64,000 bases of DNA from an uncultured Gammaproteobacteria bacterium. GTDB taxonomy: Bacteria; Pseudomonadota; Gammaproteobacteria; UBA9214. Both the position numbers and the translations under genes were made by a program. The stretch covers positions 1 to 64,000 of the forward strand of contig CAVVHS010000009.1 in NCBI GenBank assembly GCA_963748215.1, given 5' to 3'. Below, in pieces: positions 1-64,000 of this stretch. Below the pieces are notes generated by a model, which did not search any database, was not told where the DNA came from, and saw only the letters and a list, made by a program, of their open reading frames with translations. Numbering within the stretch: the stretch's first letter is position 1; each line of letters starts with the position of its first letter.

Positions 1-17
1 TTCTGAAGAAAAAAGTC

Positions 18-278
18 ATGCTGCTGATATCCCTGCTGTGTTTTGCCTGGGGTATCCCGGCCACCGTCTCTGCCGCGGAAACCCTGTTCAGCAAGGCGCG
101 TTTCTCCCAGTTGCTGGAGGGTGACGTAGAGCTGGCCCCGGTTGGGCATCGGGCTGGCCTGCACATGACGTTCAAGTCGCCCTCGGATTACGGGGATGCC
201 TTCAATGCGGCGCATGCCGACAGCCCGGGCGGTAACGGCAGTGGTGTTCATTTCTCCGTGCGGATGCCCTGGAAATAA
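18..278 (+). CDS. small hypothetical secreted protein
   Basis: 86-aa ORF with signal-peptide-like N-terminus (..ATVSA|AE); may start upstream of the window. Confidence 0.5.
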   Translation: MLLISLLCFAWGIPATVSAAETLFSKARFSQLLEGDVELAPVGHRAGLHMTFKSPSDYGDAFNAAHADSPGGNGSGVHFSVRMPWK

Positions 279-323
279 ACCCCGGGCTGCACGACCTGTG
301 CAGCCTTCATCCTGATAGTCCCG

Positions 324-1106
324 TTACCCGCGTCGCGCTGCCCGGTTGGCCAGCGCGGCAAATTCCTCCAGGCCCAGTGTTTCGGCGCGTGCCGTCGGAT
401 CGACCCCCGCCAGTCTGATCTCGTCAGCCTCCAGCAGGTCGCGCAGCGCGTTGCGCAGGGTCTTGCGCCGCTGGGCGAAGGCCTGCCGCACCAGCGTGGC
501 AAACACGGCCTCGTCGGCGACGGTCACCGGCGGGCTGGCAAACGGCACCAGACGCACAAAGGCCGAGTCCACTTTCGGCGGTGGAGTGAAGGCGCCAGGA
601 CCGATAGTGAACAGCGGATACACCTTGCAGCGGTATTGCAGCATGACGCTCAGGCGGCCGTACTGGCCGCTGCCTGGCGATGCGGCCATGCGCTCCACCA
701 CTTCCTTCTGCAGCATGAAATGCATGTCGCCGATGCACCGGCTCTGGTCCAGCAGGTGAAACAGCAGCGGCGTGGAAATGTTGTAAGGCAGATTACCGAC
801 GATTCTCAGTGCTGCCCCGTCAGCCAGGCTGCAGAAATCGAAGCGCAGGGCGTCGGTGTTATGTACCGTGAGCTCACCGGTCGCGCGGCAGCGGTTCTGC
901 AGCGGCTGTATCAGGTCGCGGTCGAGTTCGATGACCGTGAGCCTGCCGGCTGCCTCGAGCAGGGGCAGCGTTATCGCACCCTGGCCCGGACCAATCTCGA
1001 CCAGCTGTTCGCCTGGACGTGGCCGGACTGCGGCGACGATATTTTCGATGACGGCCGGGTCATGCAGAAAATTCTGGCCGAACCTTTTCCTGGGACGGTG
1101 GCTCAA
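324..1106 (-). CDS. rsmA: 16S rRNA m6,2A1518/1519 dimethyltransferase
   Basis: PRKRFGQNFL, EIGPGQGAIT, GNLPYNIS, QRRKTLRN motifs. Confidence 0.97.
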   Translation of the reverse strand: MSHRPRKRFGQNFLHDPAVIENIVAAVRPRPGEQLVEIGPGQGAITLPLLEAAGRLTVIELDRDLIQPLQNRCRATGELTVHNTDALRFDFCSLADGAALRIVGNLPYNISTPLLFHLLDQSRCIGDMHFMLQKEVVERMAASPGSGQYGRLSVMLQYRCKVYPLFTIGPGAFTPPPKVDSAFVRLVPFASPPVTVADEAVFATLVRQAFAQRRKTLRNALRDLLEADEIRLAGVDPTARAETLGLEEFAALANRAARRG

Positions 1107-1565
1107 GGGCTTGTCCTGGTGTTTGCGAAGGAATTCAGCCGATTATGAAGGAGTGGGTTGGGAATGCCCACGGGGATCAGGAATTTAGGGCTTCGCGGAG
1201 AAAGACAGTGGGTCGCTTCGATTTTCGCGGCGGTTGGAATCACAACTTTGAAACCGGCCCCACATGCTTCGGCCATCGCCTGGTAATCTGAGACGCATGG
1301 CAGCCTCGCAAGGACGCGATCATGTTGCCGTTGCCGGCTGGCAAGGACGCCAGTGAGGGTGTCGGCGCGCCGCCCAAGAAGAAAGCCAAAATGTCTTTGG
1401 AGACTTTGGATGACAAGTTATTCGGTTACCTGATGTCCGGTCCGCCAGGAGATAGATTTGAGTGCTTGGCAAAGAAGCTCTATGCAGCAGAATTGGGTGT
1501 GATCTGTGACGCTGTCTCCCGTTAGAGAGATCATTGAAAACTCGAGAGCTGTGCGACGATGGCTC

Positions 1566-1595
1566 CTGGCCGAACCTTTTCCTTGGATTGTGCAT
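1566..1595 (-). pseudogene. duplicated 5' end of rsmA (MHNPRKRFGQ)
   Basis: CTGGCCGAACCTTTTCCT at 1566-1583 is identical to 1074-1091; encodes HxPRKRFGQ like the RsmA N-terminus. Confidence 0.7.
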
Positions 1596-1852
1596 CGGGC
1601 GAGCGTTCCGGAACTGGTGCCTGCGTGCAATGAAGCGGCAACCATATCATGCGGCTTGCCCGGCGCACACAGCATGGCTGTCAGTGCTGCCGCATGTTCA
1701 GTTATGACGGCGGTATGCCTGTGCGGTTCCGGCCCCGGTTGCGCGGTCACGGTGGACAGTCAGGCCTGATTGACGCAACAATGGACTCTGCCGTCGGTTG
1801 GGACGACGCGGTGTTGCCGTGTTCGCCGGTGCTGGCGGGCGAGGAGTCGGTC

Positions 1853-2272
1853 ATGGACAGGTTTACGCGTAACTACAGTATTTTTCTGGGTCTCGTGGTG
1901 CTCGGCTTGCTGCTGTGGGTATTCAGCGAGGATCCGCAGGTCACGGAATTGAACGAACTGCTCGACAGCGATGCCGGGCTTGCAGCCTATCCGTACCGGT
2001 TCCGTGTGTTCAGCCTGCAGGACGGGGTCGCGGTTATGGGTACACCACGCAGCGCCGAATTCCCCGCCTTCCGGGCACTGGAGATACTCTACCCCGGGCT
2101 GGGTGGCCGTGACCAGGATGATCCGGACCTGATGGCGGGCCAGCTGGAGATGGCGCGCATTCAGGAGCATGCGCGCACGCTCGTGCTGGAGTCCGGCAAG
2201 GTAAAGCAGGTACGCTGGGAACTGGACAGCAACTGGCTGACCAGGCACGGTATATCGGCGGATACCTACTGA
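1853..2272 (+). CDS. hypothetical membrane-anchored protein
   Basis: ATG after GAGGAG RBS, single N-terminal TM helix, host-like codon usage. Confidence 0.75.
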   Translation: MDRFTRNYSIFLGLVVLGLLLWVFSEDPQVTELNELLDSDAGLAAYPYRFRVFSLQDGVAVMGTPRSAEFPAFRALEILYPGLGGRDQDDPDLMAGQLEMARIQEHARTLVLESGKVKQVRWELDSNWLTRHGISADTY

Positions 2273-2294
2273 GCCTGTCCAGCCCGGGTTGATG

Positions 2295-2613
2295 CTAGCC
2301 CGCATTTCTCACCGGGATCCCGGAGAAGGTGAGCCATTTTTACGGGCGTAGCCCGGGTCGAGAGGCTGGCCTGGGCCATGCTGGTCGCTCCCGGCATCCT
2401 GCCTCCCGCGACGATGGACAGGAGTCCGAGTGTCGCGAAGTACAGGGATGTGCGAGAGCGACCACTTGAACGCCCCTGTACATCGCAAGTACGGGTGCAC
2501 GAGAACCAGCCAGGGCCGGGATAGGCAATGCCCGTTGACACGCTGGTTTATGCCGAACTGGCATCATTTCAGCTCATTATGTGAAATAACTGCCGCCCGG
2601 TGAGAAATGCGGG

Positions 2614-2617
<4 letters not shown>
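2295..2617. mobile_element. MITE copy 1 (CTAG-bounded, ~22-bp terminal inverted repeats)
   Basis: CTAGCCCGCATTTCTCACCGGG ... CCCGGTGAGAAATGCGGGCTAG; same ends at 19884-20562 and 28844-29091. Confidence 0.85.
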
Positions 2618-3573
<956 letters not shown>

Positions 3574-3616
3574 CTCCCCGTTCGCTTGTGCGTTGCCCGG
3601 CATCACTTGCGACCCG

Positions 3617-4615
3617 TCAGTCGGACCATTGCCGCGCCATCTCCACCGCGTGGCGCATGGCCACCCGCAGGCTGCCGGTATCGACGCGCCCGGTGCCGGC
3701 GAGTTCCAGGGCGGTGCCGTGGTCGACCGAGGTGCGGATGATCGGCAGTCCGAGCGTGATGTTGACGGCGCGGCCGAAGCCGACATGTTTCAGCACCGGC
3801 AGGCCCTGGTCATGGTACATGGCGAGGATGGCGTCGCTGGCCGCGATGCTGTCCGGGGTGAATACCGTGTCGGCCGGCACCGGGCCGGCCAGGTCCATGC
3901 CCGCTGCCCGAAGCTTGTCGAGTACCGGGCTGATCACCTCGTGTTCCTCGTGGCCAAGGTGCCCGCCCTCGCCGGCATGAGGATTGAGACCGCACACCTT
4001 GATGTGCGGCCGTTCAATGCCGAAGCGGGTTTGCAGGTCGTGGTGCAATACACCGAGCACACGCTGCAGGCGCGCAGCGGTTATCAGAGAGCTGACCCTG
4101 GCCAGCGGCACGTGCGTGGTGACCAGCGCGACGCGCAGCTCGCCGGCGGCAAGCAGCATGACCACATCACGGGTGCCGGTCGCTGCCGCCAGGTACTCGG
4201 TATGGCCACTGAAGGGAATGTCGGCATCGTTGATAATGGCCTTGTGTACCGGCCCGGTCACCAGCGCGGCAAAGCGGCCGTCCAGGCAGCCGGCAACCGC
4301 GGCATCCAGCGTGTCGAGGACGTAGCGTGCGTTGCTGCTGTCCAGTACGCCGCACTGCACCGGGGCGCGCAATGCAACCGGTGCAACGCAATACTCGCCG
4401 GTCTCGGCAGGACGCGGCGCGGCGTCCGGATCGAAATTGCGGATGCGTGCCGGCAGCCCGAGACGCTCGGCACGCGCCGTCAGCAGGGCGGGGTCGCAGA
4501 CGAAGACCGCCTCGACATCGGGTGGCAGGTGGGCTTGCAGCAGCAGGCACAGGTCAGGCCCGATACCAGCAGGTTCGCCGGGCGTAACAGCTATGCGGAG
4601 TACATCAGCGGTCAA
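3617..4615 (-). CDS. pdxA: 4-hydroxythreonine-4-phosphate dehydrogenase
   Basis: GEPAGIGPD, NPHAGEGG, MYHDQGL, IRTSVDHGTA; follows surA. Confidence 0.97.
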   Translation of the reverse strand: MTADVLRIAVTPGEPAGIGPDLCLLLQAHLPPDVEAVFVCDPALLTARAERLGLPARIRNFDPDAAPRPAETGEYCVAPVALRAPVQCGVLDSSNARYVLDTLDAAVAGCLDGRFAALVTGPVHKAIINDADIPFSGHTEYLAAATGTRDVVMLLAAGELRVALVTTHVPLARVSSLITAARLQRVLGVLHHDLQTRFGIERPHIKVCGLNPHAGEGGHLGHEEHEVISPVLDKLRAAGMDLAGPVPADTVFTPDSIAASDAILAMYHDQGLPVLKHVGFGRAVNITLGLPIIRTSVDHGTALELAGTGRVDTGSLRVAMRHAVEMARQWSD

Positions 4616-4626
4616 GGCAGTGCGCG

Positions 4627-5949
4627 CTAACTTTCGTCGACGCGGTATTCCACGTAGGCTTCGTCGCGCAGGCGCCGCAGCCAGAGCAACAGTTCCTCGT
4701 CGTACTTGCGCGAGCGGATCAGGTTCCTGATGCGGTTGCGTTCGAATTCTTCCGTGTTGTCATGATCGCGGTATTCCTGGACCTGGATCAGATGCCAGCC
4801 GAAGCGCGTGTATACCGGTTCGCTGATTTCGCCCGGGGCGAGCTTGTTCATGGCTGCCTCGAAATCGGGGATGGTGTCGCCCGGGCCGAGCCAGCCGAGG
4901 TCACCGCCCTTGGCCGCCGACAGCGTGTCCTGAGAATTCGAGCGCGCCAGGGTCGCGAAGTCCTCGCCCGCGCGCAGGCGCATCGCCAGCTGCCTGATGC
5001 GGACGCGGTTCTCTGCTTCGCTGTGCAGGTCGTCCTCCTTCAGCAGGATATGGCGTGCGCGCGTCTGGCGCATGATGTGACGCTCGTCGCCGCGTTTTTC
5101 CACCAGCTTGATGATGTGAAAGCCGCCGGGGCTGCGGATCAGTCCGGAGACATCGCCCGTCTGCAGGGTCTGCAACGGTTCGACGAACAGCTCGGGCATC
5201 TGGCCGAGGCTGCGCCAGCCGATATCGCCGCCTTCCAGGGCGGTCTGGGCGTCCGATTCGGCAATTGCGATTTCGGCAAAGTCGGCGTTCGCGCGCAGGC
5301 GCCGGAGAATGTCCGTGGCGCGCTGTTCCGCGGCCTGGATCTGTTCCGGACTGGCGGCTTCGGGAATCGCGACCAGTATGTGAGCGAGGTGATATTCCAC
5401 GTCGCCCGAGCCGCTGGTCTTGAGGGTGGCCAGCAGATTGTCGACTTCCTGGTCGGTTACACGGATGCGACTGCTGACCATCTGCCGGCGCAGTTCCTGG
5501 ATCAGCAGCTGCTTGCGCAGGTCCTCGCGGAAGGCCGCGTAGCTGAAGCCGTCGCGCTCGATGACGGCGCGGAAGTCGGAGACCGAGATGCCATTCTTGC
5601 GGGCCAGGTCCTGCACTTCGCTGTTCAGCGTACTGTCGTCGATCGACATGCCATTGGTCTCGGCGAGCTGCAGCTGCAGTTTTTCGACTACCAGGCGCTC
5701 CAGTACCTGCCGTTCCAGCACGCTGCGCTCCGGCAACTGGGTGCCCTTTTCGCGCAGCTGTGAAATCACGCTGGCCGTGGAAGTATCCAGCTCGCTGGAG
5801 ACGATGATACCGTCGTTGACGACGGCGACGATGCGGTTCAGCAGGCCCTGCCCGGACGCCGGTGACGCCGCCGGATCATCGGCGGCAACCGCTGCGCCGG
5901 CGCCAAGGGCCAGCAGCGCCAGCGCAGCCAGGAATCGGGGGTATTTCAT
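4627..5949 (-). CDS. surA: periplasmic chaperone/PPIase SurA
   Basis: signal peptide, RIVAVVND, two parvulin domains (HIL..GGDIGW / GGDLGW). Confidence 0.95.
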   Translation of the reverse strand: MKYPRFLAALALLALGAGAAVAADDPAASPASGQGLLNRIVAVVNDGIIVSSELDTSTASVISQLREKGTQLPERSVLERQVLERLVVEKLQLQLAETNGMSIDDSTLNSEVQDLARKNGISVSDFRAVIERDGFSYAAFREDLRKQLLIQELRRQMVSSRIRVTDQEVDNLLATLKTSGSGDVEYHLAHILVAIPEAASPEQIQAAEQRATDILRRLRANADFAEIAIAESDAQTALEGGDIGWRSLGQMPELFVEPLQTLQTGDVSGLIRSPGGFHIIKLVEKRGDERHIMRQTRARHILLKEDDLHSEAENRVRIRQLAMRLRAGEDFATLARSNSQDTLSAAKGGDLGWLGPGDTIPDFEAAMNKLAPGEISEPVYTRFGWHLIQVQEYRDHDNTEEFERNRIRNLIRSRKYDEELLLWLRRLRDEAYVEYRVDES

Positions 5950-5967
5950 AGTGTCAGTTCTTGAATA

Positions 5968-8548
5968 TCAGTTATCGGATTGGTAGCCAAGAATACCACG
6001 TTCGAGCGCATCATCGACGCTGGTGCCCAGCTTGCCGAGGCCCTTGAACTCCAGCTGCAGGAACACGGCGGTGGTACGCGCACTGCCGTCGTTGTTGATG
6101 TAGTTGCGGGCCAGCAACTGTACGCCCCAGCAGCAGCGCTCGTAACCCAGACCACCCAGCGCCTCGATAGTTTCATCCGCCGTGACATCGTAGTACCAGC
6201 GGCCGACCATGTGCCAGGCATTGCCGAGCGGCCACAGGAAGGACACGTCTGTCTGTTCCTGGATGCCGTTGCGGTACCGGTAGCCGAGATTGATGAGCCG
6301 GCGCGGGTCGAGACGGTATTGCACGCGGAAGTTGTTGCGCTCGGTGCGGGACTCATGCGGGTTCCAGAGCACCTCGCCGCGTGCCGTCCAGTGGCGCGTC
6401 AGCGCCAGCGACAGCTCGGCGATGATGTCCGAGCTGCTGTCCAGGGAGGCGGGGTTGCCCGGCAGGGTGACGGTGCGGTCGCGGAAGTACAGCAGCGAAC
6501 CCAGGCTGGCACTGAGCAGCTGCCGGCCGCTGGCGGGGTCCAGGACACGCGTGGTGACGGCCAGCGCCAGCTGGTTGGCGTCACCCATGCGGTCCGGCCC
6601 GTTGAAGCGGTTGTCGCGGAACAACGCCCAGAAATTGGAATCGTAGATGCCGGTATCGAACACCGGCAGGTCGGTCTGGTCCTTGTCCGGCACGTACAGG
6701 TAGAACAGGCGCGGTTCCAGTGTCTGCACGTAGGGATGGTCTCCCCAGCTGCCGTTGCGTTCGAAGAAGGTGCCGGCATCGAGACTGTAGACCGGCGTGG
6801 TGCGGCTCGGGCTGTCATCCATGCCGGCGCTGACGTTGTCCAGCGCGTAGGTGGTATGGCGTACGCTCAGTGCCGGCTCGATATACCCGCCGGCGCGGCG
6901 CAGCGGCAGGCTGAGGCGCGGCTGTATATCGAAGCGGGTGCCTTTCACCAGCGTATTGTCGCTGTGGGTGAAATAGTTGAGTTCCGCCCTGGCTGAACTG
7001 CGCAGGCCGAGGAAGCGTTGTCGCCGGGCTGAGCTCGTAAACGATTTGCGGCAACTGCCGGTAGGGCCGGTCCGCCGGTGCCAGCGTGGTGTCGATGTTC
7101 TGGAAGTCCTGAACGGTCAGTCCCATGTTCCAGTCGCGCCCGTGCCAGACGGCGTGCGCGGTGCGTTCCAGGCTCGTCTGGCTGGTGGTCGCCAGGTCGC
7201 TGCCGAAGTCCCCGAAATAGAACGGATCGGATACATCGCCGGCCCTGATGTAGGTTTCCAGTCGCGGTTTCGGATTGGCGCTATGTGACAGGCTGACGAA
7301 GCTGCGGTCACGGTTGCTGAATTCATCGTCCGACGGCAGGTATTCCGCGGTCAGGGTGCCGGCGCTGTGTGCGGTCATGAAACGGAATTCACCGCCCAGC
7401 ATGGTGCCGCGGTCGGTCATGATGCGCGGGGTGATGGTGGCGTCGCGGTTCGGCGCGATGTTCCAGTACCACGGGATGCTGATATCGACACCGGTCTCAT
7501 CGGTCGTGCCGACCTTCGGAAACAGCAGGCCGGACTTGCGCCGGTCATCAAGCGGGAAACTGATGTACGGCGTGTAGAGAATCGGTACGCGCTTGAAGGT
7601 CAGCTTGGCGTCGCGCGCGGTAACGATACCCTCGTCATGGTCGATTTCGACCTCGTCCGCCGACAGCAGCCAGTCCTGGTTGCCGGGCGGGCAAGTGGTG
7701 TAGGACGCCTCTTCCAGGCGCTGGCGGTGGCTGCCTTCCAGGCTGAGCACGCCGGCCACGCCGCGCGCGTGCTGGTTGGGCAAGGTATAGGTGATGCCGC
7801 GCAGGGTGCCCAGTTCTTGCTCGGACTGCAGCAGCGCCGAGTCGCCGGTCACCTGCAGGTCGGGCGTTGTGAAACGGATACCGCCAGCGGCCTCGATCTC
7901 GCCGGTCTGCTGCCGGAAGGTGATATCGCTTGCCTGCAGCAGGCGGTTGCCGTAACGGACCACGGCATCGCCGCTCAAGGTGAAGACGCGGTCGGCGCTG
8001 GCGTCCGCGCTGTCCGCCTCCAGGCCGATCAGGTCCGTTGCGTCACCGATTGCGGGGAGGTCGGTGCCGGTGTCCAGTGTCATCGGCGGGCACATTGCCC
8101 AGCGATCCGGCTTGACGGTGCCGCTTGCATCCGGCGCGGCCCTGTCGGTTGTGGCTGCCGGCGCTTGCACGCCTGGTTCCGTATCGGGTGCAGGGGCCGG
8201 GGCCGGTGTCGCCGCGGTGGAGGGTTGATCTGTCGTTTGCGGTGCAGCCGGGGCCGTGGCTGTCGTGTCCGTCGAGACCGCGTCTGGCGCGATCCCGGTC
8301 GCGGTATCGGCCGCATTCGGCTGAGGCGCGGCCGCGGGCGCCGGCGCCGGGGGTATGGCGGGCTCGGTGACGGGTGCAGCATCGAGCGGCGCGGCAGGGA
8401 ACGCCGGCTGCATTGCCGGTGTCTCACTGGCGGAGCAATCCCACTCACCGTCCGGTCGCTGGCTGCAATCCCATTGCGCGCTGGCCGGCGCTGGCTGGGC
8501 CAGCAGCAGGGCCAGCGTCATGACTGGCAGCGCGTTGCGCCGCGTCAT
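5968..8548 (-). CDS. lptD: LPS-assembly protein LptD (apparent +1 frameshift at ~7024)
   Basis: YTTCPPG, DRRKSGLL, PWYWNIAPN, TLEPRLFYLY, DANQL motifs split over two ORFs; removing one base at 7024-7025 joins them. Confidence 0.9.
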
Positions 8549-8709
8549 GCGCCCGGATTCCGGCCTGTAGGGCAGCGTAACGGAAAACTCGGCAGGCAGA
8601 TGCACATACAGGAACGTTTCAAGCTTGATATTGACCCCGGCCGGCCGGATGGCGGACGCGAGGTAAAATCGCATAGAATGGACTCACTTTCAAACAATTT
8701 ATAATCAGT

Positions 8710-9894
8710 GTGTTAGCTATCAAGTCATCCATTCAGCGCTACCTCCTGCTGGGCCTGCTCGCGGCCGCCGTACTGCTGGTACTGACGGCGCCGGAACAGG
8801 AGGCCGAACTGCGCGAGGCGGTGCCCACACGCATCAAGGCCGTCACAGTCGGCCTGCACGATCTGGTGCCGGCCGAGACGGTAAGCGGGCGGCTGGAGCC
8901 CGCGCGCAAGGCGTCGCTGCATTTCGAGCTGTCCGGGCAGGTGGCCACGCGTGCGGTCGAGCCCGGCCAGGCGGTGGCGGCCGGCGACCTGCTGCTGGCG
9001 CTGGCGGCCGGCGACTTCCAGGACGCGCTGGTCGAGGCCGAGGCCCAGCTCACGCAGGAGCAGCGCAATATCCAGCGCGACCGCGAGCTGCTCAAGCTGG
9101 CGCGCCAGAATTACGCCTTGCAGAAAAATGACCTCGAGCGGCTGGAGCAGCTCGGCGCGGAATCGCTGGTGTCGAAATCGCACCTCGACGAGGTGCGCAT
9201 CCAGCTGATCCGGCTGGAATCCGAGGTCGCGCAGCTCAAGTCCAGCACGGCATCGGCGGATGCGCGCCTGGCGCTGAAGGAGACCGCGCGCAACCGTGCC
9301 GCACGCAATCTCGAGCGCACCCGGTTGCAGGCACCGTTTGACGGCACCGTAAACAGCGTCGATGCCCAGGCCGGCGATTACGTCACGCCCAGCCGGCATA
9401 TTGTCGGCCTGGTCGACGCGGCCAGCCTGGATATGTACGTCGAGGTGCGCGGCGACGTGATGGAATCCCTGGCACAGGGGCAGGCGGTGGAGGTCGAGGT
9501 CGGCGGCAAGTCGCTGCCGGGCGTGGTGTTCGCGATCCAGCTCGACCCGGACCCGATGACCTTCACCCATGCCCTGCGCGTGCGCCTGGCAGGCAACGGC
9601 GCGCGCCCGGGGCAGGTGGCACGGGTGCGCCTGCCCTTGCAGGCCTTGCAACAGGTGGTGGCGGTGCCGGCCACCGCGGTGCTGTACGAGGAGGGCCAGA
9701 CTTTCGTGTTCCGGGTCAACGGCGACACGCTGGAGCGGATCGAGGTCGTGCTTGGCCAGCGCGTCGGCGAGTGGCAGGAAATCCGCGCCGGCATCGCCAG
9801 GGACGCGCTGGTCGTGGCGCGTGACGTCGCGGCACTCAGCGACGGCCAGGTCGTGAGCATCGAGCGCCTGCCCGCACCGCAGCCCGCATCCTGA
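8710..9894 (+). CDS. RND efflux periplasmic adaptor (MFP)
   Basis: LQAPFDGTV, coiled-coil, upstream of RND permease. Confidence 0.9.
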   Translation: MLAIKSSIQRYLLLGLLAAAVLLVLTAPEQEAELREAVPTRIKAVTVGLHDLVPAETVSGRLEPARKASLHFELSGQVATRAVEPGQAVAAGDLLLALAAGDFQDALVEAEAQLTQEQRNIQRDRELLKLARQNYALQKNDLERLEQLGAESLVSKSHLDEVRIQLIRLESEVAQLKSSTASADARLALKETARNRAARNLERTRLQAPFDGTVNSVDAQAGDYVTPSRHIVGLVDAASLDMYVEVRGDVMESLAQGQAVEVEVGGKSLPGVVFAIQLDPDPMTFTHALRVRLAGNGARPGQVARVRLPLQALQQVVAVPATAVLYEEGQTFVFRVNGDTLERIEVVLGQRVGEWQEIRAGIARDALVVARDVAALSDGQVVSIERLPAPQPAS

Positions 9895-9913
9895 GCGTCC
9901 GTCAGCACCGCCG

Positions 9914-12900
9914 ATGTCGCTGATCCGCTTTTCCATCAATAACCCGCTGGTCACCAACCTGCTGCTGGGCATCGTGGTGATTCTTGGCGTGCTGGCATGG
10001 CGGGCCATGCCGCAGGAGATGTTTCCGACCGTCGAGCTGGACGCGGTCAGTATCAGCGTCATCTTCGAGGGTGCCTCGCCGGAGGAGGTCGAACGCCAGG
10101 TCACCATCCCCATCGAGGAAGAGTTCGAGGGCATGCCGGAGATCGACGAAATCACCTCGACCAGCAGCGAGGGTGCGACCTCGATCCTGATCAAGCTCAA
10201 GTCGGGCACCGACGTCGACCAGTACATGCGCGATGCGCAGACGGCGCTCGACCAGGTGACCGACCTGCCGGAGGAGGCGGAGGAGCCGGAGCTGGTACGC
10301 GTCAAGGCGCGCTTCCCGGTGATCAGCCTGAGCCTGTACGGCGAGGTGTCGCGCGGCTTCCTGTACGAGCAGGCCGATCTCATCAAGGAACGCATGGCGA
10401 AACTGCCCGGCGTGGCCAGCGTCGGCGCCGCCGGTGACCGCGAGTGGGAGATCTGGGTCGAGGTCAATCCATTCGAACTCGCTGCGCACGGCGTATCGCT
10501 GAACGAGGTGCTGGCAGCCGTGCGCGGCAACCTGCGCGACCTGCCGGGCGGCTCGCTTAATGCGCGCGAGGGCGATATCCTGCTGCGTGGCAAGGGCGTG
10601 GCACCGCAGCCCGGGGACATCGGCGCCATCTCGGTGCGCAGCAACGACAGCGGCGGTCAGTTGCGCCTCGGCGAGATCGCGCATATCCAGCTGCGTCTCG
10701 AGGAGGCGCGCACCCTGGGCCGGTTCAACGGCCGGCCCTCGGTCAACCTGACCGTGACCAAGACGGTGGATGCCTCCACCATCGACGTGGCGGATGCGGT
10801 GCGCGTGTTTGCCGCGCAGCTGCGGACCGAGCTGCCGCCGACCATCGAGGTCGGCCTGTTCAATGATCTCTCGGTATACGTCAAGAACCGCCTCAACACG
10901 GTGAAGTCGTCCGGGCTGGTCGGCCTGGTGCTGGTGCTGCTGTCGCTGTACCTGTTCCTGAACTTCCGTGTCGCGCTGATCACTGCCTTGGGCATCCCGA
11001 TATCGTTCCTGGTCGCGGTGGTCGCGCTGTTCTACCTCGGCTACACCATCAACATGGTGTCGCTGTTCGCGTTTCTGATCGCGCTCGGTCTGATCGTCGA
11101 CGATGCGATCATCGTCACCGAGAACATGTACCGGCACATGGAGCAGGGCAAGCCCGCGCACGAGGCCGCATGCGTGGGTGCACAGGAAGTGCTGTGGCCG
11201 GTGATCGCCAGTACCGCCACCACGGTGGCTGCCTTCATGCCGATGTTTTCCATCAAGGGCGTGATGGGCGCGTTCATCGAGGTGATCCCGGTGGTGGTCA
11301 GTGCCGCGCTGCTCGGTTCGCTGTGGGAGGCGTTCGGCGTGCTGCCCTCGCATGCCGCCGAGCTGCTGCATGCCGGGAAGCGCGCGCAAAAGGCCGGCGA
11401 GCGCAGTGTGGACTGGAGCGGCCTGCTGGCACGCTACATCGGCTGGCTGCGCTGGGCGCTGGATAACCGCTACTTCGTGGCGCTGTTCAGCACCGGTCTG
11501 CTGGTGGTCACCATCATTTTCGCGGTGACGCGCGTGCCGTTCCAGCTGTTCGATGACGTCGATGTCGGGCAGTTCTTCATCAACGCCGAGGCGCCGCAAA
11601 CCTATAGCCTGGATGACACCGCGCGGCTGGCCGGCCTCATGGAACAGGTGGTGCTGGGCACGCTCGACGAGCAGGATCTCAGTACGCTGCTGACCAACGT
11701 CGGCGTGAGCTTCATCGACTTCAACCGCTTCCAGATCGGCAGTCACTACATCCAGCTGGTCGTGGACCTGCAGAAGGCGAAGCCGGAGGGCATCATCGAG
11801 CGTTTCATTTCGCCGCTGGTGAGTTTCGATTTCTCGGAGCAGGGTAGCCGCACCCGGCCGACCGAGGACATCATCAACGAGCTGCGCGAGAAACTCTCCG
11901 CGGTGGCCGGTATCCAGCGCATCTCCATCCAGCGCCCGCAGGGCGGGCCGGCCGGGGCTGACATCGAGGTCGGCGTGACCGGACGCGACGTGCGCGTGCT
12001 GCGCGACGAGGCCACGCGCATGGTCGAATACCTGCAGCGCCTGCCCGGGGTGCACGACGTGCGCCAGAACCTCGAGACAGGCAAGCTGGAGTTCCAGTAT
12101 TCGCTGAATGCGCGCGGCAAGGAACTCGGCCTGAAGCAGAGCGACCTGGCCGATGCCGTACGCACCGGTTTCCTCGGCGTCGAGGCGGTGCATGTCACGC
12201 GTGGCAACAAGCGCGTGCCGGTACGCGTGATCTACCCGGAGACCATCCGCCATTCCAGCGAACTGGCGGAACTGCCGCTGGTGCTGGGCGACGGCCGGCT
12301 GGTGTACCTCGGCGACGTGGCCGATATCACCACCGGGCGTGGCATGAACACCATCAGCCGGCGCGATACGCGCCGCCTCGGTATCGTCACCGCCGATGTC
12401 GACGACAACGTGACCACGCCGCTGGAGGTCACCGACCTGATCGGCAAGGAATTCGGCAATATCGAGTCGCGCCTGCCCGGCTACGAGCTGCTGTTCCTGG
12501 GCGAGAAGAAGGACGCCGGCGAGTCATTCAGCGGCATGAAGGACGCGCTGCTCATATCCGCTGCCATTATTTTCTTCATCCTCGCCGCGCTGTTCCGCTC
12601 GCTGCTCGATCCGCTGGTGGTGATGATCGCCATCCCGTTCGGCAGCATCGGCGTGGTGTTCGGTCATCTGCTGTTCGGCTACAACCTGCAGTTCCTGTCC
12701 GCGATCGGCTTCCTCGCGCTGACCGGCATCGTCGTCAACGACTCGCTCATCCTGGTGGATTTCGCCAAGCGCCTGCGCGCCGAGGGGCTGGACCGCGTCG
12801 AGGCGATGGTGCAGGCGGGCCGGGTGCGCATCCGCCCGATTCTGCTCACCAGTATCACCACCTTTCTCGGTATCTCGCCGCTGATCTTCTTCGCCACCGG

Positions 12901-13066
12901 CCAGACCGCGTTCCTGTCGCCGATGGCGGTGAGCCTGGGTTTCGGCCTGCTGTTCGCCACCGCCGTGATACTGATCGCCATCCCCAGCTTCTACCTGATC
13001 GTCGACGACCTGCGCGAATGGAGCTGCACGAGGTACCGGATACTGTTCCCGAAGCCCGAGGCGTAG
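9914..13066 (+). CDS. RND efflux permease (AcrB/AcrD/AcrF family)
   Basis: 1050 aa, GLIVDDAIIV, RIRPILLT. Confidence 0.95.
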   Translation: MSLIRFSINNPLVTNLLLGIVVILGVLAWRAMPQEMFPTVELDAVSISVIFEGASPEEVERQVTIPIEEEFEGMPEIDEITSTSSEGATSILIKLKSGTDVDQYMRDAQTALDQVTDLPEEAEEPELVRVKARFPVISLSLYGEVSRGFLYEQADLIKERMAKLPGVASVGAAGDREWEIWVEVNPFELAAHGVSLNEVLAAVRGNLRDLPGGSLNAREGDILLRGKGVAPQPGDIGAISVRSNDSGGQLRLGEIAHIQLRLEEARTLGRFNGRPSVNLTVTKTVDASTIDVADAVRVFAAQLRTELPPTIEVGLFNDLSVYVKNRLNTVKSSGLVGLVLVLLSLYLFLNFRVALITALGIPISFLVAVVALFYLGYTINMVSLFAFLIALGLIVDDAIIVTENMYRHMEQGKPAHEAACVGAQEVLWPVIASTATTVAAFMPMFSIKGVMGAFIEVIPVVVSAALLGSLWEAFGVLPSHAAELLHAGKRAQKAGERSVDWSGLLARYIGWLRWALDNRYFVALFSTGLLVVTIIFAVTRVPFQLFDDVDVGQFFINAEAPQTYSLDDTARLAGLMEQVVLGTLDEQDLSTLLTNVGVSFIDFNRFQIGSHYIQLVVDLQKAKPEGIIERFISPLVSFDFSEQGSRTRPTEDIINELREKLSAVAGIQRISIQRPQGGPAGADIEVGVTGRDVRVLRDEATRMVEYLQRLPGVHDVRQNLETGKLEFQYSLNARGKELGLKQSDLADAVRTGFLGVEAVHVTRGNKRVPVRVIYPETIRHSSELAELPLVLGDGRLVYLGDVADITTGRGMNTISRRDTRRLGIVTADVDDNVTTPLEVTDLIGKEFGNIESRLPGYELLFLGEKKDAGESFSGMKDALLISAAIIFFILAALFRSLLDPLVVMIAIPFGSIGVVFGHLLFGYNLQFLSAIGFLALTGIVVNDSLILVDFAKRLRAEGLDRVEAMVQAGRVRIRPILLTSITTFLGISPLIFFATGQTAFLSPMAVSLGFGLLFATAVILIAIPSFYLIVDDLREWSCTRYRILFPKPEA

Positions 13067-13464
13067 CGTGAAAACCTCCCTCGCACAGCAACGCAGAGGA
13101 GAAATGCCGCAGAGGGCATGAGGAAGCAGAGATTCAGTATGCTACCCGGTACCGGGTGCATGACTGGATTCATCATTTTCTCACGGCATTTCAGGTTTGT
13201 GTCTGAACTGCCGGTTGCTGGCAAAGGTGTAAGATTGCTACCTTGTCATCCCGCTATCACCGGGCTTTCTATTGCCCCGTCATTCCCGCGCTCGCCGTAC
13301 AGGGATGTACAAGTGTCGCGAAAGGGCAGGATGCCTGTTAATGCGCTTAGCTGTGAACTGCATCAGTCGATCTCACCGGGCCTGACAGACGCATGGCTTC
13401 CGCCCGCAAACCGGGGTAGTATTTTCCCCACTTTCCCGATCACCCGCACAAGGCAATCCACCCC

Positions 13465-14451
13465 GTGCCCGAACGCCTGGAACAACTCAAACGCTGGCTG
13501 GAAGCCGAACTCGAATTCAGCGACTACACCCTCGCACCGGCATCGAGCGATGCCAGCTTCCGGCGCTACTTCCGCGTGGTGCACGATGGTGCGAGCTTCA
13601 TCGTCATGGACGCGCCGCCTGACAAGGAAGACTCGCGTCCGTTCATCCGGGTCGCCAGACTGCTGTTCGATGCCGGCCTGAACGCACCCGAGGTGCTCGA
13701 CGAAGACCTCGGTCAGGGTTTCCTGTTGCTCTCCGACCTGGGCAGCACGCCCTATCTCGGCGCGCTGAACGAGGCCAGCGTGGATCGCCTGTACGGCGAT
13801 GCGCTGGGTGCGCTGGCCACCCTCCAGACCTGTGCCTGCGACGGGCTGCCGCCCTATGACCGTGCACTGCTGTTGCGCGAAATGGAGTTGTTCCGCGAGT
13901 GGCTGGCAGGCAAACATCTCGGTATCACATTGAGTGATGCGCACAACGCCATGCTGGATGCGGCCTTCGCCCTGCTGGCCGACAGCGCACTGGCGCAGCC
14001 GCAGGTGTTCGTGCACCGCGACTACCACTCGCGCAACCTGATGCTGACAGCACGCAACAACCCCGGCATCCTCGACTTCCAGGACGCGGTGTGCGGACCG
14101 GTTACCTACGACCTGGTATCGCTGCTGCGCGACTGCTACATCGCCTGGCCTCGCGCACGTGTGGAGGACTGGGCGCTGGGCTACCAGGAGCTTGCCATCC
14201 AGACCGGCATCCTGCGCGAGGAACACGGGGACCCGGCGCAGTTCCTGCGCTGGTTCGACCTCATGGGCGTGCAGCGCCACCTCAAGGCCAGCGGCATCTT
14301 CGCCCGCCTCAACCACCGCGACGGCAAGCCGGGCTACCTTGGCGATATTCCGCGCACGCTCGGGTACATCACCGACATGGCGGAACGGCATGCAGCGCTT
14401 GCGCCGCTGTGTGCGTTCGTCGAAAACGAGCTGCTGGCGAGGTTGGGATAA
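13465..14451 (+). CDS. amgK: MurNAc/GlcNAc kinase (APH fold)
   Basis: ASSDASFRRYFR, HRDYHSRNLM, DFQDA, RDGKPGYL. Confidence 0.88.
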   Translation: MPERLEQLKRWLEAELEFSDYTLAPASSDASFRRYFRVVHDGASFIVMDAPPDKEDSRPFIRVARLLFDAGLNAPEVLDEDLGQGFLLLSDLGSTPYLGALNEASVDRLYGDALGALATLQTCACDGLPPYDRALLLREMELFREWLAGKHLGITLSDAHNAMLDAAFALLADSALAQPQVFVHRDYHSRNLMLTARNNPGILDFQDAVCGPVTYDLVSLLRDCYIAWPRARVEDWALGYQELAIQTGILREEHGDPAQFLRWFDLMGVQRHLKASGIFARLNHRDGKPGYLGDIPRTLGYITDMAERHAALAPLCAFVENELLARLG

Positions 14452-14532
14452 ATGTGTCAGAGAAAATATTTCTCGCAATTGTCGAAGATAGTGCCTGACA
14501 CCTTTTCTTTGCCTGATTGCAGCTTATTTGCA

Positions 14533-15354
14533 GTGAAAACGCTATCCGCGCTGCTAGCGTCGTTACTGACCCTGTTACCTGCCCTGGCTACACCGGCGGT
14601 ACGCCCCCTGTTTGACACCCATCTGCACCACGATTCGAATTCCGCCAGCCGGTATACGACACGGCAGATAATCAACGTCCTGGAAACCGGCGGCGTAACG
14701 CGCGCTGTCGTGACCGGTCTGCCCCCCGGGCGAGCGCTGCGCCTGTATGAGGCCGCTCCCGGGATGATCATCCCCCTGCTCGGTGTATATCTGAAGCCGG
14801 AAGACAGGCAGGACTGGACGCAGGACCCCGGACTACCCGCTCGGGTAGAGCAGCAGTTGCGTGACGGGCCGTGGCGCGGTGTGGGCGAGTTGCATCTGTT
14901 TGCCGGTCAGCGTCGCAGCCCGGTCTTTCTGCGCATCGTGGAGCTGGCAAGCCGGCGGGGCCTGCCGCTGTTGCTGCACTGCGATCCGGCCGTAATCGAC
15001 AGCCTGTACGAACACAGCCCTGGAGCGCGTGTCGTCTGGGCTCATGCCGGCGCCTATCCGTATCCGGCGCTGCTGGCAGACTATCTGGACAGGTATCCGC
15101 ATCTATATCTTGACCTGTCGATGCGTGATGCACGCATTGCACCGGACGGCGAACTCGACCCGGAGTGGGAACGTCTGCTCTGGCAATACACGGACCGCTT
15201 CATGGTGGGTGTGGATACCTTCAGCGTCGCTCGCTGGGAGGAATACGGCGCGGTCGCGACGCGCATCCGGCACTGGCTGGCGCAATTGCCGGAAGCGGTG
15301 GCCGAACAGATCGCTTATCGAAATGCAGTCAGGGTGTTTGCTGTCCCCGAATAA
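14533..15354 (+). CDS. amidohydrolase family protein
   Basis: DTHLH, GVGELH, WAHAG, FMVGVD; signal-peptide-like start at GTG. Confidence 0.8.
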   Translation: MKTLSALLASLLTLLPALATPAVRPLFDTHLHHDSNSASRYTTRQIINVLETGGVTRAVVTGLPPGRALRLYEAAPGMIIPLLGVYLKPEDRQDWTQDPGLPARVEQQLRDGPWRGVGELHLFAGQRRSPVFLRIVELASRRGLPLLLHCDPAVIDSLYEHSPGARVVWAHAGAYPYPALLADYLDRYPHLYLDLSMRDARIAPDGELDPEWERLLWQYTDRFMVGVDTFSVARWEEYGAVATRIRHWLAQLPEAVAEQIAYRNAVRVFAVPE

Positions 15355-15360
15355 CCAAAC

Positions 15361-15695
15361 ATGAATGTACTCTTGTATTCGACACTATTTGCGATGACCG
15401 TGAGCTGGATCATTTTCCGTAAAAAGCTATTGAGCGCAGTTGCTGTTATTCTCACCCTTATCGCATTTTTCCCCTTTATCAGGTCAATCATCAATGACAC
15501 GGTCAGGAAAGCATATAGTCTTCCTCATTCGGAATCATTGCAGTATTTTCTCTATTCCTGATCCGCAGTCTCGTTGCCATTATGGCGCTTGAGCGTTATT
15601 CAGTCGCAACGGTATTGTTTCCGGTTGTAATTGCCGCGGCGTGTATGGTGTTAATTGTGATTATGGTATACAGGAGGCATGCACTCACTGTCTGA
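15361..15695 (+). pseudogene. AT-rich small membrane ORF, frameshifted near 15555
   Basis: hydrophobic ORF 15361-15561; another frame continues hydrophobic (FLIRSLVAIM...RRHALTV*) to 15695. Confidence 0.35.
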
Positions 15696-15850
15696 GGGTT
15701 CAATAACATGATCAATGAAATAATCGCCTGGCAATCGTCTTGAAACGAACGATACAAAAGGCCCAGACTATCATTGATTTGTCAATTTTGAACCGAATCA
15801 ATCGAGTCTGACCCCATTGAAATGTTTCTTCGCCGGAGATAACAGACGCA

Positions 15851-16465
15851 ATGCGCAGCAAGGGAAGAATCACGTCCTGGAACGCTGCCAGGGGATACGG
15901 CTTCATTGCGCCTGCCGGCGGCGGGAAACAGGTGTTCGTGCATATCCGGGCCTTTGCCAGCCGCGACCTGCGCCCGGCGTTGAACGCGTCGCTGAGCTAC
16001 ACCCTGGCTGCCGACAGGCAGGGTCGTCCCTGCGCCGCAGACGCTGTCCTGGCCGGTGATCGTTCGCCACCAGTGGCAATACGCCGGACTGTTCCACTGC
16101 CGGTCTTGGGTGCAGCGGCTGTTTTTCATGCTGCTGGCAGCGGCTGTATTGATGGAGAAGCTCCCCGGCTGGATGCTTGCCCTGTATGCCTTCGCCAGCC
16201 TGTTCACCTTCCTCGTCTACGCCCTCGACAAAAACCCGGGAAAGGTACCTGGCGGACACAGGAGAGCACCCTGCATCTGCTGGCGCTGGCCGGTGGCTGG
16301 CCGGGGGCGCTCGTCGCGCAGCAGCAACTGCGGCACAAGTCCCGCAAGCGGTCATTCCGGTCCATGTTCCGGGTGACGGTGATGGTGAACTGTGCTGCGC
16401 TGGGCTGGCTGTCGACGCCGGCTGCTGCGGCCACGCTGCGCTCGTGGCTGTCTGTCATCGGGTAA
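15851..16465 (+). CDS. cold-shock domain + DUF1294 protein (two compensating frameshifts)
   Basis: KGRITSWNAARGYGFI..VFVHI and WRTQESTLHLLALAGGWPG..RHK; the TM segment (FLVYALDK) lies in another frame. Confidence 0.75.
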   Translation: MRSKGRITSWNAARGYGFIAPAGGGKQVFVHIRAFASRDLRPALNASLSYTLAADRQGRPCAADAVLAGDRSPPVAIRRTVPLPVLGAAAVFHAAGSGCIDGEAPRLDACPVCLRQPVHLPRLRPRQKPGKGTWRTQESTLHLLALAGGWPGALVAQQQLRHKSRKRSFRSMFRVTVMVNCAALGWLSTPAAAATLRSWLSVIG

Positions 16466-16597
16466 GGAGAGAGCGGCAATGTCAACGATCAGAGGGATTT
16501 GCCGGGCAGGCATTGCCGCTGCACTTGGCGGCCGGATCGCGTCGGTGCCCTTAATCATTTATCATCGCGGCAAACCGGTGACTACTGAGGGGCTGAG

Positions 16598-17782
16598 GTG
16601 TTAAGAGCGCTGACCGAATTTCTGCGGTTCGAGGCTGCCGGCGGTATCCTGCTGCTGCTGGCCGCCGTGCTGGCCATGCTGGTGGAGAACTCGGCGGCCA
16701 GCAGTCTCTACGACGCACTGCTCGGCACACCGGTGGAAATTCGCATCGGTGAGTTCGAGATTGCCAAGCCGCTGTTGCTCTGGATCAACGATGGCCTGAT
16801 GGCGATCTTCTTTTTCCTGATCGGCCTGGAAGTGAAGCGCGAAATTCTCGACGGCGAACTGTCCGAGCCATCCCGCATCGTGCTGCCGATGATCGCGGCG
16901 GTCGGCGGCATGGCCGTGCCGGCCGCCATCTATGCCGCGATCAACTGGGGCGATGCGGTGGCCCTGAAGGGCTGGGCTATTCCGTCGGCCACCGATATCG
17001 CGTTCGCGCTCGGCGTACTCGCGCTGCTCGGCAGCCGGGTGCCGAATACGCTCAAGCTGTTCCTGATGACGCTGGCCATCGTCGATGACCTGGGCGCCAT
17101 CGTGATCATCGCAATCTTCTACACGGCCGACCTGTCGCTGCTCTCGCTGCTGGTCGCCGCGACGGCGCTGGGCGTGCTGTTCGCACTGAATCGCTTCGGC
17201 GTGCTGGCGCTGGCCCCTTACCTGCTGGTCGGCGTGGTGCTGTGGGCGGCGGTGCTCAAGTCCGGTGTGCACGCCACCCTGGCCGGCGTACTGGCCGCGC
17301 TGTTCATCCCCTATGCGCGGGAGGAGGGCGAGACGCAGACGCAGCTGGAGAAGCTGGAGCATGACCTGCACCCGGCCGTGGTGTACGGCATCCTGCCCCT
17401 GTTTGCCTTCGCCAACACGGGCATCTCGTTCGACGGGCTGACGCTCGATTCGCTGTTGCACCCGGTGCCGCTCGGCATCGCGGCGGGCCTGTTCGTCGGC
17501 AACCAGGTCGGCGTATTCGGCCTGTCCTGGCTCGCGATCAGGGCCGGCCTGGCCAGGCTGCCGCAAGGCACCAGCTGGCTGCAGCTGTACGGGGTGGCCG
17601 CGCTGTGTGGTATCGGCTTCACCATGAGCCTGTTCATCAGCTCGCTCGCCTTCGAACAGGGCGGTCCCGATTTCGCCGTCGATGACCGGCTCGGCATCCT
17701 GGTCGGCTCGGTGGCCTCCGCTCTGCTGGGATATGTGATTTTACGTATGGCCACGCCCGGTAAGGTGCAGCAGGCGGGGTGA
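16598..17782 (+). CDS. nhaA: Na+/H+ antiporter NhaA
   Basis: [32 protein letters not shown]. Confidence 0.96.
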
Positions 17783-17894
17783 ACGGCAAGGACGGCACAG
17801 GGAGTGCAGGCGGTTTTGCGTGGTCTCCTCTTCCCGTGTTACCGGCACACTGAAGCGGCTGTTGTCAGGACAGTAATGGGCGATACTTCCGCGC

Positions 17895-18557
17895 ATGCAC
17901 ATCATTCGAACCGGTCGCTGCAGACAGAAATACCAGTGGGTGTCCTGTTTTTACGACGTGCTGGATTACCCCTGGGAGTTGCAGTACCGCAGGTGGCGCC
18001 CGTCGATATTGAATGACATCAGGGGCGATGTTGTCGAAGTGGGCGTCGGTACCGGCAATAATCTGAATCACTACCACCCGTCCGTCCATGTGAAGGCCGT
18101 CGATATCAGTCAGAACATGCTGAACATGGCCCGCAGGAAAAGCAGGAATGCCGCCTGCCATATCGATTTTATCTGTGATGATGCCTGTCATCTCAACCAC
18201 ATCGAAACCTCGAGCTGCGACTGGTTGCTGTCAACTTTTCTTTGCTGTGTGATGCCGGATGCGTTGCAGCCACTGGCCATCGCACAGTTCGGGCGGGTCC
18301 TGAGAACGGGCGGCAGGTTTCGTATCCTTGAAATTGTCTATTCCGGGGATCCCGGGCTGAGGCGGCGGCAGCAGCGCCTGGCCTGGCTGGTCGAGAAAAT
18401 ATATGGCGCCCGGTTTGATCGTCATACCCTGGCATACCTCAAGACGGACGCCGGGCTGCGGATAACGGACGTGAAATTCCTGAAAGACGACACCTATATG
18501 CTGATCGAGGGTGTAAAAATTGACGCCGGACAGGAGGCAGGGCGCAATTTGCGCTAG
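17895..18557 (+). CDS. class I SAM-dependent methyltransferase
   Basis: EVGVGTGNN, VDISQNML, RVLRTGG. Confidence 0.85.
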   Translation: MHIIRTGRCRQKYQWVSCFYDVLDYPWELQYRRWRPSILNDIRGDVVEVGVGTGNNLNHYHPSVHVKAVDISQNMLNMARRKSRNAACHIDFICDDACHLNHIETSSCDWLLSTFLCCVMPDALQPLAIAQFGRVLRTGGRFRILEIVYSGDPGLRRRQQRLAWLVEKIYGARFDRHTLAYLKTDAGLRITDVKFLKDDTYMLIEGVKIDAGQEAGRNLR

Positions 18558-18611
18558 AATTGGCTCGCAAGACCGGTCAGTGTGCCTGTTGTTGCCAAGT
18601 GAGATGACCCC

Positions 18612-19136
18612 ATGAAACCCGTACTTCGTTTGTTGTTTCTCCTGCTGATCCTGCCGCTGGCCGCGGCCAGGGCCGCGGACGCCTATTTCGGCATGCAGGA
18701 CGGGAGCAGGGTAACCGTGGATCCTGACACCAATCGCGCCACGGTCACCCGCGACGGTGTGTCGGCACCGATGTGGGACGGCACCCACCGCCTGCAGGAC
18801 GGCTCTGTCCTCATCATCCGCCAGGGCGTGGTGGTGCCTAACGAGCCCGTGCTCGAGGCACGCGAACGGCCCAAGTCCGAGGAAGAAGAAGACTGGGACG
18901 TGCAGCATATCGTGGGTTACTCGCCCTGCGAAAAGCTGGTCCGCCGGGTGTGCGGCAGGAAAGACGAGTGTGCCGATACCGAGGGTTGCAACCTGGCCCG
19001 GCAGCTGCAGGACATGGAAGAGGCGGAACGCGACGAAAGCAGCAACCGCAGCCTGACCACCTATACCAGCGGCCGCTGCCGGCGGGTCGAGATGGATCCC
19101 GGGCTGTTCCCCGACTGCCGGCAGGATCCGCGCTGA
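18612..19136 (+). CDS. secreted Cys-rich hypothetical protein
   Basis: signal peptide; six Cys in the C-terminal half. Confidence 0.75.
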   Translation: MKPVLRLLFLLLILPLAAARAADAYFGMQDGSRVTVDPDTNRATVTRDGVSAPMWDGTHRLQDGSVLIIRQGVVVPNEPVLEARERPKSEEEEDWDVQHIVGYSPCEKLVRRVCGRKDECADTEGCNLARQLQDMEEAERDESSNRSLTTYTSGRCRRVEMDPGLFPDCRQDPR

Positions 19137-19179
19137 GCGGCACACAGTGCCAGCGCCGGTTGCCGCGACCGGATGCGGC

Positions 19180-19887
19180 ATGAATACGTCGACCCTGCAG
19201 CGGCTGCCGGACGGTATCGCCGTCGAAATCACCAGGAAGGATATCCGGACCCTGCGGCTCAGCGTGCATGCGCCGGATGGCAGGGTGAAGGTGTCGGCGC
19301 CCGTAGCGATGCCGGAGGAATTTATCAGTGCGTTCGTCCTCGACAGGCTGGGCTGGATCAGGAAACACCAGCTGCGCCTGGCTGTCCGTCATGACCCGCC
19401 TGCCTGCCGGTATGCCGATGGCGAGCGCCACTGGTTCAGCGGGCGGCGCTATGTGCTGAAGGTGATCGAGCGTCATGCACCTGCCCGGGTGGCGCTCGGG
19501 GATGACAGCCTGGTATTGCAGGTGCGCCCGGGCGCGAGCGTGGAGCAACGCCGCGCGCTACTCGATGCCTGGTATCGCCGGCACCTGAAAGCGACCCTGC
19601 CGGCGCTGATTGCCGGGCACCAGCCGCGCATGGGCGTGCAGGTGCAGGCGTTCGGGGTGAAGCAGATGAAGACCCGCTGGGGTAGCTGCAATCCCCGGGC
19701 GCGGCGCATCTGGCTGAACCTGGAACTCGCCAGGGCGCCGTCAGAATGCCTGGAATACGTTGTCGTGCATGAAATGGTGCACTTGCTGGAACGACGTCAT
19801 AACACGCGCTTTCATGCCCTCATGGACCGCTTCCTGCCCGGCTGGCGTGAGCACAAAGACCGGTTAAACAGCTTGCCGCTGCGCTAG
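19180..19887 (+). CDS. YgjP/M48-like zinc metallohydrolase
   Basis: KTRWGSC, YVVVHEMVHL..H. Confidence 0.88.
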   Translation: MNTSTLQRLPDGIAVEITRKDIRTLRLSVHAPDGRVKVSAPVAMPEEFISAFVLDRLGWIRKHQLRLAVRHDPPACRYADGERHWFSGRRYVLKVIERHAPARVALGDDSLVLQVRPGASVEQRRALLDAWYRRHLKATLPALIAGHQPRMGVQVQAFGVKQMKTRWGSCNPRARRIWLNLELARAPSECLEYVVVHEMVHLLERRHNTRFHALMDRFLPGWREHKDRLNSLPLR

Positions 19888-20562
19888 CCCGCATTTCTCA
19901 GCGGGATCCCGGAGAAGGCGAGACCGCGTAGCGGTCGAGAGACTGGCCTGGGCCATGCTGGCGCACGACTGCAGGGAGAAGGTGAGACCGGGTACCGGTC
20001 GAGAGGCTGGCCTGGGCCATGCAGGAGGTAGAGAAACGCAGGGAGCAGTTGCCGAGGGCTCGCGTGACCGGACGCCGCTCTGGAATGAAAGACCCACTCG
20101 AGGCGCAGAGCAGGGGCCCCGGCGTAGCCGGGGATGCGACCGCCGGTGGGCGGGAGATCGCTTCGAATACCACCGCGGGTCTTCGCTTCACCGGGGGTCA
20201 GATCCCCACCGCTGCGCGGCGGGGCCCCTCTTCCGCCCCTCGAAGCGATGCGGCCGTAGCTACCACTTGAATGAAAAGGTCGCTCCCGGCATCCTGCCTC
20301 CCGCGACGATGGACAGGAGTCCGAGTGTCGCGAAGCACAGGGATGTGCAAGAGCGACCACTTGAACGTGGTCAGGCCAGCTTCTCGACCGGTTCGCGGTC
20401 TCACCTTCTCCCTGTACATCGCAAGTACGGGTGCACGAGAACCAGCCAGGGCCGGGATAGGCGTCACCCAATAACACAGTGTTTGTTGACGAATTGTCAT
20501 CACTTTCATGATTTCAGTTCATTATGTCCGTCAACAGCCGCCCGGTGAGAAATGCGGGCTAG
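19884..20562. mobile_element. MITE copy 2 (long, 679 bp)
   Basis: same TIRs (one mismatch) with CTAG ends; internal direct and inverted module repeats. Confidence 0.85.
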
Positions 20563-20732
20563 TGACGGCACGGCCGTGTCGCCTGGCCGCTGTCGGCATC
20601 ACAGAGAAAAAAAGAGGCGGCAGCTGTCAACGAGACCGCCGCCCCCGGAAAACATCCCTGTGGTATTGCGTGCAGGGGAAGCACGCACCATTGTCTGCCT
20701 TGTACAATGGCGGGAGGAATCGTGCAGTCCGG

Positions 20733-20984
20733 CTATTCCTGCTTGCCCGCGGCCGGCGCAGGGATGCTGTAACCGGCGTATTCGCCGCGATTCAGCCGGC
20801 CGTCGCCGTCCCGGTCCAGTACCGCCATTGCAGAGTGAAATTTGGCAGCGCCGGCCTCGGTCATGGTCAGCGTATCGTCCCGGTCGACATCCAGCTCGTT
20901 GAACCGGATCGGCGCTGCTGGCTTCCGCGCCGCACAGGCCGCGGTTGCGCCAAGCAATACCGTAGTCATGATCAGTTTTTTCAT
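20733..20984 (-). CDS. small secreted EF-hand protein
   Basis: signal peptide; DVDRDDTL and DRDGDGRL loops. Confidence 0.7.
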   Translation of the reverse strand: MKKLIMTTVLLGATAACAARKPAAPIRFNELDVDRDDTLTMTEAGAAKFHSAMAVLDRDGDGRLNRGEYAGYSIPAPAAGKQE

Positions 20985-21349
20985 TCAATGCCCCTGTTGA
21001 TTGAACGCTGCGCGGCCGCACGGGCAATCCTAAGCAAGGAACGGGCCAGTACAGGAGAAATCCTCATTGATTCAACAGGCGACGGGAGTCGGTGCATGCA
21101 GCGGTCCTGGTCCTGGGCGAAAGCGCGTATTCTGTCGCGTCCTGACGACAGGTCGCATCGACAATGTCCCGATACGCCCGCAATTGTGTGCGGAGGACTG
21201 TCTCCGCCTGGTGACATCTCGCGCGTCGTGGCCCACGACTATATCCAAGCGAATGTTTTTAAATATAAATTTAGATGATTAGCATATCAGTTGATGCTGT
21301 TGTACCTTGTCGTTCTCACCGTTAACCGACCTGTCGCAAGGAGTGTCCC

Positions 21350-21994
21350 GTGAGCATTGCCGCCGCCATCGATCACCTGAACAGCCTGTTGCCATTGAAG
21401 GACCGGCAGCTGGCCCTCGACCCGCCCTTGCGCGCGTTGCACCGGGACATCCTGCGCGGATTTGCCGAGGCCGGCGCGCCGCCCACGCGCGCGCAGATCG
21501 CCGCGCGGCCCGGTCTCGGTGATGCCGATGCGGCGCTCGCGCGCCTGGCCGGCGATGATCTCATTGTGCTGACACCGGACCGAAGCGGGGTGGCCGGCGC
21601 CTATCCGTTCACGACCGAGCCGCGCGCGCATCGCGTGCAGGTCAACGGACATGCCGTGCACGCCATGTGCGCCCTGGATGCGCTCGCGGTCGCGCCGATG
21701 TTCGAAACCGGCACGCACATCGACTCGCGATGCCACGTCAGCGAGCGGCCGATCAGTATTCGCATGCAGGGTGCGCAGGTGACAGACGCGCAGCCGGCCA
21801 GTCCCTGGGTCGGTATCCGCTGGCAGGGTACCTCCGGTTGTGCGGCACGGAGCCTGTGCATGGAGATGGTGTTTCTGTACGACCGGGCCACGGCCGAGGC
21901 CTGGCAGCAGGAAGACCCCGGGCATATCGAGATATTCGACCTGCCGGACGCGGTCGAATTCGCCGCGGCCTTCTTTCGCCCGCTGCTGGACTGA
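21350..21994 (+). CDS. alkylmercury lyase (MerB)-like protein
   Basis: N-terminal HTH-like part, AYPF..H, MCALDAL, SRCH, CxxxSLC. Confidence 0.75.
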   Translation: MSIAAAIDHLNSLLPLKDRQLALDPPLRALHRDILRGFAEAGAPPTRAQIAARPGLGDADAALARLAGDDLIVLTPDRSGVAGAYPFTTEPRAHRVQVNGHAVHAMCALDALAVAPMFETGTHIDSRCHVSERPISIRMQGAQVTDAQPASPWVGIRWQGTSGCAARSLCMEMVFLYDRATAEAWQQEDPGHIEIFDLPDAVEFAAAFFRPLLD

Positions 21995-22070
21995 CCCGGC
22001 CGGGGCGGCGGCTTGTCATTGTGCGAGCCGCTGACATACAGTTGCTGCTTTATACAGAGCGTGTCCCGCC

Positions 22071-22682
22071 ATGTCGCTGCCCTGGTTGTCCGTGTATTCC
22101 CTGGTGCTGATCTGGTCGGCCATCGAGCCGGCGGATTACTTCACCTGGTTCCTCGAGGTCGTCCCCGCACTCATCGGCCTGGTCGTCCTGCTGCTGACGC
22201 GGCGCCGCTTCCCGCTTACCGGGCTGGCCTATGCGCTGGTGCTGGTGCACTGCATCATCCTGATGGTGGGTGGTCACTATACCTACGCGAAGGTGCCGCT
22301 GTTCGACTGGCTCGATACTGCGTTCGAACTCGGGCGCAATAACTACGACAAGGTCGGACATTTCGTGCAGGGCTTCGTGCCGGCGCTGCTGGCGCGCGAG
22401 ATCCTGCTGCGCAAGGCCGTGGTCAATGGCCGCGTGTGGCTGAACTTTTTCGTGCTGTGTTTTTGCCTGGCCTTCAGTGCATTCTACGAACTGGTCGAGT
22501 GGTGGGTCGCGCTGCTGTCGGACGAGGCAGCCGAGGCGTTTCTCGGTACGCAGGGCTATGTCTGGGACACGCAGTCCGACATGGGCTGGGCGCTGCTGGG
22601 CGCAGTGCTGTCGCTGCTGGTATTGAGCCGGTATCATGACCGCCAGTTGCAGGACTTCATCAGGGGAGATGCGCGTGGCTAA
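22071..22682 (+). CDS. DUF2238 (YjdF-like) membrane protein
   Basis: GGHYTYAKVP, RNNYDKVGH, FLGTQGYVWDTQSDM. Confidence 0.88.
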   Translation: MSLPWLSVYSLVLIWSAIEPADYFTWFLEVVPALIGLVVLLLTRRRFPLTGLAYALVLVHCIILMVGGHYTYAKVPLFDWLDTAFELGRNNYDKVGHFVQGFVPALLAREILLRKAVVNGRVWLNFFVLCFCLAFSAFYELVEWWVALLSDEAAEAFLGTQGYVWDTQSDMGWALLGAVLSLLVLSRYHDRQLQDFIRGDARG

Positions 22683-22974
22683 TCTGCCGTTTCCGTGGCT
22701 GGCGCTTGGTCTCGGCTTGCTGGTCGCATTCGGACTGACCGGATCGGGCGCACTGGGACCGGTCGAGGCCTACCGGCTGCCGGTGCTGACAATGCTGATC
22801 GTGAACGAATTCGGTTTTTTCGTCACCGCCATCGGCGCCGGCGTCGGCATCAACACGCTGCTGGCGCGGGGCATGCAGCGCGGCCTGCTGCTGTCCGTGC
22901 TTGGCTGTGCGTTGCTGGCGGCCGTCTTTCTCTATCTCGGTATCAGGCTCTGGCCGGGCGGGTTTTCGCTTTAG
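22675..22974 (+). CDS. small membrane protein
   Basis: three hydrophobic segments; overlaps the upstream stop. Confidence 0.7.
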   Translation: MANLPFPWLALGLGLLVAFGLTGSGALGPVEAYRLPVLTMLIVNEFGFFVTAIGAGVGINTLLARGMQRGLLLSVLGCALLAAVFLYLGIRLWPGGFSL

Positions 22975-23159
22975 GCATGGCGCTATTCAGTCATTGCGGG
23001 CACGCAATCCTGTGAATTCGCGATAAATCGGGTGGGTGTTGCTGCACTGGCCCGGGCCATGTGCGAGAACGACACCTGTGCTTCCCTGTGCACCGCGTTC
23101 GCAATGATGTAGTCGTAAGAGTTACCTAAAATGCAATTTCCTGTCGCCCGCCTGCCGGT

Positions 23160-23819
23160 ATGATTCCAGTGCAACCCGAACTGCCCGTGCTGTATTCGTT
23201 TCGACGCTGTCCCTACGCGATGCGTGCGCGCATGGCGATCAGCTACAGCGGCCTGTCCGTCGCCCTGCGCGAGGTGGTGTTGCGTGAGATGCCGGCGGCA
23301 CTGCTGCAGTGCTCGCCGAAGGGCACGGTGCCGGTGCTGGTGCTGCCGGGCAGGCAGGTGCTGGAGGAGAGTCGCGACATCATCGACTGGGCGCTTGCAC
23401 AACACGATCCGGACCAGTGGCTGCCGGTGACGCCGGTGCAGCGGGCGGCGCTGCTGTCGCTGCTCAACGAGAACGACGGCAGCTTCAAACAGGCGCTTGA
23501 CCGCTACAAGTACGCGGAACGCCATCCCGAGCACCCGGCCGCGCACTACCGTGTACTGGGTGAGCACTTTTTGGACAGACTCGAGCGCCAGCTGGCGCGG
23601 CACGACTGGCTGTCGGGCGCGCGCATGGGCGTGGCCGATGTGGCAATCTTCCCCTTCGTCCGCCAGTTTGCGCTGGTCGATGCCGACTGGTTCCGGCAGG
23701 CGCCGTACCCGCACCTGCAGGAGTGGCTGGAGCGGCAGTTGCACTCGGCGCTGTTTGCCGGCGTAATGCAGAAATATCCGCCCTGGCGGGACGGCGACCC
23801 GGTGACGGTGTTTCCGTAA
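23160..23819 (+). CDS. glutathione S-transferase
   Basis: LYSFRRCPYAMRAR, SPKGTVPVL, DVAIFPFVRQF. Confidence 0.93.
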   Translation: MIPVQPELPVLYSFRRCPYAMRARMAISYSGLSVALREVVLREMPAALLQCSPKGTVPVLVLPGRQVLEESRDIIDWALAQHDPDQWLPVTPVQRAALLSLLNENDGSFKQALDRYKYAERHPEHPAAHYRVLGEHFLDRLERQLARHDWLSGARMGVADVAIFPFVRQFALVDADWFRQAPYPHLQEWLERQLHSALFAGVMQKYPPWRDGDPVTVFP

Positions 23820-23868
23820 CCGGCGCCCTCGGATTCTGCGCTGCTGCATGGGTAAGTGGCTCGCTCGT

Positions 23869-24010
23869 TCGCGGACCGCACCCGCTCCTGCAGGTGCATC
23901 ATTTGTATGTAGGAGCGCTTCGCAAGCGCGAGGTTGTTTCAAAAAGTTCGCGGATAGGATCCGCTCCTACGGGTGTATCTATTGGTTGTAGGAGCGCTTC
24001 GCAAGGTCGC
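23869..24010. repeat. GTAGGAGCG-type REP cluster
   Basis: GTAGGAGCGCTTCGCAAG at 23909 and 23988, with inverted partners ending CCGCTCCTAC / CCGCTCCTGC. Confidence 0.75.
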
Positions 24011-24161
24011 TTCCGACTCCCTGTCTCCCGCGGCACTCGCACATCCTTGTGCATCGCGCGATCTTTTACGGTGTTCGAAAAGATCGCGGACATGGTCCGC
24101 CTGCGTGTGTATCTATCGGCGCAGGAGCTGGCCGCTTGCCTGAAACGGGTATAATTCCAGT

Positions 24162-24548
24162 ATGGCTGCCCCGGTCCTGTTCTCCATTATCGAATCGCCA
24201 GCGCATCGCGACTACTCGCACCTGTATGCGCGCCTCGGCTTCAGGGAACAGCGCTTTGCGTCCATGCGCAAGGCGATAGGCGCGCTGAAGACACAGCGGC
24301 CGGATGTCGTGGTCGCGGAGTTCATGTATGGCTACGGTAATAACTACGCAGGCGTGAACGTCAGCAACCTGGATGTATTTCTCTACAGCCTGCAGAAATA
24401 TTCCTCGAATGCCCGTATCATCGTGCTGGTGGAGCGGGGCGAGCTGCAGTACGTGGAGAAGCTGGCGGCGCTGTTTCCGCTGCATGCCGTGCTGCCGCTG
24501 CCGGTCATCGAGCGTGACCTCGCGCAGGCGCTGAACAACCAGGAGTGA
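24162..24548 (+). CDS. hypothetical protein, receiver-like fold possible
   Basis: 128 aa, host-like codons, directly upstream of hemH; RPDVVVAEF pattern. Confidence 0.75.
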   Translation: MAAPVLFSIIESPAHRDYSHLYARLGFREQRFASMRKAIGALKTQRPDVVVAEFMYGYGNNYAGVNVSNLDVFLYSLQKYSSNARIIVLVERGELQYVEKLAALFPLHAVLPLPVIERDLAQALNNQE

Positions 24549-24555
24549 CTTTGAC

Positions 24556-26267
<1,712 letters not shown>

Positions 26268-26319
26268 GCGGCGGGTGATGTGCGGTCAAGCCAGCCACTG
26301 CCCGGGACGTTAAGCGGAT

Positions 26320-27756
26320 ATGGGTCAGGAAATCGAGGTCATCAGTTTCGACGCCGGGGATTTCGCGGCGTTCGAACAGCGCCTGCAGGCGGAGACGGCA
26401 TTGCTTGCCGAGTGGTTCCGCGACGGCAGCTTTTCCGCGCGTGACTGTATGGGCGGTTTCGAACTCGAGGCGTGGCTGGTCGACGCGGCCGCGCGCCCTG
26501 CACCGATCAACGAGGTCTTTCTCAAGCGGCTCGGCAATCCCATGGTGGTGCCCGAGCTGGCGCGCTTCAACGTCGAGCTCAACGACCACCCGCAACACCT
26601 GTCGGGTTCCGCGTTCAGTCGCTTCGAGGCCAGTCTCGGTGCGACCTGGCGGCAGTGTGCGCGTGTCGCGCAGGAACTGGATGCCGGGCTGGTAATGATC
26701 GGCATCCTGCCGACGGTGCAGGAAAACGAGCTGTGCCAGGAAAACATGTCGGACCTGAAGCGTTACCGCGCCCTCAACGAGCAGGTGCTGCGCCTGCGCG
26801 AGGGTGAACCGCTGCGGCTCGACATCAACGGTCACGAACACCTCAGGACCGAGCACCACAGTGTCATGATGGAAGCGGCCACCACCTCGTTCCAGCTGCA
26901 CCTGAAAGTGCGTCCCGAGCGCGCGGCGCGCGCCTACAATGCCGCCATCATCGCCTCGGCGCCGCTGGTGGCGGTGGCGGCGAATTCACCTTTCCTGTTC
27001 GGTCGCGAGTTGTGGGAGGAGACCCGCGTGCCGCTGTTCGAACAGTCAGTGGCGGTCGGCGGGCTGGCCGGTGCCAGCCAGGGTCCGTTGCGGCGCGTGA
27101 CTTTCGGCTCGGGCTATGTGCGCGAGTCGCTCATGGAATGCTTTACCGAGAACGCGCAGCATTACCCGGTCATGCTGCCGATGCATTACCGGGACGGGCT
27201 GGAGCAGATGGCGCACGTGCGCCTGCACAACGGCACCATCTGGCGCTGGAACCGGCCGCTGATCGGTTTCGATTACGACGGTATGCCGCACCTGCGTATC
27301 GAGCACCGGGTAATCCCGGCCGGACCGACCATCGTCGACATGATCGCCAATGCCGCGTTCTACAACGGCCTGATGCAGACCCTGATGACGCAGGACACCC
27401 CGCCCGAGCGGCTGCTGCCGTTCGCGAGTGCGCGCGACAATTTCTATGCCGCCGCCCGGCGTGGCCTGGACGCGCAGGTGCACTGGTTCGACGACGCGCG
27501 CGGCACGCTGCATGCGCTGGTCAGCGAACAGCTGCTGCCCATGGCCCGCCAGGGGCTGCAGGAACTGGAGATCGACCGTGCCGACATCGAGCGTTACCTG
27601 GGCATCATCGAGGCGCGGGTCGCGAGCGGCCGGACCGGCGCCGCCTGGCAGCGCGCCTGCGCCGGGCGGCTCGGACGTGACCTGCAGGCCATGACGCAGG
27701 CCTATCGCATGCACCAGGACGGCGGCCGGCCGGTGCACGAATGGCCTGATGACTAG
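26320..27756 (+). CDS. glutamate-cysteine ligase family 2 (GCS2)-like carboxylate-amine ligase
   Basis: GFELE, ELARFNVE, ANSPFLFG, HNGTIWRWNRP, RIEHRV. Confidence 0.8.
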   Translation: MGQEIEVISFDAGDFAAFEQRLQAETALLAEWFRDGSFSARDCMGGFELEAWLVDAAARPAPINEVFLKRLGNPMVVPELARFNVELNDHPQHLSGSAFSRFEASLGATWRQCARVAQELDAGLVMIGILPTVQENELCQENMSDLKRYRALNEQVLRLREGEPLRLDINGHEHLRTEHHSVMMEAATTSFQLHLKVRPERAARAYNAAIIASAPLVAVAANSPFLFGRELWEETRVPLFEQSVAVGGLAGASQGPLRRVTFGSGYVRESLMECFTENAQHYPVMLPMHYRDGLEQMAHVRLHNGTIWRWNRPLIGFDYDGMPHLRIEHRVIPAGPTIVDMIANAAFYNGLMQTLMTQDTPPERLLPFASARDNFYAAARRGLDAQVHWFDDARGTLHALVSEQLLPMARQGLQELEIDRADIERYLGIIEARVASGRTGAAWQRACAGRLGRDLQAMTQAYRMHQDGGRPVHEWPDD

Positions 27757-27817
27757 CGGGTTGCAGCTGGCGGTGAGAGCTGCTGCAATTAGCGCTTCTC
27801 CGGAACGGACAAGTGAC

Positions 27818-28828
27818 ATGCTGAACGAAATCGAGGACTTGCCCGCGGGGCTGCTGGATGTGAAGGTCGAGGGCCTGCAGGACCTGCTGGGCGGCCCGAC
27901 CCTGCTGCACCTGCCGGGACGGCATCCGAAGCCGCTGTTCGTCACGGTCCTGGCGCACGGCAACGAGAGCACCGGTTTCTACGCGGTGCAGTCGCTGCTG
28001 CAGAAATACCGCGACGGTGGCCTGCCGCGCTCGCTCTCGGTGTTCATCGGCAACGTCTCGGCCGCCAGCCAGGGCCTGCGCCGCCTTGACGGGCAGCCCG
28101 ACTACAACCGGGTATGGCCCGGCACGCTCATGCCGCAGTCGCCGGAGGCAGCCATGATGCAGCAGCTGGTGGACGGCATGCGTGCCCGCCAGGCCTTCGC
28201 CAGCATCGACGTGCACAACAATACCGGCATCAATCCGCATTACGGTTGCATCAACCGGGTCGACAACCGCTTCCTGCAACTGGCGTCGCTGTTCAGCCGC
28301 ACGGTGGTGTATTTCATTCGTCCGCTCGGCGTGCAGTCAATGGCGATGTCGTCCGTGTGTCCGGCCGTGACCATCGAGTGCGGCAAACCCACGCACGAGT
28401 ACGGCGCCGAGCACGCGCGCGATTACCTCGATGCCTGCCTGCACCTGAGCGAGATCCCGGAACACCCGGTGGCGTCTCACGACGTCGACCTGTTCCATAC
28501 CGTGGCCATCGTCAAGGTGCCGGACGAGGTGAGTTTCGGTTTTGCTGATGAACCGGTGGACCTGCAGCTGGTAAACGATATCGATCACCTGAATTTCCGC
28601 GAGCTGCCGGCCGGCACACAGCTGGGCTGGCTGCGCGGGGGCGCCGATGTATCGCTTGATGTGCGCGATGACGATGACCAGCCGGTCTTCGAGCGCTATT
28701 TCACCTTCAGTGAGGGCGTGCTGCGCACCGTGCGTCCCTTCATGCCGTCGATGTTCACCCTCGACGAACGCGTCATCCGCCAGGATTGCCTGGGTTACCT
28801 GATGGAGCGGTTGTTGCCCGAGCAGTAG
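27818..28828 (+). CDS. M14 / succinylglutamate desuccinylase-aspartoacylase family hydrolase
   Basis: HGNE, DYNRVW, IDVHNN, TIECG. Confidence 0.85.
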   Translation: MLNEIEDLPAGLLDVKVEGLQDLLGGPTLLHLPGRHPKPLFVTVLAHGNESTGFYAVQSLLQKYRDGGLPRSLSVFIGNVSAASQGLRRLDGQPDYNRVWPGTLMPQSPEAAMMQQLVDGMRARQAFASIDVHNNTGINPHYGCINRVDNRFLQLASLFSRTVVYFIRPLGVQSMAMSSVCPAVTIECGKPTHEYGAEHARDYLDACLHLSEIPEHPVASHDVDLFHTVAIVKVPDEVSFGFADEPVDLQLVNDIDHLNFRELPAGTQLGWLRGGADVSLDVRDDDDQPVFERYFTFSEGVLRTVRPFMPSMFTLDERVIRQDCLGYLMERLLPEQ

Positions 28829-28843
28829 CGCAACGGTACGCGC

Positions 28844-29091
28844 CTAGCCCGCATTTCTCACCGGGATCCCGGAAGCTGGCGCAGGGCTCGTGTGACCGGA
28901 CGCCGCTCTGGAATGAAAGGGGTAGCCGTAGCTACCACTTGAATGAAGAGCAAGTTCGGGTGCGCGAGAACCAGCCAGGGCCGGGATAGGCACGTTCCGA
29001 TGACACACTGTTTGTTACTGGATGGGCATCACTTTCATGATTTCAATTCTGCTAGTCCGTCAACAGCCGCCCGGTGAGAAATGCGGGCTAG
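28844..29091. mobile_element. MITE copy 3 (short, 248 bp)
   Basis: same TIRs; right CTAG contains the lipA stop codon. Confidence 0.85.
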
Positions 29092-30030
29092 TCGTGCAGC
29101 GCCTGTTTCGCCTGCTGGTCGGCATGGTAGGAGGAACGTACCATCGGGCCGCTGGCGACGTGGGTGAAACCCAGCTGGCGGCCCAGCTCGCCGAGGCGGT
29201 CGAATTCATCCGGGTGTACGAAGCGCGCGACCGGCAGGTGATGCACGCTGGGCTGCAGGTACTGGCCCAGCGTCAGCATGTCGCAATCGTGCGCACGCAG
29301 GTCGCGCATGACCTGTTCCACTTCGTGGATTTCCTCGCCGACACCCAGCATCAGCCCGGACTTGGTCGGCACGCCCGGGTGCAGCGCCTTGAAGCGCGCG
29401 AGCAGGTCGAGTGACCATTCGTAGTCGGAACCGGGGCGGACCTTTTTATACAGCCCGGGCACGGTCTCCAGGTTGTGGTTGAAGACGTCCGGCGGCGTGC
29501 GGTTGAGGATCTCCAGCGCACGGTCCATGCGCCCGCGAAAGTCCGGCACCAGCACCTCGATCCGTGATATCCGGGCTGTGCCTGCGGATGGCCTCGATGC
29601 AGGCGCTGAAGTGGGCCGCGCCGCCGTCGCGCAGGTCATCACGGTCCACCGAGGTGATCACCACGTAACGCAGGCCCATGGCGCGGATGGTGCGGCCGAG
29701 GTTTTCCGGTTCGTCTGCGTCCAGCGGGTCGGGCCGGCCGTGCGCGACATCGCAGAACGGGCAGCGCCGTGTGCAGATGTCGCCCATGATCATGAAGGTG
29801 GCGGTGCCGCCGGCGAAACATTCGCCGAGGTTCGGGCACGATGCCTCCTCGCACACGGTATGCAGCCGGTTTTCCCGCAATACCTGCTTGAGTCGACCCA
29901 CGGCCGGGTCGGCCGGCGAACGGGCGCGAATCCACGCCGGCTTGCGCGGCGGGCGCGTGGTGGTCTCGATCTTGATCGGGATGCGTGCGGTCTTGGCCGC
30001 GCCGCGCTGCTTCTTGTCGATGTCGGTCAT
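29088..30030 (-). CDS. lipA: lipoyl synthase (apparent +1 frameshift at ~29562)
   Basis: [26 protein letters not shown]; removing one base restores [13 protein letters not shown]. Confidence 0.93.
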
Positions 30031-30680
30031 GTCGGGTTGTCCAGCAGTGCTTCCAGGTGTGCCTGCAGCGGACCGCTGATGGAATCCACCGTGGCCGCCA
30101 CGCCGAGGTCGGCGAGCTGCGTTACCTCGAGATCGCGGTAGCCGCACGGATTGATACGGGCGAACGGCGCCAGGTCCATGTTCACGTTGAAGCTGAGCCC
30201 GTGAAAGCTGCAGCCCTTGCGTACCCGCAGTCCCAGCGCGGCGATCTTGCGGCCCTCGACGTACACGCCCGGGGCCTTCTCGAGCCGGTGTGCGTGGATG
30301 TCATGCGCCGCCAGCAGGTCGATCACCGCCTGTTCCAGCCGGTTGACCAGCAATTGTACACCGAGTCGCCGGCGCCGGAGGTCGAGCAGGGTATACACCA
30401 CCAGCTGTCCGGGCCCGTGGTAGGTGACCTGGCCGCCGCGGTCCACGCGGATGACGGGGATACCGCCGGGGTCGAGCAGGTGCTCGTCCTTGCCATTGCG
30501 GCCCAGTGTAAACACCGGGGGATGTTCGAGAAACCACAGCTCGTCCGGTGTTTCCACGGTGCGCTGCTCGGTGAATGCCTGCATTTCCTGCCAGGCCTCA
30601 CGGTAATCGAGCGGGCCGCGCTGCCGGATCTGCAGGAGCGGTTGTGTGCCGCCGATGCGGGTTGCGGGTCGTGATTGCAT
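30027..30680 (-). CDS. lipB: octanoyltransferase
   Basis: [27 protein letters not shown]. Confidence 0.95.
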
Positions 30681-30686
30681 GCGGGA

Positions 30687-30959
30687 TCAGAGCGCCATGA
30701 TGACGGTTTCGCAATCGACCAGGTCCTGGTAGATGGCATCCAGCTGGGCGCGGCTGGTGGCGTTGACGATCACGGTCACCGATACATACTTGCCGTGCGT
30801 GCTCGCCCGGCTGCTGACCGCACCCTCGGTCAGGTCCGGGACATGCCGGCGCACGATTTCCACCACGACCATGTCCAGGTCACAGTCGTTTTTCCCCATT
30901 GCCTTGATGGGAAATTCGCAGGGAAACTGCAGGGGGCTTTCGTTTTCGGGGTCAGTCAT
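30687..30959 (-). CDS. ybeD: DUF493 / YbeD family protein
   Basis: FPCEFPIKAMG, GKYVSVT; upstream of lipB. Confidence 0.88.
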   Translation of the reverse strand: MTDPENESPLQFPCEFPIKAMGKNDCDLDMVVVEIVRRHVPDLTEGAVSSRASTHGKYVSVTVIVNATSRAQLDAIYQDLVDCETVIMAL

Positions 30960-31097
30960 TCCGGGTGCCTTCGCTTGCATTGCAGTCGTCCAGTGTCATG
31001 CCGGATCGTCCGCGGGTCGCGTCCGCTGCTGCAGTCGTCTGCCGTTGCTCGCGGTTTTCCGGTGCAGTGTAGCAGGCAACGCGGTGCGGGGTTCTGT

Positions 31098-31613
31098 TCA
31101 TGGCGTAGCCGGCTCCACCACGAGTTTCTTGTTGCGTTTCGGCGGCGGATGCGGCCTGGGCGGTGGAAAACGCGGATGGTCGCGGTGGTAAGGATAGCGA
31201 CGATAACCGTAGTTGGGATAATAGGGATACAGCGGGTAATAGCGGATATCGCGAGCATCGGCCGCCGCTTCGGCCTGTTCGCGGGCTGCCGCCGCGGCAT
31301 CGGCGTCCGCCCGCCGCGCCTCGGCTTCGGCCCTGAGTATTTCCGCGCGCAGGCGTTCCTGTTCCAGCCGGCGTGCCTCCATGCGGGCCGCCTGGTTGGC
31401 GACGGAATAGTAGTCGTCTGCAATGGATGGGCCGGCGACCGGTGCCGGCTCGACCTCCAGCACGCTGCTCTCGATCTGCGCATCGTCCGGCGGGGTCTCA
31501 CTGAAATGGGTGACGCCCTGGGCATCGGTCCAGGAATAGACCGGCGCAGCCCGGACCGGTGCAATCAGCAACAGCAGCAGAAAACCGCCGGTAAAGAAAT
31601 TTGAAATCATCAA
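31098..31613 (-). CDS. DUF4124-domain secreted protein
   Basis: VYSWTDAQGVTHFSETPP, coiled-coil, Pro/Tyr-rich tail. Confidence 0.8.
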   Translation of the reverse strand: MMISNFFTGGFLLLLLIAPVRAAPVYSWTDAQGVTHFSETPPDDAQIESSVLEVEPAPVAGPSIADDYYSVANQAARMEARRLEQERLRAEILRAEAEARRADADAAAAAREQAEAAADARDIRYYPLYPYYPNYGYRRYPYHRDHPRFPPPRPHPPPKRNKKLVVEPATP

Positions 31614-31826
31614 CCTGTTACCTCACTGATATGACCGGTGCTGCAGTGCCGGAGTTCAGGATAGCGTACCGCGGGTCGTAAGCCGAGCCGGTGAGGATAG
31701 CGCGCCGCCGGTCCCGGCCTGGTCCGCGGCGCAGCATAAAAAGACCTTGAAACAGTCATCTAGCGTTCTTTGCCCGGGTGCTGGCGTGCCGGTTGCCGCC
31801 ACGGGTGGATGCCGGGCCGTCCTGTC

Positions 31827-31854
31827 TAAAGACGGTTTCCGTGCTGGCCGATAG
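31827..31854 (+). promoter_or_regulatory. sigma28-like promoter candidate
   Basis: TAAA-N16-GCCGATAG, 53 bp upstream of the ATG at 31908. Confidence 0.45.
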
Positions 31855-31907
31855 TCCTACAGAGTCCAGCCGGCGGGTCCGCTGCCGGCATCCCAAGGGG
31901 GGAAATC

Positions 31908-32084
31908 ATGAGCGCTGTTACTCAGGATGTGGTACCGAAACAGAATCGGGGCAGAAAGAAACGCCGCAAGGGGATGGCCGCCCTGAAGGCGCTGCGCAAG
32001 GCGCTGGCCAGGCGCAAACTCGAAATCATGAAGGAAGACGCGGCGCTTAAAGAGCATCTCTACGACGTGTTCGCCGACGAGTAG
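31908..32084 (+). CDS. 58-aa small basic protein (not in ORF track)
   Basis: AAGGGGGGA RBS, MSAVTQDVVPKQNRGRKKRRKG...ARRKLEIMKEDAALKEHLYDVFADE*. Confidence 0.65.
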   Translation: MSAVTQDVVPKQNRGRKKRRKGMAALKALRKALARRKLEIMKEDAALKEHLYDVFADE

Positions 32085-32193
32085 GCGGCAGCGGCGCTCA
32101 GCATCAATCCGGCTGGCATCGCGCCGGCCGGCCCTTTGAATACATCATACACCGGCAGGTTCGCCTGCGACCCGGCCGGGTTAGAATCGGCAC

Positions 32194-32580
32194 ATGGCCG
32201 CCGGAAAACTCACCCTTGCCTGTGATGGCATGATCGGGACAATTCTCTGCACCGCGATACGCGAGTATGCGCATGCCGCCTATCCGCCTGGCGGTTCCGA
32301 CTGCGCACAGGTCGCGCGCTATACCTTGCTGGAACTGGCGAATCAGATCGAGGCGGGTAGCATCGGTGCGGGCGGGGTTGTCGAGATCAGCCGGCGCCCG
32401 CGCGCCATGATCCGGGCGGCCGTGCAATACCATTTCGATCGCGCCGACGCGGAACACGATGCCGTATCCATGCACCAGCGCGTCCTGTTCGATGAATTAT
32501 TGCGCGAAATCCCGGTGAACCGGGCGCGGCTGGAAGCGGCACAGGCCGCCGATCGTGCGTCGCGGCCGGTGGCTACTTGA
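32194..32580 (+). CDS. hypothetical protein
   Basis: 128-aa ORF, host-like codon usage. Confidence 0.65.
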   Translation: MAAGKLTLACDGMIGTILCTAIREYAHAAYPPGGSDCAQVARYTLLELANQIEAGSIGAGGVVEISRRPRAMIRAAVQYHFDRADAEHDAVSMHQRVLFDELLREIPVNRARLEAAQAADRASRPVAT

Positions 32581-32854
32581 TCCACTCCTGCAGTGCGGCA
32601 ATGATCTTCTCGGCCTGGTCCTTGCTGGAGATGTTGAATTTCGATTTCTGCTGGTATTCGCCGCCGCGTTTCTGGTAGCGGCGAATCGAGTATTTGTCGG
32701 GGCCGTAGGTCTGCTTCGCGCGGTCCCAGTCCTGGTAGCGGAAGATCACCGTGGACCACGCGCCCTTGGTCAGGATCTGCTTGTCCAGCTCCTTGATGGT
32801 TTCGATGCCGTCTTCTTCGTACTTGATGGTCAATTCATCTACTGTGGATGCCAT
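32573..32854 (-). CDS. conserved-looking hypothetical protein
   Basis: 93 aa, GGAG RBS, strong GC3 bias. Confidence 0.8.
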   Translation of the reverse strand: MASTVDELTIKYEEDGIETIKELDKQILTKGAWSTVIFRYQDWDRAKQTYGPDKYSIRRYQKRGGEYQQKSKFNISSKDQAEKIIAALQEWIK

Positions 32855-33069
32855 GGTCGCTCCGCTGTGCTGTGTTGCCCGAATGTCCGTTGCCGGTGCA
32901 GTGGCCGGTCATCATACGGATTTCTGTCCGGACCGAAAGGCCTGTTAACAAGCGGCTGATTTTTCAGGGTATCATGCAAAGGCAGGCGCCTGTTGCTGCG
33001 TGGATCCGCCCACCGGGTGGTGCCATGGTCGACACGCGCTATGCTTGGCCTGTCAGGTGATTGATCGTT

Positions 33070-34002
33070 ATGTCCAGTCCTCAGGAACAGTTGCACGGTG
33101 CACGGCGCAATGACAAGCCGTTGCCACCGGCCCTGCGTGCGATGCGGTTTCTGTTCGGGCCGATGGGTGCACTGCTGCCCCGGCTGATGGGGCGCTGGGC
33201 CTACACGCTCTGGTTCAGTACCCGCCGTTTTCCGGAATCGGCCGCCGGCAGGCAGGTCACCCTCAATGCCATGCGTGAGACGCTACCCGTCGGAGACATA
33301 CCGGTGGCAGTGTATCGCTGGGGCGCGGGGCCGGTGGTGCTGTTCATCCACGGCTGGTCGGGGCGCGGCAGCCAGGTTGCCGCGTTTGTCGAGCCCTTGC
33401 TGAATGCCGGTTTCCAGGTCATTACCCTGGACGCACCGGGTCACGGTGATACGCCCGGCAAGCAAACCAATATCCTGGAATGTGCCGGCGTACTGCTCGC
33501 GCTGCAACAGCGCTATGGCCCGCTGCATGCGGCTATCACACATTCGTTTGGTGGCATGGTGCTCGCCTATGCCATGAATCACGGCCTGTCGGTGCGGCGG
33601 GTGGTCTGCATCAGCGCCCCCGCGGATGTCGAGTACCTGGTCGAGAGTTTCGCCAGTACGCTGAATATGCACCCGGCCGTGGTCCGGGACCTGCGGCGGC
33701 GGCTCGAGGCGCGTTTCCAGGATGATTTCTGGGAGCGTATTGCCACGGAGAGCAATGCCCGCCGGCTCTCGGCGCCCGCCCTGATCGTACATGACGAACT
33801 CGATACCAGCGTGCCCTGGCAGCAGGGTGAGCGCATCGCCGTGGCCTGGCCGGGTGCGCAGTTCCTGAAAACCCGCGGGCTGGGGCATGGACGTATACTG
33901 CGTGACCGGGAGACGGTCGGGGCGGTAGTGGATTTTATTGCAGACCGGGCCATTCCTGCCCCTCAAGCAGCCCCTGCTGCCGGGGGCAGCAATAGATCGT
34001 AG
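33070..34002 (+). CDS. alpha/beta hydrolase
   Basis: HGWSG, DAPGHG, HSFGG, GLGHGRIL. Confidence 0.9.
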   Translation: MSSPQEQLHGARRNDKPLPPALRAMRFLFGPMGALLPRLMGRWAYTLWFSTRRFPESAAGRQVTLNAMRETLPVGDIPVAVYRWGAGPVVLFIHGWSGRGSQVAAFVEPLLNAGFQVITLDAPGHGDTPGKQTNILECAGVLLALQQRYGPLHAAITHSFGGMVLAYAMNHGLSVRRVVCISAPADVEYLVESFASTLNMHPAVVRDLRRRLEARFQDDFWERIATESNARRLSAPALIVHDELDTSVPWQQGERIAVAWPGAQFLKTRGLGHGRILRDRETVGAVVDFIADRAIPAPQAAPAAGGSNRS

Positions 34003-34019
34003 GGTGCGTTTCACGCACC
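33999..34019 (+). repeat. solo GTAG REP; supplies the hydrolase TAG stop
   Basis: GTAGGGTGCGTTTCACGCACC, same family as the arrays at 58.8-64 kb. Confidence 0.85.
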
Positions 34020-34084
34020 GGGAAGAGGTAGGCAGCGCGAGCTGCCGCAATGTGTTTGTCTGTTTCGCCTGGATGGTATTTGAT

Positions 34085-34564
34085 ATGAAACTCTATCTCG
34101 CGCAACACGGCCTGGCGCTCAGCAAGGAAGAGGACCCGCAACGTCCGTTGAGCGAAGCCGGCCGGCAAGAGGTCGAGTGCCTGGCACGCATGCTGGGTGC
34201 GGCGGGTGTGCGGGTGCAGCGGGTCTGGCACAGCGGCAAGCCGCGCGCGTTGCAGACCGCGCAGTGCCTGGCGCGGCGGGTAATGCCGCGCGGCGAGGTC
34301 GAGCAGCTTGCCGGGCTCGGCCCGAATGACCCGGTGGCCGAATTCATCGCGGATGCCGATGTCTGGCAGGAAGACACGCTGGTGGTCGGGCACCTGCCGT
34401 TCATGGCGCGGCTGGTGTCGTTACTGTTGCTGCATGATGCGCAGGCCGAGCTGGTCGTCTTCCGGCCGGGTTCCGTGCTGTGCCTGGAGCGCATCGATCA
34501 CGACCGCTGGGTGCTGGCCTGGATGCTGCGACCGGAGCTTTGCAGCAAGGGAAGTACGGCATGA
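34085..34564 (+). CDS. sixA: phosphohistidine phosphatase SixA-like
   Basis: LYLAQHG, RPLS..G, RALQTA, VGHLP. Confidence 0.8.
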   Translation: MKLYLAQHGLALSKEEDPQRPLSEAGRQEVECLARMLGAAGVRVQRVWHSGKPRALQTAQCLARRVMPRGEVEQLAGLGPNDPVAEFIADADVWQEDTLVVGHLPFMARLVSLLLLHDAQAELVVFRPGSVLCLERIDHDRWVLAWMLRPELCSKGSTA

Positions 34565-34806
34565 GCCTGCGCGGTATCGTACCACCGGACCCCGAGACCG
34601 GCGTTTCGCAGGAGCGCTATGCCGTGATCTTCACGCCGCGCCAGAGCCGCAAGCGCTTCCCGGCCGGTTGCGTGGAAATCTTTGCCAGTATGGAAGCCGC
34701 GCTGGCGGCGGCCGATCCGGATAACAAACGGCATGCCGCGCGCGTGGTAGGTCCTTCGAAATCCTCTGAAGGGCAGTTTATCTACTATCTGCTGGAGTGG
34801 CTGTAG
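34561..34806 (+). CDS. hypothetical protein
   Basis: ATGA overlap with the sixA stop; 81 aa. Confidence 0.7.
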   Translation: MSLRGIVPPDPETGVSQERYAVIFTPRQSRKRFPAGCVEIFASMEAALAAADPDNKRHAARVVGPSKSSEGQFIYYLLEWL

Positions 34807-35323
34807 CCGCCGGTTGCAGCTGTCGCAGGAAATCGAGGTAGGCGGGCTGGTCCCAGCTGCGTCCGCCGAGCGCCTGGTACTGAATCCTGCCCTGCGGGTC
34901 CACCAGGTAGGTCGCGGGCAGGCCGCGTGGTTGCCAGGCTTCCGTTGCCAGTCCGTCGCTGTCCAGCAGCGGCACCAGGTCGGGCGCAACCGCCGCCAGG
35001 AAAGTAAACACCTCGTCCCCGGTCTCGGCCGTGTTGACCAGGACGATCTCCAGGCCGGTTTCGCCAAGCAGCGGCAGCATCTTCTGGATGCTCGGCATTT
35101 CGCGGCGGCAGGGGCCGCACCAGCTGGCCCAGAAATGCACGAAGCGCCAGTGGCCGCGGGTGTCGGCGATGTCATACGGCTCGCCGTCGAGATTGTTCAG
35201 CTGCAGCGCCGGTGCCGGGGTACCGTCAACGCGCATGACGCCTGGGGGGAGATCTGCGGCGAGTGTTGCCTGCGGCATTGCCAGCAAGCACAGGGTGCAG
35301 GCGATGCGTGCAAAGGTATTCAC
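34778..35323 (-). CDS. TlpA-family thiol-disulfide oxidoreductase
   Basis: FWASWCGPCRREMP, GLPATY. Confidence 0.9.
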   Translation of the reverse strand: MNTFARIACTLCLLAMPQATLAADLPPGVMRVDGTPAPALQLNNLDGEPYDIADTRGHWRFVHFWASWCGPCRREMPSIQKMLPLLGETGLEIVLVNTAETGDEVFTFLAAVAPDLVPLLDSDGLATEAWQPRGLPATYLVDPQGRIQYQALGGRSWDQPAYLDFLRQLQPAATATPADSR

Positions 35324-35907
35324 GGATTGTCTGCTCCCTTGCTGCAGCGGATGCTGCCGAAGCCGATGCTGATCGGTTCACCCTGCCGCTCGGCGCCGGT
35401 CGGGAACTTTGTCTCGATGGTCAGTGTGTTCGTGTCACCGGGAAACACCAGGTTGCCGCCGACCGGTTCGTCCGGCTGGAGGTCACGCACCGGTGGCAAC
35501 TGGGTCCAGCCAAAGGTGGAGCGGCTCGCCTGGCGCAGGTCTATTTCATTCCACTGTGCACGCCAGTAGCTGTCATCCAGGCGTGTCAGTGGTTTGCCGT
35601 CGCCGGTGAAACGCCACTGGTCGATGTCCAGCCAGATGACGTCCTTGCTCTTGTTCTTGATATGCACGGTCACGAAACAGGTCTGACGGATGCGATCGAT
35701 GGCCGCGTGCGGAAAACCGCGCGCCTCGTAGAAGGCCGCCATCTGTTCGGGAGAGCGCGGTACCAGCACGACCAGCAGCTCATCGTTCTCGATGTACGGT
35801 CCCTGGAAGGCCCGCTCGACCGTCGCAGCGGATGTCCACGGCAGGGTGCCGGGCAGCAGGGTGGCCAGCGAGGACATCAGGACTACATGTCGCAGGGAAG
35901 TTCGCAT
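35320..35907 (-). CDS. exported hypothetical protein
   Basis: signal-like N-terminus; overlaps the TlpA start. Confidence 0.7.
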   Translation of the reverse strand: MRTSLRHVVLMSSLATLLPGTLPWTSAATVERAFQGPYIENDELLVVLVPRSPEQMAAFYEARGFPHAAIDRIRQTCFVTVHIKNKSKDVIWLDIDQWRFTGDGKPLTRLDDSYWRAQWNEIDLRQASRSTFGWTQLPPVRDLQPDEPVGGNLVFPGDTNTLTIETKFPTGAERQGEPISIGFGSIRCSKGADNP

Positions 35908-35978
35908 AGTATTGCAGTATGACCACTGCCGTTGCAGTGCGTTCCGAGTTTGCACAGTTTGCCTGGCAGAGACAAGAC

Positions 35979-36986
35979 ATGCGCAGCCTTATCCTTTGTT
36001 TGCTGTTGACCGTATGGCTGCAGCCCATTCCGCTGCTGGCACAGCCCGGTGCAGTGCGTCCCGTGCATACCTATTCCATCGTGGCGCGCGACCCCGACAC
36101 CGGCGAACTCGGCGTGGCGGTGCAGTCACACTGGTTTTCGGTCGGCACGCTGGTGCCCTGGGCCCGGGCCGGTGTCGGTGCCGTGGCCACGCAGTCCTTT
36201 ATCGACGTGCGCTATGGCATGGAAGGTCTCGACCTGATGGGGAAGGGCAAATCTGCACAACAGGCACTGGACGCCTTGCTGCGTGCCGACCCGACCCCGG
36301 AGGTGCGCCAGGTCGGGATGATCGATGCGCAGGGACGGATCGCCCAGCATACCGGCCGCCAGTGTATCCGGTATGCCGGGCACCTGGCCGGCGATAACTT
36401 CGCGGTGCAGGCCAATCTCATGGCCAGTCCCGGTGTACCCGAGGCCATGGCCGAAGCGTTCCGCGCGGCACACGGTAGTCTCGCGGAGCGCATGCTGGCG
36501 GCGCTGGAAGCGGCACAGGCGAGTGGTGGTGACCTGCGCGGCAAACAATCGGCTGCGCTGCTGGTGGTGCGTGCGCAGGCATCGGAACACCCGTGGCAAG
36601 ATACGCTGGTGGACCTGCATGTCGAGGATCACACCGCGCCGCTGCGCGAGTTGCGACGCCTGTTGACGCTGGACAGCGCCTACGATCACATGAACGAGGG
36701 CGACCATGCGCTGGAACGTAATGACATCGAAGCTGCCCTGGCGCATTATGGCTCGGCAGAAGCGCTGGTGCCCGGCAATGTCGAGATGAGGTTCTGGCAC
36801 GCCATCTCGCTGGTGAATGCGCGGCGGGTCGATGCCGCGCTGCCCGTGTTTGCCGAGGTATTCCGGGTCGACGCCGGCTGGCGTGACCTGGTGCCGCGCC
36901 TGGTCGAGGCGCAACTGCTGGTAGCGGATGCGGCAACGCTGGCACGTATCGAGCGTATGGGTTTGCAAGAGGAGGTGGAGCAATGA
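35979..36986 (+). CDS. DUF1028 (Ntn-hydrolase-like) protein with C-terminal TPR
   Basis: TYSIVARD..GVAVQS, GAVATQS, GGDLRGKQSAAL. Confidence 0.88.
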   Translation: MRSLILCLLLTVWLQPIPLLAQPGAVRPVHTYSIVARDPDTGELGVAVQSHWFSVGTLVPWARAGVGAVATQSFIDVRYGMEGLDLMGKGKSAQQALDALLRADPTPEVRQVGMIDAQGRIAQHTGRQCIRYAGHLAGDNFAVQANLMASPGVPEAMAEAFRAAHGSLAERMLAALEAAQASGGDLRGKQSAALLVVRAQASEHPWQDTLVDLHVEDHTAPLRELRRLLTLDSAYDHMNEGDHALERNDIEAALAHYGSAEALVPGNVEMRFWHAISLVNARRVDAALPVFAEVFRVDAGWRDLVPRLVEAQLLVADAATLARIERMGLQEEVEQ

Positions 36987-37483
36987 AAGCGATGCTGAAT
37001 AAATGTCTGGTCATGATGCCGGCCCTGCTGATCGCCGCAGGCGCCTGTGCGGAGGACGTGGTGCCGTCGCGGCTGCTGGGCCTGGACCTGGCGCGCGATA
37101 TCGCGCAGGGTGCGATCGACGCCTGCCGCAAGGACGGTTACCAGGTGTCGGCCGTGGTGACCGACCGCAGCGGCGATGACGTGGTCGTGATGCGCGACGT
37201 GTTCACCAGCAAGTACATGATGCAGCTGGCGCGCAACAAGGCCAATGCCGTGGTGATGTCGGGTCTGGCCTCCGGCGAGGTGCGCGAGAACATGGCGCGT
37301 ATCCGCGACGAACTCAACGAGCTTGACGGCGTGCTGCTCATCGAGGGCGGGTTGCCGATCAGCGTGGCCGGCTCGATGATCGGTGCCGTGGGTGTGAGCG
37401 GTGCGCCCGGCGGCGACAAGGATGCCGCCTGTGCCCGGCGCGGCCTTGAAGCCGTGCAGGAGCGGCTCGACTTCGCGGACTGA
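36983..37483 (+). CDS. GlcG/HbpS heme-binding protein
   Basis: VVTDRSG, GGLPI..GAVGVSGAPGG..D. Confidence 0.88.
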   Translation: MKAMLNKCLVMMPALLIAAGACAEDVVPSRLLGLDLARDIAQGAIDACRKDGYQVSAVVTDRSGDDVVVMRDVFTSKYMMQLARNKANAVVMSGLASGEVRENMARIRDELNELDGVLLIEGGLPISVAGSMIGAVGVSGAPGGDKDAACARRGLEAVQERLDFAD

Positions 37484-37605
37484 GCCGGTGTTGTGCCTGC
37501 GTGCCATGTCCTGCGGCGGGCGGCTGCGGCTCAAGTTCGTGAACCCCGGGACGATTGATCTGCTATAAGCCGGCACGGGGGGTGCCGGAATACAGGGGGA
37601 CGATC

Positions 37606-37821
37606 ATGAGCAGACATAACGCGGTGCCTTGCGACTGCTGTCAAAAGGCCTTTCACCGACACGCAACACTGGCTTATCTTTACTGCGGCCATAACCGGGT
37701 CATTGTATTCCGTGAGCCGGCCGGTCCGGCCAGGTTCGTACCGGTGCAGTCGACCGATGAGGCAATCCGGATCATTCAGCTGCGTGACTCCCCGGGGGTG
37801 CCTGTCGCAAGGACTGCCTGA
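37606..37821 (+). CDS. small Cys/His-rich hypothetical protein
   Basis: AGGGGGA RBS; CDCC..CGH. Confidence 0.45.
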   Translation: MSRHNAVPCDCCQKAFHRHATLAYLYCGHNRVIVFREPAGPARFVPVQSTDEAIRIIQLRDSPGVPVARTA

Positions 37822-38039
37822 GAGACAAAATCCATGCAGTGTCACAAACGACGGCCATGCGGCCGTCGTTTGCGTTCAGGGGTGTTATCAGGTGTGCCGG
37901 TGTGCTGTGCCTGCGCTGGTGTCCTGTCGGGAGTCGCTGACGGATGACTGTGCGCCGGTATTTGTCCGGCCAGCACGCGGGTGGCTGGATGAAGCATACG
38001 GCGGTGTGTACACTGGCTCTTCCCTGACCAGGAGTGAGT

Positions 38040-38417
38040 ATGGGCGAGCATAATCAGGTGGCCGGGCTGCGCCGTATCTGGAATGCCGGTCTTTATTCTG
38101 CCGCCGGCCTGCGGGCAGCCTGGCGACACGAGGCCGCCTTCCGCCAGGAATTGCTGTTGTGCGTGTTGCTGGTGCCGGCTGCGTTCTGGGTCGGCGGCAA
38201 TGCAACGCAGCGTGCGTTACTGCTCGGCAGCGTTGTGCTGGTCCTGGTCGTCGAGCTGCTCAATTCCGCGGTCGAGGCGACAGTCGATCGCATGGGCGAG
38301 GAGCGGCATCCGCTTGCGGGCCGCGCCAAGGATATGGGTTCTGCAGCGGTATTCATCAGTCTCTGGATGGTGGTGTTGTGCTGGGGGCTGATCATCCACG
38401 AACGCTTCTTCAGCTGA
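38040..38417 (+). CDS. dgkA: diacylglycerol kinase
   Basis: EAAFRQE, ELLNSAVEATVDR, AKDMGSAAV. Confidence 0.95.
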   Translation: MGEHNQVAGLRRIWNAGLYSAAGLRAAWRHEAAFRQELLLCVLLVPAAFWVGGNATQRALLLGSVVLVLVVELLNSAVEATVDRMGEERHPLAGRAKDMGSAAVFISLWMVVLCWGLIIHERFFS

Positions 38418-38452
38418 CAGCAATAGTCGACGGCCGCCCGCCGTGTCGCCGG

Positions 38453-39487
38453 TCAGTCGATGACCAGTACCAGCTTGCCCGTGGTCTGCCCGGATTCCAG
38501 GGCGCGATGCGCCGCGGCGACGGCGTCGAACGGATATTGAGTCACCGCGGGCAGCCGCAGTTTTCCCATGGCCTGCCATTCCAGGATCTGTTGCACGCCG
38601 CGTTGCAGGGTCGTGCCGTGGTCGAACAGGTAGCTCAGGTTGAAACCGAGTACGCTGCGGTTGTGCGTGGTGAGGTCGAACGGGCTGAAGCGCGGCGTGC
38701 GCAACCAGTCCCAGGCCAGGCGCAGGCGCTTCGGAATTCCCCGCCGTGTCTGCAGCATGCTGTGAAAGCCGTACACCACCAGCTTCCCGGTGGGCGCCAG
38801 GTGGCGGTAGCTGGCGCCGAGGGTGGTTACCCCGTTGGCATCCAGCACGACGTGATAGCCATCGGGCGCCAGGCGTTCCGCCTCGCGCCACAGGTTCTGC
38901 GTGGACTTGTCGATGACAGCGTCCGCGCCAAGCGCGGTGACGGTATCCACCTTGTGCGCGGCCCCCACCACCCCGATTACCCGGCAGCCGGCGAGCTTGC
39001 CCATCTGCACCAGCATGCTGCCGACGCCGCCACCGGCTGAATGCACCAGCAGGGTATCGCCGGCGTGGGGATGGGCAAGTTCGAACAGCGCATACCAGGC
39101 AGTCAACGCGACGGTGGGCAGCGCGGCGGCCTCCGCAAAAACCAGCGTGGCGGGCATGGCAAAAACCTGGTGACGGGGGACGGCGAGTTGCGAGGCATAG
39201 CCGTTGAAACGGGTTACGGCTATGACCGGCGTACCGGGAGAAAGATCGGTGATCGACGTGCCGGCGGCGCGGACCGTGCCCGCGACCTCGAAGCCGGGCG
39301 TGACCGGATAGCCGACATAGTGCCGCGCCGAGGCATACAGACCCATGCGTGTCACGCAATCGGCATAGTTGACGCCGACGGCGCGTACGTCGATCAGGAC
39401 CTCGTCGTCCGCCGCCGTAAGATCCGGGTGCTGCTCGACCACCAGCCGGTCGTAGCCGCCGGGTTTGTGGATGACGATTTTTTTCAT
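38453..39487 (-). CDS. MDR-family (VAT-1/quinone oxidoreductase-like) NADPH oxidoreductase
   Basis: GVNYAD, PGFEVAG, HSAGGGVG, GKLVL. Confidence 0.88.
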   Translation of the reverse strand: MKKIVIHKPGGYDRLVVEQHPDLTAADDEVLIDVRAVGVNYADCVTRMGLYASARHYVGYPVTPGFEVAGTVRAAGTSITDLSPGTPVIAVTRFNGYASQLAVPRHQVFAMPATLVFAEAAALPTVALTAWYALFELAHPHAGDTLLVHSAGGGVGSMLVQMGKLAGCRVIGVVGAAHKVDTVTALGADAVIDKSTQNLWREAERLAPDGYHVVLDANGVTTLGASYRHLAPTGKLVVYGFHSMLQTRRGIPKRLRLAWDWLRTPRFSPFDLTTHNRSVLGFNLSYLFDHGTTLQRGVQQILEWQAMGKLRLPAVTQYPFDAVAAAHRALESGQTTGKLVLVID

Positions 39488-39563
39488 GCGCCGTGCGTGC
39501 CTTGCATTGCCACCAACCGCCCCGATACTAGCAGGAGTCAAACAGCTTTATCCGGGGCATGAC

Positions 39564-39748
39564 ATGAGCGCAGGAATTATTCTGATTCTCGCCGGTATCC
39601 TGCTGGTGCTGTTTCCGCCGCTGCTGGCGATTATCGTGGCCACGGTGTTGATCATGGCGGGTGCCTCACTGGTCGTCTTGCCTGGTACGAGCGCAAGCTG
39701 CAGCGGCACTACCGGAACCCGACTATCGAATTCTTCTTCAGGCACTGA
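39564..39748 (+). CDS. small membrane protein (apparent -1 frameshift at ~39678)
   Basis: two TM helices, then AWYERKLQRHYRNPTIEFFFRH* in a shifted frame. Confidence 0.5.
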
Positions 39749-39769
39749 TCCTGCCCTTGCGGGCAGGCA

Positions 39770-40399
39770 TCAGGGTGCCTGTTCAGGCTTGCCCCACAGC
39801 TCTTCCAGGTGCTGGTCGCGGCCGCAACCGTAACGGTAGAACTTGTAACGCAGCGGATTCTTCAGGTAGTAATCCTGGTGGTAGTCTTCCGCCGGGTAGA
39901 AGGTGCTGGCCGCGCTGATACCTGTCACGACCGGTTCCTTGAAGGGCTTCAGTTCCTCCAGCGCTGCCCTTGACTGTTCCGCCAGCTGCTTCTGCTCCGG
40001 GCTGTTATAGAAGATCTCGCTGCGGTACTGGTCGCCCCAGTCGCAGAACTGTCCGTCGGACGTGGTCGGGTCGATGTTGTGCCAGAACACGTCCAGCAGT
40101 TGCGCGTAGCTGATCCGTTGCGGGTCATAGACAACCTGTGTCGCCTCGGCATGCCCGGTACCGCCCCGCGACACTTCCTTGTAGGTCGGGTTTTCCGTGT
40201 GGCCGCCGGTATAGCCCGCGGTCGTGGAGATGACACCGTCGAGTTTGTCGAACGGGAGCTCCATGCACCAGAAACAGCCGCCGGCAAAGACCGCCGTCGC
40301 CGTTTCACTATCCTGGGCGGCGGGGGCGGCGAAGGCGGTAACGGTCAGCACGGCCAGCGGTATCGACAGAAGCCAGCGGCGGAGCGGGAATGGTTTCAT
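39770..40399 (-). CDS. msrA: exported peptide-methionine (S)-S-oxide reductase
   Basis: FAGGCFWC, GYTGG, AEDYHQDYY; signal peptide. Confidence 0.95.
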   Translation of the reverse strand: MKPFPLRRWLLSIPLAVLTVTAFAAPAAQDSETATAVFAGGCFWCMELPFDKLDGVISTTAGYTGGHTENPTYKEVSRGGTGHAEATQVVYDPQRISYAQLLDVFWHNIDPTTSDGQFCDWGDQYRSEIFYNSPEQKQLAEQSRAALEELKPFKEPVVTGISAASTFYPAEDYHQDYYLKNPLRYKFYRYGCGRDQHLEELWGKPEQAP

Positions 40400-40504
40400 G
40401 CGAGTGTCCCAGAAAGCGGTGATGGAGTACTGCTAATGGACAGCAGGCCGGTTTAATCGTTTCAATGAATAATATCCTGCGCTATTACAGCGAGTTGCTG
40501 GAAT

Positions 40505-40531
40505 TTAACGACCATGCATCGAAGCCGATAG
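40505..40531 (+). promoter_or_regulatory. sigma28-like promoter candidate
   Basis: TTAA-N15-GCCGATAG upstream of the ORF at 40567. Confidence 0.45.
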
Positions 40532-40566
40532 CTTAACTGAAGCTATGTAAAACGAGAGGTGCTGCG

Positions 40567-40812
40567 ATGGAAAGTCGTTACCCGAAGCCCGCTGATGTCG
40601 GGATCAGGATACCACCCGCGCTGCAGCAGGAGCGTTTCTGTGCGGGTTTCGAGCATGGCCTGAAGGGCGGTCAGCTGAACCGGATCGAATACATGAAACT
40701 GTCGTTCCGGGAAGGCTTTCGTGCCTCGAGGTTGTACCTGCGCGAGTTGCGCCGCTCACGGGGTATCCTGGAGTTTCCGGCCCGCTGGCGCATCCGCATG
40801 AGCGCTGCATAA
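40567..40812 (+). CDS. hypothetical protein
   Basis: 81 aa, GAGGT RBS. Confidence 0.7.
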   Translation: MESRYPKPADVGIRIPPALQQERFCAGFEHGLKGGQLNRIEYMKLSFREGFRASRLYLRELRRSRGILEFPARWRIRMSAA

Positions 40813-41243
40813 CGACTGCGTGTGCCGCTGGCCACCCTGTGCCGGCGGTTGCCGGTGTTGTCGTTTGCGCATGCGGTGGGCGGGGACAGATAACCCCGCG
40901 TGGCATTTTCCTGGTGCGGAAAGCTTCCATTCGGCCCGGGCTGTCTGGCGAGCGAGCGGATCGACAAGGTCCCGCTGCCGCAGCCACGGCGACCACCGTC
41001 TGAAATGCTGCAGCGTGCAATCCTGTGCGGTTAACGGCATGGGACATACGAGCCGGCGGAACGCGACGCAGTGAATCGGGGTGGCACCAGGTTCGTTCCT
41101 GCCGTGCTGAATGAACTGTGTCATCATATCGCGCATGAACACCTGCAACCGGACGAGCCATTTTCACACGAAAGTTTTCTGCCGGCACGAGCCCGGCCTG
41201 TTGCGGCGCGGCATCCATGTCGCAGGGCAGCAGGGGTTGATGG

Positions 41244-42713
41244 GTGTCTGAACGCCGGCAACTGATCGGGCTGCTGCTCGGGCCGGCGCTGCTGCTGGCG
41301 CTGCTGGCCATGCCGCTGCCGGAGGGCATGACACCGGCGGGCCTGCGGGTCGCCGCCGTGGCGGTGCTGATGGCGGTGTGGTGGCTGACCGAGGCCATTC
41401 CGATCCCGGCGACCGCGCTGCTGCCGGTCATGCTGTTTCCCGTGCTGGGCGTGATGAGCGGCGCCGATATCACGCGTGCCTACGGACATCACCTGATCTA
41501 CCTGTTCCTGGGCGGTTTCCTGATCGCGGTGACCATGGAAAAATGGAACCTGCATCACCGGATTGCCCTGCACACGATCCGCCTGGTCGGCACAACGCCG
41601 CAGCGTATCGTGCTCGGTTTCATGCTGGCCACGGCGTTCCTGTCGATGTGGATCAGCAATACCGCCACCACCATGATGATGGTCACGATCGCCGTCGCTG
41701 TCCTGCACGAGGTGGAAAGCCGGATCGAGCATGCGCCGGGCGAGCTGCGCTTCGGGACTGCGCTGATGCTGGGTATCGGCTATTCCGCCTCCATTGGCGG
41801 TGTCGCGACGCTGATCGGCACACCACCCAACGCCATTTTTGCGGGTGTGGTGGAGCGTACCTACGGCTACACCATCAGCTTCGTCGAGTGGATGGCGTTT
41901 GGCCTGCCGCTTTCGCTGGTCATGCTGGCCGTCACCTGGTTCTACCTGACCCGCGCGGTGTTCCGCAGCGAAACCGGGCCGTTACCGGGCGGTCGCGCCT
42001 TCATCCACGACCAGCTGGAACGGCTGGGTCCCATGTCGCGCCAGGAAAAGCAGGTGGCTGCGGTATTCCTTGCCGTTGCCGTGTTGTGGGTACTGCGCGG
42101 CATCTACCAGCCAGCTGCGCTGCAGCAGGTGGAGGATTCCACCATCGCCATCGCCGGGGCGCTGTTGCTGTTCATGATACCGGTCGACCTGAAACGGGGT
42201 GAGTTTCTGCTCGACTGGAAGACCGCGGTGACCATTCCCTGGGACATCATTATCCTGTTCGGTGGCGGCTTTGCGCTGGCGCAGGGTTTCATTGACTCGG
42301 GACTGACGACGTGGCTGGCGGACCGGCTGGTCGTGCTGCAGGGCATCGACCTGTGGCTGGTGATCGCGAGCGTGGCGCTGCTGGTTATCTTCCTGACCGA
42401 GGTGACCTCCAACACTGCTACCGCCTCGTTGCTGCTGCCCGTCATGGGGGCGCTGGCGGCGGCCATCGAGGTGCATCCCTTCGGGGTGATGGTGGCGGCG
42501 GTGGTGGCAGCCTCGTTCGCCTTCATGCTGCCGGTCGCCACGCCACCGAATGCCATCGTCTTCAGCAGTCGCTATGTGACGATCCTGCAGATGGCAAAGG
42601 CGGGTTTCTGGCTGAACCTGCTGGGCGTGATACTGATTACGGCGTTCGTCTATTTCGTGCTGCCGCGCGTCTGGGGCATCGAGCTGGATACCTGGTCAGG
42701 GGCTATACGTTGA
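41244..42713 (+). CDS. DASS/SLC13 anion:sodium symporter
   Basis: SMWISNTAT, IGTPPN, SNTATA, PVATPPNA. Confidence 0.93.
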   Translation: MSERRQLIGLLLGPALLLALLAMPLPEGMTPAGLRVAAVAVLMAVWWLTEAIPIPATALLPVMLFPVLGVMSGADITRAYGHHLIYLFLGGFLIAVTMEKWNLHHRIALHTIRLVGTTPQRIVLGFMLATAFLSMWISNTATTMMMVTIAVAVLHEVESRIEHAPGELRFGTALMLGIGYSASIGGVATLIGTPPNAIFAGVVERTYGYTISFVEWMAFGLPLSLVMLAVTWFYLTRAVFRSETGPLPGGRAFIHDQLERLGPMSRQEKQVAAVFLAVAVLWVLRGIYQPAALQQVEDSTIAIAGALLLFMIPVDLKRGEFLLDWKTAVTIPWDIIILFGGGFALAQGFIDSGLTTWLADRLVVLQGIDLWLVIASVALLVIFLTEVTSNTATASLLLPVMGALAAAIEVHPFGVMVAAVVAASFAFMLPVATPPNAIVFSSRYVTILQMAKAGFWLNLLGVILITAFVYFVLPRVWGIELDTWSGAIR

Positions 42714-43128
42714 CCTTGGCCAGTACGTGTACGTGGAAGCAGATCTGCTCCAGGAATGCCTGGGTGTCGCGCGCACCGGCGGCGATGTTCATGCGCACCC
42801 GGCCGTCGGAGTGGTCCAGTTCCCCGGCCGCACCGAAAATCTGCCAGCCGGCAAAGCTGGCCACGCCGTCCGTGCGATTGCCGGCCAGGGCGGCGGAGGC
42901 CAGTATATTGATGACCTGTTCATCATTCTCGACGTCGTACTTCCGGCCGATGTCGAAACAGACGATCTCCAGCGACCAGCGCGGGTGGGGCAGGCCGCCG
43001 CAGAGCTCGACCTCGGCCATGCCACTGTGGATGAACAGGCGGTTGGCGCCACCGGGTCCGCTGACGTGAACTTCCATGTCCTGCATGTTTGTCAGGCGCT
43101 TGGGTGTGATGATGTTGGAATAGTCCAT
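42703..43128 (-). CDS. hypothetical protein
   Basis: 141 aa, GGAG RBS, host codon bias. Confidence 0.7.
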   Translation of the reverse strand: MDYSNIITPKRLTNMQDMEVHVSGPGGANRLFIHSGMAEVELCGGLPHPRWSLEIVCFDIGRKYDVENDEQVINILASAALAGNRTDGVASFAGWQIFGAAGELDHSDGRVRMNIAAGARDTQAFLEQICFHVHVLAKVNV

Positions 43129-43223
43129 GCCACTTCTCCGCTGATCGGATTGTCATTCTGGACTCTTATTGGACGATACTTGACTGAATAAGGCAAGTGC
43201 ACCGGCGGGCCGGTGCGGGCGGT

Positions 43224-43559
43224 TCAGGGCTCCGGCTTGCGCCCCGGCGGGTGCAGCGGGAAGGGCATGACCGTGCCGGCCGTGGTCGCACCCTCGATGA
43301 TCCTGTTGCTGCCCTCGCGCTCGACCTCGTCGATGCGTATCACGGACTGCAGCGGAATGTAGGTGCGCTTAACGCCCCGGAACTCGGACTTCAGCCGTTC
43401 CTCGGCAGGATCGACCACGACCGAGCTGCGCTCGCCGAAGATGATGCCCTCGACCTCGACGAAGGCATACATGCTGCCCTGCTCGACGTTGTGCGCGTGC
43501 AGTTCGTAGATGCTGCCCTGGTTGTAAAAGGAGATGCGGTAGATCTTCTGGTCTTTCAT
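43224..43559 (-). CDS. DUF1820 family protein
   Basis: IYRISFYNQG.IYEL, VVVDPAEERLKSEF, VIRIDEV. Confidence 0.85.
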   Translation of the reverse strand: MKDQKIYRISFYNQGSIYELHAHNVEQGSMYAFVEVEGIIFGERSSVVVDPAEERLKSEFRGVKRTYIPLQSVIRIDEVEREGSNRIIEGATTAGTVMPFPLHPPGRKPEP

Positions 43560-43577
43560 CAGATGTCAGGCGACCTG

Positions 43578-43835
43578 TTATTTCCCGACCAGGTGATCGA
43601 GCTTGTCATCCATGTGCATCTCGGTCAGTTCCGTGAAGCCGCCGATGCAAACACCGTCGATGACAATCTGCGGCACACTGCGCGCACCGTTGGTGACGAC
43701 CGAGAATTCGCGCCGGGCCGACATATCCGAATCGATCATCGCCTCGTCATAGGAGATGTTCCACTTGGTCAGCAACTGCTTGGCCTTGTCGCAAAACGGG
43801 CAGCTGGCGGTACTGTAGATCTTGACTCGTGCCAT
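43578..43835 (-). CDS. glutaredoxin (GrxC-like)
   Basis: CPFC, SVPQI, IGGF. Confidence 0.9.
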   Translation of the reverse strand: MARVKIYSTASCPFCDKAKQLLTKWNISYDEAMIDSDMSARREFSVVTNGARSVPQIVIDGVCIGGFTELTEMHMDDKLDHLVGK

Positions 43836-43922
43836 ATGTCAGGGTTCGAAGTGGTTCGTCAAACAGCCGGGATTATACAGGATTCGCGATATGCAGCAGG
43901 GCATCCCGGCGCGTGGCGGCGG

Positions 43923-44444
43923 TCAGCGCTCATCCAGGCTGCGCGCCCGGACCAGTTCGACCAGCCGTGCACTGTCGTTAGCGAGCCGCTGCCATTCAGT
44001 ATCGATTTCGAGTCGGGCCAGCGCCGCGGTGGGCATCAGCTTGCCGTCTTCCGGGCGCGGCACGCTATCACCCAGCAGGTCGGCCAGCAGGTCTTCGAGG
44101 CCCGGGTTGTGTCCGACCAGCATGGCCGTGTGTATGCCGGGCGGCAACTGCCTGAGCACGGCAAGCAGTGTCGGGCTGCTCGCCAGGTAGACACGGTCAT
44201 CCCGCGCGATCTGTTCCGGCGGGATGTCCAGCGCCTTACAGACCAGGGTTGCCGTGCGCAGGGTCCTGGCCGCCGGTGAGGCGATGATTATCCCGGGCCG
44301 CAGACCCTGTTCGGCCAGCCATTGCCCGATGCGCTTGCTGTTGCGCGTGCCGCGCCTGGCCAGCGGCCGTCTGAAATCGTCCGCCGCCCCGGCCTCCCAG
44401 TCGGACTTGCCATGTCGCAGCAGCAGCAGGGTGCGTGTCGTCAT
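43923..44444 (-). CDS. SixA-like histidine phosphatase
   Basis: LLRHGKS, DFRRPLA.RG, VGHNPG. Confidence 0.88.
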   Translation of the reverse strand: MTTRTLLLLRHGKSDWEAGAADDFRRPLARRGTRNSKRIGQWLAEQGLRPGIIIASPAARTLRTATLVCKALDIPPEQIARDDRVYLASSPTLLAVLRQLPPGIHTAMLVGHNPGLEDLLADLLGDSVPRPEDGKLMPTAALARLEIDTEWQRLANDSARLVELVRARSLDER

Positions 44445-44509
44445 AGGCTCAACGGGCAGCGGGGTGGCGCGTGGGTGACGGGCAGCTACGACGGCACTGA
44501 CTGGAGGGT

Positions 44510-44775
44510 TCAGGTGTCGGCGAGCTTCTCGAGCAGGGTCGTTTGTGCACTGGTCGGATCATCATTGCCGGGTAGCAGTCGATGGTAGCTGCCGTCCGGC
44601 TGCAGCGTCCAGGCCTGGGTATTGTCGGCCAGTAGATGGCCACTCATTCAGTATGCGCGATCTGGGCTGCCCGTCAAGAATCGGGAAGGCGATCTCGATC
44701 CGCTGGAACAGGTAGCGTTCCATCAGGTTGGCGCTTGCGTAATAGAGCCGGACATCCCCCGCGTTTCCGATCGTC
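44510..44775 (-). pseudogene. ppk1: 3' remnant of polyphosphate kinase 1
   Basis: GNAGD.RLYYASANLMERYLFQRIEIAFPILD and LADNTQAWTLQPDGSY...SAQTTLLEKLA* across shifted frames; 5' part absent. Confidence 0.75.
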
Positions 44776-44867
44776 GTAATCCATGCACGATGGAGCGAGG
44801 CGTGAATCATGAACAAGGCTACCGGCTGTCATGCTGGATGGCCACGGAAGCACACGGAAACACGGAT

Positions 44868-44915
44868 GTAGGGTGCGTTTTACGCACCAGGAACGGTGCA
44901 CGGAGTGCACCCTAC
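44868..44915. repeat. inverted GTAG REP doublet
   Basis: GTAGGGTGCGTTTTACGCACC...GGTGCACGGAGTGCACCCTAC. Confidence 0.88.
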
Positions 44916-45101
44916 ATCCCTGTCGATCCGGCAGCTAGCCGAAATCCGAAGCCACCGGGTTTGGCCGATGGAGTATATGGCTGGCAGGATTGTGCGTCGG
45001 CGTGGGGGGCATGCTTGTCCCGGTACCGTCACAGCCTGCCGCCGAGCGCCAGTTTGTGACGGAATCCAGACAATAAACGTCGTAAATTTGACGTTTATTG
45101 T

Positions 45102-45326
45102 CTATTGCAGGGTGGCCAGCTTGTCGAACAGCTGTTTGCCAATCAGGTGCATCAATTCCTGCATGGTCAGGCTGCCAGGTACTTCTTTCACATTGGAAAA
45201 CCAGATGTTTTCGACCTGGCCGTTGTCTTCTGCCGTCTGTTCCGTGACCAGCGGGAGCCCAATGAAAATACCCTGTTTGCCATCATCCAGGCCTACTGTA
45301 ATCAATTGAAGTTCCAGTGTTTTCAT
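45102..45326 (-). CDS. small hypothetical protein
   Basis: AAGGAG RBS, 74 aa. Confidence 0.6.
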   Translation of the reverse strand: MKTLELQLITVGLDDGKQGIFIGLPLVTEQTAEDNGQVENIWFSNVKEVPGSLTMQELMHLIGKQLFDKLATLQ

Positions 45327-45428
45327 GTCGAGATCTCCTTGTGATCCTGCAACCGCCGGCAGGCCGGGTTTTTCAGGGGATACGACATTAACCATGCATT
45401 TCACATGCCATTAGGCCGGTGGTGCCGT

Positions 45429-47129
45429 TCAGTCCGCGCCATTGCCGGAGAACAGCCGCCATATGGCGCCGCTGGGGCGGTCGCGGCCGGTACAGATGAA
45501 ATTGAGCGCATGATCGTTATTTGCGGTCCAGAGCATATGGGTTTCAGCGTGACGACGCCCGCAGAACAGCAGCTCGTCACCGGGGTGCAGAGGGGTGTCT
45601 TCCTCCGGCAACAACAGTTCGCTCTGGTCGGCGCGCTTCAGGTACAGCGGCACACAGGGCAGTCGCTGGGCGACTTCGCGCGGGTCCGTGACGAGATGGC
45701 ACAAGGTGACCTTCAGGTCCTTGCTGATGGCTTCCTGCAATGCGGGCGTGTCCTGGTCCGAGATCTTCAGTGTCCAGGTTTCCGGTGCCTGGTCGGTCAG
45801 GATGCCGGCCACGCGACTCACCAGTACGTTTGCCCATTGCTCGTTCTGTGTCCTGGCCAGGCGCAGAAAACTGGTCAGCAGGGGGTTGGTGATCAGGTCG
45901 AGGATGCGGCGGCCGATAATTGCGCCGGACTTCATGATCAGATCGATGTTTGCAGCAGCGAAAATTCCGTCATTGTTGCTCAGGTTCTGGCGCGCCACGG
46001 TGAACAGGTTTTTGTTCATATCGCGCGCGGTCATGATGATGGACAGGTTGTTGGCATCGTCATCGGTGCCGGCAATCACGCCCTCGGCATGCTCGATGCC
46101 GGCCTCGTACAGGGTGATGGCCTCGGTGCCGCGACCCTCGATGGTGCCTTCCGGCGCCGCAGTGGTCTTGACATCCAGCTCGACGATGACAGTACGTATG
46201 CCCTTGAAGGACAGGCTTTTCTGCACGGCCTTGCCGAAGCGGCCAAAGCCGCACACGACCCAGGTTCCGCGCGGTGGTGCGACGAACTCGCGCAGCGGTG
46301 CCTCCTGTATGCTGGTCATCCATTCATAGACCAGGAACATGCTGGGTGACTGGAACATCATGGCAAAGCGCTCGGCAAAGGCATCGAACGGATTGATGAT
46401 GTAATCGGTGCCGAACGAAGCCATGTTGGCCTGTTCGTCATGGGTATCGGCGCGGCAGATGACCTGCTGCTCCGGGGCGAGCAGCTTGCTGCTGATGGCC
46501 ACGGTCAGGTTGACGTGATCGTTGCCGGTCAGAGCGATGACCCCGGCACATTCCGGCTTGTCCAGCCCGGCCGCCAGCAGCGACGAGGAGTCGGCCACGT
46601 CGGCACACAACGCCGGGATATCAACCGGGTAATTCTCCAGACCCAGGGACTGCACGCGGTCTTCGTCGCGATCGATGACCACGCTGAGGATGTGATCCGC
46701 GGCCAGTTCGCGCACCACCAGCTGTCCGGCATCACCCATGCCGCAGACCAGGTAAAAGGACTCCTTGATCTTTTTCACTGAACGGGTAAAGGTGGCATAG
46801 GCCAGCACGCGTTTAAAGGCCGGGTCCTGCAACACCGCGAACAGCGAGCCGATCGCATACAGCCAGGAGATGACGGTCAGGTACATGGCGAGGCTGGTCC
46901 ACAGCCGTTGCGAGTCGGTGAACGGGTACGGAACCTCGCCGAAGCCGATGGTGGTACCCATGTAGCTGACGAAATAGAAGGCATGAAACAGGGTCATGCG
47001 CCAGGGATTGCCCTGGTCGTCGACGCCGGGTATCAGCACCAGACCTGTGATCGAGATGGTATAGGCCAGGATCACCACGATCAGCGGCAGCCGCATGCGA
47101 CGCAGCATCAGGTAGATGATGTTCTGCAT
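45429..47129 (-). CDS. potassium channel with NAD-binding (RCK/TrkA-N) domains
   Basis: TTIGFGE filter; GMGDAG and GFGRFG RCK motifs. Confidence 0.9.
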   Translation of the reverse strand: MQNIIYLMLRRMRLPLIVVILAYTISITGLVLIPGVDDQGNPWRMTLFHAFYFVSYMGTTIGFGEVPYPFTDSQRLWTSLAMYLTVISWLYAIGSLFAVLQDPAFKRVLAYATFTRSVKKIKESFYLVCGMGDAGQLVVRELAADHILSVVIDRDEDRVQSLGLENYPVDIPALCADVADSSSLLAAGLDKPECAGVIALTGNDHVNLTVAISSKLLAPEQQVICRADTHDEQANMASFGTDYIINPFDAFAERFAMMFQSPSMFLVYEWMTSIQEAPLREFVAPPRGTWVVCGFGRFGKAVQKSLSFKGIRTVIVELDVKTTAAPEGTIEGRGTEAITLYEAGIEHAEGVIAGTDDDANNLSIIMTARDMNKNLFTVARQNLSNNDGIFAAANIDLIMKSGAIIGRRILDLITNPLLTSFLRLARTQNEQWANVLVSRVAGILTDQAPETWTLKISDQDTPALQEAISKDLKVTLCHLVTDPREVAQRLPCVPLYLKRADQSELLLPEEDTPLHPGDELLFCGRRHAETHMLWTANNDHALNFICTGRDRPSGAIWRLFSGNGAD

Positions 47130-47131
47130 GG

Positions 47132-47515
47132 CTAGCGGCGGAACATGACCGTTTCGGTGACGAGGATGACGACCGAGGTGATATTGGCAAGCAGCGCGCC
47201 GCCCGACAGCGAGACGATACTGGACATGACCATGGGCGTCAGGCCGGCGCCGGTGCCATGTTCCGAGATGGTCCAGACGATGGTGGCGGCAATCAGTTGC
47301 AGGTCGGCGACCAGGCTGGTGGCCAGCAGCACGGCACCGATGTGGGCGCGATCGCCGAATTTCATGATGGTGGCGATCAGGCTGACGACCAGCGCCGCGT
47401 ACAGTTCGTAGACGTTGTGGTGGTTCGGGTCATCGAGGTCGCCAATGAAGAAACCGAAATTCAGTGTCAGTGACAGGACAATGAAGAATGCGAATACGAC
47501 TTTCTCCAGATTCAT
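47132..47515 (-). CDS. DUF6394-like small membrane protein
   Basis: MNLEKVVF.FF..TLNFGF, TSLVADLQLI; abuts the K+ channel gene. Confidence 0.75.
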   Translation of the reverse strand: MNLEKVVFAFFIVLSLTLNFGFFIGDLDDPNHHNVYELYAALVVSLIATIMKFGDRAHIGAVLLATSLVADLQLIAATIVWTISEHGTGAGLTPMVMSSIVSLSGGALLANITSVVILVTETVMFRR

Positions 47516-47669
47516 GGACGACTCCTCGGTAGTTGTTCTGGGTAGGGTTGCGGGATTGCCTGCCCGGTCGGCGCGTCTGGTCAGGATAGCAAATCGTCCC
47601 GGCCTGATGTTACATCGGCGATGTGCCCGGCAGATTGAAAATTAACGGTCCGCGTTCGACAATGGGACG

Positions 47670-48623
47670 ATGGTGACCGGCGATATCGAAGAGGCGTTGC
47701 TGCGCCTCCTGCGGGCGCGGGTGGGCAAGACCCACCTGCGCCAGCGGCTGGGCCTGGAGAGAACCCACCTGCGCAGGGTGTTCGGGCAGGGCAGGACCTT
47801 TTTCCACATCGAGAACCTGTACATCCTGCGCTCGTTCATTCGCAATTCCCTGCGCGTGTCGCTGCTGCATGGCCGGGCCCGGCGCAATGCGCGCCGCATC
47901 GAACTGCGGCATAACGACATCGGCATACCCGGCTTGCCCGGGGCGTTCGAGAATTACACCATCCTGCAGCTTTCTGACCTGCACCTGGACGTCGCGCCGG
48001 ACATGCCGCACGTGCTTTGCGAGGCGGTACACCAGCTGGAATATGACCTCTGCGTGCTGACCGGTGACTACCGGGCGGAAACCTGGGGCCCCTATGATGA
48101 CGCGCTGGCCGGGTTGCGGCAGGTCAGGGCGCAGCTGGGCGGTACGGTGTACGGCATCCTCGGCAACCACGATTCCATCTGCATGCTGCCGGCGATGGAG
48201 GACATGGGTATCCGCGTCCTGCTGAATGAGCAGGTCACCATCGAACGCGATGGCGAGTGCCTGTACCTGTCCGGTATCGATGATCCGCACTTCTATCGTG
48301 CCGACAACCTGGAAAAGGCGGCCGACGACATACCGGACGGCGCCGTTTCGATCCTGCTGGCACATTCGCCGGAGATCTATCGCCATGCGGCACACGCGGA
48401 CTTCAACGTGATGCTCTGTGGCCACACCCATGGCGGCCAGATCTGCCTGCCCGGCGGCATACCCGTCATGTCCAATGCAGGCTGCCCGCGCAGCTATTGC
48501 GCCGGCGCCTGGCAGTATCAGGGCATGACAGGCTATACCTCGGCCGGGTCCGGTGTGTGCGTGGTGGATGTCCGCCTGAACTGCCCACCCGAGATCACCC
48601 TGCATCACCTGCATCGCGCCTGA
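47670..48623 (+). CDS. metallophosphoesterase (calcineurin-like)
   Basis: SDLH, TGD, GNHD, GHTHGGQ. Confidence 0.9.
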   Translation: MVTGDIEEALLRLLRARVGKTHLRQRLGLERTHLRRVFGQGRTFFHIENLYILRSFIRNSLRVSLLHGRARRNARRIELRHNDIGIPGLPGAFENYTILQLSDLHLDVAPDMPHVLCEAVHQLEYDLCVLTGDYRAETWGPYDDALAGLRQVRAQLGGTVYGILGNHDSICMLPAMEDMGIRVLLNEQVTIERDGECLYLSGIDDPHFYRADNLEKAADDIPDGAVSILLAHSPEIYRHAAHADFNVMLCGHTHGGQICLPGGIPVMSNAGCPRSYCAGAWQYQGMTGYTSAGSGVCVVDVRLNCPPEITLHHLHRA

Positions 48624-49087
48624 CCGGGGTCGATGAGGCTGGACAACATCAGGTCCAGGATGAAAAACGCCGTCGCCGCCACCACGATCTCCACAACGCC
48701 CGCCCCGGTCAGCGGCTGCAGTACCAGCAAGGGCAGCAGTGACTCGGGCAGCTGGTCCAGTCCCGGGCTGGCGCAACTGGACGAAAAGCCCAGCCGGCGC
48801 TTGACGAAACTGGAGCCGCAATCGCCGAGCATGGCCAGGCCACTGAACAGCGCACCGTATTGCCAGCTGAATCCGAGTACGGTGGCGGCGAGGCCGGTTG
48901 CCAGCAGGGAAGCGAGCACGCCGCGCATGGTCTTGGCGTCCCCAAGCAGGCGCCGCCCGTCCCTGCAGACATGGCCGCCGTCCAGCGGTGCCCTCCAGCG
49001 GTCGCGCAACAGCAGACCTGCCAGTACCGGGGTGCCATTGGCGATCAGCAGCAACAGTAAGAGTTCGATGGCCAGCTGTGTGTTCAT
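48605..49087 (-). CDS. CDP-archaeol synthase (CarS/DUF46)-like membrane protein
   Basis: ANGTPV, PLDGG..DG.RLLG.AKT.RG, GD..SSFVKRRLG, LDQ. Confidence 0.8.
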   Translation of the reverse strand: MNTQLAIELLLLLLIANGTPVLAGLLLRDRWRAPLDGGHVCRDGRRLLGDAKTMRGVLASLLATGLAATVLGFSWQYGALFSGLAMLGDCGSSFVKRRLGFSSSCASPGLDQLPESLLPLLVLQPLTGAGVVEIVVAATAFFILDLMLSSLIDPGQARCR

Positions 49088-49179
49088 GCCGCAAGGGATG
49101 CTTTGATCTGGGTGGTATTCGAAGGGTAACGGGACAAGGCGGATCATGCGACCCGTCAGGCGCTAAAAAACCGGCGCGG

Positions 49180-49209
49180 AAAAAAAGAAACCCGCCACGA
49201 GGGCGGGTT
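49180..49209 (-). terminator. rho-independent terminator
   Basis: AACCCGCC/GGCGGGTT stem followed by a T-run on the minus strand. Confidence 0.65.
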
Positions 49210-49230
49210 GTAATGGAGGTTGGTGTCGGG

Positions 49231-49506
49231 CTAACACTCAAATATCAAATGCTGCATATCAACTAGGTATTGTCGCTGCTGTTCGACCCAAGAAAGGGAG
49301 TCGGGATCATCAGCGGCAGCACGTTGCACTTCATCGATCCGGCGCGCCGCCTCTTCGAGGCGTAGTGCCTGTTCCATCCTGTCCAGGCGTGATAACTCGT
49401 CGACATCGAAGGTAATGTTTTTCAAGGTATCGCTCCTGCAACATGACCTGATCAATGAATGAATATGATTACGCCCGCTGGGCCGAAGACTGTCAACCAC
49501 AATCAT
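49231..49506 (-). CDS. hypothetical protein
   Basis: 91-aa ORF followed by a terminator. Confidence 0.45.
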   Translation of the reverse strand: MIVVDSLRPSGRNHIHSLIRSCCRSDTLKNITFDVDELSRLDRMEQALRLEEAARRIDEVQRAAADDPDSLSWVEQQRQYLVDMQHLIFEC

Positions 49507-49926
49507 TTGGCGTTAATTTGGGCATTGCCGAGGGGCCGAATGTAGGGGTCTGATAATGCTTGTATATCGGAATCGGGTAATGTTGGTATATTCAGAACCT
49601 AGCTGAAAATATTTTCCCCTCCCCGTCATTCATTGCGCAACACATTGTTAAATATAGTAATAATATTTTTCTATCGGGAGTGGAGTCGCGCTCGACAGCG
49701 GGTTATGGGAAGTGTTTTCCAGCTTAGTGCGATAAGCTCATGTTAACGATGACGAAAAAAATCCTGCTCATAAAAAGGGATATTTTAATATTCAGTCTTG
49801 CTTATTAAGCAAACTCTTATATACTGTTGCCGTGCCCGCTCAGGCGAGCCTGGCAAGCATGCCGGGTGGCGGTGACAGCCGCCGGGTGCGGGCGGTTCCC
49901 GATGTGACGAATGTGCCCGAGACAGG

Positions 49927-50760
49927 ATGAAACTTATGAAGCGATTGTTACTGGGTGTGCTATTCCCCCTGCTGGCCATGACGGCCCTGAGTGCGCGTGC
50001 CGAGGTGGTCGTGCTGGTGCACGGTTACCTGAGCGGTGCGGGCTACTGGGACGAGAGCGGGGTGACCACGGTGATGCAGCAGAACGGCTGGAAACGCGCC
50101 GGCGTCTACATCGCCGGACCGGGTGGTATGGGGTTTGTTCCCGCCCCTGGCATGCAGGCCGCGAACAAATTCTACGCCGTCGATCTGCCGTCCGAGGCGC
50201 CGGTGCTGGTGCAGGTTTACCAGCTGCACGAGATCCTGACTGCCATCGCGCAACGGCATGGACAGGAACCTGTCGTGCTGGTCGGCCATTCGGCCGGTGG
50301 TGTGGTTGCCCGCACCGCGCTGGTGCGTGGCGATAGCCATAACGTCAAGGCGCTGATCACCATCGCCAGCCCGCATCTCGGTACCTGGCGCGCCGAACAG
50401 GCGCTGGATGCGACCGACATCCCGTTCCCGTTTTCGCTGGTGACGGATTTCTTCGGTGGCGACCTCTACGACACGGCCATGCGCTCGCGCAGCCTGTACG
50501 TCGACCTGGTGCGTCCCTACCCGGGCAGCCTGCTGTTCTGGCTGAACAGCCAGCCGCACCCGGACATCAAGTATGTCTCGATTGTGCGGGCCGAGACCGA
50601 GGCGGGCTGGGGCGACTACGTGGTTCCGTCCTACAGTCAGGATATGAACAATGTGCCGGCCCTGCACGGCCGTTCCTCGCTGCTCACCATCCCGGCCAAC
50701 CACGGCCTGGCGCCGCAGGACGGTACACTCATCGTCAAGTTGCTGGCCGATCTCGGCTAG
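49927..50760 (+). CDS. secreted lipase-like alpha/beta hydrolase
   Basis: signal peptide, VLVHG, GHSAGG, IASPHLGT. Confidence 0.88.
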   Translation: MKLMKRLLLGVLFPLLAMTALSARAEVVVLVHGYLSGAGYWDESGVTTVMQQNGWKRAGVYIAGPGGMGFVPAPGMQAANKFYAVDLPSEAPVLVQVYQLHEILTAIAQRHGQEPVVLVGHSAGGVVARTALVRGDSHNVKALITIASPHLGTWRAEQALDATDIPFPFSLVTDFFGGDLYDTAMRSRSLYVDLVRPYPGSLLFWLNSQPHPDIKYVSIVRAETEAGWGDYVVPSYSQDMNNVPALHGRSSLLTIPANHGLAPQDGTLIVKLLADLG

Positions 50761-50917
50761 CCCGGGCGCGCCCTTTCCCCGGCCGTCCACCGGCCAGTTC
50801 TGACAAGTATCTGAATTTATTCGGCACGGCTGTCTCGTCCCCGGGCGGGGCAGCCGTTGCTGTTGCCACACTCGCCGGCATGGCCATTCCGACATCGGCC
50901 GGGTTCACCTAAGCCGT

Positions 50918-50944
50918 TCAAGTTGTGGAATTTTCCGCCGCTAC
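50918..50944 (+). promoter_or_regulatory. sigma28-like promoter candidate for the signalling/pilus operon
   Basis: TCAA-N15-GCCGCTAC, 35 bp upstream of the ATG at 50980. Confidence 0.4.
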
Positions 50945-50979
50945 AGGGCAGTGCAACAGATTCCTCGTCGGAGATAAGC

Positions 50980-52839
50980 ATGCCGCTCAACAGGATTGTG
51001 AGTGCGTGGAGAAAAGAACGCCTGGGGCTGACGATGATTGTCGCCTCACTCGCGGTAATTACCATTACCGTGCTGCTGCTGTTCCTGCATCAGCAGCGGG
51101 AGGAGCAGGCCCATGTGCGCGAGCAGGGCACGAACCTGGTCCGTATCCTGTCCCGCATTCCCTATGAGCAGTTCGTACCGGTGCCGGGCAAGGCCGGCAT
51201 CCTGTCCGTCCTGCAACAAACCCAGAACACCTCGGCACTGGCCTATCTTGCGATTGTGGACAGCGCGGGCCGTCATGTGGAGGAAATCGCCGGCAGTGGC
51301 GTGATCATCCCGTCTGCGCCAATTTCGACGGATCCCACCGGCTGGGTCGGGCAACGCATGCTGACGATGCCCGCCGGCGGACGCGAGGTTACGGAATTTC
51401 ATGCGCCGCTGTTCGACGGCGGGCAGATGGCCGGCTATGTGCGACTCGGCTATCTCAGGCCCGGCTTCGGCCTGAGCACCGATCAGGTCGCGTTTGTCGC
51501 GACCTTCGCCCTGCCGATCTTCCTGCTGACGCCGCTGTTCTACTTCCTGGTCAGACGGGAAGTCCGCCCCCTGCAGCAGGTCAGCAGCCGGCTCGATCGG
51601 CTGATGGACCAGGGCAGCCTCACCGGCAAGGTGGAACTCGCCGTGAGCGATGAACTGCAGGACTTCATGGGACGTTTCAACCGGTTCGTCGACGGTGCGC
51701 AGCAACGCATCGGTGAACTGGAGGCAGACCGCTCGCGGCTGGTAACCTCGTCGAAGCTACTGTCCTACAAGCGGTCCCGCATCGAATCCGTGCTGCAGTC
51801 GTTCCCGGATGCGGTCATGGTGCTGGATGAAAGCGGTAGCGTGAGCCTGGCCAATGCCAGGATCGGGCAGGTGATGGGCGTTCCGCACGAGGATATCCTC
51901 GGCAAGCGACCGGCGGAATGGTGCAAGGACCCCGATATTATCGCGTTCCTGTCCGGCCAGGGCGGCCGGCGCGGTCATGGCTATCATAGCGATGCGTTTG
52001 AATTCCAGCCGGCTTCCCTGTCGGGCAGGACTTATTCCATATCCCCCTATCCGCTGTTCTCGCCGCGTGACACCTCCGAACTCCTCGGCACGCTGGTGGT
52101 GTTTCGCGATATCACTGCCGAGAAGATGGCAAAAAACAGCAGCGGCGAGTTTGTTGCCCATGTGTCCCATGAACTGAAGACGCCACTGAATGTGCTGGCC
52201 ATGTACAGCGAAATGCTGCAGGGCGAGGAGGGCAACCAGGAACAGTTTCGCATCGAGGCGGCCAACGTGATCCACGACGAGGTTGAACGGCTGACCCTGC
52301 TGATCAACAACATCCTCAGCATCACCAAGATCGAGACCGGCAGCATCAGCATCGAGCGCAAGCGTGTCAAGCTCAGGGATCTGCTGCAGGATGCCTTCGC
52401 TGCCTGCGCGCGCAGCGGTCAGGACAAACATCTGGATTTCCAGCTCGATTTGCCGAAAGAACTCAGCCCGGTGGCGCTGGACAAGGACCTGGTGCGCATT
52501 GCCATAAACAACCTGTTGACCAATGCCATCAAGTACAGCAATGAAAATGGCGTGGTCAGGATGTCCGTCGAGGAGACCGACATGGCCGTGCGGATTTCCG
52601 TCAGCGATGAAGGTATCGGAATTCCACTCGAAGAGCAGGAAAAGATTTTCGAAAAATTCTATCGCTCCCATAGCGAAGAGGTGTCCGGCAGGAGCGGCCA
52701 TGGCCTGGGCCTGTCACTGGCGCGCGAGATTGTCCAGCTGCACCACGGGACGCTGACTGTCAACAGCACGCCCGGCAAGGGATCGGAATTTATCGTTGAG
52801 TTCAACAAGGAGGCCGGCCTTCTGAGGCAGGCGGTGTGA
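50980..52839 (+). CDS. membrane sensor histidine kinase (PAS, HisKA, HATPase)
   Basis: two TMs, SHELKTPL, NLLTNAIKYS, DEGIG, GLGL. Confidence 0.93.
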   Translation: MPLNRIVSAWRKERLGLTMIVASLAVITITVLLLFLHQQREEQAHVREQGTNLVRILSRIPYEQFVPVPGKAGILSVLQQTQNTSALAYLAIVDSAGRHVEEIAGSGVIIPSAPISTDPTGWVGQRMLTMPAGGREVTEFHAPLFDGGQMAGYVRLGYLRPGFGLSTDQVAFVATFALPIFLLTPLFYFLVRREVRPLQQVSSRLDRLMDQGSLTGKVELAVSDELQDFMGRFNRFVDGAQQRIGELEADRSRLVTSSKLLSYKRSRIESVLQSFPDAVMVLDESGSVSLANARIGQVMGVPHEDILGKRPAEWCKDPDIIAFLSGQGGRRGHGYHSDAFEFQPASLSGRTYSISPYPLFSPRDTSELLGTLVVFRDITAEKMAKNSSGEFVAHVSHELKTPLNVLAMYSEMLQGEEGNQEQFRIEAANVIHDEVERLTLLINNILSITKIETGSISIERKRVKLRDLLQDAFAACARSGQDKHLDFQLDLPKELSPVALDKDLVRIAINNLLTNAIKYSNENGVVRMSVEETDMAVRISVSDEGIGIPLEEQEKIFEKFYRSHSEEVSGRSGHGLGLSLAREIVQLHHGTLTVNSTPGKGSEFIVEFNKEAGLLRQAV

Positions 52840-53246
52840 GCATGAAAAGGATTTTGATTGTCGACGATGAGCCACATGTCATCCGGGTGATGCGGCTGGC
52901 ACTGGAAAATGCCGGCTATAGTGTCGAGGAGGCCGGTAATGGACAGCAGGCGCTGGAAAAGATACGCAGCAATCCGCCTGATCTCCTCATCAGCGATATC
53001 GACATGCCGCGTATGACCGGCAAGGAGCTGTGCAGCAGGATCACGGAGGAGATGCCCGATCGAAAATTCGGTATCTACATCCTGACCGCACGTGCGGAGG
53101 ATGAGCACCGCTCCTGGTCAAGGGCCATGGGCAACCTCGATTTCCTGGAGAAACCGGTCAGTATCCGCAGGCTGCTTGGCCGGCTGGAAGAATTCTTCAT
53201 TAGCAACAGCTTCAGCGGAGAGCGGCAATGTCATCCGAGCCGCTGA
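52836..53246 (+). CDS. single-domain response regulator
   Basis: ILIVDDE, DIDMP, LTA, EKP. Confidence 0.92.
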   Translation: MSMKRILIVDDEPHVIRVMRLALENAGYSVEEAGNGQQALEKIRSNPPDLLISDIDMPRMTGKELCSRITEEMPDRKFGIYILTARAEDEHRSWSRAMGNLDFLEKPVSIRRLLGRLEEFFISNSFSGERQCHPSR

Positions 53247-55435
53247 ACGACATCAACTTCGCACGCTACTTCCAGCTGTTGCGGCAATTGATGCCGCGCG
53301 GCATGGACTTCTATGTCTGCAGCCTGTCCGGTGCGGTGCTGGCGGCGGACGCGGGCAACATGGCGCCGGTGGCGCCTTCCAGCGTGAAGGTCGACAGGGC
53401 AATGAAGCAGTTGTCGGTCGGGAATGAATCGCGTCTTGCGGCCGATAAGGGCAGTGACACTATTACCTATGTGATGGATATCCATACATCCGCCGGCGAA
53501 ACGGCCGCGGTGCTTGTCGCCACCGGCCCTGTGGGCGGCGATCCCGGTGCTACGGACCTCGATCATGCCGTGGACGTGGCGTTCATGTCCGTGGTCGAGT
53601 GTATCGAAAAGGAATACCGGCTGACTGTCGAGCTGAATGCCATGGCGCAGGAACTGGCCGGGCGTTACGAGGAAATCAACCTGATGTACGACACCTCGGA
53701 TGCCAATACCAGCATCGAGGATGAGGACATCACGCTGAAGCAGTTGATAGAGAACTACGTCGAATACCTCGATGTGGACATGGTGGCCATAGTCTATCCG
53801 CAGCAGGAGCGTATCCTGTGTGCGCTGGGGAGCCGCGATCCGATCCCTGCGCCCTATGAAATCATACGACGGCTGAGCCGTGACTATTTGCCGCAGGCGC
53901 GGGCGCATGGCAGCTGCCTGCTGATCAACGATATCACCGACCGCCGACGAGATGATCTGTCACTGGAAATGCCCTACAAAATACTCTCCTGTCCCGTCTA
54001 CAACGTTCGCGATGAAATTGACGGGATCCTGATCTGCCTCAACCATATATACCGTGCCGACTTTTACAACAGCGACCGGAGCCTGCTCAAGGTCATGGCC
54101 AAAAAGGTAGCGAAAATCACGCAGACCAACTACGACGCGCTGACCGGGCTGATGAACCAGCTTGCCTTTGAGAGTGTCCTGCAGCGGGCGCTCGACCAGT
54201 CACGTGATGAAGGCGTCTTTCACTGCCTGCTGAATATCGATATTGATCGCCTGCAGGTGGTGAACGAAAGTCTCGGCAGGTCGGCAGGGGATCATGTCAT
54301 CAAGAGTGTTGGCGAGATGCTGCGCCACAAGCTTCGCGGCACGGATTCTGTGAGTTACCTGGGCGAGGGGCGCTATGGTGTGCTGCTCGAAAGCTGCGGT
54401 ATCGAGCAGGGTATGCAGGTGTCGCAGACATTGCGCGAGCAGGTGAAAGAAGGCGGTCTGTCCTGGGACGGGATGGTGCTCGATCTTTCGGTATCCATTG
54501 GCATAACCGTCGTCGAGCCTCACATCCACAAGATTGAGCAGGTGATGGAGGCGGCGGAGCTGGCGCGTGAGGCGGCCAAGGAACTGGGCAATGGCCAGCT
54601 TCAGGTGTTCCGCCAGAATGACCAGGACCTGGTGATGCGCAAACACAATATGCAATACGCGACCACTATCCAGAAGGCGCTGCGTGAGAACCGCTTCCGG
54701 CTCTATTGCCAGACGATCCGGCCAGTGGCGGAAAGCCGTGAAGAGTACCATTTCGAGGTGCTGCTGCGGCTGATCGGCGAGGATGGTGCCGTCATGAGTC
54801 CGGTTGCGTTCCTGCAACCCGCAGAACAGTACAACCTGATGCCGGCCATAGATCGCTGGGTTATCGACGCGACCTTTTCCGCCCTGGCAACGGCCGGCAT
54901 TGCCGGCAAGCCCGGGCAGGGGACAGTGTCCATCAACCTGTCGGGACAGTCACTTACCGATGTTGCTCTGGCGGATTATATCAAGGACAAGTTGCACCAG
55001 TACGGTCTCGCTCCGGACTGTATCTGTTTCGAGGTGACCGAGACGGCGGCCATCGGCAACAAGACGGCTGCACTCAGGATTATCGAGCAACTGAAGAAGC
55101 TGGGATGCCACTTTTCCCTGGATGATTTCGGTACCGGTCTGAGTACGTTCAGTTACCTGAAGGAGCTGCCGGTTGACTATGTGAAAATAGACGGCTCGTT
55201 TGTGCGGAAGATTCTGGAAGACAAGGTGTCGCATGCCATGGTGGCGTCTATCAACCAGATTGGCCATGTCATGGGCTTGCGCACCGTTGCCGAGTTTGTC
55301 GAGAGCGAGGCACTCGCAGAGCGCCTGGCGCTGATGGGGCTGGATTATCTGCAGGGCTACGCCATCGATGAACCGCAGCCGCTGACGGACTACCTGTCCG
55401 GTCTGGCCGGTGCGCGGTCTGTACGGGCCGGATAG
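53228..55435 (+). CDS. GAF - degenerate GGDEF - EAL protein
   Basis: DALTGL, GEGRY in place of GGDEF, EVLLR, DDFGTG, KIDGSF, QGY. Confidence 0.92.
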   Translation: MSSEPLNDINFARYFQLLRQLMPRGMDFYVCSLSGAVLAADAGNMAPVAPSSVKVDRAMKQLSVGNESRLAADKGSDTITYVMDIHTSAGETAAVLVATGPVGGDPGATDLDHAVDVAFMSVVECIEKEYRLTVELNAMAQELAGRYEEINLMYDTSDANTSIEDEDITLKQLIENYVEYLDVDMVAIVYPQQERILCALGSRDPIPAPYEIIRRLSRDYLPQARAHGSCLLINDITDRRRDDLSLEMPYKILSCPVYNVRDEIDGILICLNHIYRADFYNSDRSLLKVMAKKVAKITQTNYDALTGLMNQLAFESVLQRALDQSRDEGVFHCLLNIDIDRLQVVNESLGRSAGDHVIKSVGEMLRHKLRGTDSVSYLGEGRYGVLLESCGIEQGMQVSQTLREQVKEGGLSWDGMVLDLSVSIGITVVEPHIHKIEQVMEAAELAREAAKELGNGQLQVFRQNDQDLVMRKHNMQYATTIQKALRENRFRLYCQTIRPVAESREEYHFEVLLRLIGEDGAVMSPVAFLQPAEQYNLMPAIDRWVIDATFSALATAGIAGKPGQGTVSINLSGQSLTDVALADYIKDKLHQYGLAPDCICFEVTETAAIGNKTAALRIIEQLKKLGCHFSLDDFGTGLSTFSYLKELPVDYVKIDGSFVRKILEDKVSHAMVASINQIGHVMGLRTVAEFVESEALAERLALMGLDYLQGYAIDEPQPLTDYLSGLAGARSVRAG

Positions 55436-55523
55436 GCATTGGTACCGGGGTGCGCGTCGTGTCTATCCTGCAACTGATGCTCCTGTCCTGCATTGATACC
55501 CGCCTGCCGGGACGACTGCTGCG

Positions 55524-57569
55524 ATGAGTGCTTCGCCTGAATACATGGCCAACGAGGTGCTGCGCACGCGCGTGGGTGTGATGACACACCTGGCGCCGCG
55601 TACGGCACTGGTCAGCATGGCGGAAATACAGGGGCTTGTCAGTGCAGCCTCCGATTGCCTGCAGGCAGGCGACACCCAGCTGGTAGTGGACCTGGGTTCG
55701 GTCCGGCTGCTCAACAGTGCGGCACTCGAGGCACTGGTGGACATCCAGGAACAGGCGGTGCGACTGGGTGGCTGGCTGAAGCTGGCGCATGCGAACAGCC
55801 TGATCAAGGACATTCTGCAACTCACTACCTTTTCAGACTTCATCACCCTGATGGACGCAGAGTTGCCGCCGTGGCAGCCCGCGGCAGGCCGTCCGAAACG
55901 TCTTGGTGACATCCTGCTGGCCCGCGGACTGCTGACTGAAGAGCGTATAGACGAGGCGCTCGAGCTGCAGAAGCGTAGCTCCCGGCGCATGGGGCAGATT
56001 ATTATCGACAAGGGCTGGGTGACCGAGCAGGACATGCTGAGTGCGCTGGGTGAACAACTGCAGGTTCCCTATGTGCGCCTGCGTGCCGGTATCTACGACC
56101 CGGAAATAATCGGTAGCATCGACAAGCGGGTTGCAAAGCGCCTGCAGGTGCTGCCGCTGCAAAGGCTGCGTCGTGTGCTCTATCTCGCCACCTCCGATCC
56201 ACAGGCCATGCCGGTGTTCGATGAAATCGAAAAACTCACCGGCTGCCGTGTCAGGCCGGTGATCGCCCGGCGTGAGGAGATTATCAACACCTTCAACGAT
56301 GCCTATGCGGGCAATGTCGATACCATTGAGCTGGTGGGCGATATCGATGAAGACTTTTCCATTGTCGAGAACATCGTCCGTGATGACTACGCCACCATCG
56401 ACGAAATGGCGGACGGCAGCCCGATCATCAACCTGGTCAACTCGCTGGTGCAGCGCGCGATCCGCGATGGTGCCAGTGACATCCATATCGAACCATCACG
56501 CCACAGGACACGAATACGCTGCCGTATCGACGGTGTGCTGTACGAGGTCACCACGCTCGGCGCCGAGTATCACCCGTCGATCGTATCGCGTCTCAAGGTG
56601 ATGGCGAATCTCGATATCGCCGAACGTCGCATGCCGCAGGACGGCCGCATCCAGGTTCACACGCAGGGGCGTGCGGTCGACCTGCGCTTCAGCTCGCTGC
56701 CCGGTCTGTTCGGTGAAAAGGTCGTGCTGCGGGTGCTGGACAAGAACCAGGCGCTGCTCGATGTGAACAAACTGGGTATGAGTGAGAATAATCTGAAAAC
56801 CTTCAAGTCGCTGCTGGACAGCAGCCATGGCCTCATCCTGGTAACCGGTCCGACCGGCAGCGGCAAGACCACCTCGCTGTACGCGGCGCTGAATTATCTC
56901 AACAGCATGGAAAAGAACATCGTGACCATCGAGGATCCGGTGGAATACCAGATCGAGATCGTCAACCAGAACGAAGTGCACGAACATATCGGCCTGACCT
57001 TCTCGACCATCCTCAGGCACACCCTGCGCCAGGATCCCGATATCGTCATGGTGGGCGAGATTCGCGATCGCGAGACCGCCGAGATTGCCGTGCAGGCCGC
57101 ACTGACCGGCCATCTCGTGCTGTCGACACTGCACACCAACCACGCCATCGGCGCGATTACGCGCATGATCGACATGGATGTGGAGCCCTATCTGCTGTCG
57201 TCCGCGCTGATCGGTGTGGTCGCGCAGCGCCTGGTGCGCACCATCTGCCCGGCCTGCAAGACCACTTATGTCGCCGGACCCGATCTCGTGAAGCAGTTCG
57301 GCTGGGAGGGTGAGCAGCAGGTGAAGCTGGCGCGCGGGCGCGGCTGCACGGAATGCTACGACTCCGGCTATCGCGGGCGCATGGGCATCCACGAGGTGCT
57401 CGACAGCGACGAGGCGTTGCAGCGCCTGATTACAGCCAACGCCAGCCGTGAGGAACTGACTGCCTACCTGAGGAAGCGCCACATCAGGACACTGTTCCAT
57501 GACGGAATGGACCATGTGCGCAGCGGGGAAACCACGATCGAGGAGGTTTCGCGTGTTATCAATATCTAG
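55524..57569 (+). CDS. GspE/PilB/MshE-type ATPase with N-terminal STAS and MshEN domains
   Basis: VVDLGSVRLLNSAAL; RLGDILLARGLL..ALELQ; GPTGSGKTT, EDPVE, RQDPD, CxxC...CxxC. Confidence 0.92.
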   Translation: MSASPEYMANEVLRTRVGVMTHLAPRTALVSMAEIQGLVSAASDCLQAGDTQLVVDLGSVRLLNSAALEALVDIQEQAVRLGGWLKLAHANSLIKDILQLTTFSDFITLMDAELPPWQPAAGRPKRLGDILLARGLLTEERIDEALELQKRSSRRMGQIIIDKGWVTEQDMLSALGEQLQVPYVRLRAGIYDPEIIGSIDKRVAKRLQVLPLQRLRRVLYLATSDPQAMPVFDEIEKLTGCRVRPVIARREEIINTFNDAYAGNVDTIELVGDIDEDFSIVENIVRDDYATIDEMADGSPIINLVNSLVQRAIRDGASDIHIEPSRHRTRIRCRIDGVLYEVTTLGAEYHPSIVSRLKVMANLDIAERRMPQDGRIQVHTQGRAVDLRFSSLPGLFGEKVVLRVLDKNQALLDVNKLGMSENNLKTFKSLLDSSHGLILVTGPTGSGKTTSLYAALNYLNSMEKNIVTIEDPVEYQIEIVNQNEVHEHIGLTFSTILRHTLRQDPDIVMVGEIRDRETAEIAVQAALTGHLVLSTLHTNHAIGAITRMIDMDVEPYLLSSALIGVVAQRLVRTICPACKTTYVAGPDLVKQFGWEGEQQVKLARGRGCTECYDSGYRGRMGIHEVLDSDEALQRLITANASREELTAYLRKRHIRTLFHDGMDHVRSGETTIEEVSRVINI

Positions 57570-57595
57570 GGAAACTCTGATTTATTCAATGGCAT

Positions 57596-57681
57596 CGTCA
57601 TTGCGAGCGCAGCGAAGCAATCTCTCCATAATGCTGACAATACCCTGGAGATTGCTTCGTCACCCTGTTCCTCGCAATGAC
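57596..57681. repeat. CGTC-type inverted REP pair
   Basis: CGTCATTGCGAG..GAAGCAATCTC / GAGATTGCTTCG..CTCGCAATGACG. Confidence 0.8.
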
Positions 57682-57713
57682 GGATTAACCGAGGCTTCCC
57701 GGGGAGGCAGTTA

Positions 57714-58838
57714 ATGCCGCTTGAAGTTGCCGCCACGCGCCGGGTCGAGGCCGGCAAGGTACCCGCCAAATCCGCTCCCCGCGCAAGGCGCCACCGGCGT
57801 GTGAAGCCTGGCGTGCGCGAGCGTATGTTCTTTACCGAGCAGCTGTCGCTGCTGCTGGAAACCGGCACACCACTGCATGCCTCCCTGAAGGCGCTGGGCA
57901 AACAGGTCGAAAATCCGGCCATGGCGGACATTATCGCCGGCCTGCAGGAACACATCACCACCGGCAAGTCATTTTCCTGGGCGCTGGCGCAGTACCCCGA
58001 CCTGTTCCCGGGCACCTACGTGAAGCTGGTCAGCGCCGCGGAGGAAGGCGGATTTCTCGACACCGTGCTGCTGGAACTGATGAAGATGGACGAAAAGCGC
58101 GAGGAGCTGCGCAGTACCGTACTGTCGGCGCTGTCCTATCCGGGCTTCCTGATCGCGTTCTCGATCTTCGTGGTCATCTTCGTGCTGGTGGCGGTATTCC
58201 CGAAGTTCGCCACCATGTTTGCCAGCATTGCGGACAAGCTGCCGGTCACCACCATCGTGCTCATGCACGCGAGTCACATCCTGATCGACTACTGGATGCC
58301 GATCCTGGCTGCGATGGTCGGTACCATTGCCGGTGCCGTCTGGTGGCTACGGACGCCGGCCGGCAGTGCGGCGCTGGACAGTTTCAAGATGCGGGTATTC
58401 GGCCTGCGCGATATCTTCATCCAGATCTACCTGATCCAGTCCATGCGCGTGCTGGGCCTGTCACTGGCGAACGGCGTCAGCGTGCCGGATGCCCTGGTCT
58501 CCTGCCGCGAGGTGGTCTCGAACAGGGTATTCCAGCGGTTCCTGGTGGGTATCGAGGGCCGGGTCCGGGAGGGTGGCGGGTTCGCGGCGGCCTTCCAGCA
58601 AGAGGCCTTTATCCCCCCGCTGGTGCGCCAGATGGTGACGACCGGCGAGGAGACCGGCAATCTGCCCCGGGTGCTGAGCCGCGTCGCCGACTACTACGAA
58701 CGCGAGCTGCAGAAGAAACTCGCCGCCTTTTCGCGCATGGTGGAGCCGGTCATGCTGATCGTGATGGGCGCCGTCGTCGGACTGATCGTCAGCTCGCTGA
58801 TCCTGCCCATCTTCAAACTGTCGCAGGCGGTGCACTGA
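57714..58838 (+). CDS. GspF/PilC/MshG platform protein
   Basis: FTEQLSLLLETG.PL, ALSYP, GEETGNL, VEP, LPIF. Confidence 0.92.
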   Translation: MPLEVAATRRVEAGKVPAKSAPRARRHRRVKPGVRERMFFTEQLSLLLETGTPLHASLKALGKQVENPAMADIIAGLQEHITTGKSFSWALAQYPDLFPGTYVKLVSAAEEGGFLDTVLLELMKMDEKREELRSTVLSALSYPGFLIAFSIFVVIFVLVAVFPKFATMFASIADKLPVTTIVLMHASHILIDYWMPILAAMVGTIAGAVWWLRTPAGSAALDSFKMRVFGLRDIFIQIYLIQSMRVLGLSLANGVSVPDALVSCREVVSNRVFQRFLVGIEGRVREGGGFAAAFQQEAFIPPLVRQMVTTGEETGNLPRVLSRVADYYERELQKKLAAFSRMVEPVMLIVMGAVVGLIVSSLILPIFKLSQAVH

Positions 58839-58847
58839 AGCGTGGAT

Positions 58848-59053
58848 GGTGCGTGGAACGCACCCTACAGTTTGCCACGGTGTGTCTGGCTGCGTAGGGT
58901 GCACTCCGTGCACCATGATCGTTACCCCAGCCGGTGCGTGAAACGCACCCTACGGATTATTGCGATGCCGCCTGATTGGGTAGGGGCACTCCGTGCACCA
59001 TGAATCCCCGCTCCTTGGCCGTTACGGCTGTTGGTGCGTAAAACGCACCCTAC
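58848..59053. repeat. GTAG REP cluster 1
   Basis: alternating GGTGCGTNNAACGCACCCTAC and GTAGGGTGCACTCCGTGCACC. Confidence 0.9.
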
Positions 59054-59094
59054 GAATGCTCAATAAAACAGTGCTGCGCGGTGCCTGGCCTACC

Positions 59095-59122
59095 CGTCAT
59101 TCCGGCGCAAGCCGGAATCCAG
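59095..59122. repeat. CGTC-type REP
   Basis: CGTCATTCCGGCGCAAGCCGGAATCCA hairpin just past the PEP-CTERM stop. Confidence 0.65.
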
Positions 59123-59124
59123 AC

Positions 59125-59832
59125 TCAGAACTTGCGTCGGCGTGCCACGCCAATCAAACCCAGCAGGCCGGAACCGAACAGCCAAACGGCGGCAGGGACG
59201 GGTACCGTTGTAATACTCAGCGTTGGCGCGTAATCGCCCGGATTACCTATTTGGGGATTACCAGACGATTCCTTGCTGCTGAATGCGTGGTTACTCGTTG
59301 AGACATTTGCTTGTGTGAGAATGAAGGTGATCAACCCATCGGTATCGTTGTTAATGAAGTCAACAAAAGTGCTGTTACTAAAACTAATGACATTATTACC
59401 TGTATAGCTGATCAAATCCGAGAATAACAGAGTCGTTGATGCGAGATCGATCGAATTTGTCAGTTTTCCTGGTGCGTTACTCCAGTCGATTGTGTCTTCT
59501 GACCAATTGGGTGAGACTGAATCATTCAGCCCATAGATATCTAACCCCAACGAACTAGTTGAGTTATAGCCAAAGAGCTCCAATGAAACCGCGGAAGCGG
59601 GATCTCCGATTGACTGAAAGGCCGTGATATCAAATCCAATGTATGAGTAGATGCTGTAATTGCCACTTGTGAAGGGTGCAAGTTGTGTAATTGCCCCTCC
59701 GAGCGGATCGGTAATGTTGTTGTGAATATTGGCATCATTATTCGTCTGGAAATCGATGGTGACGGCATTAGCGTCAAGTACATACGTGGCAAGACAAGCC
59801 AGCACAACGCCAGCAAGGCGTGATAGCATCAT
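59125..59832 (-). CDS. PEP-CTERM/VPLPA-CTERM surface protein, possible DNRLRE/CBM96-like domain
   Basis: GGAGG RBS, signal peptide, YIGFD..WSEDTIDWSNAP, C-terminal VPVPAAVWLFGSGLLGLIGVARRRK; visibly low GC. Confidence 0.88.
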   Translation of the reverse strand: MMLSRLAGVVLACLATYVLDANAVTIDFQTNNDANIHNNITDPLGGAITQLAPFTSGNYSIYSYIGFDITAFQSIGDPASAVSLELFGYNSTSSLGLDIYGLNDSVSPNWSEDTIDWSNAPGKLTNSIDLASTTLLFSDLISYTGNNVISFSNSTFVDFINNDTDGLITFILTQANVSTSNHAFSSKESSGNPQIGNPGDYAPTLSITTVPVPAAVWLFGSGLLGLIGVARRRKF

Positions 59833-59933
59833 GATGAATCCTCCGTAATCTTGTTTTTTATTGCCGGCCGTTATTTTTTGTAACCGGTTGCGCGCAGGGT
59901 ACACCCATCGACAGGGACCATCAAGCCTGTCCC

Positions 59934-60086
59934 GGTGCGTGGAACGCACCCTACGACACCCCGCGCTGTGTCTGACCGAGTAGGGTGCACTTTGTGCACC
60001 GTCATCGGTGCCCCTGTCGGTGCGTAGAACGCACCCTACGGATTATTGCAGCGCTGTCTGATTGGGTAGGGTGCATTCCATGCACC
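59934..60086. repeat. GTAG REP cluster 2 (5' of RAYT)
   Basis: four alternating REPs. Confidence 0.9.
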
Positions 60087-60131
60087 ATGATTGCTGCTCA
60101 CTAACACGAGGACTCATGGCAGGGCGCAATC

Positions 60132-60683
60132 ATGCCGAATTACCGGCGTACCATTGCTCCGGGCGGCACCTTCTTCTTCACGGTTGTCTCCTGGCGGCGC
60201 CGGCCCGTCCTGTGCAATTCTGACATTCGCGCCTCCCTGCGCGCAGCGCTCACGAGCGTCAGGTCAATACACCCTGTCACGGTCGAGGCCATGGTGCTGC
60301 TGCCGGACCATTTGCATTGTATCTGGACATTGCCTGAAGGGGACGCCGATTTCGCCGTGCGTTGGGCAATGATCAAGCGATTGGTAACGCATGATTGCGG
60401 CAGGCGTTACCCTGCATTCGCGAATATTTCCGCGTCCCGCAAGGCGCGGAAAGAGGGCGTTATCTGGCAGCGACGCTACTGGGAGCACCAGGTGCGTGAC
60501 CGGCTGGATCTGATCCGCTGCCTTGATTATCTGCACTGGAATCCGGTCAGGCACGGCTATGTCGGGGCTGTGATCGACTGGCCGTGGTCCAGTTTTCACC
60601 GCTACATGAGGCAGGGACATTACCCGGTGGATTGGGGCGGGCCAGGTGCGATTACCAGAGGAACGGAAGACTTCGGTGAATAG
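60132..60683 (+). mobile_element. rayT: REP-associated tyrosine transposase (RAYT, HUH/Y1)
   Basis: YRR..GGTFFFTV, LPDHLHCIW, WQRRYWEH, YLHWNPV.HG, WPWSS; flanked by REPs. Confidence 0.93.
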
Positions 60684-60693
60684 ACCGTGTCAT

Positions 60694-61099
60694 GGTGCGT
60701 AAAACGCACCCTACGGTGTCGCGGTGTATCTAACCGGGTAGGGTGCACTTCGTGCACCGTGATCGGTGCCCCTGTCGGTGCGTAAAACGCACCCTACGCC
60801 CATGGATCATCCCCGCTGCGTAGAACGCACCCTGCGGATTCTCGCATATTGGGTAGGGTGCACTCCGTGCACCGTGATCGGTGCCCCTGTCGGTGCGTAA
60901 AACGCACCCTACGCCCATGGATCATCCCCGCTGCGTTGAACATGCCCTGCGGATTCTGCTATTGGGTAGGGTGCACTCCGTGCACCGTGATCGGTGCCCC
61001 TGTCGGTGCGTGGAACGCACCCTACGCCCATGGATCATTCCCGCTGCGTGGAACGCTCCCTGCGGATTCTGCTATTGGGTAGGGTGCACTCCGTGCACC
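60694..61099. repeat. GTAG REP cluster 3 (~113-bp period)
   Basis: GTAG at 60738, 60853, 60966, 61079. Confidence 0.9.
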
Positions 61100-61258
61100 G
61101 TGAATCCCGCGCCATGCCCGGAGCCTGGATCGCTGCGTGGAGCGCGCCCTGCATCTAACCCACTAATATAAAAGTATTAATTCCGCCTGCCCGGGGCGCC
61201 GGGTAGCGCTGCAGCACCAGCCGGGAAAACACCCAACCCTGTTGATTCCCTCAAAAAG

Positions 61259-61285
61259 TAAAGCCCCCGTAAAAAAAGCCGATAA
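61259..61285 (+). promoter_or_regulatory. sigma28 (FliA)-type promoter
   Basis: exact TAAA-N15-GCCGATAA, 43 bp upstream of the pilin ATG. Confidence 0.75.
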
Positions 61286-61328
61286 CCCGTTCGCAGTCTG
61301 AACAAATACCGGTTCTCAGGAGACAACC

Positions 61329-61913
61329 ATGACACGAATCAAACATCCAGCCGGCAAGGAAGCCGGTTTTACGCTGGTCGAACTGCTGATCGTCGCCATC
61401 ATCCTGGCCATCCTGGCCGCGATTGTGGTGCCGCAGTTCGCCTCTTCCACGGACGATGCCGAGGCCTCGGCCTTGCGCTCAAACCTGGCCGGTATCCGCA
61501 GCGCGATCGATCTGTATTACCAGCAGCATGGCAGCACCTTTCCGGGTGCGGTGGCCGCAACCGGCGGTACCTGTACCGGTGGTACGGCGGGCGCCGGCCT
61601 GATTGATACCGGGACTGCATTTGAAGAGCAGCTGAAATACTATTCCAACGCCGCGGGCCAGACCTGCAGTATCAGGGACGTACCGGCCGGCGGTGTCGTG
61701 GAATTCCCGTTCGGTCCGTACATCAAGGGTGATGTGCCGGCCAACCCGGTGACCGGTATCGCTACCATCGCCATCGAAACCACCGGCAACCTGGCCATGA
61801 CTGCCCCGGCCGCTACCTCGCAGGGCTGGCGCTACGACACTACCTCCGGCAAGTTCATCGCGGACGATTCGGTGGGTGTCGACTCGAACGGTACGGTCTT
61901 CGATACCTACTGA
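61329..61913 (+). CDS. major pilin/pseudopilin (type IV N-methylation site)
   Basis: AGGAG RBS; AG|FTLVELLIV; internal Cys pair. Confidence 0.92.
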   Translation: MTRIKHPAGKEAGFTLVELLIVAIILAILAAIVVPQFASSTDDAEASALRSNLAGIRSAIDLYYQQHGSTFPGAVAATGGTCTGGTAGAGLIDTGTAFEEQLKYYSNAAGQTCSIRDVPAGGVVEFPFGPYIKGDVPANPVTGIATIAIETTGNLAMTAPAATSQGWRYDTTSGKFIADDSVGVDSNGTVFDTY

Positions 61914-61951
61914 TAACAAAACAGTGCTGACACCGGGACAGAGTCAGACTG

Positions 61952-62506
61952 ATGCGGGCGTTGCGTAGTCATGGCGTAACCCTTGTAGAACTCCTGGTGG
62001 TCGTCTCGATATTGGGGGTTGTCGCACTTGCGGCAATCCCCGATTTTCGTTCTGCAGACCCCCTGCGGCTGGACCTGGCGGCGCAGGAAATCGCGGAGGC
62101 GATTCGTTTTGCACGCAGCGAATCATTACGCACCGGCATGATCCACGGTGTCCAGATCAGCCAGGACACCCAGCGGGTGGTGGTCTACAGGGCGGACCTG
62201 ACGACGACACCGGTCGGCATGGTGTCCATCCTCTACCATCCGGTGGCGAAGCAGCCGTTCGACTTCGACGTGGCTGCGCGTCCGACCACCGCCGGTGTCA
62301 GCATCACCAATGCGCAGGATCCCTTTCTCTACGCAGCGGGACGGCGCAAGAACCTGCTGTTCGATGCGGCAGGCGTGCCGATCTGGATCGTTAATGCCAC
62401 AGCCACGACCTACGTATTGCAGGACGGGCTGGTTGAACTGGCTTACGGCAGTGGCAAGCGGGTTGTCCAGATTGCGCCGATTACCGGCCGGGTGACGGTG
62501 CAATGA
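61952..62506 (+). CDS. minor pilin, GspH/FimT-like
   Basis: HG|VTLVELLVV, AIRFARSES, C-terminal TGRV. Confidence 0.88.
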   Translation: MRALRSHGVTLVELLVVVSILGVVALAAIPDFRSADPLRLDLAAQEIAEAIRFARSESLRTGMIHGVQISQDTQRVVVYRADLTTTPVGMVSILYHPVAKQPFDFDVAARPTTAGVSITNAQDPFLYAAGRRKNLLFDAAGVPIWIVNATATTYVLQDGLVELAYGSGKRVVQIAPITGRVTVQ

Positions 62507-62576
62507 CCGCGTCAATGCGCCTATCACTGTCAGCATGTTCCAAATGATTATTTGCCGAGTTTGCAAGGAGACCGCT

Positions 62577-62876
62577 ATGCACATACCTACAGTCCTGATG
62601 TGGAGTATCACCCTCTTGACCGCCGTGGTCGGCATGGTCTTTCTGTTCTTTCCGGACCGGATCGCGCGACTGGAGGCGTGGCTGAATGCGCCCTGGGGTA
62701 ACCGTGAAGTGGCCTCGCTGCGTTTCGGGCTGCCTGCAGAACAGACCATTGAACAGGTCCTGAACCGCAATATCCTGGCGACACCGCTGGTCTGGGACGG
62801 CTGGCTGCGGCGGCACCCGCGGCCGGTCGGAGCCGTGCTGTGCCTGGTGGCCGCATTGCTCTGGTGGCAGATGTAG
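62577..62876 (+). CDS. small two-TM hypothetical protein
   Basis: AAGGAG RBS; hydrophobic termini. Confidence 0.7.
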   Translation: MHIPTVLMWSITLLTAVVGMVFLFFPDRIARLEAWLNAPWGNREVASLRFGLPAEQTIEQVLNRNILATPLVWDGWLRRHPRPVGAVLCLVAALLWWQM

Positions 62877-62886
62877 TGCAACCGGT

Positions 62887-63711
62887 ATGCTGCGCGGGGT
62901 AACAGACAGGGTGCATGGAATACACCCTGCCCGGCGTACGGGTAGGGTGCACTTCGTGCACCATGACACGGTGCGTGAAACGTACCCTATGGATTCCACC
63001 TCTGCGGTGGGATCGTCGAGTAGGGTGCACTCCGTGCACCGTTGTATGGTGCGTGAAACGCACCCTATGGATTCCACCTCTGCGGTGGGATCGTCGGGTA
63101 GGGTGCACTCCGTGCCCCATTGCACGGTGCGTGAAACGCACCCTACACAATCTGCCACTGCGGTGGAATCTTCGGGTAGGGTGCACTCCGTGCACCGTTG
63201 TATGGTGCGTGAAACGCACCCTGCGGATTCTGCCTCTGCGGTGGGATCGTCGAGTAGGGTGCACTCCGTGCACCGTTGCGCACCGTGGATCAGGCGCATG
63301 GCCGGTCTGAGCTACATCGAGGTCCTGATCGCCACGGCCCTGATCGCCATCACCCTGGTACCGGCCATCGAGGCCCTGACGCCCGCCCTGCAGGGTGCGG
63401 CCATCCATGAATCAAGCACTGTCCAGCAGTTCCACCTGGCCGCCCGGCTGGAAGCGCTGCTGGCCGAACCGTTCGCGGCACTGGACGCGGAGGCCGTGGC
63501 CATCAACAACCCGAACGTGGCCAGCACCGTCTATTCGGATACGGTCGGCGCAACCAATCGCCGCCTGGTCTACCTGTCACGCTACGACGCCGACAATGCC
63601 GATGGCGACAATGACTTTTTCACCGGCACGGACGCGGGCCTGATCTGGATAAGGGTCGAACTCACAGGGACGGCGCGGGCCATCGAAGGCCTGACCAGTG
63701 CCTATGAATAG
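62887..63711 (+). CDS. minor pilin (PilV/MshD-like); REP-encoded N-terminal extension, alternative start 63298
   Basis: AG|LSYIEVLIA after ~137 codons of open, largely repeat-derived sequence. Confidence 0.75.
   Translation: MLRGVTDRVHGIHPARRTGRVHFVHHDTVRETYPMDSTSAVGSSSRVHSVHRCMVRETHPMDSTSAVGSSGRVHSVPHCTVRETHPTQSATAVESSGRVHSVHRCMVRETHPADSASAVGSSSRVHSVHRCAPWIRRMAGLSYIEVLIATALIAITLVPAIEALTPALQGAAIHESSTVQQFHLAARLEALLAEPFAALDAEAVAINNPNVASTVYSDTVGATNRRLVYLSRYDADNADGDNDFFTGTDAGLIWIRVELTGTARAIEGLTSAYE
62908..63274. repeat. GTAG REP array 4 (78-bp period)
   Basis: GTAG at 62942, 63020, 63098, 63176, 63254. Confidence 0.93.
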
Positions 63712-63726
63712 GACGGATCATCATGC

Positions 63727-64000
63727 GGTGCGTGAAACGCACCCTACGGATTCGGGGCGCGGTGGGGAAACGTCGCGTAACACGGTGCGTGAACGCACCT
63801 ACCCATTCTGCATCCGCACTGGAATCGTTGGGCAGGGTGCACTCCGTGCACCATTGCGCGGTGCGTAAAACGCACCCTGCGGAATCTGCCGCCGCGCTGG
63901 AATCATCGGGTAGGGTGCACTCCGTGCACCATGGCGCGGTGCGTAAAACGCACCCTACGGATTCTGCCTCCGCGGTGGAATCATCAGGTAGGGTGCACTC
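63727..64000. repeat. GTAG REP array 5 (78-bp period, runs off the window)
   Basis: same unit type as array 4. Confidence 0.9.

What the first reader, a model, noticed from the sequence alone, without database searches (positions are those of the whole stretch)
62887..63711. REP array read in frame as the leader peptide of a prepilin
Seen: an exact 78-bp (26-codon) REP doublet array lies between an ATG at 62887, 10 bp after the upstream stop, and a prepilin motif G|LSYIE. There is no stop codon, so it reads as four repeats of RVHSVHxxxVRETHPxxSxxAVxSSx. The only ATG close to the motif (63298) leaves a 3-aa leader with no obvious RBS. Known: prepilin peptidase (PilD/GspO) removes everything N-terminal of the Gly. 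Inference: cleavable prepilin leaders are a safe haven where RAYT-associated REP arrays can expand inside a coding sequence, and whole-unit copy changes keep the frame. This could tune pilin translation or stoichiometry. Caveat: two of the three plus frames are open in this array, so openness alone is weak evidence.
Basis: partly seen in the sequence, partly recalled or inferred. Interest (0 to 1): 0.82.

Follow-up and report, generated by a model that had tools for sequence, protein, structure and literature searches.

The report
REP repeats inside pseudopilin leader coding
A block of selfish palindromic repeats lies in frame between a start codon and the cleavage site of a pilin-like protein, and related genomes keep that frame far more often than chance, so the repeats are probably translated as a throw-away leader.

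Summary
An ORF runs from ATG 62887, 10 nt after the upstream stop, to 63711. It passes through a REP-doublet array (62942-63279; period 78, 4.3 copies, 86% match, no indels) and reaches G|LSYIE. A REP-associated transposase (RAYT) lies 2.2 kb upstream.

The open frame in this window alone proves little. The evidence comes from 80 related loci:
- In relatives without repeats, this minor-pseudopilin gene starts at an ATG or GTG that overlaps the previous gene's stop. The leader is 6-17 aa.
- Where the spacer is 100-450 nt (n=52), a start at the previous stop is in frame and open to the Gly in 33 junctions. The two control frames score 9 and 8.
- All 17 loci that have the window's Met at -3 keep this upstream frame.
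- That Met has no Shine-Dalgarno support across those 17 loci.
- In the closest ortholog, three consecutive pseudopilin genes carry REPs in frame in this position.

Most likely the array is translated as a 140-aa leader and removed by prepilin peptidase. Translation is not shown here. A start at GTG 63268 or ATG 63298 is not excluded. The window's second array breaks the conserved start's frame.

In-frame intragenic REPs are already described; their presence in prepilin leaders is not.

The parts
60132..60683 (+). REP-associated tyrosine transposase (RAYT), flanked by REP arrays
   Evidence: NCBIfam NF047646, E 1e-51, 174.6 bits against a cut-off of 80. REP matches lie on both sides. The same gene sits in the same place in L001 at 78% identity.
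60736..61103 (+). REP array between the RAYT and the first pseudopilin gene; the period is 113, which is not a multiple of 3
   Evidence: No frame stays open across it (ORF list).
61329..61913 (+). GspG-like major pseudopilin with an ordinary 13-aa leader (…KEAG|FTLVE)
   Evidence: PF07963 and TIGR01710/TIGR02532 matches. Shine-Dalgarno energy is -7.4 kcal/mol.
61952..62506 (+). GspH-like minor pseudopilin. In most relatives its stop (ATGA) overlaps the start of the target gene.
   Evidence: In the window, the leftover ATG at 62503 opens only a 14-codon frame (read).
62577..62876 (+). Small membrane protein with no known family ('up113'). It lies between the gspH-like gene and the target only in the window, L001, L017 and L021. 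The start is probably ATG 62577, which gives 99 aa.
   Evidence: No Pfam or NCBIfam match. tblastn places it elsewhere in the cluster in L003, L024, L037 and L038. Shine-Dalgarno energy is -8.5 at 62577 against +1.5 at 62535.
62887..63306 (+). Putative 140-codon leader. It runs from an ATG 10 nt after the up113 stop, through the REP array, to the Gly(-1) codon at 63304-63306.
   Evidence: There is no stop in this frame, while the other two plus frames are closed. An equivalent start 9-12 nt after the up113 stop is in frame and open in L001 (49 codons), L017 (60) and L021 (71). Net charge is +8 and there is no hydrophobic stretch.
62942..63279 (+). REP-doublet array: 78-bp unit, 4.3 copies, read as RVHSVHxxxVRETHPxxSxxAVxSSx
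   Evidence: RNA fold of 62860-63330 gives -254 kcal/mol, z = -8.3.
63268..63270 (+). Alternative in-frame GTG start, giving a 13-aa leader. It lies in the 3' arm of the last REP hairpin.
   Evidence: Shine-Dalgarno energy is -5.4 kcal/mol. Position read.
63298..63300 (+). Alternative ATG start (M-A-G|). This is the start used for the 137-aa form held in the protein database.
   Evidence: P0001 is 137 aa. Shine-Dalgarno energy is -3.5, about the background level. Across the 17 loci with this Met the mean is -2.24, against a background of -2.69.
63307..63711 (+). Mature minor pseudopilin (134 aa plus stop): LSYIEVLIA…, a family with the conserved block YLSRYDADNAD
   Evidence: 179 homologs and alignment A1. 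The AlphaFold model has pLDDT 89, with a long N-terminal helix (residues 6-55) followed by three strands.
63727..64000 (+). Second REP array (78-bp unit), which runs off the window and presumably lies ahead of the next pseudopilin gene
   Evidence: The frame from ATG 63723 is open to the window end. The frame from the conserved overlapping ATG 63704 closes at 63866-63868.

Best explanation
The array is a set of GTAG-type REP doublets belonging to the neighbouring RAYT. It sits inside the leader-coding part of a minor-pseudopilin gene.

How it most likely works (steps 1-3 are inferred):
1. Ribosomes that finish the upstream gene (up113) restart at ATG 62887.
2. They read the array in its stop-free frame as a basic, non-hydrophobic 140-residue N-terminal extension that stays in the cytoplasm.
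3. Prepilin peptidase cuts after Gly140, so the mature protein is the same whatever the array length.

Selection on this segment acts only on the reading frame and the absence of stops. That is why insertions and 3n-period expansions persist here. Internal in-frame starts (the REP-borne GTGs, and ATG 63298) may add short-leader precursors that give the same mature product.

Shown here: the anatomy, and the frame conservation in relatives.
For: 1. Ancestral start. In relatives with short spacers, the gene starts at an ATG or GTG at the previous stop, usually overlapping it. All 111 of 111 junctions with a spacer under 60 nt have such an in-frame start.

2. Long spacers keep the frame.
- Spacer 100-450 nt, n=52: in-frame and open 33, control frames 3 and 3, none 18.
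- With openness judged only upstream of the last 45 nt: 33, 9 and 8, none 12.
- After collapsing to 66 unique combinations of junction type and spacer length: 44, 16 and 14; binomial p = 3.7e-6.

3. All 17 of 17 target loci with ATG at -3 keep the upstream in-frame open start, over 13 distinct spacer lengths.

4. Those Met(-3) codons have background-level Shine-Dalgarno energy (mean -2.24 against -2.69). The coupled starts average -4.74.

5. All 4 of 4 loci with up113 upstream have a start 9-12 nt after its stop that is in frame with the Gly, with only that frame open.

6. In L001, REPs lie in frame ahead of the I-, J- and K-like genes. TIGR02532 begins at residue 67 of the J-like ORF. The same is seen in L007, L017, L003 and L008.

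7. In L004 the nearest in-frame ATG/GTG/TTG is 39 codons before the Gly, upstream of a decayed REP doublet.

8. By a strict REP-like criterion, 11 of 13 junctions are in frame and open.

9. The 4 tandem arrays inside analysed junctions, plus the window's second array in the equivalent position, all have 3n periods.

10. 39 of 40 leaders of 30 aa or more are net positive. No promoter-like or terminator-like site lies in the array.
Against: - ATG 62887 has no Shine-Dalgarno sequence (-0.5 kcal/mol).
- The array RNA is very stable, which could hinder ribosomes.
- A 140-aa leader is far beyond the 6-26 aa range given in a review (PMC4471445, passages read).
- Because the unit is 78 bp, expansion keeps the frame without any selection. 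The window's extra copies therefore add no evidence of their own.
- GC-rich REPs lack stops in 2 of 3 frames.
- Met(-3) is conserved in a clade and is the start in 31 of the 120 listed database proteins.
- Not every long junction keeps the frame: 12-18 of 52 have no open coupled frame. REP-like spacers with stops exist in L026 H>I, L057 I>J and L059 I>J.
- In the window's own second array, the conserved overlapping start (63704) meets a stop after 56 codons.
- The loci are related to one another, so the counts are not fully independent.
- No expression data are available.
Confidence: 0.58

Rival explanations
1. The array is an ordinary untranslated REP array between two genes of an operon. The pseudopilin starts at ATG 63298 (M-A-G) or GTG 63268. 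The open frame follows from the 3n unit and from the stop-free REP frames. The REPs act, if at all, on mRNA stability or on how much of the downstream genes is expressed.
For: The database protein is 137 aa (P0001), and 31 of the 120 listed relatives begin M-x-G. Met(-3) is conserved in 17 of 78 loci. GTG 63268 gives a 13-aa leader, which is typical of the family, with Shine-Dalgarno energy -5.4. ATG 62887 has no Shine-Dalgarno sequence. Two plus frames are open over the array. A published survey judged that many REPs at ORF N-termini are extragenic (PMC3733652, passages read).
Against: All 17 of 17 Met(-3) loci and all 4 of 4 up113 loci keep the upstream start in frame and open. Untranslated spacers should do this about one time in three. 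Met(-3) has no Shine-Dalgarno support across the clade. Position -3 is conserved as Gln (33 of 78) in the rest of the family, so conservation there does not require a start codon. A 3-aa leader is below the known range of 6-26 aa (PMC4471445). L004 (Val at -3) and L010 (Ile at -3) lack this Met and keep long open leaders.
Confidence: 0.32
2. Expansion of the array has crippled expression of this gene. The 5' end is decaying, and the open frame is a remnant with no present function.
For: The window's array (4.3 doublets) is much longer than in any relative. The next longest REP-bearing leader is 71 codons. The RNA structure is very stable. The second array has already lost the frame of the conserved start. 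No candidate start has a strong, accessible Shine-Dalgarno sequence.
Against: The mature part is intact. It is 84% identical to L001 and carries all 15 invariant residues of the family alignment. The copies have diverged to 86% identity without acquiring any stop in 140 codons.
Confidence: 0.08

Closest known systems
Intragenic GTAG/CGTC REPs (Di Nocera et al. 2013, PMC3733652; abstract and passages read, supplementary files searched)
   Same: These are GTAG-tagged palindromes linked to RAYTs. They are found inside annotated ORFs as singles, dimers or clusters that encode 20-82 residues, and more of them lie at the N-terminal than at the C-terminal end.
   Different: That survey judged many N-terminal cases to be extragenic and offered no frame-conservation test. 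Its list of REP-bearing ORFs holds no pilin or prepilin; the only secretion-related entry is a P. putida GspE. Here the site is a cleavable leader, the block is 140 residues, and several successive genes of one operon are affected.
Rickettsia palindromic elements (RPE) inserted in frame in protein genes (cited in PMC3733652 as its references 13, 14 and 49; the original papers were not read)
   Same: Palindromic mobile repeats are carried in frame inside coding sequences. The host protein stays functional because the insert lands in a tolerant part of it.
   Different: RPEs remain in the mature protein. Here the insert would be cut off with the leader. RPEs also occur as single copies, not as tandem arrays.
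Class III signal peptides of type IV pilins and pseudopilins (Berry and Pelicic 2015, PMC4471445; passages read)
   Same: Gly at -1, Glu at +5, a hydrophobic helix of about 21 residues, a hydrophilic leader kept in the cytoplasm under the positive-inside rule, and cleavage on the cytoplasmic side. Apart from the final Gly, the leader tolerates changes, and in some systems it can be shortened.
   Different: Known leaders are 6-26 aa. The candidates here are 3, 13 or 140 aa. In relatives, leaders of up to 45 aa are obligatory, because no nearer in-frame ATG, GTG or TTG exists.
Intercistronic REP/BIME elements that modulate expression within operons
   Same: REP hairpins between genes of one transcript.
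   Different: Those elements are untranslated. Here the reading frame is kept across them.

Membership tests
GTAG-type REP / RAYT system | Short imperfect palindrome of 20-40 bp | tested here: met
   The 19-nt cores are GGTGCAC-TCC-GTGCACC and GGTGCG-TGAAA-CGCACC. The array folds strongly.
GTAG-type REP / RAYT system | GTAG tetranucleotide at one end, with units paired in opposite orientation | tested here: met
   The consensus unit begins GTAGGGTGCAC, and the partner REP ends CACCCTAC (read). The tag criterion is taken from PMC3733652.
GTAG-type REP / RAYT system | Many copies spread through the genome | tested here: inconclusive
   There are 34 core matches in 64 kb against about 0 expected. 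However, 31 of them cluster near the RAYT, and the rest of the genome is not available.
GTAG-type REP / RAYT system | A cognate RAYT gene flanked by the repeats | tested here: met
   NF047646, E 1e-51. REPs lie at 59934-60086 and 60694-61099.
GTAG-type REP / RAYT system | Extragenic location | tested here: inconclusive
   The array lies between two conserved coding regions but inside an open frame. Relatives keep that frame above chance.
Type IV prepilin-like protein (class III signal peptide) | Gly at -1, Glu at +5, and about 21 hydrophobic residues forming an N-terminal helix | tested here: met
   The sequence is AG|LSYIEVLIATALIAITLVPAIEAL. Kyte-Doolittle hydropathy over 19 residues reaches 2.32. 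The model has a helix over residues 6-55. The protein fits 7 of 8 positions of the cleavage motif quoted in PMC8578077.
Type IV prepilin-like protein (class III signal peptide) | Match to the curated N-terminal cleavage/methylation models (PF07963, TIGR02532) | tested here: not met
   The window protein matches no Pfam family and reaches only E 0.05 for TIGR02523. Among 30 family members, 4-6 give weak GspJ, PilV, GspI or N-methyl matches. The precomputed PF07963 label is carried by 2 of the 120 listed hits.
Type IV prepilin-like protein (class III signal peptide) | Short hydrophilic leader of 6-26 aa | tested here: not met
   The possible leaders are 3, 13 or 140 aa. Relatives without repeats have 6-17 aa.
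Type IV prepilin-like protein (class III signal peptide) | Lies in a gene cluster with other pseudopilins and the assembly ATPase and platform proteins | tested here: met
   GspG-like and GspH-like genes lie directly upstream. T2SSE and T2SSF genes lie at 55524-58838. The gene order is conserved across the 80 loci.
Type IV prepilin-like protein (class III signal peptide) | Cleavage by a prepilin peptidase | not testable with these tools
   None of the 49 larger window ORFs scanned matched a prepilin peptidase family (Peptidase_A24). The gene may lie elsewhere in the genome.
In-frame intragenic palindromic repeats (intragenic REP / RPE kind) | The repeat lies inside an uninterrupted ORF, in frame with a conserved domain, and homologs without the insert exist | tested here: met
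   Among the 61 target loci without Met(-3), 45 have spacers under 60 nt.
In-frame intragenic palindromic repeats (intragenic REP / RPE kind) | The insert-bearing protein is actually made | not testable with these tools
   There are no expression data. The only evidence is indirect: frame conservation in relatives.

The most novel reading that the evidence does not exclude
Cleavable class III leaders are a general sink for palindromic mobile repeats, including REPs of several families and other palindromic elements. In operons of translationally coupled minor pseudopilins, the translated hairpin arrays act as an adjustable brake. Changes in whole-unit copy number would then set how much of each downstream pseudopilin is made, without ever changing the mature proteins.
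Probability: 0.2. Interest if true: 0.85.

Novelty: new variant of a known kind. Interest (0 to 1): 0.66.

Why it matters
REPs are extragenic by definition, and annotation pipelines trim genes to avoid them. Three things would follow if REP arrays are read as disposable leaders.
- It would show where selfish palindromes can spread inside coding DNA without harm.
- It would show that start calls in these operons are inconsistent. In the closest ortholog's genome, the I-like gene is held in its short form (P0002, 137 aa) and the K-like gene in its long, REP-bearing form (P0121, 261 aa).
- It would extend the known length range of prepilin leaders several-fold.

It would also give a simple natural system for asking how ribosomes deal with arrays of stable hairpins, and whether repeat copy number sets the ratio of pilus subunits.

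Tried and rejected
- Homology search with the leader peptide. The word-indexed search returned one hit, P0121, which is the REP-bearing K-like ORF of L001. The exhaustive HMMER search gave 12 hits, all unrelated tandem-repeat proteins without prepilin motifs. There is therefore no protein family for the REP-coded part.
- Naming the pseudopilin by structure. The AlphaFold model is good, but Foldseek against the PDB gave nothing at E <= 0.001 (best 0.37; an EpsI:EpsJ entry at rank 30, E 1.9). A profile search of PDB sequences gave only streptavidin at E 0.29.
- Pfam on the target gave no family.
- The promoter and terminator scan found no promoter-like site in 61200-64000 and no terminator-like site in the array.
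- Literature. No paper in the library links REPs to prepilins. One paper holds both terms, and I judged it unrelated from its title and abstract only. The searches gave only the Di Nocera survey as relevant.
- I considered and dropped the idea that conservation of Met(-3) proves a start there. Position -3 is also conserved as Gln in the rest of the family.
- Not checked: metagenome and viral contig collections (closed), so copy-number variation in populations could not be examined. The sequence beyond 64000 was not available either.

Full report
**What is in the window**

The ORF 62887-63711 (+, 274 aa) is real. Its ATG lies 10 nt after TAG 62874-62876. That stop ends a small membrane-protein gene of no known family, here called up113. 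Its likely start is ATG 62577, giving 99 aa, because that site has a Shine-Dalgarno energy of -8.5 kcal/mol.

From 62942 to 63279 there is a tandem array of period 78, with 4.3 copies, 86% matches and no indels. Each unit holds a GTAG-tagged REP, an inverted partner REP 7 nt away, and a third small hairpin. The two REP cores occur 19 and 15 times in the window, against about 0 expected. Of these 34 matches, 31 lie between 58.8 and 64.0 kb.

These repeats surround a REP-associated tyrosine transposase at 60132-60683 (NF047646, E 1e-51). Downstream of it lies a pseudopilin operon:
- GspG-like gene, 61329-61913
- GspH-like gene, 61952-62506
- up113
- the target gene

A GspE-like ATPase and a GspF-like platform protein lie at 55524-58838.

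The frame reaches Gly 63304-63306, followed by LSYIEVLIA…. The full leader would therefore be 140 residues. In-frame alternatives are GTG 63268 (13-aa leader) and ATG 63298 (M-A-G). One other plus frame is closed only at 62900, outside the array, and the third has a TAG in each unit. Two minus-strand frames are also open.

**The protein**

The 137-aa form has 179 relatives at E <= 0.001 among 327 candidates. No curated family covers it, and some members give weak GspI, GspJ or PilV matches. The AlphaFold model (pLDDT 89) has a long N-terminal helix and a three-stranded sheet. No solved structure matches by fold or by sequence. I treat it as a minor pseudopilin on three grounds: the motif, the model and the gene context.

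**Where the ancestral start is**

A scan of species-representative genomes returned 80 loci; 103 stretches were confirmed and the best 80 kept. In most of them the order is gspG-like, gspH-like, target, then a J-like and a K-like gene.

In relatives with short spacers, the target starts at an ATG or GTG at the gspH stop, usually overlapping it (…CAATGA). This gives leaders of 6-17 aa. The recurring in-frame "RPGDxxM" upstream is only the gspH C-terminus read in the other frame.

In the window, L001, L017 and L021, up113 has come to lie between gspH and the target.

**Frame test**

I analysed 192 junctions (gspH or up113 to target, target to J, J to K). For each, I asked whether an ATG, GTG or TTG lying within -12 to +18 nt of the previous stop is in frame with the Gly and open up to it. 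The same question was asked for the other two frames as controls. Junctions were left out when the tblastn match did not start at the first residues. One junction seen in the printed output (L068 J>K) was not analysable; that output was cut, so others may exist. The L001 J>K junction scores as "not open" only because the J-like gene there is frameshifted.

| Spacer (nt) | n | In frame | Control 1 | Control 2 | None |
|---|---|---|---|---|---|
| under 60 | 111 | 111 | 15 | 10 | 0 |
| 60-450 | 74 | 52 | 7 | 9 | 19 |
| 100-450 | 52 | 33 | 3 | 3 | 18 |
| 100-450, openness judged only upstream of the last 45 nt | 52 | 33 | 9 | 8 | 12 |
| 60-450, unique type-and-length combinations, same 45-nt rule | 66 | 44 | 16 | 14 | 12 |

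The 45-nt rule removes the bias that comes from real coding sequence next to the Gly. For the collapsed set, the binomial test gives p = 3.7e-6. Among the 74 junctions of 60-450 nt, 34 have a stop-overlapping start in frame, against 9 and 8 in the other frames.

**The Met at -3**

Seventeen of 78 target loci have ATG at -3, as the window does. All 17 keep the upstream in-frame open start, over 13 different spacer lengths. Their Met(-3) codons have Shine-Dalgarno energies at background level (mean -2.24 against -2.69). The coupled starts average -4.74.

Position -3 is Gln in 33 of the 78, so conservation at that position does not require a start codon. L004 (GTT at -3) and L010 (ATC at -3) have no Met there and keep open leaders of 50 and 29 codons. 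In L004 the nearest in-frame ATG, GTG or TTG is 39 codons before the Gly, upstream of a decayed copy of the window-type REP doublet. Eleven junctions have obligatory leaders of 25-45 aa.

**REPs in leaders elsewhere**

L001 is the closest ortholog (84% identity) and has the same RAYT in the same place (78% identity). It carries REPs in three places:
- between a start 12 nt after the up113 stop and the target's Gly (49 codons);
- between an ATG overlapping the target's stop and G|YTLLE of the J-like gene (69 codons; TIGR02532 starts at residue 67);
- between a GTGA overlap and the K-like N-terminus (77 codons, with 78-bp units).

L017 (two junctions), L007 (two), L003, L005, L008, L021 and L061 show the same arrangement, with this REP family or related ones. 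In L052, L076 and L078 the K-like leaders hold a different palindromic element.

All four loci with up113 upstream have a start 9-12 nt after its stop that is in frame and open (140, 49, 60 and 71 codons), and both other frames are closed in each. By a strict criterion (a perfect GC-rich hairpin that recurs elsewhere in the locus), 11 of 13 junctions are in frame and open. L057 and L059 are not. L026 H>I has REPs with stops in all three frames.

The tandem arrays inside analysed junctions have periods of 78, 78, 63 and 33, and the window's second array has 78. Hairpin-bearing arrays elsewhere have periods of 89, 80, 113 and 120. These numbers are small and partly ascertained by openness.

**Physical plausibility**

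The window's leader has net charge +8 and no hydrophobic stretch. Of the 40 leaders of 30 aa or more, 39 are net positive. This fits a segment kept in the cytoplasm and cut off on that side, as described in PMC4471445 (passages read).

Against this, ATG 62887 has no Shine-Dalgarno sequence (-0.5), so initiation would depend on restart after termination 10 nt upstream. The array RNA is very stable (-254 kcal/mol, z = -8.3). Each REP carries an in-frame GTG behind a Shine-Dalgarno-like GGGUAGGGUG (-7.0), but this sits inside the hairpin. Every in-frame start would give the same mature protein.

**A counter-observation in the window**

The start that overlaps the target's stop is conserved in relatives (ATG 63704 in the window). 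Here it runs into TAA 63866-63868 after 56 codons, because one REP of the second array has lost two bases. Another frame, from ATG 63723, is open to the window end. The next gene lies beyond 64000, so its frame is unknown.

**What is known**

Di Nocera et al. 2013 (PMC3733652; abstract and passages read, supplements searched) describe GTAG and CGTC REPs inside ORFs. They report clusters encoding up to 82 residues, with an excess at N-termini, and judged many of the N-terminal cases to be extragenic. They also cite the in-frame Rickettsia palindromic elements. Their list of REP-bearing ORFs contains no pilin.

No paper in the library links REPs with prepilins. One paper holds both terms, and I judged it unrelated from its title and abstract only. 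Reviews give prepilin leaders of 6-26 aa (PMC4471445).

**Verdict**

Comparative evidence favours the reading that the REP array belongs to a translated, disposable leader, but this is not proven for this genome; I put it at about 0.58. An untranslated array with a start at 63268 or 63298 remains a serious rival at about 0.32.

In kind, this is a new variant of the known in-frame intragenic repeats. The new features are the site (a cleavable class III leader), the size, the recurrence in successive coupled genes, and the frame-conservation evidence.

Noticed in passing
window 63704-64000: The second 78-bp REP array follows the target's stop. The ATG that overlaps the stop (63704), conserved in relatives as the start of the next pseudopilin, closes at TAA 63866-63868. 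The frame from ATG 63723 reads GRVHSVHH…VRKTHP and stays open to the window end.
   Followed up: partly
window 62503-62547: The ATGA overlap at the gspH-like stop serves as the target's start in most relatives. It survives in the window but opens only a 14-codon frame. This fits a later arrival of up113 between the two genes.
   Followed up: partly
window 62535-62876: The 113-aa ORF probably starts at ATG 62577, giving 99 aa as in L001. That site has AAGGAGA upstream (-8.5 kcal/mol), while ATG 62535 has none. The protein has no known family, and its position within the cluster differs between genomes.
   Followed up: partly
window 58848-61170: REP arrays begin 10 nt after the gspF-like stop and flank the RAYT. 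Their spacings are about 85, 100 and 113 bp, none a multiple of 3. A minus-strand ORF with a CBM96 match (59125-59949) lies between two of them.
   Followed up: partly
window 55524-57569: The GspE/MshE-type ATPase carries an N-terminal STAS domain ahead of its MshEN domain. A GGDEF-EAL protein is encoded directly upstream (53228-55435).
   Followed up: no
L001 6014-7751: The J-like and K-like genes of the closest ortholog appear frameshifted: the ORFs overlap, and a DNRLRE domain is split between 6568-7353 and 7299-7751. This could be an assembly error or real decay.
   Followed up: no
L021 4854-4950: The leader of the target ortholog holds three tandem copies of a 33-nt unit (PECPRDGIGLA) between two REPs, in frame.
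   Followed up: no
L052, L076, L078 (J-like to K-like junctions): Leaders of 67-106 codons ahead of the K-like gene contain a different palindromic element, read as SSPRKRGS … IPACAGM. They are in frame from a GTGA overlap.
   Followed up: no
L026 4809-5003: This is an exception. The 195-nt spacer ahead of the target holds two REPs, has stops in all three frames, and has no ATG, GTG or TTG in the last 28 in-frame codons. Homopolymer runs nearby suggest a possible assembly error.
   Followed up: no
window 21350-21994: An alkylmercury lyase (MerB) ORF lies among housekeeping genes. No other mer gene was seen among the ORFs scanned.
   Followed up: no
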